The notes beneath the pieces are model-generated. The model was given only the letters and a program-made list of their open reading frames with translations. It was not told the DNA's origin and did not search any database. Made by a program: the position numbers and the translations under genes. Shown piece by piece: positions 1 through 38,742 of a stretch of 38,742 bases of DNA. The stretch comes from an uncultured archaeon (GTDB lineage: Archaea > Asgardarchaeota > Thorarchaeia > Thorarchaeales > Thorarchaeaceae). The stretch covers positions 1 to 38,742 of the forward strand of contig CAZSWP010000035.1 in the NCBI GenBank assembly GCA_964610875.1. The letters are read 5' to 3'. How positions within the stretch are numbered: position 1 is the first letter of the stretch; the number at the start of each line of letters is the position of its first letter.

Positions 1-63
1 ACCGTTGCTGGGCGGACTGCCTAGACTCCATGTCCAGGTTTGTCCAGAAAACAATCAACGGTT
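1..63 (+). repeat. Hairpin-forming repeat element, left copy (probable end of a multicopy mobile element/MITE)
   Basis: Positions 9-63 are the reverse complement of 38688-38742 except for 3 nt. Self-complementary: 1-7/56-62, 8-17/38-47 (3 G-T pairs), 21-26/32-37. It interrupts the aminotransferase gene. Confidence 0.85.
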
Positions 64-621
64 ATTGATCACAATGAGTTTCTGTATCCCATTATATGAT
101 AAGCAATTCCGTAATGCTTGTTCAAGATTATCATTAGTGAGTCTATAACCTTCACTAGATTCCGTCTTAATATAATGCACTCGTTTCCCCAAGATATGAG
201 CATGTTCATCATAGCTCACCCAACAAGGCGTTGGTAGGAAGAGTGGGCCTTTCAGAGACATCATTGTGTTGAAAAGAAGTGCCTTTGAACCGGGACCGAT
301 GAGGACTTGATCAGGCGTGTATCTCAATCCATAGATGCGTTCATAGAATAATGATACCTGTTCCCTGAGTGCAAGAACACCTTGGGTGGGCAAGTAACTG
401 CGTTGGTCAGCATTCTCACAAAGGGCATTCTTGATGAGTGGGTGTATTGGGAATGGGGACTCGCCAAATCCTAAGTGATATACCTGTTCGCCTGCTTTCC
501 GTTTTTGCAAAATCATCTCATTCATTGCCAAAGTTGCCGATGGTTTCATCCTCTCACTGACTGACGATGTACGCAAGAAATCACCTGACCTGTAATTAGA
601 ACTATTTTTTCGATTACTCAT
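55..621 (-). pseudogene. Class I/II PLP-dependent (aspartate-type) aminotransferase, 5' half only, truncated by the terminal repeat
   Basis: Motifs PSATLAMNE, HLGFGESPF, Y.PTQG..ALRE, IGPGSKALL, PTPCWVSY. Ends at LIVINN-R-stop where N(P)NNPTG is expected; the stop lies inside the repeat. Confidence 0.85.
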
Positions 622-749
622 GTTGATAAAAACTGGATGGAGTATGCCAACTCTAGTTATCAGAGATTCTACGACATATTGCGAAACAAAAACTAGAATT
701 CTTATTGCTGTTATATTATTGATTGTCCATCAATTATGGTGATGTTTCC

Positions 750-1571
750 ATGGACAAACTCATAATTACTATCGCCCCAACTGGATCTGTTCCTAGAAGG
801 AGTCATTCCCCCTATCTGCCAGTGACATCTGATGAGATTGCTGATGCTGCCTATCTCTGTGAGCAAGAGGGAGCATCAATAATTCATGTTCATTGTCGTG
901 ATAAGAATGAGAACCCAACTTCAAATTATGAGGTGTTCAAAGAAACTGTAGATAAGATACGAAAACGAACGGATCTTATCATTATGGTTTCTACTAGTGG
1001 TGTTGCAGGAACGACTGATGAAGACCGTGCAGAGCCATTAAGAGTCAAGCCCGAGCTAGCTAGCCTCACCACAGGCTCACTCAATTTTGCAGGCAGAAAT
1101 CCATCACTTGTTTATTCTAATTCATGGGAGACCGTGACATATCTTGCAAAGAGAATGTTAGAGCTAGATATCAAACCAGAACTAGAGGCATTTGATGTCG
1201 GTTTCATTGCACAAGGAGAGAAATTACTTAATCAAGGCCTGGTGAAAAAGCCCTGTCTGTTTCAACTTGTCATGGGTGTGGATGGAGGTATACCGGGTAC
1301 ACAGGAGAACCTTCTGCATATGGTACGACAGATTCCATCCGAAACCATATTCACTGTTGCGGGTGTTGGAAGGTCACAATTGCCTATGACTACCATGTCA
1401 ATATTACTTGGTGGACATGTCAGGGTAGGACTTGAGGATAACCTCTACTATCGAAAAGGGGAACTCACTTCCAATGAGAGATTCGTTGCAAGATGCCGAA
1501 GAACAGCGGAGGAGCTTGGCAGAGAGTTGGCAAGCCCAGATGATGTGAGAGAAATTTTGAATCTCAAATAA
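750..1571 (+). CDS. kce: 3-keto-5-aminohexanoate cleavage enzyme family (BKACE/DUF849)
   Basis: KLIITIAPTG, GASIIHVHCRD, KPELEAFD, GGHVRVGLEDN. ATG at 750 is preceded by GGTGA (ORF track start 723). Confidence 0.9.
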   Translation: MDKLIITIAPTGSVPRRSHSPYLPVTSDEIADAAYLCEQEGASIIHVHCRDKNENPTSNYEVFKETVDKIRKRTDLIIMVSTSGVAGTTDEDRAEPLRVKPELASLTTGSLNFAGRNPSLVYSNSWETVTYLAKRMLELDIKPELEAFDVGFIAQGEKLLNQGLVKKPCLFQLVMGVDGGIPGTQENLLHMVRQIPSETIFTVAGVGRSQLPMTTMSILLGGHVRVGLEDNLYYRKGELTSNERFVARCRRTAEELGRELASPDDVREILNLK

Positions 1572-1643
1572 AGATAAGATTGGTTTGAAATGTGAGGGGG
1601 AAGTCATCCATCTAACTAGGTCGAGGCGGTGTTGTGATGGATT

Positions 1644-2348
1644 CTAAGCTTTCAATACTTTCAATTGGTAATCTATCAATTCTTTGATGCCTTTGTGTGC
1701 AAGGTCAAGCAGGTCATTCAAAGTATCTCTTGAAAATGTACCCTGTTCCCCAGTGCCCTGCACCTCGACATATTCATCGTCAAGCATTACTACATTCATA
1801 TCAACTTCAGCTTGGGAATCTTCGACATAACAAAGGTCTAACATATTTTCTCCTTCAACAACACCTACACTGACTGCAGCTACATTTCCGATGAGTGGTA
1901 AGTCTGGAATCATGTCCATATCAACCATATATGACAAGGCATCACAGAGGGCGACATATGCACCGGTGATTGCTGCTGTACGTGTGCCACCATCAGCTTG
2001 AATCACATCACAATCAATGCGAACTTGATGTTCTGATATTCTATTCAGATCAACAGCAGCCCTGAGAGACCGGCCGATCAAGCGTTGAATCTCCTGAGTC
2101 CGTCCGCTGACACGATAACGGTTCGTTCTATCTGTTGTCGCCCGAGGTAACATACCGTATTCTGCTGTGACCCATCCTTGTCCAGCTCCATTTAGCCAAC
2201 CAGGGACTTTTTCTTCTACAGTTGCAGTACAGATGATTTTCGTATCACCAGTAGATATGAGAACAGAACCTTCTGGATGTTTCAGATAATCTCTTATGAT
2301 TTCGATTGGTCGCAGAGCGTCATTTGGTCTATTATCTTGACGGGTCAT
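1644..2348 (-). CDS. rph: Ribonuclease PH (bacterial type)
   Basis: [70 protein letters not shown]. Confidence 0.93.
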
Positions 2349-2520
2349 GTTAGGGCCACAATGGTTTTGCTAGGAAACCCACTATTAATGATGTCGGGTA
2401 ATCCAAAAATAGGAAAAACCAGAAGTATTATTGTCACCTATGCTATAATGAACAACGTACATTCATATTGTACTGTGAGGATTATGCATCATTAAGCAGA
2501 GAGGAAGTGTAGTCTGAAGT

Positions 2521-3552
2521 ATGATGGACCTTCACCGAAGATTTGATGCCGCACTCCATGATACGGTGGAGGAGTGGAAAAAAAGAGAGGAAGTCAAAGG
2601 GATCTTCACTTATGGTTCTGTAGTCAGGGGTACTGCTACAACTAGCTCTGATCTTGACATCTGTATGGTCTGGGATGGTTCTGAAGCGCCAGCCAGACTA
2701 ATGGCAGAACACAAAGGTGTCGTTGTGGACATGGACTTTGTCACTCCTTCTGATATTAACACTGTTCTTGATGGTGAAGCAGAAACAGCATTTCAAATTG
2801 CGGGTGTGATCAGTAGACTTAGAGAAGCGCGTGTGCAGTACGATACAGATGGCATGTTACGTGATTGGCTTAAGAGAGCTTCAAAATATACATGGCCAAG
2901 CAATATGGTGGAGAATACAAAACGGGATGCTAAAGAAGCATTACAGTTTGCAGAGAGATATCTGGAGAGCAATGATCCTGCAAGCGCAACCCATGAGTTG
3001 AGGAAGGGGTTGTTTGAGCTCGGTCGAGTTGTGGTGATGAAGAACCAGATATTCTCTATTATTAAACCTTCAGAAGTCCTTTCCGAAGTGAGAATGTTGG
3101 ATCCTATGATGTATCAGCTTTTCCTTCGAACATTCAAATTAAAAGGATTTGAAGAGGAGAACCTGTTAGAGATTCTTTCCGATGTTAATGACTGGTTGAA
3201 GATTGCAGTGGATAGATTTGAACAGGCAGAAAATATCTCACTCGATGAGTCAGTTGTTACACATCTCACTCAAGCTCAACGTTATTATTATGGATCAAAA
3301 GCACTGACATTGAATGGAGAATATGAACTGGCCGTACTTGAGATGCGACGATCGATTTCCATGATAGGCCGGGCTTTTCTTGCTCTTGGAGGTAATCCGC
3401 TGCAAAAAGATGAATCACTGATATCTAGAGTTAGAGAAGAAGAACCGGTGTTCTATGAGAAGATAATGTTGGAATATGGGGATTATGACTTACAACCAGC
3501 CGGTGTAAAACGAGGCATAAGTGAAGCATCATTTCTTGCAAAGCGCTTATAG
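2521..3552 (+). CDS. Pol-beta-superfamily minimal nucleotidyltransferase fused to two HEPN-like helical bundles
   Basis: GIFTYGSVVRG..TTSSDLDI plus a third acidic strand (VDMDF). Two segments match HEPN N-terminal helices (AKEALQFAERYLESNDPASATHELRK; LTQAQRYYYGSKALTLNGEYELAVLEMRRS). Confidence 0.7.
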   Translation: MMDLHRRFDAALHDTVEEWKKREEVKGIFTYGSVVRGTATTSSDLDICMVWDGSEAPARLMAEHKGVVVDMDFVTPSDINTVLDGEAETAFQIAGVISRLREARVQYDTDGMLRDWLKRASKYTWPSNMVENTKRDAKEALQFAERYLESNDPASATHELRKGLFELGRVVVMKNQIFSIIKPSEVLSEVRMLDPMMYQLFLRTFKLKGFEEENLLEILSDVNDWLKIAVDRFEQAENISLDESVVTHLTQAQRYYYGSKALTLNGEYELAVLEMRRSISMIGRAFLALGGNPLQKDESLISRVREEEPVFYEKIMLEYGDYDLQPAGVKRGISEASFLAKRL

Positions 3553-3594
3553 ATAGAGCTAGATTGATTAGATGGCCAGCAAAAATCTTCTTAG

Positions 3595-4326
3595 GTGCAA
3601 AGAATGTCTGGTCCCCCTGTGGAAATAATCAATCTTGAAACAGTTCCTTTGACGAGGGAGAAGCAAAATATTCTGCTAGAAGAATTTGAGATCTATTTTA
3701 AAGCAACCAATACAACAATTAGGACGGTTCTCAAAAACCATCTCACCTCAGCGAGTAAAACTATTGAATTACTCAAATATCCTCTTGCAGAAAAACTCAT
3801 TTTCAGTGATATTGCGAGTGGGAGTGAAGAAACAAAACGAAGTCAGCAGATACTTCAATTCGCTAAACGTTTTGATTATGGCATTGTAACAAAGGTTGTT
3901 CAGCAAAATGCAAGCTCACCTGAACCTATCTATCATGAGTTTACAAACGCGTATCTTGAACAGTTTACAGCAGATGTTGTCAAGACTGCCAGAGTAGAGA
4001 TAGGTCGACACAGAAAGATGGCGAAGATAGTAAGGAGTATGAGAGATAAGACTCCGCATTTTAAGCGTGGCCGATTGATTCTATCTGGAATTTTAGTCTG
4101 GGTTGATGAAAAAACAGTGAGACTGATGACCACAAGCGGTGAACTTCTTCCACTTCCTTTTGACAAGCGAACCAGAAATAGAGAGAAAGACATACTCGTC
4201 AAACTAGAGGAAGAAGAAAAAAATGATAAGACAGGGAATAAAAGACTCTATGACCGAGTAAGAATAACATGGAATGATGAAGGTTACGCAAATGTGGATA
4301 TCCGTGTAGATAAATTCAGTTTATGA
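3595..4326 (+). CDS. TnpB/Cas12f-like N-terminal lobe (WED+REC) protein lacking RuvC
   Basis: Ordered TnpB-like elements: LTREKQNILLEEFEIYFKATN, helical REC, KTPHFKR, VRLMTTSGELLPLPF, terminal hairpin RVRITWNDEGYANVDIRV. No GVDLG RuvC-I motif and no zinc finger. Confidence 0.6.
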   Translation: MQRMSGPPVEIINLETVPLTREKQNILLEEFEIYFKATNTTIRTVLKNHLTSASKTIELLKYPLAEKLIFSDIASGSEETKRSQQILQFAKRFDYGIVTKVVQQNASSPEPIYHEFTNAYLEQFTADVVKTARVEIGRHRKMAKIVRSMRDKTPHFKRGRLILSGILVWVDEKTVRLMTTSGELLPLPFDKRTRNREKDILVKLEEEEKNDKTGNKRLYDRVRITWNDEGYANVDIRVDKFSL

Positions 4327-4327
4327 C

Positions 4328-5218
4328 CTAAGTATCAAAGGTCCATGAACGGACTGCACCTGAGAAGTCAGCAGTATAAAATTGACCACCTTGAGGGTTC
4401 CAAACCAAATCGGATATTCCGGTTTCAACATATCCGGTGTCAATAATGCCTTTCGTTGCCAAATCCCATACCTTCACTTTACGGTCCCAACTACCAGTTG
4501 CCAGAAACTGACCGTTAGGACTGACAGCTAAAGTACTCACTATGTCTGAATGGGCTTTTATTTCAGACCTATTTCTAGTATTTTCAATCGATACTATTCT
4601 TACAGATCCGTTATGGAGCCCAGCTAGAATATTCCCATCATCATGCATGATGTCAAACGAACGGATTCTATGTTTTTGTCGTAAAATGTTCTTTACAAGT
4701 TCAAATGAAGACATATCCCAAAGCTTGACACTACCATCCCAAGAGGCAGTGAGCATATACGCCCCATCAGAAGTGAATGAAATTCCTGAAATATCACGTT
4801 GATGAGCCTCCAGATTTCTAATACATTTCAATCGGTTCAGTGAAAAAATCTTAACAATTCCATCTCTTGTTCCGGCAGCCCCTTTGGAAGACTCTTCGTG
4901 CACATTCAGAGATTTTATCTCAGATGAGTGAGATAACACTGACTCGTTCTGTACTCCCTTTGCACTTTTCCAGGATCGTGCAGTACAGTCCCAGCTGCCT
5001 GTCAATAGCCTAGCCCCTTTGTCTAGGAATGCAAGGGAAGATATCATGCCTTCATGACCAGAGAGCGCTCTGCGTGGTCTGCCATTTTTTGCACTCAAAA
5101 GTAAAACCTGTGCATTAATGTTACCACATGCCAACCTTTTGTTGAGGATGTCTACAGCAATTTTTGTAATTGGTGGAGGGGGATTACCAGGAGGTCGGTA
5201 GAGAATTGTATCTTCCAC
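4328..5218 (-). CDS. WD40-repeat beta-propeller protein
   Basis: Repeated GH/AH...TGSWD...WD units (LSGHEG..LLTGSWD; LEAHQR..TASWDGSVKLWD; KAHSD..LATGSWDRKVKVWD). Confidence 0.93.
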   Translation of the reverse strand: MEDTILYRPPGNPPPPITKIAVDILNKRLACGNINAQVLLLSAKNGRPRRALSGHEGMISSLAFLDKGARLLTGSWDCTARSWKSAKGVQNESVLSHSSEIKSLNVHEESSKGAAGTRDGIVKIFSLNRLKCIRNLEAHQRDISGISFTSDGAYMLTASWDGSVKLWDMSSFELVKNILRQKHRIRSFDIMHDDGNILAGLHNGSVRIVSIENTRNRSEIKAHSDIVSTLAVSPNGQFLATGSWDRKVKVWDLATKGIIDTGYVETGISDLVWNPQGGQFYTADFSGAVRSWTFDT

Positions 5219-5279
5219 TTATATCACCTAGACAAAGACTTCAAAGATATATCTGGGAGTTTTGGAATAAAAGTGTGTA

Positions 5280-6290
5280 TCACATGCGGTATCGTCTTCG
5301 AGCCAAAAAGATAATGACAATGGCCATGACACCTATAATGATTGATACATAGAGCAGGACGGGACTTTCTTGCTCAAATGGTGTTGTTTGCGTTAGCTGT
5401 TGGATAAGAAATGTTTCAATCACTGAGCCAACCACCTCCAAGCTACTACCACTACACTTGTCAGGGGTATCCTCTCGAGTGTGCCAATACCATGGGAAGG
5501 GGGTTTGAATGATATCAAGTGCAGGAATACCTGCATCAAGAAACGGTCGATGGTCATCAATAATTGTTGAACCAGTCTGATTCAGAAATACATCTGAATG
5601 ACCGAGCTCTGCAGCAATGTGCCAGACTTCATTTTGGAGTGTATCTGTTGATGAGATTTCTTTAGGAAGTTGTAAACTGGCATCGCCAACCATATCAAGA
5701 AGAAGCATCGCTCTTACACTATTTTTGCGTAACGTGTCAAGCTGGTCGACATAATATGTTGAGCCAACAATCCAGTCCCAACCATTTATGCGACCTGAAT
5801 CTTCAGCATCGAAAAATACCAACTCTACGATATGGCGGTCCTGTTGGGGCAGTATTCTCGCCAGCTCAAGAAGAATTGCAACTCCACTAGCGCCATCATT
5901 TGCTCCAAGAACTGGATAGGTCCGGTTTGAAGGAGAGGGATCGTTATCGGCAAGAGGCCGGGTATCATAATGAGCGCCGAGAACAAGTGGGGCAGTATTT
6001 GGATTTTCAATATATGCAATTATGTTTGAACAATTTGTCCCGAGATACGTAAAATTCTGAAATCTGACCTCCCATCCAAAGCTAACAAGCATGTCAGCAA
6101 TATACCTTCGGCATTGAGTCAGATTGTCCGAACCCGGAGGTCTTGGACCAAAAGCACATTGTGCCTCAAGATGTACAAATGCGCTATCACCATCGAATAA
6201 CGGAGTGTGCTGTGCTGTAGCAGTTGGTACAAAAACAAAGAACATAGATAGAAAAAGTAATGCTACAACAACAGATCTCAAGAGAATCAC
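5280..6290 (-). CDS. Membrane-anchored M28 family peptidase / glutaminyl cyclase-like protein
   Basis: Signal peptide; FGPRPPGS, LGAHYDTRP, GANDGASGVA, FFDAEDSG, LLDMVGD, DDHRPF, WHT.EDT; C-terminal TM plus RRR tail. Start is probably GTG 6290 or TTG 6281. Confidence 0.88.
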   Translation of the reverse strand: MILLRSVVVALLFLSMFFVFVPTATAQHTPLFDGDSAFVHLEAQCAFGPRPPGSDNLTQCRRYIADMLVSFGWEVRFQNFTYLGTNCSNIIAYIENPNTAPLVLGAHYDTRPLADNDPSPSNRTYPVLGANDGASGVAILLELARILPQQDRHIVELVFFDAEDSGRINGWDWIVGSTYYVDQLDTLRKNSVRAMLLLDMVGDASLQLPKEISSTDTLQNEVWHIAAELGHSDVFLNQTGSTIIDDHRPFLDAGIPALDIIQTPFPWYWHTREDTPDKCSGSSLEVVGSVIETFLIQQLTQTTPFEQESPVLLYVSIIIGVMAIVIIFLARRRYRM

Positions 6291-6325
6291 TACAAACGAG
6301 AGGTCATTTCTGCCTATCAACATTT

Positions 6326-6791
6326 TCAATGTGAATGATTTATTCTGTTGTTGACTAATGTTCGTATTATTTTTTGGTAATTCGCGAGGAAACCTACGAA
6401 TAATTGTAGAAGGGATATCAGAATATCCAATCTCACCCCTAGCAAGCATTGCCATGATATCAGATGCCATTTTGTGCCCTTGAACTCGCGGTAGGAACTC
6501 ATCAAATATATTCCTGAAAACAGTAACTCCAATTAATTTGTCTGATTTGAACTCTGCAGAGTCATTATTCGGCCAAAGAAACCGAAGACCGTAGATCTTC
6601 TGTTCAACAATATTCCTAGGAATTTCACCAGAAATAATCTGGAGTCCTCTGTACATCACTGCTCCGCCACATGGCTTGTCCCGAGGGAGTGTGCACTTCT
6701 CTAGCAGAACTGTCTTTAGTCCTCTTTTAGTACATTCGTAGGCTGCAATAGACCCAGCTGGTCCAGCTCCCACAACCACTACATCATACAA
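6326..6791 (-). pseudogene. Geranylgeranyl reductase family FAD oxidoreductase with a large internal deletion and a 3' frameshift
   Basis: The N-terminal ~100 aa (DVVVVGAGPAG, PRDKPCGG, R..FDEFL) are joined directly to a C-terminal-like segment. Removing one base from the T6 run at 6370-6375 gives a natural end (PKIIRTLVNNRINHSH-stop). Confidence 0.75.
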
Positions 6792-6884
6792 TTCGGTTGA
6801 TTTCCTCCAGAATCACACCGCAGAGTCATAATCACCCTTCCCCTATTGCTATATGCTTGGATTTGTTTTTGTGTTTAACGCCCT

Positions 6885-7544
6885 CTATATGTCTCGACAT
6901 GTTTCACAGCCAACACGAGGTCTAAGACCGAGACGACGCATAATTTTTCCTCCAGGTAGTTCATCTTCATGGGGTGTTTTATTTGGTTCCATGGGAATCT
7001 CTCGTCTTCCCACTTCTTCAAATCCGTATGCTTGGATCAGCATTTTAGAAGGGGTGTTCTCTTCATATACTTCGCAATATACTTCATCAACACCTGCATC
7101 AATGAAGAATTCAGCAGCCTTTCTAATCAGTGCAGTAGCAACACCTCTTCGACGCCTACTTGGGAGAACACCAATTCCCGTAATCTCGCCATAGAATGAG
7201 TCTTCGTCCTTTTCAACAAAACATGCAATGAACCCTGCAAGAGTGTCCCACATCTCTGCAACGTATACGCTCTCAGTATCAAGCTTTAATGCCTCTTCAG
7301 TTGTCAATGGACAGAAGGGATCGGGCGATGCTAAGAAGCATTTATTGTAGACCTCTACAAATTCGTCAATCTCATCTTTGTGAAGATTTCTTACATGAAC
7401 ATAACGTGGGATTTCTTTATTCTCCCACCATTCAGCAGCCAGTTCCAATGCTTCTTCGGCATCAGCCTTCATAATCAAATAGGATCGAGGTTCTTGTCCC
7501 ATACCACTAGAAGCATTACCAGACGACACCAAAACCATCTCCAA
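6885..7544 (-). CDS. GNAT family N-acetyltransferase
   Basis: GIGVLPSRRRRGVATALI acetyl-CoA motif; EVYEENTPS..YGF; C-terminal CxxC. The true start may be ATG 7472. Confidence 0.88.
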   Translation of the reverse strand: MEMVLVSSGNASSGMGQEPRSYLIMKADAEEALELAAEWWENKEIPRYVHVRNLHKDEIDEFVEVYNKCFLASPDPFCPLTTEEALKLDTESVYVAEMWDTLAGFIACFVEKDEDSFYGEITGIGVLPSRRRRGVATALIRKAAEFFIDAGVDEVYCEVYEENTPSKMLIQAYGFEEVGRREIPMEPNKTPHEDELPGGKIMRRLGLRPRVGCETCRDI

Positions 7545-7559
7545 TATGAGAAGTTCATG

Positions 7560-8333
7560 CTATGCATAAAGTCGATCTATGGCTTTCACTGTAGCTTCAA
7601 TTTCCTTATCAACAGCTTCAATCATAAGTGGATCTTGTTCGCCACTCTTCTCCTCAGGAGTTTCTTGTTCAGATTTCTGCCCCGTGTGAAGATTGCCATC
7701 ACATGCGAGAATTGAAGCAGCTCTCAGTCCATGAGTACTAGCAAACACGAATAATAGAGATGTTTCCATTTCCACACACTTCACATTCGCTTTTGTCCAG
7801 ATGTCCAACATGTTACACTGCTCTGAAACATAATAGATATCGCTTGTCCAACAGATTCCACTATGTATCCGTTCTCTTGGTAGTAGTTTGTTGATTTCTT
7901 CATATAATGCTAGATACAACTCAGGGTCCGCGACTGCGGGATATTCCATTGGAGCATAGTTCAGACCAGTCCTCTCGTCGCGCACTGCTCCAGTTACAAC
8001 AACAACATCACCTGTTTTCACATCAAGTCCAACCCCTCCGCAACTTCCTACACGAATGAAGGTTTCAGCATCAAGGTTAGCTAACTCTTCAATACAGATA
8101 TGCGTGCTTCCCGTACCCATTCCAGTCCCTGAGATAGTAACTGGCACACCTTTGGGAGTGTATGCACGATATGTCACAAGTCCTCTATAACGTGCTACTT
8201 CTTCTGAGTCATTCATTTTGGACGCGATAACGGGTATTCGATCAGGATTACCAGCGATTAAAACAACCTTTTCGACATCACCCTCTCCAACTCTAAGATG
8301 AGGTTGCACTCTGCGCTTCATAATCAACACCAA
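7560..8333 (-). CDS. udp: Nucleoside (uridine) phosphorylase, PNP/UDP family
   Basis: AGNPDR, TGMGTGS, IRVGSCGG, GAVRDE, VEMETS. Confidence 0.85.
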   Translation of the reverse strand: MVLIMKRRVQPHLRVGEGDVEKVVLIAGNPDRIPVIASKMNDSEEVARYRGLVTYRAYTPKGVPVTISGTGMGTGSTHICIEELANLDAETFIRVGSCGGVGLDVKTGDVVVVTGAVRDERTGLNYAPMEYPAVADPELYLALYEEINKLLPRERIHSGICWTSDIYYVSEQCNMLDIWTKANVKCVEMETSLLFVFASTHGLRAASILACDGNLHTGQKSEQETPEEKSGEQDPLMIEAVDKEIEATVKAIDRLYA

Positions 8334-8377
8334 TATTTGTTAGACCGAAGTCCCTTTTCACTCTTGGCCTTTTCTTC

Positions 8378-8602
8378 CTAGCAATCTACGGAGTTGATTC
8401 GTTTAATCACACACCCAACACATATCCACTTCTCTGAGATGCGAAAGACCTTCCCATATTCAGGTGTAAGAGCATGACACTCCTCGCATTTGCCGAATTG
8501 GTGTTGATAGTTCTCAGAGAGAAACACAATCAATAGCGATGCAAGTTTGATAGATTCTCTCACAATATGCATTAGTTGTTCACTACTCATGTGTGATATC
8601 AT
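8378..8602 (-). CDS. Small putative zinc-finger protein (or gene remnant)
   Basis: CEEC...CVGC pair in a 74-aa ORF that fills an intergenic gap. Confidence 0.45.
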   Translation of the reverse strand: MISHMSSEQLMHIVRESIKLASLLIVFLSENYQHQFGKCEECHALTPEYGKVFRISEKWICVGCVIKRINSVDC

Positions 8603-8724
8603 TACTGTGATATATTAGCACCACAAGATGTGTTGATTTCTCGAATCAATAGCTTTTTGTCAGGGATGGCAGAGGGAGAAGATATCTGTCAGAAAGGCAT
8701 CTGATGAGAATTTGGTGTTGACTC

Positions 8725-9099
8725 ATGGTTCAATTCATGTATTACTGCTACAGATGTGGAGTAAAGAACCAAATCGAGCTTCCTGCTCCAGATGCCCCCG
8801 AGTATTATCATGCTGATGTGAAATGTAGGAAATGCAAAGATGCAACACGTGTCATTCTATCCTCATGTCCGAATCAGGATTGTAATCGTTTTGTGTACTG
8901 GATTAATGATATTTCAATACCCGATTTAGTAACAGGTTTTGCCAAGTATATGGTTCAGAATATGCAAATAATGATCGATAAAGCAGCTCAACAGGGTGCA
9001 CGGATTGGTATTGATACTCCTGACAAATATCCTATAAATGCTACATGCCCTTGCGGAACACAATTTGCAGTTGAAATCAACATACCTGATTTAGATTGA
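8725..9099 (+). CDS. Cys-rich zinc-ribbon hypothetical protein
   Basis: CYRC, CRKC, CPNQDC, CPC motifs; GGTG upstream of the ATG. Confidence 0.75.
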   Translation: MVQFMYYCYRCGVKNQIELPAPDAPEYYHADVKCRKCKDATRVILSSCPNQDCNRFVYWINDISIPDLVTGFAKYMVQNMQIMIDKAAQQGARIGIDTPDKYPINATCPCGTQFAVEINIPDLD

Positions 9100-9762
9100 T
9101 TTAATTTTATTCTCAAAGTAGTTGCACCATTTAGTGAGAGGACATATCTCACAACGAGGAGATTGCCGAATACAAATCATAGCGACCAAGTCAATCATTC
9201 CCCAGTAGAATTCCTTTATTTGATTCCTACCACCAAAAAGTCGCATAAACTCCCATGCATCGGGGTCATCCGAACCTGAGTATTGTAAATCAAGTAGCCG
9301 TGAGAGGAGATGGATGACATTTCCATCCACAAGAGGTTCAGAAGCCCCAAAAGCAAAATTTGCAGTTGCTGCAGCAATATAGGGACCAACGCCAGGCAAT
9401 TTTTCTAGCAGATTCTTATTCTTTGGTATGACTCCTTGATGTTCTTTAACTATCGAGATTGCCATCGCCATTAGACTCCTAGCTCTGGTATTCTGTAGAC
9501 CAATAGTAGAGATAGTACTGGCAATGTTCTGTTCATCGGACTTGGCCAATATCTCGATGCTATCAAATATTTTCAGAAATGGTTCGTACATCCGGTTCAC
9601 TGCAGTTGCTGTAGTTCTTCTAAGTAACAATTCAGCTATCAATATAGAATATGGGTCTGATTTCTCACGCCAAGGGAAGTATCTTCCACTTTTCTGATAC
9701 CATTTGATAAGAGAGATTCTAATCTTCTTGAGGCGGGCTTTCATGTGTTTTGAGTTATTCAA
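9091..9762 (-). CDS. HhH-GPD DNA glycosylase, MutY/Mig (T:G mismatch) type with FeS cluster
   Basis: FPWRE..DPY.ILIAELLLRRTTA (Mig-like), LPGVGPY, VDGNV, C-x6-C-x2-C-x5-C. Confidence 0.85.
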   Translation of the reverse strand: MNNSKHMKARLKKIRISLIKWYQKSGRYFPWREKSDPYSILIAELLLRRTTATAVNRMYEPFLKIFDSIEILAKSDEQNIASTISTIGLQNTRARSLMAMAISIVKEHQGVIPKNKNLLEKLPGVGPYIAAATANFAFGASEPLVDGNVIHLLSRLLDLQYSGSDDPDAWEFMRLFGGRNQIKEFYWGMIDLVAMICIRQSPRCEICPLTKWCNYFENKIKSI

Positions 9763-10328
9763 CTAGATACCTCAGATTCCTTCTCATTAATCAATCCTGA
9801 TACAATATCGTAGAGATTTTCTGGACTGGGAATGACTTGAACTCTAGGCATCTTTCTGATATGTTCGACATTATCCACGTCAATTTGACGTGGCTGCAAA
9901 TCCATTCTATCTCCAGCCGGTGTGATAGTGGTAAGTGGAATCGTTCTTTGGTCCACAGGATAGACGACCACAGGCGTTTTTCCTTTCAGTGTTTGCGCAA
10001 CGGCATTTGTAACAAGCGAGTCGGCAATACCGTGAGATATTTTGGCAGCTGAATTTGCTGTGAGTGGCGCTACAATCAGTAAATCGTACTTGCCAGCCTG
10101 TAATGGTCCTGCAATAAAGGGTTCATTGGCACTCTTTTCAGTCTGAACCTGCTTGAACTCTTTATGCAACTGGTCCCACAACTTATACCATCTAAGTACC
10201 TGTTCCGCAGCTTTTGAAGTCACTACTCGAATTTTCACGTCGAGTGTTTTTCGAATCCTTTGCATGGTGTCAAAGATTTCATTAATCTTATCACCAGACC
10301 CAGTCAAAGCCCACAATATTCGCTTCAA
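9759..10328 (-). CDS. afpA: Archaeoflavoprotein AfpA (HFCD flavoprotein)
   Basis: RILWALTGSGD, VLRWYKL, PFIAGPLQAGKYD, TANSAAKISHGIADSLVTNA, PVD. Confidence 0.85.
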   Translation of the reverse strand: MKRILWALTGSGDKINEIFDTMQRIRKTLDVKIRVVTSKAAEQVLRWYKLWDQLHKEFKQVQTEKSANEPFIAGPLQAGKYDLLIVAPLTANSAAKISHGIADSLVTNAVAQTLKGKTPVVVYPVDQRTIPLTTITPAGDRMDLQPRQIDVDNVEHIRKMPRVQVIPSPENLYDIVSGLINEKESEVSS

Positions 10329-10404
10329 TTTTAATCATTCTACTCTTCACATTGTTACTGAAATATCTAGCTTCTAGTATGATGTAAGGATTCAATAGAC
10401 TCCA

Positions 10405-11433
10405 GTGAATTACTCATATGAGAAGGTGGAATTTCATTTGTATCGAGTAAGTGTAGGAGTCACCACAAATATGAAACCAAGTGCAACTACCTGGCTCGGA
10501 GAAAATATCGAGTCAATGGTGTTTGACGGTATATGGATTGGCGAAGACATTGGACTTGGTCAAGATGTATTTGTTCTTGCTTCCACGCTGCTACTTGAAA
10601 CAGATATGATCCGTATCGGGACTGGAATCACTCCCTTTACAATACATAACTTAGCAAGACTTGCACGAGCTGGACTGTCCCTTCATGAACTCGGAAAAGA
10701 GAGATTTGTCTTTGGTACAGGAGTCGGAGGACTTCAAGATCTCAAAAGACTTGGAATTGAACTTGAAAAACCAGTAACAGGATTACGTCAGGCAGTTAGC
10801 ACTCTGAAAAATTTGTGGGCAGGAGAAACAGTAACCATCTGTGGAGAGGTATTCAAATTGAGTAATTATAGTCTCGAGCTGAAAAAACCAATTCGTATCC
10901 CCATTTTCCTCGGAGTACGAGGTCCTCAGATGCTAAAACTCGCAGGAGAGATTGCTGATGGTATCATTCTCTCCGGACCAATGGAATATATCAAATATGC
11001 AGTGAACATTCTAAATGAGTCAGCAAGAGAACATGGAAGAAATACAAAAGATATTGAGAAGGTAGTCTGGCTACCAACAATCCCTACTTTCAGTGGTGTC
11101 AAAGAAACTCTTGCACGGAGAATTGTAGCTCTAATTATTGCAGATACACCTCAGAAAATAGTTGACTTGTTAGCTGTAGATGGAGAGAGAATTAATCACA
11201 TTAGAAGAAAAGTGAGGGATTCAGGAGCAAAGAGTGCAATTGATCTTGTGGATGAAAACCTATTGGACATGTTTGCTATTACAGGTGACAGTGTGCATAT
11301 GGTGGATATGTTTGAGAAATTGATAGAATTGGGGACTACTGAAGTTGTTCTTGGTCCACCGTTCTCTGGAAACTGGAGGGAAGCCATGCACGAGATATCA
11401 AATGAAATTGCCAGTAGGAGAAGTTCGTCTTGA
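10405..11433 (+). CDS. Luciferase-like (LLM) F420-dependent oxidoreductase, Mer-like
   Basis: FDGIWIGED, IRIGTGI, IPIFLGVRGPQMLKLAGEIADGII, VVLGPP. The exact start is uncertain. Confidence 0.85.
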   Translation: MNYSYEKVEFHLYRVSVGVTTNMKPSATTWLGENIESMVFDGIWIGEDIGLGQDVFVLASTLLLETDMIRIGTGITPFTIHNLARLARAGLSLHELGKERFVFGTGVGGLQDLKRLGIELEKPVTGLRQAVSTLKNLWAGETVTICGEVFKLSNYSLELKKPIRIPIFLGVRGPQMLKLAGEIADGIILSGPMEYIKYAVNILNESAREHGRNTKDIEKVVWLPTIPTFSGVKETLARRIVALIIADTPQKIVDLLAVDGERINHIRRKVRDSGAKSAIDLVDENLLDMFAITGDSVHMVDMFEKLIELGTTEVVLGPPFSGNWREAMHEISNEIASRRSSS

Positions 11434-12329
11434 GATATGGATTAGCACTTTCTGCGTCAACAAATCTTGCAAAAACAATAGATATTGCCAGAAAAACCTT
11501 GGAAAGTAGGATTGAAACCCTATGGGTATTGGACTTCCCATCTACAAGAGATGCTTTTGTTGTTGCATCTACATTGGCATATCACTTTGAGAAACGGATT
11601 GGTATAGGTCTTTTGAGTCCATTTATTATTCGACCAACTCAAATTGTCCAAGGAATCAAGTCTCTTGTTTCTTGTTTTGGTGATAGGTTTGAGTTATTAC
11701 TAGGTGTAGGGGACATCAATAGACTAATGGATGTCGGAATAGATATAGAGCAAAAACACATTTTTAGAAGATTTCGAGGATTACTAGAAGATACACAAAA
11801 ACAGCTCAAGGATAATGACATTTACTGTCCATTGATTTTGGGAGCCCAAGGTCCAAACATGATTCGATTGAGTGCATCCACAGATGGTGTGCTCTTGAAC
11901 TATGCAGACCCCGACATGATTGAGTGGGCAATAGAACAGATAGACAAGAGAGATAACCAAAATATTGGAGTTTTTCCGGCATCACAGTTAGACTTACAAG
12001 ACACCGGTATGCTTCCAACAGACCTTAGGTATGCGGCTGCTATTATTGGAATAGGAGCCACTGAGAGAGTTCTTGAGAGATTCGGAATTGTAAATGAATT
12101 GAAGACAGCGAGAGATCTTTTCAGGAAAGAGGGTCTTTCACGATCAGTACTGGATATGATTGACGAGAAGATCCTTCAACGTTTTTGCTTGTTAATTGAT
12201 TACAATAATCTAGATGACTATGTAAATACCCTAAAGGACAAAGGAGTGTCGCAAATCGTTTTTGGCCCACCTGTTTCAACAAGTGGTAAGACCACTGAGA
12301 GATTGTCGAATTTGATTGGTAAACTTTAG
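11430..12329 (+). CDS. Divergent LLM-class oxidoreductase, Mer-like paralog
   Basis: LGAQGPNMIRLS..DGVLLN, QIVFGPP; 4-bp overlap with the upstream gene. Confidence 0.8.
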   Translation: MRYGLALSASTNLAKTIDIARKTLESRIETLWVLDFPSTRDAFVVASTLAYHFEKRIGIGLLSPFIIRPTQIVQGIKSLVSCFGDRFELLLGVGDINRLMDVGIDIEQKHIFRRFRGLLEDTQKQLKDNDIYCPLILGAQGPNMIRLSASTDGVLLNYADPDMIEWAIEQIDKRDNQNIGVFPASQLDLQDTGMLPTDLRYAAAIIGIGATERVLERFGIVNELKTARDLFRKEGLSRSVLDMIDEKILQRFCLLIDYNNLDDYVNTLKDKGVSQIVFGPPVSTSGKTTERLSNLIGKL

Positions 12330-12331
12330 GA

Positions 12332-13810
12332 TCAATAGAGGTCTGCAAGGTAGTTAGATAAAGAGAAAGATTCAGGTGATGCAATCCATCCTTGTTTGCT
12401 AAAATGCAAATTCTTTGTCAAATCCAAAATAGAACGAGATCCCTTCATGCCTATGGTCATAATCGGATTCACTCTATCAACGCCTTTATGTTTTTCAAGA
12501 GATCTGAAGTTTTGATAGTAATCCACTTGGTGTTTACTTGGAACTCGTAACCACACGATTATCCCATTAGAAGTGACATTGAAGACTGTAACAGGCATGA
12601 GTGGGAGCAGAGAGAGTATCCTGTTTTTCCATGGGTCATTACATATGATTTCAAAACAAAAGCTTGCAGATAGTCCAACTCCCCCAAAGGAAACATATGG
12701 ATAGTAAGCATCTAGAGATTGAAGCTTTCTCATAGATGCTGCAACTTTACGAGATTCCATATCATAATCAAGAACTCTCAGATTTTTGCTTATTGAAGTA
12801 GGAGTAGCTCGACAGTCAATTTTGATTTGTGATGCAACAATGAAATCAATTTCTGATAGAGTTCTCTTTCGTCCTTGGGCGACAAGAACTTTTGGTCGGG
12901 GTTCAATTGTTGGCTGTTCCCCCGAAAATGTGGAATTCAGAAGCTCGTGAAGACGCCATTCTTTACCATTGAATAACGATAGATTTGCCGTTCTCCCTTC
13001 ACCAATTTGATAATGAACGTTGGAGTATTCAAAAACAGTCCTTGATAATTGATCAATGCTATCAGTTAGTGTTTTCAAACAGGCATCATTTGATGGAACA
13101 GTTATGGAAATATATCCAAGATCAGCTGTATTCGTCTTTAACATGGTCTTTGTGTATGGGTAGGAATAGAGTGCGTTCTCAACTACTGGCCAGTCAATAT
13201 CTTGTCGAGGAATAAAAAAGAGGAGCACTGTTCTCAGATTCCATAGAGAATGATCAAGAGAAGCAATAAATCGAAGAGAGTTCCTTTGTTTTATCCTGTC
13301 CAAGGTTCGAGAAACAGTTCTGGGAGCGATGTCTATATCTTCTGCGGCTTGGGAGAAGGTTTCAAGTGGATTCCGAACAAAATATTCTAGGACACGAAAA
13401 TCGAGCTCTGTCATCTCTGTAGTTTGGTCTAAGACTGCAAAATTAAATGCTGAACGTATAGAATCTACCGTCAAAAGATTATATTTTGAGAGTGTTTTAA
13501 GATTCTCAACCATTCGGTCACGGTACAACTCTGTTAAGGGTATATGTATGGGATTAGATGGAGATTTAGTATATTCTGGACTTTTTTTAAGTTCCTCAGA
13601 AGCAAGTTGAGCATCTTCAATGCTGATAGTACCACTCACCAAGGCGATGTATATCTTCATGGTATCAAGATAGAATTGTGCAGCAGGATTTTCAACGATA
13701 GGGAAGACACTATCATAAGGTGTCTTTATAGTGGAAATAATTGAATCGTGTGTTTTAGAACTCACTTTTATTTCCTCATCCTCTACACGTACCTCTTTCA
13801 ACTTTTTCAT
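12332..13810 (-). CDS. Large winged-helix / Lrp-AsnC-like transcription regulator with an extra N-terminal domain
   Basis: LDFRVLEYFVRNPLETFSQAAEDIDIAPRTVSRTLDRI HTH; a second HTH-like segment from LSEIDFIVASQIKIDCR; RAM-like alpha/beta segments. Confidence 0.7.
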   Translation of the reverse strand: MKKLKEVRVEDEEIKVSSKTHDSIISTIKTPYDSVFPIVENPAAQFYLDTMKIYIALVSGTISIEDAQLASEELKKSPEYTKSPSNPIHIPLTELYRDRMVENLKTLSKYNLLTVDSIRSAFNFAVLDQTTEMTELDFRVLEYFVRNPLETFSQAAEDIDIAPRTVSRTLDRIKQRNSLRFIASLDHSLWNLRTVLLFFIPRQDIDWPVVENALYSYPYTKTMLKTNTADLGYISITVPSNDACLKTLTDSIDQLSRTVFEYSNVHYQIGEGRTANLSLFNGKEWRLHELLNSTFSGEQPTIEPRPKVLVAQGRKRTLSEIDFIVASQIKIDCRATPTSISKNLRVLDYDMESRKVAASMRKLQSLDAYYPYVSFGGVGLSASFCFEIICNDPWKNRILSLLPLMPVTVFNVTSNGIIVWLRVPSKHQVDYYQNFRSLEKHKGVDRVNPIMTIGMKGSRSILDLTKNLHFSKQGWIASPESFSLSNYLADLY

Positions 13811-14904
13811 TACTTGGACCAGCTTCGTGTATGAGCAGGCGCGAGCAGATGTGGTACAAGGCGCTCAAGTAGATTGACCTCTTGATATTTCTTTGCTATA
13901 AACGTACACATCCTCGTTTCAGATTCCATTATCTGATTGAATATTTCTGTTAATGTTAGCCAATCGGATGCATTTGGTATATCTATGAACATCACAGTCA
14001 GATTATTTCCAACCAATATGCGGGCTCTAGGAAGAATTGATGATTGAGCTCTTAAGATGCGTGAGATATTCGAATCAGATGCATCCTCGATACACACAAT
14101 CACTCTCTCTTCTAGACCAATTCCTTCAACATGCAGATATGGATTTGTTACCCATTTTCTAAGTTCTGCTAATCGTCTTCGGATTGTTCTTTTCGAAGGT
14201 GGCTTAAATCCGATTTGTTTCAATTCATCATATATTTCTGTGGCAGATACATGATAATTTTCTCGCAATGCTAAGGCAATCACCTGAGTTAAATCATTAC
14301 TCAGATCCTGAGGTGGGTCATCTGAGTGCTCAATCTTTGGCAATACCTCAGCATAGTTTTTAACAGCGTAGATTGATGCTCCGAATCTGAAATCGCTTTT
14401 GAAGTCCCATTTATTTCCATCAAACAGTCCCAGATTGAAATTTTCTGATATATCGTTACTGAAATCAACAAAGACTTCAAGGTTATACGGACGCTTTCCG
14501 AATCGGTTTATTTGTTCAAGAATATGGATCAATTTTCCACCAGGGGGTACAATTGATTCAAAATATACAATCTGGTTCATGCTTGATGAGATTGATGATT
14601 GTAGGAAACAAGAGATGTATGGGTTTGACTCTAACCAGTTCTTTGTTTTTTCCAAAGCAGCATCATTTTCTGCTCCTTCGAACCAGCCAAATAAGAGACG
14701 AAGTCCGAGTGATTCATAATCGAGATTACTCCGAATCTGTAAGGAGTGATTTTTTTCCAGACGCTGCCACATTTGTGTGACTGCAGACCTCGTTATAGAA
14801 AGATCTCTCGCCAGCCCCGCTTTACTAATATTTGGAGAGATAGCTAAACGATTAAGGACCTTTATTTCACTAGTCCCTAATTTCACTACAATACACATCC
14901 GCAT
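13810..14904 (-). CDS. Winged-helix / Lrp-AsnC-like double-HTH regulator
   Basis: EIKVLNRLAISPNISKAGLARDLSITRSAVTQMWQRL; second HTH PSKRTIRRRL; TAATG coupling to the downstream gene. Confidence 0.72.
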   Translation of the reverse strand: MRMCIVVKLGTSEIKVLNRLAISPNISKAGLARDLSITRSAVTQMWQRLEKNHSLQIRSNLDYESLGLRLLFGWFEGAENDAALEKTKNWLESNPYISCFLQSSISSSMNQIVYFESIVPPGGKLIHILEQINRFGKRPYNLEVFVDFSNDISENFNLGLFDGNKWDFKSDFRFGASIYAVKNYAEVLPKIEHSDDPPQDLSNDLTQVIALALRENYHVSATEIYDELKQIGFKPPSKRTIRRRLAELRKWVTNPYLHVEGIGLEERVIVCIEDASDSNISRILRAQSSILPRARILVGNNLTVMFIDIPNASDWLTLTEIFNQIMESETRMCTFIAKKYQEVNLLERLVPHLLAPAHTRSWSK

Positions 14905-15226
14905 TACTAGACCGTAATATATACAGATAAGGGTTTGTCCAAATGTTTAGTTTTATGTCCCTAATTATGTCAAAAAAAAATAGAACCAAGCATATTTCAA
15001 ATGTTATTCTTCTAGAAATGCTCTATTTGCTCTCTTGGTGGTAATTATTGGTACTTTATTCATCCTCCACTCTTTATTATATGGATATGAATTACTTCTA
15101 GTGAAAATACCCGCGAGTTTCGTTCACTGGATGTATATCTGGTTGATGCAACTTCCGGTGGAACAGATGTTAAGCCATTAATGATAGTCTGTTTCTTGCG
15201 CCATCACTTACCGACTTGACATTGCT

Positions 15227-15379
15227 TTGGAGGTGTCTAGGATTAACGCGGACAAAAAACGAGCAATCTATGAATGTATGACTGATGATCGAACAGCCTT
15301 GGAGCTTCTTTCCTTAGGATTAGTTGCTGCCATTGCCACAATTGTTCAACCTCCCTGTGAGGACCCCAGTCCATTCTGA
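15227..15379 (+). CDS. Putative small peptide (~45-50 aa), below the ORF-track cutoff
   Basis: Open frame (MEVSR)INADKKRAIYECMTDDRTALELLSLGLVAAIATIVQPPCEDPSPF. GGAGGTG at 15229-15235 could be the SD for a slightly later start. Confidence 0.35.
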   Translation: MEVSRINADKKRAIYECMTDDRTALELLSLGLVAAIATIVQPPCEDPSPF

Positions 15380-15672
15380 ACAGTGCATATGAGAAGATTG
15401 GCTTCATCCCAATTTGATTACATGGGTGGAAGTTCTTCATATTTGTAATCTAAAGATATGGAGGAGAGAAGGATTACGCGTATGGTGCAAGCCATACATA
15501 ATGGAGAGTCATCCTAAATTAATGGGATATCCAAGAATGTTGGGTCTAAGCCAAATGAAACATAAACGAACAACAAAGGAGCGAGAGAGAAAATGGATCC
15601 CTGGCATGAAGAAGACGAACCATACTAAGATGAAAAACGCGGTTTTACCGCAAAAAATGGAGATAAGAAAGA

Positions 15673-15918
15673 ATGATACGTAGCGGAATAGAAACATCAT
15701 ATTCGAATATCATCACTTCTGACGAAGGCCGTGAGGTAGATGCTATGCTAGATACAGTGCGACTTGTCGCTATCAATCTAGAACTAGCTGTGAGAAACCT
15801 AATGACCTCGGAAACCCCGCCGGAGTGTTTGATGTTAACAGCAGACATCTGCACACATAGACTAGTAGCTATGCCAACCGCTGATGGCAAAGTGAGCGTG
15901 CTAGTCTATGATATATGA
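15673..15918 (+). CDS. Small hypothetical protein (81 aa)
   Basis: ATG preceded by purine-rich GGAGA; globular-looking composition; followed by hairpins. Confidence 0.5.
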   Translation: MIRSGIETSYSNIITSDEGREVDAMLDTVRLVAINLELAVRNLMTSETPPECLMLTADICTHRLVAMPTADGKVSVLVYDI

Positions 15919-16090
15919 CAGAGTCGTCTGTGTGGAATCAGGAACAATCCTCTGGGGGACACATTGTTCTCCTGAGGAATGTTTCCTTGAAATCGATATG
16001 AGTCTAAATACGCCTGTCTAGATAGTCATCTGTAAGAGAAACATATGATACATGGGCCAATTGAACCAGCGCCCATGAAAAATTTCAGAG

Positions 16091-17548
16091 ATGGCGTATA
16101 AATTGTCAAGATTAATTCAAGATTCAAAGAAACACGAATGTGAAAGTGATTCACATTTCCCCGTGAGTGAAAAATCAATGACCGATGAAGAACCTAACGA
16201 TTCAGTCATTGAAAATGAACCTTCTTATAGCATTAGAGAGTCTCTGAGTAAGCTCTTTGCTTCAAGGAACTTCACTATTTTTCTTGGTACAGCGTGGGTG
16301 ACTAATACATTCACTTACATGTCATTGTATTTTACTATCTATTTGAGAGTGATTGGATGGGACTATATCCTGATGGGTATTGTCCTATCAGTTGTATCAG
16401 CAGTGGAAGCGATATCTAGACTACTTGGGGGGTATCTGGGAGATATTACTCAAAGAAAGACAATGGCAGTAGCTGCGTTCCTAATGATAGGAACCTATTA
16501 TTTACTTATGGGAATTTTTGTGGACCCAATTATGATTACAGGAGCACTCCTTGTATATGCACTTTTTAATATTGCAAAAAGCGGATCATCAGCGTTCTTC
16601 ATGGAATCAATACCAAAAGAACATGGTGGCCTTGGGATAGGCTTGTTTAATACAGGCAAGATTTTTGGTATTATCACATTACTTGCATTCGGCATTATCA
16701 TACCCATCTTTGGATTTCCTGAAAGCTTTAGACTTGTATATCTCACTGCAGGGATTCTTGTCTTTTTTTGCTCGTTACTTCGAGCAGTGTATCTGGAGCC
16801 CTGTGAAGTGAATTCAAGAAATAAAGATGAAACAATTTGGAAAGATTTTGTAAAGGAAAACAAAAGGGCATTTCAACTACTTCTTGCATCAGCACCAGGT
16901 CTTCTGACTGTGGTAATTTTGGATTCGCTGAGTGATAACATCTACAGGTTTGCAGCATTGGTCTATACTTACGAGGTCTTAGAGATCGATATTCTCGGCA
17001 TCAATATGATTTTGATTTTTACACTCATTATTTCTGTACCACTCATGCTTAAGGTGGGGAGACTCACAGATGAAAAGGGAGTGAAACGAGGTGCATTAAT
17101 TGTATATTCCATGATGCCGATCAGCGCGCTTCTTCTTATTCTAGCTCAAAGTGTCTTGTATTGGGCACCTCAAAGTTGGTCATCTGCATTGAATGCTATA
17201 GTACCAGGACTTGGAGTGGTATTCACTCTTCCGTTCATTGCTATTGTTATAAAATATGTAAATGATGCATTATGGTGGATGGTGGTACTAATTCTGATAC
17301 GAAAGGGACTGCCCGAAGAAGATACAGCAAAAATCCTTTCGATTTTCTGGGTTGTTGTGTATGTAGCTTCTTCAATCGGTCCGTTCATTGGTGCAGTTAT
17401 TTTTGAGCTGCTTACACCAAGTCTGTTATTCTTCACCGTCATTTTACTAAATCTGGCGATTCTAGCGGCAATAGGGTTTCGAGATTTTGGTACAAATGGT
17501 GAAATACTTCAAGATCTTAAGAAAACTCAGCCAGAATCTGGAGATTGA
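16091..17548 (+). CDS. MFS transporter
   Basis: About 12 TM segments; motif A GGYLGDITQRK and GRLTDEKGVKR. The start may be ATG 16178. Confidence 0.88.
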   Translation: MAYKLSRLIQDSKKHECESDSHFPVSEKSMTDEEPNDSVIENEPSYSIRESLSKLFASRNFTIFLGTAWVTNTFTYMSLYFTIYLRVIGWDYILMGIVLSVVSAVEAISRLLGGYLGDITQRKTMAVAAFLMIGTYYLLMGIFVDPIMITGALLVYALFNIAKSGSSAFFMESIPKEHGGLGIGLFNTGKIFGIITLLAFGIIIPIFGFPESFRLVYLTAGILVFFCSLLRAVYLEPCEVNSRNKDETIWKDFVKENKRAFQLLLASAPGLLTVVILDSLSDNIYRFAALVYTYEVLEIDILGINMILIFTLIISVPLMLKVGRLTDEKGVKRGALIVYSMMPISALLLILAQSVLYWAPQSWSSALNAIVPGLGVVFTLPFIAIVIKYVNDALWWMVVLILIRKGLPEEDTAKILSIFWVVVYVASSIGPFIGAVIFELLTPSLLFFTVILLNLAILAAIGFRDFGTNGEILQDLKKTQPESGD

Positions 17549-17581
17549 GTAGTATTCAAATGTGATTGTAAATATACAACC

Positions 17582-18232
17582 ATGAGGATGAAAATGGAGG
17601 AAAAAACTGCCAAAGTCAAGAAAGTTCTGAATCTATTAAACAAAGAGTATCCTGCTGCCCCTGATACATATCTTAATTATAGTAATCCCTATGAGATGTT
17701 GATTGCTACAATACTTTCAGCTCAGACAACGGACGAGTGTGTTAATACGGTTACTCCTGCCTTGTTTGATAAGTATCCGGATGCAGAGAATCTAGCTGAT
17801 GCTGCTCAAGATGATGTTATCGAAATCATCAGACGTTGTGGAAAGTATAATGTGAAATCTGATTATATTATTCGCACTGCTAAAATGTTGGTAGAAGACC
17901 TTGAAAGTGAGATTCCCAGAACAATTAAAGATATGGTCAAATTTCCCGGGGTTAGCAGAAAGACTGCAAATGTAGTATTATCAGTAGTTTTTGGGATTAA
18001 CGAAGGAATTGTTGTAGATACGCATGTAGGAAGAGTGAGTAAACGTTTGGGTTTCACTGAAGAAAAGAATGCCAAAAAAATAGAGAAGGATCTAATGGAG
18101 ATAGTACCTGAGAATAAATGGCAGGACTATGCCAGATTATTAGGAGCTCATGGAAGACGTACCTGTGAAGCAAGATCTCCGAAATGTCCAGAGTGTATTC
18201 TGAAAGAGCTATGTCCATCCGCAGAACTCTGA
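17582..18232 (+). CDS. nth: Endonuclease III
   Basis: LIATILSAQTTD..VN, FPGVSRKTANVVL, VDTHVGRV, C-x6-C-x2-C-x5-C. Confidence 0.95.
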   Translation: MRMKMEEKTAKVKKVLNLLNKEYPAAPDTYLNYSNPYEMLIATILSAQTTDECVNTVTPALFDKYPDAENLADAAQDDVIEIIRRCGKYNVKSDYIIRTAKMLVEDLESEIPRTIKDMVKFPGVSRKTANVVLSVVFGINEGIVVDTHVGRVSKRLGFTEEKNAKKIEKDLMEIVPENKWQDYARLLGAHGRRTCEARSPKCPECILKELCPSAEL

Positions 18233-18304
18233 CACTAATGAAAGAGGATAAAAGCACCATGCAATGCTTCGCCATTAGCATCCCAGAGTATACCGGTGTG
18301 AATA

Positions 18305-19405
18305 ATGAAGGTGGGTATTGTAAGCAAATTCCATGCAGCAGATGGGTTATGTGTTAGGGCCAACGGTGTTTTGAAGGGACTAGTTGAGCGAGGACATGAT
18401 GTGCATGTATTTACTCAATCAAAGAGAGTAGAAGGAATACCACCTGAGAATATTCACAGATATCGCGCAGTACAACTAAATCCACATTTCTCCATTGATG
18501 CGGTAGATGCTGTAAAGGGAATCGTAAAAGATTGTAATCAGCTTAAAATAGAGGCGTTACATGTTCAAATGAATTCAGGAAGCACGGAATTTATTCTTCC
18601 ATATTTCAAAAATTCCTTACCACCATTAGTTGTAACATTCCATCTAGCATATGCAGCAGGAGCATCACTCTATACTATGTTGTTTGGTGTGGCATGGCGT
18701 GCATCTGCTTTTGCTGCAAAGAAATACGATGAGATAATCCTTGTTGATCCATCTCAATTAGCATATATGGAGAACTATGGCATCACCAGAAACAGGATGA
18801 CAGTGATAAGAAACTGGGTGCACACTGATTTATTCACTCCTGCTGAAGAGAAGCGTGAAAAAGAGGTAGTTGATTTTGTATATGTGGGGCGATTGAGCTA
18901 TGACAAGGGAGTGAACATACTTCTTGAAGCATTCAGAGTGTATCATAAAGAGAATAAAAAATCGAGACTCACACTCATCGGTGATGGTATGCTCAAACAT
19001 CAAATTCAGGAGTATAATAGTAATGGGAGTATAAGATGGTTAGGAACAGTTCCACACTCAGAACTCCCAAATATATTACAGAGAATGGATGTCTTCGTGA
19101 TTCCACAAAACATTGGAGGATTAGGGCTTGGTGTAATGGAAGCCATGGGTTGTGGTCTACCTGTTATAACCACAGGAATAGGAGAAACAATTCGGTTACT
19201 AAATGAAGATGAAGGCATTCTGGTAGAACCCAATAGTGTCAAAGAAGTTACAGATGCTATGAAACAATTGGGTGGTAATAGGGAACTACGAACAGAAATG
19301 GGAAGAAGATGTAGAGAGAAGATTGTTAGAAAGTATTCCTGGGAAAATCAAATGCTGTCAATTGAAAATGTGTATGAGCGAGCAGCAGCAAGTCGAATGT
19401 TATGA
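18305..19405 (+). CDS. Glycosyltransferase family 4
   Basis: RGHDVHVFT, YVGRLSYDKG, IGDG, GLGVMEAMGCGLPVI, YSWE. Confidence 0.92.
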   Translation: MKVGIVSKFHAADGLCVRANGVLKGLVERGHDVHVFTQSKRVEGIPPENIHRYRAVQLNPHFSIDAVDAVKGIVKDCNQLKIEALHVQMNSGSTEFILPYFKNSLPPLVVTFHLAYAAGASLYTMLFGVAWRASAFAAKKYDEIILVDPSQLAYMENYGITRNRMTVIRNWVHTDLFTPAEEKREKEVVDFVYVGRLSYDKGVNILLEAFRVYHKENKKSRLTLIGDGMLKHQIQEYNSNGSIRWLGTVPHSELPNILQRMDVFVIPQNIGGLGLGVMEAMGCGLPVITTGIGETIRLLNEDEGILVEPNSVKEVTDAMKQLGGNRELRTEMGRRCREKIVRKYSWENQMLSIENVYERAAASRML

Positions 19406-19459
19406 GAAAAGACCTATAGCCAAAATACACCCTCAAATGATTATCAATAATAAAACAAT

Positions 19460-20761
19460 ATGGTGATTTCAATGCTGCACATGCGTTTCATCAGAGATAA
19501 TGTCGATTTAATCAAAGAGAGCATAAAAAGAAGAAAAGACCCGCAAAAATTGAAGGAGTTCGAGAGACTCCTACGTCTTGATGAAAAAGTGAGAGCTCTG
19601 AACAGGGATATACAAGATCTTCGTGCAGATAGAAATAGGCTATCTCGTAAGGTAGGACAATTGAAAAAATCTGGCGGGGACGCATCCGACATTATCAAAA
19701 AGGTGAATGGAATCAACGAGAAAATCGCCAAGAAAGAAGAAGAAGCTGAATCTCTAGAGAGAGAGCTAACCACAATACAGATGAGTATTCCAAACGTACT
19801 ACATGAATCTGTACCTTACGGAGAGAGTGATGAAGACAACGTTGTTGTTAGAGAGTGGGGAGGAAGACCTGAAAGGGACTTTGAGGTTGTAAGTCATGTA
19901 GATTTACTTGAAACTCTTGACCTCGCCGATATTGAACGTGCAGCCAAAGTCGCTGGATCTCGGTTTTATTATTTGAAAAACGAGTTGGTTATGCTCGATC
20001 TTGCAATGCAACAGATGGCCATGAACATGCTCATCAAAAAAGACTTCACTCCAATCTATCCACCATTCATGATGCGAAGAGATCCCTATGAGGGCGTGGT
20101 TGATCTTGCAGATTTTGAGAATGTCATGTACAAGATTGAGAATGAGGACCTCTATCTGATTGCAACTGCCGAACATCCAGTTGCTGCAATGTATATGAAT
20201 GAGGTCTTTGAACCAACAGAGCTACCAATGCGTTTTGCGGGCATAAGTTCCTGTTTCAGAAAGGAAGCGGGCACGCATGGGAAAGATACCAAAGGAATCT
20301 TCCGAGTGCATCAGTTCCCTAAAGTTGAGCAGTTTGTCTTCAGTCTACCGGAGGATTCATGGAAAATCCACGAGAAGTTGATTGAAAATCATGAAGAGTA
20401 CTTCCAAAAGCTAGAACTACCATATAGAATAGTGAATGTCTGCACCGGAGACCTTGGAACCGTTGCTGCAAAGAAATATGATCTGGAAGTATGGATGCCA
20501 GGTCAAAGAAGATATCGAGAAGCTGGCTCATGCAGCAACTGTACTGCATATCAAGCAACTAGACTGAACATTAGATATCGATTGAAGAAGGGCGGTACTG
20601 ACAAAGATTACTTGCACACCTTAAATTCAACCATGGTAGCAAATCCTAGGACGATAGTAGCAATACTTGAAAACTACCAACAAGAGGATGGCGGTGTGAA
20701 GATACCAAAGGCACTACACAAGTATCTGCCGTCTGATATGGGAGAGATAGCACCTAAGTAA
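19460..20761 (+). CDS. serS: Serine-tRNA ligase (standard type)
   Basis: N-terminal coiled coil, LIATAEHP, CFRKEAGTHGKDTKGIFRVHQF.KVEQ, YRE..SCSNC, HTLNST. Confidence 0.97.
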   Translation: MVISMLHMRFIRDNVDLIKESIKRRKDPQKLKEFERLLRLDEKVRALNRDIQDLRADRNRLSRKVGQLKKSGGDASDIIKKVNGINEKIAKKEEEAESLERELTTIQMSIPNVLHESVPYGESDEDNVVVREWGGRPERDFEVVSHVDLLETLDLADIERAAKVAGSRFYYLKNELVMLDLAMQQMAMNMLIKKDFTPIYPPFMMRRDPYEGVVDLADFENVMYKIENEDLYLIATAEHPVAAMYMNEVFEPTELPMRFAGISSCFRKEAGTHGKDTKGIFRVHQFPKVEQFVFSLPEDSWKIHEKLIENHEEYFQKLELPYRIVNVCTGDLGTVAAKKYDLEVWMPGQRRYREAGSCSNCTAYQATRLNIRYRLKKGGTDKDYLHTLNSTMVANPRTIVAILENYQQEDGGVKIPKALHKYLPSDMGEIAPK

Positions 20762-20777
20762 GCTATATGATTCTATA

Positions 20778-22010
20778 TCACATGCCTCCTTCTAGAGCCA
20801 ATGAAACAGCCTCATCAATTGATTTTTGAAGTGCTGGAGGTAAATCAGGGACTTTTAGTTTGGCAAATCCACCGACTATGAGAGATGTTGCCTCATCTTC
20901 ACTTAATCCTCTAGACATGAGGTAGTTAAGCTGTTCAGCACCTACCTTTCCAACTGTTGCTTCATGGCTCAATTCAGTACCATCCGCACGTGCATTAAGC
21001 ATTGGAACAGCCCTTATTGCAGCCTCGTCACTTAGTAGAAGTCCATCACACTCTAATCTTGCACGGGTCTGTCCGGAGAGACCAACAAGATCACCACGAG
21101 CGATTATCTCACATGTATCAGTAGCGATTGACCGCGAGATGACTTTTCCATTACACTTTGGAGCTTCAAGACTAAGCAACCCACCTACATCATATAGTGA
21201 GTTAGCACTCCCATAAATTACAGAATACAAATCGGCTTTTGCACCACGTCCAGCTAATCGGACTTTGGGGAATGTCTGTATAGATTTCAAGGAACTCAGA
21301 ATTGCATAACTTGACAGATACAATCCTCCTTCTTCAACAACTGCAGCAGACCTCGGTCTGACATCGGTCATCTCACTCCATTTGTGAACCATTGTAAACG
21401 AAAGTTTTGCATCCCGTTTGATATAGAATTCTGATACTCCTAAGTGAAGGGACCGTTCTACATTCGACGGAGTAGCACAACCTGTAATGATGTGCATCTC
21501 TGAGCCCTCTTCCGCGATTATGATGTTATGCACATTTTGAAGAGATTTGTCACGCTTCATCACAAGACAAGTCTGTACTGGCATCTCAATCTTCACACCA
21601 GCATGAGCCCGTATGAAATATCCATCATATCTCTGCAGCTCACTTGTTGCAGTGTATTTGTCAGTATCGACAGATACAGCATTCCAAAGATAGTCATGCA
21701 GCCAGTCATATTTCCTTAGTGCTTCACTCACAGGAAGCACCTCAAGACCTTCTTGTTTTATCAGTACATCAGCTAAGATGCTCTCATTATCAAATTGTAT
21801 GAATGAGCCCGAAACACTCCTCTGCTCGGTATCAAATCCTACACCTTTCACGATGTCTTTGTCTGATGTGGATAGCTCATCAACAGCATCAATTCTTTTT
21901 GGTTCGGAAGCACTGGCAGTGTATTCCTCGATATCAAGGTCAGGACCATAACTAGCTTGACGCTTCTCAGCAGTCTTTGCACGTTCTTTGATTTTATCTG
22001 AAGAAGTCAT
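20778..22010 (-). CDS. sufB: Fe-S cluster assembly scaffold SufB/SufD family (SmsB-like)
   Basis: QNVHNIIIAEEGS..IITGC, HLGVSEFY, LECDGLLL, ELSHEATVGK, YLMSRGL.EDEA. Confidence 0.9.
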   Translation of the reverse strand: MTSSDKIKERAKTAEKRQASYGPDLDIEEYTASASEPKRIDAVDELSTSDKDIVKGVGFDTEQRSVSGSFIQFDNESILADVLIKQEGLEVLPVSEALRKYDWLHDYLWNAVSVDTDKYTATSELQRYDGYFIRAHAGVKIEMPVQTCLVMKRDKSLQNVHNIIIAEEGSEMHIITGCATPSNVERSLHLGVSEFYIKRDAKLSFTMVHKWSEMTDVRPRSAAVVEEGGLYLSSYAILSSLKSIQTFPKVRLAGRGAKADLYSVIYGSANSLYDVGGLLSLEAPKCNGKVISRSIATDTCEIIARGDLVGLSGQTRARLECDGLLLSDEAAIRAVPMLNARADGTELSHEATVGKVGAEQLNYLMSRGLSEDEATSLIVGGFAKLKVPDLPPALQKSIDEAVSLALEGGM

Positions 22011-22029
22011 TTATCTCACTCCAACTCCA

Positions 22030-22800
22030 CTAAGCAACAACCTCTGCTAGGAACCTATCATAGCCCTTCTTTTCAAGTACAGGTATATCCTCCATAGTGC
22101 CCGTGTATGCCAGTCGTCCATTCTGAAGAATATAGACGGTATCAACCTCAAGGAACTCAAGGACATAACGATGATGACTGATGACAATCATAGTTGTTTC
22201 GCGACTGTCACGAATCTCCTTGAGCTCACGCCCAACTATACGTAATGAGTCATAGTCAAGGCCACTATCCGGTTCATCCAAAAACATCACTTTTGGTCTC
22301 ATGGAGAGAACTTGAAAAAGTTCGCTTCGTTTGAGTTCACCACCTGAAAAATTATCATTCAGGTCACGGGAGGCAAGATTTCCAATACCAAGACGCTCAA
22401 AATCATCATACAATTCCTGCCGACACATACAAGTTTCACCCATTAACTTATCATCATCTGCCTTGCATTGATAGTCAGGACAAATGCGACAAATAAAATC
22501 CTCAAGTTTGACGCCGGGAATAGATGGCGGTGCCTGAAAGGCGTAAGCTATGCCCATCTTCGCACGTTCCGTAATACCCTTGCTAAGAATTGAATTACCT
22601 TCAAAGAGAATGTCGCCGCCCGACACTTCGTACTCGGGTATACCCATGACTGCCTTAGCTAGAGTTGATTTTCCTGATGCATTAGGACCTAGTACAGCAT
22701 ATACATTTCCGCTCTCGAATTCTAAATCAAGTCCACTAATTATTGGAAGACCTTGCACTTCAACTCGTAAATCACGAACTTCAAGCAATAGGTTTGTCAT
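22030..22800 (-). CDS. sufC: Fe-S cluster assembly ABC ATPase SufC (SmsC-like)
   Basis: GPNASGKST, ITERAKMGI.YAFQ.P, FSGGELKRSE, LDEPDSGLD. Confidence 0.92.
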   Translation of the reverse strand: MTNLLLEVRDLRVEVQGLPIISGLDLEFESGNVYAVLGPNASGKSTLAKAVMGIPEYEVSGGDILFEGNSILSKGITERAKMGIAYAFQAPPSIPGVKLEDFICRICPDYQCKADDDKLMGETCMCRQELYDDFERLGIGNLASRDLNDNFSGGELKRSELFQVLSMRPKVMFLDEPDSGLDYDSLRIVGRELKEIRDSRETTMIVISHHRYVLEFLEVDTVYILQNGRLAYTGTMEDIPVLEKKGYDRFLAEVVA

Positions 22801-22880
22801 AGTAAGTACTCCAAATCAAATCATATAATGAAAGTCATTGTGATGTTTATTGCACTTGTGTCTTATCATAGCACTAAAGG

Positions 22881-22975
22881 TTATTCTTTTTCACTCAAGA
22901 GTTCTGCTACCTTCTCAGAACTCCAAGAAACGTATTCGTCACATCGATTTCTGAGTTCATATGGATGAAACCTCT
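22881..22975 (-). pseudogene. Possible gene remnant (C-terminus resembling C-GCAxxG-C-C family proteins)
   Basis: The minus frame reads HPYELRNRCDEYVSWSSEKVAELLSEKE-stop, with an upstream stop and no usable start. Confidence 0.3.
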
Positions 22976-23143
22976 AGTGTCCTACAGGCGCCATTTCGAC
23001 ATAAAGAAAGTTCATTTGAAGTTTCCATGAGAATCCGATTGCTTGTCCAATAATACCTTTTGAAAAATCTTGATGTATTGCACCTATTCCACCATAGGAC
23101 TATGCTTTTAAATTACAATTGGCAATGACAGTCGGTTGTTATC

Positions 23144-23611
23144 ATGTCAGTGCAGGATTCATTCAATAAGCTCATCTCACTTGCGATTCGACGGGAAGAA
23201 GAGGCTTATGAGTTCTATAAAGAAGCATCCAAAAACGCGGATTTAGCATCTTCAGCTAAACTGCTTGAGAAACTTGCTCAACAAGAGGTGGGGCACAAAA
23301 AGAAACTTGAGAATGCTCTTCAAGGAGGAGTGTGTGATACCTTCACCTGTAAGACTGTTGCGGAAGTTGAGGAAACAGGATTAAGTGAATATCTTGTCGA
23401 AGTCCCAATTGATTCATCATCCTCGCCGCAAGACATTCTAGTTGTAGCAATGAAGCGAGAAGAGGCATCATTTAATTTCTATCAAGCTCTGTCTGAATTA
23501 ACAACAGACACGAATAATCGTACTGTGTTTGAAACTCTTGCAGAAGAGGAACAGGAACACAAAGAGATTCTAGAAGAAATGTATGACAAGCATTTTCAAC
23601 AGTGGATGTAA
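23144..23611 (+). CDS. Ferritin-like / rubrerythrin-family di-iron protein
   Basis: Duplicated AI.REEEA..FY ... LA..E..H motifs. Confidence 0.9.
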   Translation: MSVQDSFNKLISLAIRREEEAYEFYKEASKNADLASSAKLLEKLAQQEVGHKKKLENALQGGVCDTFTCKTVAEVEETGLSEYLVEVPIDSSSSPQDILVVAMKREEASFNFYQALSELTTDTNNRTVFETLAEEEQEHKEILEEMYDKHFQQWM

Positions 23612-23625
23612 GTCCAAAATAAGAG

Positions 23626-23670
23626 GCGGCGGAGGGTGAATTCACCCTTCCACACCGCATTTCTTTTTTC
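23626..23670. terminator. Strong hairpin plus T-tract between convergent genes
   Basis: Perfect 16-bp palindrome AGGGTGAATTCACCCT closed by GCGG/CCGC, followed by TTTCTTTTTT. Confidence 0.7.
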
Positions 23671-23671
23671 T

Positions 23672-24952
23672 CTATTTTCTATGTAGTTTTGGTGCAGCTA
23701 CAAAGGTCAACCCTTTCTTAGTGAGCTCATCAGCGGTTCGATTCAAAGCATGATGCTTGTCAAGATAATTCCGACGCATATGAGGCATGTCACCACTATC
23801 AATGACTTCCTGTTTAGGCCTGAAGTAATCGAGAATGTCACTTGGGTGTTCACGGGTCTTGTCAATCTCAGGTATTGCTCCTTCATGTTTTGCACTGATA
23901 TTCTTCACATGGTCTGCTAACTCAACAATCTCCATTGTACGATCATATGGTTGTCTGACAATAGACTTGTAGGTCTCCGTGATATGATGCTCAATACGAA
24001 CAACCTCTTCGAAACCTAATTGTTCTCTCACATAAGCAGATAATTCAATGGTTTCATTGTTCACACTATTTGAGAGGTTGAATCCAATTAGGGGAGTCGT
24101 ACCATCATCTCGACTGAATAACTTAGCAGTCAATAATGTCCAAAGACATGCATAGGGATTGTCATTACCCATATAGACTGAAATTTTGAATTCCATGTCA
24201 ATGCCTAATTTGTGCATCATATATCCAATGAGTACACTACCTGGATTTATGTTAAGGACCTGCTTTATTCCATAGGTGGTATAATATTTCAGATACTCTT
24301 CCGCCCATTTCAGTGCAAATTCATTGGGCATTCCAACACCGCCAAAGTAACCAGTTATCGTTTCAGGACCACCTAGATGTATATTGACAGGAGCTCCATC
24401 TGGACCGGGGTAAGTCCCCTTTGTGTCAAGAGTTTCAACATATGAAGAACCGCAGATTTGCATAGCAGCTGCGAACGCGAGTACCTGATTGTCAGCAACT
24501 TGTTCAGCCATATTCCTTACCCGAATAAATCGCCCAGGCATCAATTCTTGCTTCTCAACACTTTGCTTCGCCTGATCGATAAGCCAGGGGAAATACTGGC
24601 AGGCACTTATCTCCAGAGTTACTGCAAAGGATTCGTCAAACTCCATTGATTCGGCTTTATCACCTAGAATGCGTCGTCTATACTCAGGAATACTGATGAA
24701 AGCATCATTATCCCTCTGTTCCAACAGCCATTGCAAGTCCTTCACATATGGAGAGTTCTTACCTTCAAGTTGAGAAATTAGATTATCGAATTCTCTAGCT
24801 TCTTCTGCTTGCTTATTGATTTTATCCACTCCACCATATTTATCGATTATCTCGAGTATTCCGGTGATTAATGGATTATCTTCAGCAAGAAGAAAATCGT
24901 TAATCTCGTTAATACGGTTAGGGTCTATCCTCAGTTTCTTTCTATCAACCAT
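23672..24952 (-). CDS. Hypothetical protein (426 aa), enzyme-like
   Basis: Long ORF with Gly/His-rich motifs (SYVETLDTKGT, NIHLGGPETITGYFGG, RIEHHITE, SAKHEG); family not identified. Confidence 0.8.
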   Translation of the reverse strand: MVDRKKLRIDPNRINEINDFLLAEDNPLITGILEIIDKYGGVDKINKQAEEAREFDNLISQLEGKNSPYVKDLQWLLEQRDNDAFISIPEYRRRILGDKAESMEFDESFAVTLEISACQYFPWLIDQAKQSVEKQELMPGRFIRVRNMAEQVADNQVLAFAAAMQICGSSYVETLDTKGTYPGPDGAPVNIHLGGPETITGYFGGVGMPNEFALKWAEEYLKYYTTYGIKQVLNINPGSVLIGYMMHKLGIDMEFKISVYMGNDNPYACLWTLLTAKLFSRDDGTTPLIGFNLSNSVNNETIELSAYVREQLGFEEVVRIEHHITETYKSIVRQPYDRTMEIVELADHVKNISAKHEGAIPEIDKTREHPSDILDYFRPKQEVIDSGDMPHMRRNYLDKHHALNRTADELTKKGLTFVAAPKLHRK

Positions 24953-25056
24953 TTCTGAAACATCCAGAGTCAGCTTGCCTATTCTTGGGTCTCACTATGA
25001 CCTATCCCGATGAAAACATACATCCCTAAAAGAGGTTACCACTCCCAAAAAAATCC

Positions 25057-25644
25057 TCATCTGCCCACAACAAACTCAAGAAGATATCTACGTGCTATTG
25101 GCCCAACAGCGAGAGATACAACTCCACCTGCTATTACTTGAAGTGTATTGATAGTAATAAGCTCAAGAAAGGCTTGTTCCCAAGTAATCTGTAGAATATA
25201 GACTTCACCCAGAAAGTATCCAAGCAACATTGCAAGTGCGCCCATGGCTACACCAATGATATCCCACATTGTAATTCGAACTGCTCTTTGACAATAACGA
25301 GTTGCAAGACCAACCAAGAAACCTTCAGTCCCTTTCACAACGAAAGTTAATGGAGCAAATGCAGCATAGCCAAGTGCAACATCACCAAGTGCTGAACCGA
25401 GACCACCAGCAATGAATCCACCTAGAGGTCCCAAAAGTATTCCACTTATCATGACAAGAGCGTCACCGAGATTAAAATAGCCACCAGTGTATGGAAATGG
25501 AATAACAATAACAATTGTAGCGACTGTCGTAAGAGCTGTGAAAATAGCAAGTAATGCGATGTAGACTGTTGTTCTATAATATCCTGTAGTACGGGAGGTT
25601 CCAACTTCAAGAACCAAATCATCATCAGAAACATCAGTTGTCAT
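25057..25644 (-). CDS. ECF transporter S component
   Basis: IPFPYTGGYFNLGD, GP..G..AGGLGSALGD, APLT..VKG.EG. Confidence 0.9.
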   Translation of the reverse strand: MTTDVSDDDLVLEVGTSRTTGYYRTTVYIALLAIFTALTTVATIVIVIPFPYTGGYFNLGDALVMISGILLGPLGGFIAGGLGSALGDVALGYAAFAPLTFVVKGTEGFLVGLATRYCQRAVRITMWDIIGVAMGALAMLLGYFLGEVYILQITWEQAFLELITINTLQVIAGGVVSLAVGPIARRYLLEFVVGR

Positions 25645-25833
25645 TAACGGTCATCTCTCTACCACGAACTGTGTACAGTTTTGTCTGAACACATATCATA
25701 ATCGCTTGGGGCTTGCATTTAACTTTGAGCTTTGAGGTAGACAAATCATTACAGAAGCGAAGTATTTTAACAAAAGCTGCGTATTCCTTTAGCACTGACA
25801 GAATTATTCTGTAATAAACAGAGGTTGAGAGAA

Positions 25834-26208
25834 ATGACAAAGAGCTGGATTCAGACAGACGACTGGAAAAACGAAAAACATGTTCCTGTGATTGAGATTG
25901 AGAAGGAGGGAGAACTCTACCATATTCATGTATCTGTAGGAAAAGAGATCCCACATCCAAATACTACCGCTCATCATATCAAATGGTGTGATCTTTTCTT
26001 CTGGCCTGAGGGTGAGAAGTTTCCTGTAGAGGTAGGATATGCTACCTTTGACCATCATGGTGAGTCTGTCAAAGGTGCAGATACGAGTGGTATGGCTTCA
26101 GAACCTCATGCACTTTTTGTCTTCAAAACAGGGAAGAAAGGTAGATTGATGGCTACTGCTTACTGCAATATCCACGGTCTGTGGAAGAGTGAAGCTGATT
26201 TAGAATAG
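25834..26208 (+). CDS. sor: Superoxide reductase (neelaredoxin/class II SORL)
   Basis: EKHVP, IPHPNT..HHI.W, YCNIHGLW; GAGG upstream of ATG 25834. Confidence 0.93.
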   Translation: MTKSWIQTDDWKNEKHVPVIEIEKEGELYHIHVSVGKEIPHPNTTAHHIKWCDLFFWPEGEKFPVEVGYATFDHHGESVKGADTSGMASEPHALFVFKTGKKGRLMATAYCNIHGLWKSEADLE

Positions 26209-26223
26209 TCGGGATAATACTAT

Positions 26224-26271
26224 TGGAACTCAACTACTCAGGTAGTTTGTAGTTCCATTTACTCTCTTTTT
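26224..26271 (+). terminator. Hairpin plus pyrimidine tract after sor
   Basis: TGGAACT-C-AACTAC / GTAGTT-TGT-AGTTCCA stem, then CTCTCTTTTT. Confidence 0.55.
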
Positions 26272-26284
26272 CTAACTGAAGTTT

Positions 26285-26893
26285 TTAACTCCACACAACC
26301 CAGCTTACTAGCTCAGCCTGTACTGCATTCTCTTTCATGAACTCTTCACGATATGCCTCATTCCTCAATTCAAGCCAAAGAAAACGCTGGTCACGGTCAG
26401 AACCTATCACTCTCAAATATTCTTTGAGAGGGTTAGTTCGAAAAGCATAAACTGAAGCAATAACGCTGAAAAAGAATGCGACACCAATTGATAGATTCAC
26501 AACATTGAGAGGGCGACCTAACCAGAAATCACTCCCAATCCAGAAAAATGAGAATAAAAAGAGTGAGAAGAGTAGCCCATTACTACATGCACAGAGTGTT
26601 TTGTAATTCATTTCTTCATCATCAGTGAATTTATGGTCTTCACATACATGTACCAAAAGGGCTCTTTTTCCCGAGAGTTTCTTTTTCAAATCCTGACCCC
26701 ATCTTGCACCCATGCTAGGTACTGCATTCTTATACAAGGTGAGCCGTGTGGTTTCATTGGCTTCCAAACCACAGACAGGACAGATTCGGGGAAAGCGCAT
26801 CTTATGAATTGGGACTTTTATCACTGGGGAATTGAAGGTTTCTTTTCGCAATCCGCTCACCTTATCAACTATGAAGATGCTTTTACAATCCAC
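26285..26893 (-). CDS. Membrane protein with putative Zn site (paralog 2)
   Basis: FPRICPVCG, VHVCEDH, two TM helices, YREEFMKENA. Confidence 0.75.
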   Translation of the reverse strand: MDCKSIFIVDKVSGLRKETFNSPVIKVPIHKMRFPRICPVCGLEANETTRLTLYKNAVPSMGARWGQDLKKKLSGKRALLVHVCEDHKFTDDEEMNYKTLCACSNGLLFSLFLFSFFWIGSDFWLGRPLNVVNLSIGVAFFFSVIASVYAFRTNPLKEYLRVIGSDRDQRFLWLELRNEAYREEFMKENAVQAELVSWVVWS

Positions 26894-27492
26894 TTTACAA
26901 GCTCTGCGTTCATAGCATTTTCTTCCATGAATGCTTCACGATACTCATCCAGTTTCATTTGAAGCCATACATTTTGTTCTCCCAAATCAAATCCAATTAC
27001 CTTAACTGACTGAGCAAGAGGACCTGCACGAAATGCCCAGACTGTTATGAACATGGCGAGAAAAAATGTCCCAACAACAGCGACTGGTATAGCATCTGGA
27101 ATGTGTCCAGCCCAAATATTGCCTCCAATTATGAGCATGGCAAACACAAAGAAGGCTGCAAGCAATCCGTCGCATATCAAACAGAATAATTTGTAGTGGG
27201 TATCGCCCTCATCTGATTGATAATGATCTTCACATACATGTAGCAGAAGTGTTTTGGGTGGAGTTTGACTTTCACGGAGTCGTCTACCAGCCACGGGATG
27301 TAGAGCAGGATCCCAAAATGTGGTCAAGTAACGTTTTCTGCTAGGGGTTGTGATAATTCTTGCAGGTTTAGTGGCGTCCTTTCCACATATTGGGCATATT
27401 CTGGGAAAGCGAACTTTTTCAAATGGGACTCGAACCAATGGTATGTCAAAGTACTCCTTCGTTGCCGTTAGGAACACACTCCGATAATGCAT
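26869..27492 (-). CDS. Membrane protein with putative Zn site (paralog 1)
   Basis: FPRICPICG, LHVCEDH, two TM helices, YREAFMEENA. Confidence 0.75.
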   Translation of the reverse strand: MHYRSVFLTATKEYFDIPLVRVPFEKVRFPRICPICGKDATKPARIITTPSRKRYLTTFWDPALHPVAGRRLRESQTPPKTLLLHVCEDHYQSDEGDTHYKLFCLICDGLLAAFFVFAMLIIGGNIWAGHIPDAIPVAVVGTFFLAMFITVWAFRAGPLAQSVKVIGFDLGEQNVWLQMKLDEYREAFMEENAMNAELVKWIVKASS

Positions 27493-27868
27493 TTCTGATG
27501 AATTCTACATTATTTAAATTATCGAACAAGGTAGATAATATTTTGACCACATTTTGTTCAGACTTCTGGTCATCAAGTCTCACAACAAGCATAGCCTATG
27601 ACCACTCTATGTATACGTGAAATACAATGGCACAAGCAAGTAATAATCAAGAATCACAAGAAAAGAAGAAACTCAAATCAAGAGCTTAAAACACAAAAGC
27701 ACTGAGCTATGCCTATCAAACGGTACTGCGGTGAATCAGTTGGCTTCTGAAAAATCTACTCATCATTGGTTTGATGAAGAAATAAGGACATCTCAATCAA
27801 CTAAGGCAATCGCTTCAGTGTTCTTCTCGAGGTAATTCAAAATGAAATACAGCATGAAGTGGAAGTTC

Positions 27869-28552
27869 TTAACAGGACTTTTCTTTTTTCCGAACAGCCG
27901 CCACGTGAATAAACCCTGCTTCGATATTCTTGCAGACGATATCTTTGAAACCAGGACATCTACTCCATCGCATGTTGTACTCACAGTTTTCACAGGTTCT
28001 AACCATCTCAAGTGCACGTTTTACAATTAGCACCATGATAAAAGCCATGTAGAGTCCATAGACAAGCAATATTTTTTCATGTAACATGTAATCTATAGAT
28101 CCACCTGCAATGATTATCGATAGTGAAACCATTGCAAAAGCAAAACCGAGAATGAACTTCTTGCCAATACGAATCTTTCTGTTTCTATCAATGCCTGATA
28201 ATCCAATAAAGAAATACAAGACTAGTCCAGATAGTCCACCATAGAATAACCAGAATCTATCAAAGAATAGTGGATGAAGAAGCCAAAGAAAAAGTAGGGA
28301 TGCTATTGCAATTAGAAAAGCGAATGTATTGAAGAAACATCCCATGCACCACTGCCGCCCTCTGAATGATATCGTGTGTTCAGAGAACTCGGTACAAAAT
28401 GGATGATGAGCGGTGAGAAGAGGGCTCATAATTTTAAGAAAAAGAAAAGGACGGCGAAGAATCATTCCAAAGTGGAATTCAAGCCGTCCCCTTGTTTCAT
28501 CAAAGATTATCTTATCACAATCTCGTTCTTGATGATTCTCTGACTCTACCAT
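27869..28552 (-). CDS. Cys/His-rich integral membrane protein
   Basis: HHPFC..H..WCMGC, four TM helices, CENC..C..C tail. Confidence 0.75.
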   Translation of the reverse strand: MVESENHQERDCDKIIFDETRGRLEFHFGMILRRPFLFLKIMSPLLTAHHPFCTEFSEHTISFRGRQWCMGCFFNTFAFLIAIASLLFLWLLHPLFFDRFWLFYGGLSGLVLYFFIGLSGIDRNRKIRIGKKFILGFAFAMVSLSIIIAGGSIDYMLHEKILLVYGLYMAFIMVLIVKRALEMVRTCENCEYNMRWSRCPGFKDIVCKNIEAGFIHVAAVRKKEKSC

Positions 28553-28589
28553 TGAAGGTCACGCATCATCAATCGGGAGTAGCGCTATT

Positions 28590-28979
28590 CTATGGCATTA
28601 TAGAGAATAGAGCTGCAAGCCCGCCTAGGAATGCGAAAACGATGATGATGAGTACAATAATGATCAAGATGATAGTTATTAACCATGCCACTATTGCACC
28701 GCCCCATCCCACTTCGTGGCGGCTCTTAATTACATACCATTGTAAGATAACCGCTACACAGAGTAGGAAGGGACCAACAACTGGTATGAGCATAACCAGA
28801 TACGTCAAAGCTATGATGAACGCTGTTACAAAGGTGGATCCCAAATTCCTGTTCTCACCATGTACTGGACCAAGTGCAACACCTAGAAGCAGGCCAATAA
28901 CGACAAAGGCGATAACAAAGCCTATGATAGCTATTAAACCTATTACTCCTAACGTTGCGATAAGCCATTCTAATTGCAT
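28590..28979 (-). CDS. Small integral membrane protein
   Basis: Hydrophobic 129 aa; GGAG directly upstream of the ATG. Confidence 0.75.
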   Translation of the reverse strand: MQLEWLIATLGVIGLIAIIGFVIAFVVIGLLLGVALGPVHGENRNLGSTFVTAFIIALTYLVMLIPVVGPFLLCVAVILQWYVIKSRHEVGWGGAIVAWLITIILIIIVLIIIVFAFLGGLAALFSIMP

Positions 28980-29274
28980 TTCTCCTGTCTCCTCCGAATA
29001 CGGAAGTCAGATGTTGCAGTGTATTCTGTTACATAAAAGGATAACGTCAGACCCCAAACAGGATTTCGACATAATATAAACAGAGATGCTAACCTTCAAT
29101 AAACACTGCAAAACTAATAGGATTAATGAAAAAGTTGAGAGAATATGTTCTACCGAGAAAAAGTATGTTTCAGAGCATTAAAGATGGATGATTTAGACTC
29201 GATACTTGAACACTGGATATTCTACAAAATGAGGCTCTAGAACCTTTTCCACCAAGAGGAAAAATCAGTAATCA

Positions 29275-29306
29275 AAAATAGAAAATAAGGGGACAATGAG
29301 TCCCCT
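29275..29306 (-). terminator. Terminator of the SBP gene
   Basis: AGGGGAC-5nt-GTCCCCT hairpin (29288-29306) followed on the minus strand by TATTTTCTATTTTT. Confidence 0.65.
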
Positions 29307-29318
29307 CTAGACTATAGA

Positions 29319-30044
29319 TTACTTCTGTCTTAACAGTACGTAGCCACCAACAAGGATGACCACTGCAGCACCAACTGCACCAGCGACAATCGCTAGTGTC
29401 AGGTCAACACCTTCTTCTGTTGTGGTTGGACCAGATGGGCCTTCAGTCCTGTCAGGGCCATAGAAGAAGTTTGGATTGTATGTTAGCTCGGTGAACTCAC
29501 CAGCGACATACTCCGACACGTTGAATGGACCTGAAGTAACCATTGCATCTGTTGGAGGATTAGGTTGCCAGAGGTTCCAGCCATCAACACCAATCTCCTG
29601 AAAGATGTGCTTTGGTAGAATCGGTTTGTATACAATCGAGTGCAGGTGCCAATACGATTCCGTATTGAACTCAACAACCCTGTAAGTAGATGGAGCATAC
29701 GCTGCTGTCATCTGTACCAAGTCTGGACCATATGGGTTACCAGGTGCATCACGGAAATAGTTTAACGTGAATGCCACATCTTCTGCTGTGAGTGATGTCC
29801 CATCTGTCCAGGTAGTATTTTGAATCATATCAAATACAAATCGAGTGTAACCTTCTGGTACATTCGGGTTGTCATCATGTGTTTCACCAGTGTAGCTCTC
29901 TGCAAGCCAGAAGATATCATTACCTTCTGGATCCGTTGTCATTAGGCTGTCCCACATCATCTGGTTGACGTTGTTAGCATACGCTGAGTTGCTTGCCATG
30001 AAGTTGAATGTGTCAACATCAAGGGAGTTACACCAGCGAACGGT
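29319..30044 (-). pseudogene. ABC transporter peptide substrate-binding protein (family 5), 3' fragment with TM anchor
   Basis: RW.NSLDVDTFN, WTDG..LTAEDVAFT, PILPKHI, SGPF, YNPNF, C-terminal TM plus RQK. No signal peptide or 5' part. Confidence 0.75.
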
Positions 30045-30336
30045 CAGTGGTGTACCGGAACCTAATGAATTACATTCTGCGATATCAGAATTCAAGAGAG
30101 TGTTAATGGATAATGGCGTTATACGAATATTGGCGCCTTTTGTCTACTTTGATGAACCAGATGAACCAAACATTGGTGAGTTTGTTCGTCTGACGGCGAC
30201 GCAATTATTTCCAGAATTAGGTATGGCAGATGGCCACGAAGTTGGGGAAGTATTGGAAGCAGTATTTCCAGACTGTGGAGCCATTGACGTCTTTCCAGGG
30301 TTAGTTGTTTTCTGGGCTAGAAAGATGGTGGTGTAG
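30045..30336 (+). pseudogene. Class I SAM-dependent methyltransferase, 3' fragment
   Basis: VPEP....AISEFKRVL..NG.I.I post-II motif and terminal VVFWARK strand; motif I (GxG) is absent. Confidence 0.6.
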
Positions 30337-30502
30337 ATTAATTGTATTGACTAAGACCATTGATGTACAGCTGAGAAGCAACATTCTGAATCCATTTTCA
30401 GAAATCACAACAACTTAAAGTAGGTCATTATTGAGTGCGACATGTGAACTAATTTGGTTCGCAATAATCAATCCTAAGCCTCATCGGAGAGATGTGTACT
30501 TC

Positions 30503-32503
30503 ATGCACCCGACAAAAGAACTTGAGGAAAAAGCAGTCAACACGATAAGATTTCTTGCTGCAGATGCGGTTCAAGCTGCGAATTCTGGACACCCAGGGAT
30601 GCCCATGGGAGCAGCTGCTATGGCATATACACTCTGGACAAGACATCTGAGATATAATCCGAAGAACCCAGACTGGACTAATAGAGACAGATTTGTTCTA
30701 TCTGGTGGGCACGGTTCCATGTTACTCTACGCATTACTACATCTAACTGGGTATGATCTTCCAATGGAAGAAATCAAGAATTTTCGACAGTGGCACAGTC
30801 ACACACCAGGACATCCCGAATATCGTTGTACACCAGGTGTAGAAGTGACAACAGGGCCATTGGGACAAGGACTTGCAAATAGTGTCGGTATGGCTATAGC
30901 TGAAAAGCATCTGGCAGGAATATATAACAAACCTGATTGCGCAGTGATTAATCATTATACTTATGCTATCGTGACTGATGGTGATTTGATGGAGGGCATC
31001 GCATCTGAAGCGGCATCCCTTGCAGGACATCTACAGTTAGGAAAACTCATTCTGCTATACGACGATAATAGAATCTCAATTGATGGTAGTACAGATCTTA
31101 CATTCACGGAAGATGTTGCTGCTAAGTATCAAGCGATGGACTGGCATACTATATTCCTAGAAGATGGTAATGACATCGAAGCTGTCGATGAAGCGATTAC
31201 GGAGGCTAAAGAGGACCCAAGACCATCACTAATACTCTGTAAAACACATATTGGTTATGGACTTCCTACAAGACAAGATACTGCAAAAGCGCACGGCGAG
31301 CCAACCGGTATTGAAGAGCTAAATGGTGCAAAGCAGAAACTAGGTTGGCCACTAGAGCCATGGTATCATGTCCCAGATGATGTGCGAGAGCACTTCGGGG
31401 CAATGGTCAGTCGTGGTGCTGAATTGGAAGATGAATGGAATAAGATTTTCCAGGAGTATCAGAAGGGATATCCAGATGAAGCTGAAGAACTTCATAGACG
31501 ATTTGATGGAGAATTACCAGACGGGTGGGATAGTGATCTACCTTGGTTCGGTGCAGACCCGAGAGGTATTGCTACTAGGGCAGCATCAGGGAAAATCATC
31601 AACAAATTAGCAGATAAATTACCAGAGCTCATGGGTGGCTCTGCAGACTTGACAGGGTCAAACAAAACTTGGATTGATTCTAGCACTGCATTTCAAAAAG
31701 ATACACCTAATGGTCGTAATATCTACTTTGGAGTACGTGAACATTCCATGGGTGGCATTGTAAATGGTATTGCAGTACACGGAGGGATAATACCCTATTC
31801 TGGTACATTCTTCATCTTTTCAGATTATATGAGACCTGCATTACGGGTTTCTGCACTATCAAAGTATCCATGTATCTGGATATTCACTCATGATAGTATT
31901 GGTTTAGGCGAAGATGGTCCAACACATCAACCAATAGAACATCTTGCATCACTACGAGCGATGCCAGAGATGGTAGTTATTCGTCCAGCGGATGCAAACG
32001 AAGTGGTTGAAGCTTGGAGAGTGGCAATCAAGAGGCGTGATGGTCCCACAATGATTGTGCTTACCAGACAGAATGTACCAATTCTGGATAGAGAAACCTA
32101 TGAGTCTGCGGAAGGTCTGGCAAAGGGTGCATACATTCTCAAAGATGTGAAAAACCCAGACATAATCCTGATGGCATCGGGTTCTGAAGTAGATCTTATC
32201 ACCAAAGCTGCAGAGCAATTACAGAATCAAGGAATAAGTGCACGTGTGGTTTCTTTCCCAAGTTGGAAATTATTTGAAGCACAATCACAAGAATATCGAG
32301 AGCATGTGTTACCATCCTCAATTGAACGAAGATTAGCAGTAGAGGCTGGTGCTTCACTTGGATGGGATAGATGGATTGGGCTAAAGGGACGAACCATAAC
32401 AATTGATCATTTTGGAGCTTCAGCCCCTGCAGATGTGCTCTTTGAGAAATTCGGATTCTCAGTTGAAAACATAGTAGAAACCGTGAAAGACATGATGAAA
32501 TAA
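30503..32503 (+). CDS. tkt: Transketolase (single-chain, bacterial type)
   Basis: [57 protein letters not shown]; ATG at 30503. Confidence 0.97.
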
Positions 32504-32578
32504 GAAGACTGTCTACTTGAACGCAACTCACTCATCCTTTAAGTAAGATAGTGCACCTTCTACCAACTATAATCGGTA

Positions 32579-33358
32579 TTGGTGCTTGAAATGATTGAAT
32601 ACAAACTTGAAGGTAGAATCGCAATTGTCACAGGAGCCTCAGCAGGTCTTGGCGAACAGTTCTGTCACGCCTTTGCACATTCAGGTGCAGACGTTGTCCT
32701 TGCAGCAAGACGATATGAATTACTGGAAAAGAATGCAGAAGAGATTAGTAAGCAGTATGGAGTTCGGACATTACCGATTAGAACTGATGTAACTGTAGAG
32801 TCGGATATCATCAGACTCGTAGAGGAAGCAAACAACGAATTTGGCACGGTGGATGTTCTAGTCAATAACGCAGGGATGTATATCTCAAAACCTCTCATTG
32901 AGCAAACACTTGATGATTGGTATCAAGTAATAGATGTAAATCTGACTTCAGCATTTCTTGGAGCAAGAGAAGTTGCAAAGGTCATGATTCCTAAAAAAAG
33001 AGGATGTATTATCAATATGGCATCAACATTTGCCTTTGGTGCAACCACCTTTCCTGTTGTGGGCTATTATGCAGCAAAGGGAGCTATTGTAATGCTCACT
33101 AAAGCACTTGCAGTTGAACTTGGGAGTCATAACATTAGGGTAAATGCAATTTCGCCAGGGTTCTTCCCAACTAATCAATCAGCAGATGCCTTCAAGAGTG
33201 AGGAAATCAGAACCAGTCTCATTGAACCAAGAACAGCCTTGCCCATGTTTGCTGAAAATGAATGGATTAGAGGAGCAGCATGTTTCTTGGCAAGTGATGA
33301 TGCAAAATACATCACAGGACAGACTCTTGCAGTAGATGGGGGCTGGCTCGCTTTTTAG
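32579..33358 (+). CDS. Short-chain dehydrogenase/reductase (gluconate 5-dehydrogenase/FabG-like)
   Basis: TGASAGLG, NNAG, YYAAK, VNAISPG, ITGQ.LAVDGG. Confidence 0.92.
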   Translation: MVLEMIEYKLEGRIAIVTGASAGLGEQFCHAFAHSGADVVLAARRYELLEKNAEEISKQYGVRTLPIRTDVTVESDIIRLVEEANNEFGTVDVLVNNAGMYISKPLIEQTLDDWYQVIDVNLTSAFLGAREVAKVMIPKKRGCIINMASTFAFGATTFPVVGYYAAKGAIVMLTKALAVELGSHNIRVNAISPGFFPTNQSADAFKSEEIRTSLIEPRTALPMFAENEWIRGAACFLASDDAKYITGQTLAVDGGWLAF

Positions 33359-33366
33359 ATAGCATA

Positions 33367-34011
33367 TTACACGATTCCTTCTGAATACACCTTCATTATT
33401 TTGAGTTCGGCTCGTCTCAGTCGTTCTTGCATTGCGACTCGCTTTATACCTAGCTTGAAACTCAATTCCTCAACTGTGGTTGCTCTTGGAATCTCATAGT
33501 ATCCTTTTTCAAAGGCTAGTACGAATGCCTCTTTCTGCTTTTCCGTCAAATTGACTCGAGAAAGTCCAGCGGGAGCTGAATGCACACGCCGGAGTTCAAT
33601 ATGGGTGAATCTCTCTCGAAGCAGATGGAGTAAATCACGTAGTTCACTCTTTGAGGGCGACAGAACCCTATGTAATTGATAACCGCTTTCAATGATGATT
33701 GGCATTATTGACATGGATCCACTTTCCAATATTGTATCGTGAATGGAATGTCCTGACATCTTATGCACGACACGAGTCCAGTATTCATTATCTGACGAAT
33801 ACGTAATCTCAACATCCTGAATACTAGAGGATTCTCGTAAGGAATCTACATAGTCAATAAGGTGTTGTTCATCATTCATTATTGATTCAAGAATACCAAA
33901 CCCAACATCCCCATTAATCGCAACCAGAGAAACTCTCACAGGGATTCTTTTAGTGAGAACACACGAATAGTAGTCCGCTGAACTGATGCGTATCAGGCTT
34001 TCAACAACCAT
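33367..34011 (-). CDS. Bacterio-opsin activator-type (HTH_10) transcription regulator
   Basis: LTEKQKEAF.LAFEKGYYEIPR.TT.EELS..LGI......ERLRRAE. Confidence 0.9.
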   Translation of the reverse strand: MVVESLIRISSADYYSCVLTKRIPVRVSLVAINGDVGFGILESIMNDEQHLIDYVDSLRESSSIQDVEITYSSDNEYWTRVVHKMSGHSIHDTILESGSMSIMPIIIESGYQLHRVLSPSKSELRDLLHLLRERFTHIELRRVHSAPAGLSRVNLTEKQKEAFVLAFEKGYYEIPRATTVEELSFKLGIKRVAMQERLRRAELKIMKVYSEGIV

Positions 34012-34065
34012 TATATTAACCCGTCCTATGACGGTATAAAGGATAAACAGATTTCAATTCTTTGT

Positions 34066-35046
34066 ATGCACGATGCTACAATGAATGACTATCCCCAAAG
34101 ACAACTTGATACTGGTAAAAATGCAGATGAAATAGAACCAAAGAAACACACAGTTGCAGCATTTGAAGCAGTCTTCGTTACAATTCTATGGTCTTCATCT
34201 TGGGTCATAATCAAGTTCGGTCTTGAAGAATTACCCCCTCTTACATTCTCTGGATTACGATATTCATTAGCATCCATCATTTTATTGGTGATTATTTTCT
34301 CGAAAAGTAATCTGAAAAAAGAATTACGAACCCAATCTAGATCCTGGTGGGTTCAAATGCTAATCTATGGCGTGATATTCGTAACAATTACTCAAGGAGC
34401 ACAATTTGTAGGACTTGATTTATTACCAGCAATCACAGTTTCTCTCTTTCTCAACCTCACACCAATTCTAGTTGTACTTCTTGGCTTCATTCTCCTCAGA
34501 GAGCGTCCTGATTCAAAGCAAGCCTTTTGGATCATCATAGGATTTTCAGGCGTGATTATTTATTTTCAACCATGGAGCATGAATGAGGTGAATCCTCTCG
34601 GACTTCTCATTGTAAGTATAGGCGTATTGGCAAATGCCATCTCTGCAGTGATGGGACGTGCGATAAATAAAGAGAGTAAGACTTCACCTTGGTTAATCAC
34701 AGGTGTAAGTATGTCTTTTGGCTCTCTCATCCTGATAGTTTCAGGAATACTCCTTGAGGATATACAGAGCCTCAGTCCCTTGTCAATGTTCTATATCATA
34801 TGGCTGAGTGTTGTAAATACTGCTTTTGCATTCACCATCTGGAATAATGCAATGCGTACGCTCAGAGCTATGGACATCTCAATAATCAATGGGACTATGC
34901 TACCACAGATAGTGCTCTTGTCAATTCTGTTTCTTGGAGAATTACCAGATTTCCTAGAAATTGGTGGCTTGATACTTGTGGGACTTGGTGCACTCATGGT
35001 GCAACTCAATCAGATAAAACGAAACTCCAATTCGACTAATGATTAA
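34066..35046 (+). CDS. DMT/EamA family transporter
   Basis: WSSSW..IK.GL..LPP, L..TPI.V.LLG...LRE, about 10 TM helices. Confidence 0.92.
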   Translation: MHDATMNDYPQRQLDTGKNADEIEPKKHTVAAFEAVFVTILWSSSWVIIKFGLEELPPLTFSGLRYSLASIILLVIIFSKSNLKKELRTQSRSWWVQMLIYGVIFVTITQGAQFVGLDLLPAITVSLFLNLTPILVVLLGFILLRERPDSKQAFWIIIGFSGVIIYFQPWSMNEVNPLGLLIVSIGVLANAISAVMGRAINKESKTSPWLITGVSMSFGSLILIVSGILLEDIQSLSPLSMFYIIWLSVVNTAFAFTIWNNAMRTLRAMDISIINGTMLPQIVLLSILFLGELPDFLEIGGLILVGLGALMVQLNQIKRNSNSTND

Positions 35047-35342
35047 GAAATTGGCAAAGAGAACAGCGTTAGGGAAATCAATACCGACTGATATGTTAGT
35101 TCGTTTGTTGGATGATTGTTATCTCATTAGACGACCATCAAAAAGAGACAGAAGAATGATTCTGATTAACTTAAAAAACAAAACAATTCAATCAAAAGTA
35201 TATCCAGGTTTAGCTACAGATGAAAGAGTTGTTTTACAAAGGACCAAATGAAAAAGAGATTGCGGAATTTGAAACAAATCTTACGCGAGTCCTGAAAAGC
35301 CTCATGATTGCAGAGAGTATGAAAAGTTCATACTATCTCTAG
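35039..35342 (+). pseudogene. MarR family regulator, 5'-truncated and frameshifted
   Basis: LAKRTALGKS..TDML.RL....YLIRRPS.RDRR in one frame, continuing as MKELFYKG.NEKEI.EFE..L.RVL.SL in another frame from 35220. Confidence 0.7.
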
Positions 35343-35408
35343 TTTCTCAAGATTGCTGATGTCATTTTATCACTGTTTTAGCATTCTCAATTTTTTGATG
35401 AAAGAATA

Positions 35409-36611
35409 TCATCTTCTTTGGCTTATTGCCATGGTTTCAAGTGCATCCCGAGCACATTTACTAATCGCATCTTTTTTCTCAGCAATCTTTTCTAGTTCAA
35501 CTCTAGCGGTATCACCACCAATACCAGCGAGTGCTCTCAATGCCATTTTCTTCTGTGTATGAGATTCAAGAGTTATTCTGTGTTTCACAGCTTCCAGTTT
35601 TTCAGGTTGCACTTTACGTGCCTTTCGTTTCAATTCTTTCGAGTCAATGAAATGGTCAATGTTCACGACCCTTACCAAAGTAGAGATTGCGGATTCACCA
35701 ATGGAGATGATCCCTGCCATTGCCTCTTCAGACACAGCCTGGTCACTATCACCCAGAGCTTCAGCGAGAATGTTCACACTATGAGGGTTTCTTGTCTTTC
35801 GGAGCGCAATGATAGCTTGGTGGCGTACATATGGATACTCATCACGAGTCGCAGTTCGTAAGAAAGGTTCAGCTCGGACATCCACACAGTCGCCAAGCTC
35901 TTTTGCAGCAAGCGCACGTTTAGTAGTATTATCACCACTCAGCTGTAGAATCAATCTCAGCAATTTGGCAATTCTCTCACTACAATTACTAAATTCTACA
36001 TCTGCAGGATTGAATTGAAAAGATTCTGGAAAATCGATTTGAATGTCAGAGAGACCTACTTCATCTAGAAACTTTTCTAGGTTCTCTCCCGTTCTATCAT
36101 CATTTTCAATATGCGTGAGAAATGTAAATCCGTAGTATGTACTAGCAAATTTATAGATATCAAAATCAGCGGATTTACAGAAGGCACTAATCTCCTCTTT
36201 TCTCTGTTTGATAATCTCAGGTACTAATACTGCATATTCGGACTTTGTCATTTTATCCGTGTCAAAGAAGAAAGTACTCCCTGACAGCAATTGCTCTTTT
36301 GCACGGCTGAACGCAACCTTTCGTACAGAATCAGGAGACGGAGCATCATTTGAATCATGTGCATCTTCAAGGATTTTCAAGAGATCTTCATCAATACCGT
36401 ATAAGTCACCAATTCCAAAGGCTTTGAAAAGGAACAGACGAGATCTTTGCCATTCATGTTCTCCAATCTCATCATGAATTGCATTCATTGCATTGACCAA
36501 AGCTATAGCGTTGGCACTGCCATAATAGTCTTCGAGGACACTTTTGAGATCGTTTTCGTCGCGTCGAGTAATTGAATGAATTGCTCGCGCATGTGGCTTC
36601 GAGGTAGTCAT
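35409..36611 (-). CDS. HEAT/PBS-lyase repeat domain protein
   Basis: RALAAKELG, DEYPYVRHQAIIAL, LGDSDQAVSEEA, ALRALAGIG. Confidence 0.8.
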   Translation of the reverse strand: MTTSKPHARAIHSITRRDENDLKSVLEDYYGSANAIALVNAMNAIHDEIGEHEWQRSRLFLFKAFGIGDLYGIDEDLLKILEDAHDSNDAPSPDSVRKVAFSRAKEQLLSGSTFFFDTDKMTKSEYAVLVPEIIKQRKEEISAFCKSADFDIYKFASTYYGFTFLTHIENDDRTGENLEKFLDEVGLSDIQIDFPESFQFNPADVEFSNCSERIAKLLRLILQLSGDNTTKRALAAKELGDCVDVRAEPFLRTATRDEYPYVRHQAIIALRKTRNPHSVNILAEALGDSDQAVSEEAMAGIISIGESAISTLVRVVNIDHFIDSKELKRKARKVQPEKLEAVKHRITLESHTQKKMALRALAGIGGDTARVELEKIAEKKDAISKCARDALETMAISQRR

Positions 36612-36741
36612 CGAAGGCGCCTGATTTCTTCAGAAACATAGCGACTTATATATTAACGGATGTCGTATTCAGGTAGTCCATTAGGTTTGATTTGAGCATC
36701 TGAGGTAAATGATATCTGTTCAGATATGTTATAGATATTTT

Positions 36742-37007
36742 TTATTCGGCATCAAGCGAATCAAAACTGTGTTTGGACAGGTCTTGCCAATACAAGACAC
36801 TTGGTGCCTTTCTATCAAAGCCAACTGTTTCATACGTTGTTCTTGCAGGTATTTGAGCATCATTGAGACCCGTTTCAACCATTGCATATCCAATACCTTG
36901 CTCAAGCATATACTTCAATACATGTTGGTAGTGACTCTGTCAATCTGCAGCATATCTTCTTCCTGGGTGAACCTGAGAATTATGTCATCTTTCTTTGCAA
37001 TAATCAT
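36742..37007 (-). pseudogene. GNAT acetyltransferase with an internal deletion (not in the ORF track)
   Basis: MIIAKKDDIILRFTQEEDMLQIDRVT is joined out of frame at ~36930 to YQHVLKYMLEQGIGYAMVETGLNDAQIPARTTYETVGFDRK..YWQDL. Confidence 0.65.
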
Positions 37008-37127
37008 GATATTGGACTCCAGATAAGGAGCATCTGTTTTCACAAGAGTAATTCCATTCTTATCAGCTATATACTGTTATCGAGTACACAAAATTATTAG
37101 GTTACACAAAAGTTTGCGCTCTAGTGA

Positions 37128-37910
37128 TTGGTGGGTCACATGATAGATATTCGAACTCGACGGGAAATCCTGACTCTCGCAACCTCGTTAGCAGTTGATG
37201 CGGGAAAGATCACTCTGGATTATTTCTTAGAAGAACCAAAAGTGGAATTCAAAAGCGATCAGACGCCAGTCACCATTGCAGATAGAGAGGTGGAAGAATA
37301 TATTCGGACGGGGATTACTACCAACTATCCTAATCACGGAATACTTGGAGAAGAGTATGGTGAGAGAGAAACAGATTCGGATTTCAAGTGGATTATAGAC
37401 CCCATTGATGGAACGAAATCATTCGTATTGGGTGTTCCTCTCTACACCGTTCTTGTTTCTGTTTTGTATAAGAGTGAACCTCTCATTGGAGTGATTCATA
37501 ATCCTCCATCTGGAGAAACTGTTTCAGCATCCAGTGGAGTCGGTTGTTTTCATAATGGGAAACAATGTAGAGTAGGAACTGTGCAAAGAATTTCAGATGC
37601 CCAAGTGCACGTAACAGACTATGCTGACTTGAAGAAATACAGACCAGAATTCACTGACAGACTCATCTCAAGTGCAAAATCATGCAGGACATGGGGAGAT
37701 GCATATGGATATCTGCTGGTCGCTACAGGGAGAGCAGATGTCATGATTGACCCGATAATGAACATATGGGACATTGCACCACTGAAACCCATAATCACAG
37801 AAGCAGGAGGAATTTTTTTAGATCTTGATGGTAATGACACCGGTCTAGGAGATTCCGCTCTTGCATGTAATCCGTATCTTCACAGAGAGATTATAGAACT
37901 GCTACAATGA
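37128..37910 (+). CDS. hisN: Inositol monophosphatase family; histidinol-phosphate phosphatase HisN-like
   Basis: K.DQTPVTIADR, GILGEE, WIIDPIDGTKSF, WGDAYGYLLVATG, WDIAPL; start probably ATG 37140. Confidence 0.8.
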   Translation: MVGHMIDIRTRREILTLATSLAVDAGKITLDYFLEEPKVEFKSDQTPVTIADREVEEYIRTGITTNYPNHGILGEEYGERETDSDFKWIIDPIDGTKSFVLGVPLYTVLVSVLYKSEPLIGVIHNPPSGETVSASSGVGCFHNGKQCRVGTVQRISDAQVHVTDYADLKKYRPEFTDRLISSAKSCRTWGDAYGYLLVATGRADVMIDPIMNIWDIAPLKPIITEAGGIFLDLDGNDTGLGDSALACNPYLHREIIELLQ

Positions 37911-37965
37911 TTCCTCAATGTTTGATACGGAACCTCTTTTTGGTTAAGTTGCATAAATTTAGTCA

Positions 37966-38637
37966 ATGACGGACTACTATTCTGAAGAACTCTCAGGATA
38001 TCGATTGAAGGAATGTTACGATATCGCATCAGCACGAGTGAAACAGTATTTAGATTCTGAGATCGATGAGATTAGAGCACACATTGGTCCTGATGATATG
38101 ATTCTAGAACTTGGATGTGGATATGGCAGGATTATCAAGAGGATAAGCAATGAGGCCAAATGGGTATTTGGTGTTGATACCTCATTAGTCAGTCTGATGT
38201 TAGCCAGAGAGATGCTTCTCCAACATGACAACTGTATCTTTATACAAATGGATGCCGGTGCACTTGCATTTTCAAATGACTTGTTTGATGTTGTATTTTG
38301 TGTCCAGAACGGGATTTCTGCCTTCTCTATTGACCCAAGAATGCTGATACGAGAGAGTCTAAGGGTAACTCGTGACGGAGGATTGTGTGTGTTTTCAAGC
38401 TATTCGGATGCCTTTTGGGATGAACGTCTCTCATGGTTCAAACATCAAGCCGAACAGGGGTTGTTGGGACCAATTGATATGCAAGCCACAGGAAATGGAA
38501 AGATTGTATGTGAGGATGGTTATGTAGCAACCACTTTCTCAGAGGTGGATTTTCAGAATCTTACTACCAGATTGAATGTCAAGAGTGAAATCTATGAGGT
38601 GGACCATTCCAGTGTGTTTTGTATCATCCAGAAATAA
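37966..38637 (+). CDS. Class I SAM-dependent methyltransferase
   Basis: ILELGCGYGR, GVD, MDA, FDVV, ESLRVTRDGG. Confidence 0.9.
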   Translation: MTDYYSEELSGYRLKECYDIASARVKQYLDSEIDEIRAHIGPDDMILELGCGYGRIIKRISNEAKWVFGVDTSLVSLMLAREMLLQHDNCIFIQMDAGALAFSNDLFDVVFCVQNGISAFSIDPRMLIRESLRVTRDGGLCVFSSYSDAFWDERLSWFKHQAEQGLLGPIDMQATGNGKIVCEDGYVATTFSEVDFQNLTTRLNVKSEIYEVDHSSVFCIIQK

Positions 38638-38687
38638 TACAAGAACTCACTCTGTAGAGTAGTGAAGTTGATTCAATACATAGAACA

Positions 38688-38742
38688 AACCGTTGATTGT
38701 AAACTGGACAAACCTGGACATGGAGTCTAGGCAGTCCGCCCA
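38688..38742 (-). repeat. Hairpin-forming repeat element, right copy (inverted, incomplete)
   Basis: Its reverse complement matches 9-63 at 52 of 55 positions (TTT versus AAA at 48-50). Confidence 0.85.

Follow-up and report, generated by a model that had tools for sequence, protein, structure and literature searches.

What are the 62 bases with which a Thorarchaeota contig begins, and why does nearly the same segment recur, inverted, at the other end of that contig? The window (i.e., the whole stretch of DNA that was analyzed, 38,742 nt) is the entire contig C35 of a 124-contig MAG that is 95% complete. A preliminary description treated these bases as a self-contained 62-nt element folding, on one specific strand, into one long hairpin. 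The bases and pairings that it listed for 1-62 were recovered as described, with one A-C mismatch (23/35) in the stem 21-26/32-37, whereas the strand specificity, the single long hairpin, and the 62-nt extent were not upheld. Bases 1-62 (plus strand) very probably represent the right end (RE) of an IS607-type TnpB transposon of this Thorarchaeota genome together with the 3' part of its guide-RNA (omega/reRNA) scaffold, the left part having been lost at the contig start. This reading is based on a family of dispersed copies with common borders, on the linkage of these copies to tnpB and tnpA, and on the covariation of their paired bases. IS607/TnpB transposons with a right-end guide RNA are an already known kind of element.

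The location of the segment at the extreme edge of the contig reflects the assembly. Many contig ends of the MAG have exact 55-mers in common, which is the signature of a k = 55 graph. One such 55-mer is shared by the right end of C35, an end of C39, and the start of C86, and it is flanked by different sequence in each, indicating that C35 broke inside a repeat. Base 1 is therefore the start of a contig and not the border of an element. The second copy (38688-38742, minus strand; 38689-38742 corresponds to bases 9-62) measures 54-55 nt because the contig ends there. It is a reverse complement of the first and, as previously described, differs from it only by AAA versus TTT at 48-50 (TTT in the second copy), inside the unpaired linker 48-55. 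The assembler was unable to cross identical multi-kb copies, so C35 starts and ends inside two inward-facing right ends, and the first 62 bases are the terminal piece of a multi-copy IS607-type transposon that was cut off by the assembler. The tnpB gene expected upstream of base 1 is absent from the assembly, so the full-length copy at the window start is a predicted one, and solo remnants of the same end also occur in this genome. The MAG by itself could suffice to reconstruct part of the assembly graph, as where the right ends of C35 and C39 and the left end of C86 join in one repeat.

An inverted arrangement at both contig ends, with one arm of exactly k = 55, might also be produced by an assembly, adapter, or vector artefact, or by the terminal inverted repeats of a 38.7-kb mobile unit. 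The probability of this explanation is close to nil: the element also occurs in the interior of contigs, with a different flank each time, both in this genome and in 16 further genomes of the family, and the inverted orientation is simply that of two right ends facing inwards. The same observation disposes of a match to a vector or adapter, which had been named in advance as a finding that would undo the earlier proposal.

An nhmmer profile built from nine copies and run on the genome detected 58 copies, which end in ACAAT(G/C)AACGGT and then give way to unrelated flanking sequence. The preliminary description had asked how many copies exist, where their borders lie, and whether a transposase or TnpB is linked to them; the answers are 58 copies, an AACGGT border, and both an IS607 transposase and a TnpB. 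AACGGT occupies the right border in 57 of the 58 copies, the terminal CGGT being likewise present in 57/58. Within the 62 nt, this right border, after T62, is the only real one; the supposed left border is lost with the contig start. The AACC (or GGTT) motif reported beside both window copies is indeed there, both copies being followed by T, but its reading as a target motif is not supported: it consists of the GGT end of the element plus one flanking base, since GGT is invariant (57/58) and the next base is T in only 31 of the 58 copies. The left end begins with GGGT in 55-58 of 59 junctions and is preceded by a mildly A-rich flank, and a GG(T) core is common to both ends.

About 42 of the copies constitute the right part of gene-less mini elements of 190-221 nt that begin with GGGT. 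Like MITE/PATE-type gene-less derivatives of TnpB transposons, these copies consist of no more than the two ends plus the scaffold region. A TATA-like box (CTTATATAC) is conserved in the mini elements about 55-62 nt in, upstream of the scaffold part (e.g., G000:C9:76071-76261), suggesting that each mini copy could express a guide RNA against its own flank. Unlike MITE/PATE-type copies, both window copies belong to a smaller, TnpB-linked subfamily (…ATCAACGGT, with a longer inner hairpin) and are not mini elements. Solo remnants of the TnpB-linked right end that lack an intact tnpB were observed at G000:C18:47898-47957 and G000:C4:79107-79168, the latter retaining decayed TnpB C-terminal codons.

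At C18:16148 of the same genome, the motif seen at the left end of the mini elements opens an 8.6-kb element (C18:16148-24729) composed of the left end, tnpA, an ORF of 1838 aa on the other strand, a tnpB-like ORF of 731 aa, and the hairpin. This tnpA encodes a 206-aa IS607-family serine transposase (NF033518, 175 bits) with Resolvase and MerR-type HTH domains. A second such element, starting at C18:60599, is interrupted by the contig end within tnpB. The transposases of both C18 copies match NF033518 (175 and 183 bits; cut-off, 110), PF00239, and HTH_17/MerR; these genes sit in the full-length copies of C18, outside the window. The right-end element at C18:24661-24729 overlaps the stop codon of the 731-aa TnpB-like ORF. 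The latter ends in …HADVNAARNI…, matches PF07282 (Cas12f1-like_TNB; 1.7e-13) and, below their cut-offs, the NCBIfam TnpB/Cas12f models (NF040570), and contains readable RuvC motifs (GADRG, YFENL, and HADVNAA). At the end of C18, the truncated TnpB shares 82% identity with the TnpB of G022:C491, a contig of a related genome; C18 may accordingly be continued by one of the four contig ends at which this right end occurs. The giant ORFs between tnpA and tnpB are 1838 aa (L015:123-5636, minus strand, equivalent to G000:C18:16819-22335) and 1764 aa (L016:75-5366, minus strand) in length, and neither has a match in Pfam (Pfam Cas1 included), NCBIfam, or PDB sequences.

The linkage to tnpB extends to other genomes. 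A BLAST search recovered the window-type element from ten genomes belonging to the same family; at 11 or more of these loci, a TnpB homologue overlaps it with its 3' end. A search for related loci with a single TnpB protein as the query found none. The closest relative copy (G022:C491) is 95% identical over the 62 nt and overlaps the tnpB stop. The TnpB ORF of G022:C491 ends in …HVHQGPSTVAGRTA-stop, and positions 1-24 of the window (plus strand), read in frame 1, give seven codons (TVAGRTA) and a TAG stop identical to this C terminus. Bases 1-24 would accordingly be the last codons and stop of the tnpB-like ORF that has been lost from the contig.

The preliminary description also proposed that the segment serves as a single-strand DNA hairpin for an HUH (Y1) transposase, as at the ends of IS200/IS605 elements or in REP sequences. 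The segment is indeed an imperfect palindrome near a transposon end and next to a TnpB gene, a situation known from IS605. ISDra2 (IS200/IS605) moves via a Y1 HUH transposase and single-stranded DNA, and it has hairpins at both ends and a TTGAT motif (PMC8612924); a Y1 transposase, paired end hairpins, and TTGAT were not found here. The 95%-complete MAG contains no match to the Y1 (HUH) transposase family PF01797, and both full copies carry an IS607 serine transposase instead. Their left ends (e.g., G000:C18:16148-16204) have two tandem CYRGAC-type hexamers only, with no matching hairpin, and the GG(T) core shared by the two ends is as in IS607. An IS200/IS605 or REP hairpin was rejected on these grounds, and we regard an HUH-type function of the segment as extremely improbable. 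The resemblance to ISDra2 is of another sort: as with its omega RNA (PMC8612924), the guide RNA would derive from the right end together with the 3' end of tnpB, its guide portion would be supplied by the flank, and homing to the emptied site is the proposed role.

The assignment to IS607 is consistent with the features that characterize this family, i.e., a serine transposase with an N-terminal MerR/HTH domain and a tnpB gene whose 3' end abuts the right end. A GG core at both ends, no duplication, and a scarless empty site were also found, in a small sample. IS607 TnpB systems with a right-end guide RNA and a pseudoknotted scaffold have been described, including CboIStron (10.1101/2023.11.20.567912), the ISFba1 reRNA (PMC11061315), and ISXfa1 (PMC10711439). 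In CboIStron, from C. botulinum, both ends carry a GG core, there is no duplication, the donor joint is scarless, and the target/TAM is TGGG (10.1101/2023.11.20.567912). Like these systems, the present element has a serine transposase with an N-terminal MerR-type HTH, tnpB as its last gene, a GG core, a G-rich target, asymmetric ends with short repeated motifs, and a pseudoknotted scaffold. Here, too, the scaffold extends over the 3' end of tnpB as far as the transposon border, beyond which the flank is the putative guide. The element differs from the studied IS607/TnpB systems in its Asgard host, in the size of its TnpB (about 730 aa versus about 390-430), and in the ORF of 1760-1840 aa, without a family match, between tnpA and tnpB. 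It also differs in that its scaffold has no Rfam match (RAGATH-18 included), in its dozens of gene-less mini copies, and in being known from sequence alone.

The folding of the segment was assessed both for the window and across the family. RNAfold applied to 1-62 returned the nested fold of the preliminary description (-24.9 kcal/mol, z = -3.4), but the opposite strand gives a fold of the same quality (-25.3 kcal/mol, z = -3.3). In 59 distinct copies there are 119 G-U cells versus 76 A-C cells, which is a weak sense-strand bias, and strand specificity of the fold is not supported. We then compared two models on an alignment of 60 copies (A1), comprising the window, the TnpB-linked copies of the genome and its relatives, and the mini elements. 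In the long-hairpin model, 81.7% of cells are paired; in the middle stem of that model (8-17/38-47), double changes are all but absent, and three pairs are broken in roughly half of the copies. In a pseudoknot model, 85.1% of cells are paired, compared with 24-48% when the partners are slid by 1-3 columns. In this model, 12 of the 24 pairs are changed on both sides (97 cells versus 43 in shuffles). The covariation thus supports the outer stem and the inner hairpin of the long-hairpin proposal and leaves its middle stem unsupported.

The pseudoknot model consists of four helices. Helix a pairs CUGGG at 8-12 (plus strand; its 3' strand) with a CCCAG upstream of base 1 that is missing from the contig (A1 columns 25-30/40-45). 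Its pairs vary in a compensated manner (C-G 29 and U-A 25; G-C 42, U-A 3, and C-G 2), and both RNAfold and RNAalifold select this helix unprompted when the upstream bases are present. The pseudoknot helix, which is the earlier outer stem, has its 5' strand at 1-7 (plus strand), in the loop of helix a, and its 3' strand at 56-62 (plus strand), ending in the GGT core at the transposon border; the 3' strand is supported by both the border alignment and covariation. This helix is paired in 90.6% of cells, with pair 7/56 occurring as G-C 21, U-G 23, C-G 10, and U-A 1, and pair 3/60 changing once to U-A. Several mini elements break its pairs 4/59, 5/58, and 6/57 without compensation. Helix b joins GGAC at 14-17 (plus strand) to GUCC at 42-45 (plus strand) and is paired in 96% of cells, with GGAC:GUCC, AGAC:GUCU, and GUAC:GUAC all observed. 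Helix c forms the inner hairpin (20-38, plus strand; 20-26/32-38, loop 27-31). Compensatory variants of it occur in TnpB-linked copies (CUUAGAC:GUCUAAG and CUUGGAC:GUCCAAG), and the hairpin is missing or shorter in some subfamilies. The linker at 48-55 (plus strand), which contains the AAA/TTT difference, is unpaired, and A1 columns 85-88 within it vary freely between copies. In the predicted RNA, helix a would close a loop that pairs with the last 7 bases as a pseudoknot, and helices b and c would form the hairpin between them.

Part of this covariation is open to a different explanation, in which the segment is a DNA signal only, i.e., a set of inverted transposase-binding hexamers in the right end from which no functional RNA is made. 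Four CYRGAC/GTCYRG hexamers (two forward and two reverse), spaced about 10 bp apart, fill positions 12-47, one of them including the GGAC of helix b, and two occur in tandem in the left end. These hexamers, which overlap helices b and c, are candidate binding sites for the serine transposase. Excision of CboIStron requires about 60 bp of the right end plus short inverted motifs (10.1101/2023.11.20.567912), and the weak G-U versus A-C bias and the equal folding of both strands also agree with a signal of this type. Since helices b and c coincide with hexamers also present in the left end, their covariation could reflect DNA half-sites for protein binding, and the two helices may serve for transposase binding in addition to, or instead of, RNA pairing. 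Helix a and the pseudoknot, in contrast, lie outside the hexamer sites and nevertheless covary, with pair 7/56 in four pair types and with many G-U pairs. The TATA-like box of the mini elements is placed upstream of exactly the scaffold part, and every TnpB system studied has a guide RNA at this same place.

The structure also continues into the coding region, with compensated synonymous changes. An upstream hairpin in the HADVNAA (RuvC-III) codons, located at columns 122-144 of an alignment of 12 TnpB genes (A2; e.g., L012:5111-5135), covaries at synonymous third positions (G-C 5 and C-G 4), which indicates a probable RNA structure embedded in the coding sequence. The structured region would thus reach at least 120 nt into tnpB, as expected for the scaffold of a TnpB guide RNA. 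Taking these observations together, we consider the DNA-only explanation unlikely. The suggestion in the preliminary description of a guide-RNA scaffold is, in contrast, supported in outline: the element lies on the sense strand over the tnpB 3' end, stops sharply at the border, and is followed by variable sequence. It also has a conserved structure with compensatory changes and a pseudoknot next to the guide, the overlap of helices b and c with the DNA hexamer repeats notwithstanding. An Rfam scan of six loci, a TnpB-linked copy included, gave no relevant match at E <= 1, RAGATH-18 included.

Besides encoding the end of TnpB, the proposed right end would act in two forms. The complete element would be laid out as the left end, the serine transposase TnpA, the giant ORF, the gene for a TnpB-like nuclease of ~730 aa, and the right end. 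As DNA, it would be the part recognized by the serine transposase; it carries the four hexamers, and its terminal GGT core also occurs in the left end (as GGGT). The corresponding RNA, transcribed in the sense of tnpB, would supply the 3' part of the TnpB guide-RNA scaffold, the guide being the 16-20 nt of flanking sequence that follow GGU. If the element behaves like the studied IS607 and IS605 elements, TnpB with its RNA would, once the transposon has been excised, cleave the emptied site (GGGT plus flank), so that the transposon is copied back. Transcription, TnpB binding, the TAM, and cleavage are all predicted here from the systems that have been studied.

In the window, the flank that may be read as the guide of the first copy is at 63-82 (plus strand), inside a split aminotransferase gene. 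The gene fragment at 58-621 (minus strand) encodes the N-terminal 186 residues of a class I/II aminotransferase and is split at 62/63; of the 361 positions of Pfam PF00155, it matches only 7-154. In orthologs, the open frame is 464-465 aa long, and the sequence goes on with …NYPCNPTG past residue 186, the point at which the window copy is cut. The C-terminal half was not found in the MAG, and the left-end partner of this insertion could therefore not be paired. The oddity of the window is thereby explained, with a contig that begins and ends in inward-facing transposon ends and a first gene, the aminotransferase, that was split by insertion. The right-hand copy is intergenic; the flank serving as its predicted guide (38669-38688, minus strand) lies 51 nt past the stop of a methyltransferase-like ORF (37966-38637). 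Neither the predicted guide 63-82 nor the reverse complement of 38669-38688 has another target in the genome. Second sites for the 58 predicted guides in the genome were limited to chance-level matches with 1-2 mismatches, none of them after GGGT.

The state of the empty target was examined with the mini elements. Their removal leaves the frame open on both sides in five cases, of which four need 4 (or 1) nt to be kept. For the insertion in C31, orthologs from four genera read …MEFMK-x-G-A-(R/K/I)-P-L…, with two residues at the junction versus two leftover bases in the split gene, which argues that the four bases GGGT are part of the empty site. From this one ortholog-checked case and the frame counts, GGGT appears to be the empty target, in agreement with the GG core and TGGG target of CboIStron. 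No orthologs for the mini-element insertion sites in C4 and C9 were found in 25 relatives.

Two further roles have been considered for the RNA. The preliminary description speculated that it is the partner of a RuvC-less TnpB-lobe protein encoded at 3595-4326 (plus strand), on the same contig and 3.5 kb away. A tblastn search detected no similarity between this protein and the eight TnpB-like genes of the genome, among them that of the RNA's own TnpB, and no link between protein and RNA was found. About 58 copies of the element are dispersed in the genome, and this one is present here only because a transposon landed in the aminotransferase gene; such a partnership is highly improbable. Alternatively, the scaffold might be a shared trans-acting platform, in which the 40-odd promoter-bearing mini elements and the full elements supply the oversized TnpB, and perhaps also the giant protein or the TnpB lobe, with guides throughout the genome. 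Its role would then extend beyond homing, e.g., to RNA-guided integration of the 8.6-kb element or to gene control. The copy number and the promoter-like box are what speak for this possibility, which we consider decidedly unlikely.

Within an IS607-type assignment, the element also resembles the aCas1-associated TnpB loci of Asgard archaea (Cas1H-Asgard-1/-2), for which aCas1 is proposed as the transposase (PMC10691335, citing Makarova 2020). Both are found in an Asgard host, combine an oversized TnpB with a giant neighboring protein, are flanked by repeats, and have, downstream of tnpB, a conserved T that is directly followed by variable sequence. PMC10691335 reports a conserved GTTCACTCA motif after the variable region of the aCas1-TnpB loci. 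Compared with this account, the present element has an IS607 serine transposase, no GTTCACTCA motif after the border of the family copies, and a giant ORF without a Pfam Cas1 or PDB-sequence match. The element thus adds a defined right end, border, core (GGT/GGGT), and pseudoknotted scaffold for a little-studied, oversized Thorarchaeota TnpB, all of which are needed to test or use this nuclease.

The distribution of the structure was surveyed with a covariance model of its nested part (R1). Of the 26 other genomes that belong to this family, 16 contain R1 matches, and these often number 20-31 or more scored ones per genome; across 26 other families of the phylum, from which 124 genomes were searched, there was none. 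Six further matches to an exact 22-nt motif (five with bacterial labels and one short sequence labelled Thorarchaeota) fail R1 and are at chance level. The exact 22-nt motif matches that fit R1 come from MAGs labelled Candidatus Thorarchaeota, uncultured archaeon, and, once, Promethearchaeota.

Follow-up and report, generated by a model that had tools for sequence, protein, structure and literature searches.

A RuvC-less TnpB-like recognition lobe conserved beside a nucleotidyltransferase-like gene in one family of Thorarchaeota

A short gene within a 38,742-nucleotide stretch of DNA from an uncultured archaeon of the Thorarchaeota, the whole of which is termed the window here, encodes a protein whose predicted structure confirms it as the WED and REC lobe of a TnpB/Cas12f-type protein with no RuvC domain. 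All Cas12 enzymes descend from TnpB, a protein that has been recycled repeatedly. We are confident that the gene specifies a nuclease-free TnpB lobe kept by selection. On balance, we favour the fuller explanation, in which a TnpB recognition lobe without the nuclease has been exapted and acts by guide-independent DNA binding; taken by itself, the proposal that such a selected lobe would bind DNA without a guide, in the cleft between WED and REC, is tentative and leans on the way in which TnpB itself holds DNA.

The gene and its locus

The open reading frame at 3595–4326 of the forward strand is intact and has two possible starts, a GTG at 3595 and an in-frame ATG at 3604 (Table 1). A single base, 4327, lies between its stop and that of the convergent WD40 frame. 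There is no tnpA near the gene, the upstream neighbour being nucleotidyltransferase-like, and neither terminal inverted repeats nor CRISPR-like arrays were found within positions 1–9000 of the window. The open reading frame map and this repeat scan bear out what the first-pass annotation had said of the coordinates, the intact frame, the 1-bp gap to the WD40 gene and the lack of tnpA and IS ends. The features of IS200/IS605/IS607 cargo, that is tnpA, IS ends and multiple or variable copies, are all missing from the TnpB-like gene. An Rfam search over positions 1–9000 at E ≤ 1 gave only a chance snoRNA-like match at 8611–8767. When sequencing runs were searched for the gene, three DNA runs were listed, all from one microbial-mat study, with no RNA run among those listed.

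Table 1. Features of the TnpB-like gene and its surroundings, in coordinates of the window
Feature	Position	Strand	Remarks
RNase PH gene, bacterial type, divergent	1644..2348	-	TIGR01966, 2.4e-102; belongs to the conserved gene block
Promoter-like box upstream of the nucleotidyltransferase gene	2421..2436	+	AGAAGTATTATTGTCA in the window, family consensus AGATAGCTTTATTGA; conserved in the family
Neighbour, Pol-beta-type nucleotidyltransferase with helical (HEPN-like) C-terminal domains	2521..3552	+	343 aa; directly upstream of the TnpB-like gene on the same strand in all loci
Promoter-like element upstream of the TnpB-like gene	3561..3572	+	AGATTGATTAGA, family consensus AGATTGATTAGG; 23 nt before GTG 3595, 32 nt before ATG 3604
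CDS, RuvC-less TnpB-like protein	3604..4326	+	240 aa from ATG 3604, 243 aa if GTG 3595 is the start; 59 homologues; AF2 pLDDT 92; matches Cas12f/TnpB WED+REC
WED strand β1 (residues 6–13), followed by conserved LTREKQ opening the REC helix	3619..3642	+	DSSP on the model; conserved columns I8, L11, V14, L16, R18, K20, Q21
REC-like helical insertion (residues 18–147)	3655..4044	+	Model; by hhalign, this region and the first WED strands align with the TnpB N-terminus
Lineage-specific helical insert of ~45 aa inside REC (residues ~66–110)	3799..3933	+	No counterpart in the ~185-aa majority form (family alignment); lower pLDDT
Basic linker (RDKTPHFKRGR) and WED β-barrel strands β2–β7 with flanking helix (residues 148–240)	4045..4323	+	Family alignment, model and ISDra2 domain limits (PMC10097598)
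WD40 β-propeller gene, convergent	4328..5218	-	No space left for a RuvC remnant or downstream guide RNA

Predicted fold

An AlphaFold model built from an input alignment of 37 sequences has a pLDDT of 92.2 and a pTM of 0.89. The chain begins with one strand, continues into a helical block (residues 18–147) and ends with six strands and one flanking helix. In ISDra2 TnpB, WED is a seven-stranded OB barrel with a flanking helix, a four-helix REC is inserted between strands 1 and 2, and RuvC begins at residue 185 (PMC10097598). The model reproduces this topology of WED β1, REC insertion and WED β2–β7.

Comparison of the model with the PDB using Foldseek returned almost only Cas12f, Cas12n, TnpB, Cas12k, Cas12m, CasLambda and Fanzor structures, with a best E of 2e-5. 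In an exhaustive VIA structural search of 48,161 chains, Cas12, TnpB and Fanzor took ranks 1–29, with Z running from 11.6 to 6.6 over 156–193 aligned residues (at least 160 in 28 of the 29); the first unrelated fold had a Z of 6.5 over 88 residues. Model residues 1–239 map onto residues 2–214 of Cas12f and 1–178 of ISDra2 TnpB, the match stopping where RuvC begins, and the neighbours of the fold in the Atlas are TnpB clusters carrying PF01385, PF07282 and PF27234. The TM-scores are only 0.4–0.6 because the two domains hinge. The best size-matched structural matches are the second protomers of Cas12f dimers (9nzp_B, 8dzj_B and 7wju_B), with TM-scores by target of 0.50–0.52. The first-pass annotation had recognised WED and REC from motifs and had named AlphaFold with Foldseek as a check; the predicted likeness does extend over the whole length of the protein, up to the RuvC boundary, and the elements picked out by eye, namely the basic K.P.FK linker, the WED strands and the terminal hairpin, fall on the columns that are best conserved in the family.

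Relationship to TnpB and loss of the nuclease half

Sequence searches of Pfam-A, NCBIfam and the PDB, with the single protein and with the family profile, gave no meaningful match. The family profile did give a weak match (E 2.5e-4), to the N-terminus of a TnpB encoded in another Asgard genome; this TnpB is frameshifted but genuine and has the RuvC-I motif ALDINE. Eight full-length archaeal relatives of this TnpB, of 407–485 aa and with PF27234 and PF07282 (three also with PF01385), formed the comparison set. Alignment of the family with these eight by hhalign had a probability of 92% and an E of 6.6e-7, both alignments being shallow, and was colinear, family columns 20–144 corresponding to TnpB columns 9–132. 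We take this as a profile–profile link of moderate strength. The protein has, then, two features of the TnpB/Cas12 superfamily, the N-terminal recognition lobe and detectable homology to the TnpB N-terminal domain. No similarity was found by hhalign to the long TnpBs (~560–600 aa) of the same genome, which holds eight full-length TnpB-like ORFs.

The remainder of a TnpB is missing. There is no Pfam match to RuvC (PF01385/PF07282), the frame ending at the WED/RuvC boundary, and a zinc-finger/TNB domain is absent from sequence and model alike. The gap to the next gene downstream is 0–65 bp in every locus read. An exhaustive HMMER search of 1.84 billion representative proteins yielded only 16 relatives, all but one of at most 240 aa; the longest has 377 aa, and its extension is a helical repeat without a Pfam match, not a RuvC. 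A word-indexed search, which is weak evidence, revealed no longer or fused relatives among candidates of 439–2000 aa. It had been claimed from the window that the protein stops where RuvC-I would start and that no room is left for a decayed RuvC, and the claim holds, with the gap of 1 bp here and 0–65 bp elsewhere and with no longer relatives that carry RuvC. Because it has neither the nuclease nor the zinc finger nor the mobility that define a TnpB, we regard the protein as TnpB-derived and not as a TnpB.

Distribution, synteny and selection

The family profile matches 79 of the 85 genomes of a single GTDB family of Thorarchaeota, nearly always once. Among 315 other Asgard genomes there is no family member, the only match being the frameshifted TnpB. 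The members are labelled at source as Candidatus Thorarchaeota, with single records given as Sifarchaeia or Bathyarchaeota. There are 59 collected homologues; most members of the family are about 180 aa long (~185 aa), whereas the form in the window has 240 aa. Five of the six family genomes without the TnpB-like gene (G341, G367, G379, G394 and G395) also lack the nucleotidyltransferase gene; they are 65–88% complete, so that an assembly gap is the likely cause of the missing pair. The sixth, G361, has only a weak and partial nucleotidyltransferase match.

The order RNase PH (-), nucleotidyltransferase (+), TnpB-like gene (+), in some loci WD40 (-), M28 peptidase (-) and FAD enzyme (-) is held even in the most divergent members. 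For unsaturated pairs, dN/dS of the TnpB-like gene is 0.06–0.17, compared with 0.04–0.14 for the adjacent nucleotidyltransferase gene, and the frames are open in almost all of the 79 genomes, with a few single stops in draft MAGs. The gene is thus immobilised, fixed in its lineage and linked to host genes. These observations support the first-pass view of a domesticated gene as opposed to a recent neutral truncation: it occurs in 79 of 85 genomes, rarely in more than one copy, its gene order is constant and purifying selection acts on it. Synteny and dN/dS of orthologues, both named there for checking, agree with that view.

One genome of a sister family (G311, 96% complete) contains an orthologue of the nucleotidyltransferase with an RNase PH gene nearby and lacks the TnpB-like gene, which indicates that the nucleotidyltransferase gene was there first and that the TnpB-like gene joined it at the family's base.

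Promoter-like elements

The word TTGATTAG occurs exactly in 24 of 37 distinct spacers upstream of the TnpB-like gene and with at most two mismatches in 11 more. In most spacers an in-frame GTG is found 22–27 nt (usually 23–24 nt) to the 3′ side of the box, with an ATG 9 nt further on. Archaeal promoters consist of BRE/TATA elements, and leaderless mRNAs are known in archaea. The spacing of box and GTG would fit a promoter of this kind giving a leaderless or nearly leaderless mRNA, and to judge from the sequences the gene probably has its own promoter. A second such box precedes the nucleotidyltransferase gene (Table 1), and the two genes may be separate transcription units. A scan for sigma-70 promoters and terminators carries no information in an archaeon.

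The words enriched upstream of genes in the genome are TTTATA and TTATAT; TTGATT is not enriched, and the AGATTGATTAGG word is therefore not the generic TATA element of this genome. The 12-mer has 64 exact matches in 86 genomes, 25 of them at the spacer between the nucleotidyltransferase and TnpB-like genes, compared with 24 matches for the reversed control. The other sites sampled are heterogeneous, lie mostly within coding regions and have no downstream gene in common. The word search of the 86 genomes gave no target motif or regulon for the TnpB-like protein, and a regulon for the AGATTGATTAGG word was rejected for now, the word not being enriched in G000 and its extra copies being mostly coincidences in coding sequence. 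A link between AGATTGATTAGG and transposon ends was likewise discarded: in G333 and G331 the word is not found upstream of the full-length TnpBs of the type in the eight-member set, and the 3′ ends of those TnpBs share TAGATTGAAACCC, an overlap of 8 nt that is possibly due to chance.

Proposed mode of action

The family is strongly basic, with a median pI of 9.95 and a net charge of +12, and its conserved Arg, Lys and His residues are spread over the long REC helix, the linker (RDKTPxFK) and the strands of WED, so that a role in binding nucleic acid suggests itself. In ISDra2 TnpB the TAM duplex is held in a cleft formed by WED and REC alone; the omega-RNA scaffold is bound by WED together with RuvC, and the heteroduplex channel is formed by REC together with RuvC, whose helices hold stem 1, the triple helix and the pseudoknot of the omega-RNA (PMC10097598). 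Since only the TAM-duplex cleft would be intact in a protein without RuvC, and since the Rfam search, the repeat scan and the downstream gaps gave no candidate for a guide RNA, guide-independent DNA binding is favoured.

The data are best explained by the following course of events. A TnpB derivative was acquired a single time, when one Thorarchaeota family began, beside a pre-existing nucleotidyltransferase-like gene. The seven-stranded WED barrel with REC after strand 1 has been kept, and RuvC and the zinc-finger/TNB domain are absent; thereafter the gene has been inherited vertically, almost always in single copy and under purifying selection, and it is probably expressed from its own promoter. 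The product would be a non-catalytic, strongly basic nucleic-acid-binding protein, which may bind double-stranded DNA without a guide in the WED–REC cleft, the TAM-reading site of TnpB, and so serve as a DNA-binding regulator or architectural factor, no RNA-guided enzyme. RNA binding by the OB fold of WED could equally be its activity, and the universally adjacent nucleotidyltransferase might supply a missing lobe or a function related to RNA.

In a bolder and more doubtful form of this proposal, the protein would be a guide-free "TAM reader", its WED–REC cleft having become a stand-alone, sequence-specific DNA-binding domain that would amount to a novel kind of transcription or chromatin factor in archaea and perhaps regulates its own gene through the unusually well conserved AGATTGATTAGG box of its promoter; as a variant, a two-protein RNA-guided complex would use the partly pseudo-enzymatic nucleotidyltransferase in place of the RuvC lobe.

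Alternative explanations

The protein might instead be an RNA-guided DNA binder, an extreme relative of TldR in which WED and REC load a guide encoded elsewhere, the nucleotidyltransferase possibly stands in for the lost lobe, and guide-matched targets are repressed. Its homologues are all RNA-guided, WED contributes to omega-RNA binding in TnpB (PMC10097598), and TnpB has repeatedly been exapted to give nuclease-dead regulators (PMC10691335). However, the distance of 0–65 bp to the next gene leaves no space for a downstream RNA, no Rfam match, arrays or repeats occur in positions 1–9000 that could point to one, and the conserved non-coding words nearby look promoter-like only. Moreover, the RuvC helices that hold these parts of the omega-RNA scaffold in TnpB, stem 1 included, are gone (PMC10097598), and the exapted forms described in the literature searched all retain part of the RuvC fold or more. 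We consider this explanation unlikely, and the minimal RNA-guided regulator put forward in the first-pass annotation is accordingly not supported.

Also improbable, in our judgement, is that the protein acts as an RNA-binding specificity subunit of the adjacent nucleotidyltransferase in RNA 3′-end metabolism, perhaps in connection with the divergent RNase PH. The neighbour protein (~340 aa in the family) has Pfam matches to NTP_transf_2/Polbeta and a weak match to HEPN, and its model (pLDDT 89) resembles the kanamycin nucleotidyltransferase ANT(4′), 3c18, Hailong HalB and LinB with an extra helical domain. A pairing is suggested by the position of the two genes, side by side and in the same orientation at all loci examined, by their joint absence from five genomes, with G361 retaining only its partial match, by the RNase PH gene that flanks the pair throughout, and by the OB fold of WED (PMC10097598). 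Adjacency is weak evidence, however, because the entire neighbourhood is syntenic; together with the separate conserved promoter-like box of each gene, this weakens the case for a functional pair, and the nucleotidyltransferase is the older of the two, occurring alone in the sister family. Among 36 distinct nucleotidyltransferases of the family, 10 have a substitution at one or more of the three catalytic Asp positions (D44 to V, T or Y; D46 to N; D70 to N or S), which also counts against this explanation, and the pairwise divergences of the two proteins are only moderately correlated (r 0.67). The Asp-substituted lineages are still under purifying selection, so that the conserved role of the neighbour, as read from its sequences, may not be catalysis. 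The predicted complex of the two proteins scored 0.00, which was counted neither for nor against pairing.

The first-pass annotation also raised a dominant-negative decoy, which would restrain transposons by taking TAM sites or omega-RNA away from active IS200/IS605/IS607 TnpBs. A WED–REC lobe could occupy TAM sites, and the genome does hold its eight full-length TnpB-like ORFs. Against this, TnpBs are patchy in the family (53 of 86 genomes, with 0–21 matches each), and the gene is kept in two genomes without any PF07282 match, G319, a single contig of 3.2 Mb, and G355. Furthermore, the protein does not resemble the resident TnpB clade at profile level, and one fixed decoy fits poorly with TAM specificities that vary among TnpB clades. 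The decoy is thus weakened to the point of being very improbable.

We give as little credence to an origin other than from TnpB, either as an independent or ancestral free-standing WED–REC module or by convergence of folds. Sequence similarity is seen at the profile level only, and bacteria have other proteins of ~180 aa that adopt this fold and belong to no Pfam family; but TnpB is universal and the present protein is confined to a single family of archaea, and the unusual placing of REC after strand 1, with the colinear profile match, argues for homology. The direction of evolution, from TnpB to fragment and not from an older free-standing module, is suggested by this narrow phyletic spread, not by a rooted tree. 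TnpB fragments are common and a decayed copy is present in G115, but open frames in almost all of the 79 genomes, low dN/dS (0.06–0.17), the fixed position and the conserved promoter-like box make a neutral fragment or pseudogene of a decayed transposon a negligible prospect.

Comparison with known systems

With ISDra2 TnpB (PDB 8H1J/8EXA) and miniature Cas12f the Thorarchaeota protein shares the WED barrel, the position of REC after strand 1, with Z of 9.8–11.6 over the whole protein, and a basic surface. Unlike them, it has no RuvC or zinc-finger/TNB domain, is non-mobile at a fixed locus and has no omega-RNA candidate. TldR and other inactivated TnpBs (sigma-TnpB, flagellin-TnpB and DppD-TnpB; PMC10691335) resemble it in being immobilised and lineage-fixed beside a host gene and in having lost nuclease activity. 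They retain a mutated RuvC fold or lose only RuvC-III, however, and have a 3′ guide-RNA region; the Thorarchaeota gene has neither, RuvC being absent altogether and no 3′ non-coding region being available for an adjacent guide RNA. The exapted TnpBs of the TnpB/Cas12 census, associated with sigma factors, SpoIIE, flagellin and DppD, have a mutated RuvC, and the enterobacterial flagellin clade lacks RuvC-III only (PMC10691335).

The small GATase-associated TnpBs of Sulfolobaceae, of ~280 aa, consist of WED and an active RuvC with no REC (PMC10691335). These too are archaeal, non-mobile, shrunken and located beside a host gene with no space for a downstream RNA, but the opposite half of the protein has been kept, WED and RuvC there as against WED and REC in Thorarchaeota. 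A further parallel is the second protomer of the Cas12f dimer, of which ~195–200 residues are resolved and in which WED and REC serve as a module for holding nucleic acid, its own nuclease being unused; that protomer is part of a full-length, sgRNA-bound homodimer, whereas the Thorarchaeota lobe is a separate gene product. A full-text literature search found no description of a conserved form consisting of WED and REC only, and the recycling of TnpB seen here is more extreme than any described form that the search returned.

A recognition-lobe gene under selection across a lineage shows that WED with REC functions as a unit on its own. With ~180 aa in most members, it is a minimal scaffold supplied by nature for studying TAM-type DNA reading, RNA holding and dimerisation free of RNA or RuvC. 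It also adds a lineage-specific and probably regulatory protein to the Asgard archaea, whose gene regulation is relevant to eukaryogenesis. If it is true that a short DNA motif is read without a guide, the lobe would represent a new class of DNA-binding domain and a compact part for engineering.

The Atlas also contains clusters of bacterial proteins of ~180 aa that share the fold and have no Pfam assignment, one from Cyanobacteriota with 118 members and two from Bacillota with 225 and 51. To judge from these models, similar lobes may occur elsewhere as fragments or as further exaptations.

Candidate promoters of the TnpB-lobe gene and its neighbours

The spacer that separates the TnpB-lobe gene from the nucleotidyltransferase gene upstream of it contains a strongly conserved word, AGATTGATTAGG, which recurs in the same spacer at loci L001-L053 and is followed, 23-24 nt downstream in the window and in these loci, by a conserved GTG. 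This word is probably a dedicated, non-canonical TATA/BRE element. TTGAT, the TAM of ISDra2 TnpB, is present inside it, a match that may be coincidental. Two further boxes, kept across the family, lie in the spacer separating the RNase PH and nucleotidyltransferase genes and probably represent the promoters of this divergent pair.

Features in the window and at related loci
Feature	Location	Strand	Details
Paired conserved boxes	window 2382-2398 and 2421-2436		RNase PH/nucleotidyltransferase divergent spacer; CTATTAAT..GTCGGG and AGATAGCTTTATTGA-like
AGATTGATTAGG word	window 3561-3572		nucleotidyltransferase/TnpB-lobe spacer
503-aa ORF	window 5280-6791	-	N-terminal FAD/NAD Rossmann motif (residues 3-55), M28 peptidase domain (256-460)
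P0072	L028:5001-6134		divergent family member, 377 aa
Asgard profilin gene	L032 (G311:C23) 3863-4249	+	PF00235, E 1.4e-5; near nucleotidyltransferase orthologue, sister-family genome
IS607-type serine recombinase gene	G000 C18:16218-16838 (L054)		MerR HTH + Resolvase
IS607-type serine recombinase gene	G000 C18:60669-61283 (L055)		MerR HTH + Resolvase

Neighbouring genes

Alignment A3 of the KNTase-like nucleotidyltransferase reveals that at least one catalytic Asp, from the DxD motif or the third position, is gone in 10 of the 36 distinct family orthologues. Purifying selection nevertheless persists where a catalytic Asp has been lost, and some lineages may use the protein as a pseudo-enzyme or scaffold. 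The 503-aa ORF, in which FAD/NAD and M28 regions are joined in a single chain, looks like a deletion-fusion because related genomes have at this position two separate genes, encoding an FAD enzyme of ~400-430 aa and an M28 protein of ~340 aa.

Divergent and look-alike WED+REC proteins

P0072, whose gene occupies the same syntenic position as those of other family members, carries a C-terminal extension of ~190 aa composed of three helical repeats of ~35 aa (RPWEVL...VPRIA); the extension has no match in Pfam. The WED+REC fold is also found in the ESM Atlas in bacterial clusters of ~178-184-aa proteins (TM 0.75-0.79 by target), one from Cyanobacteriota with 118 members and two from Bacillota with 225 and 51 members, none with a Pfam family. 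These clusters could represent either fragments of TnpB or additional exaptations that lack RuvC.

IS607-type recombinases and TnpB copies

Both recombinase genes in the window's genome have CCTAGACATTGATTAG 21 nt upstream of the ATG. The convergent partner of each is not a tnpB; it is an unannotated ORF, of 1181 or 1235 aa, with no Pfam match. In the active-looking TnpB copies of ~365-440 aa (L070-L075, genomes G333 and G331), a common conserved word, TAGATTGAAACCC and variants, directly follows the stop codon and probably marks either the end of the omega-RNA scaffold or the element's right end.
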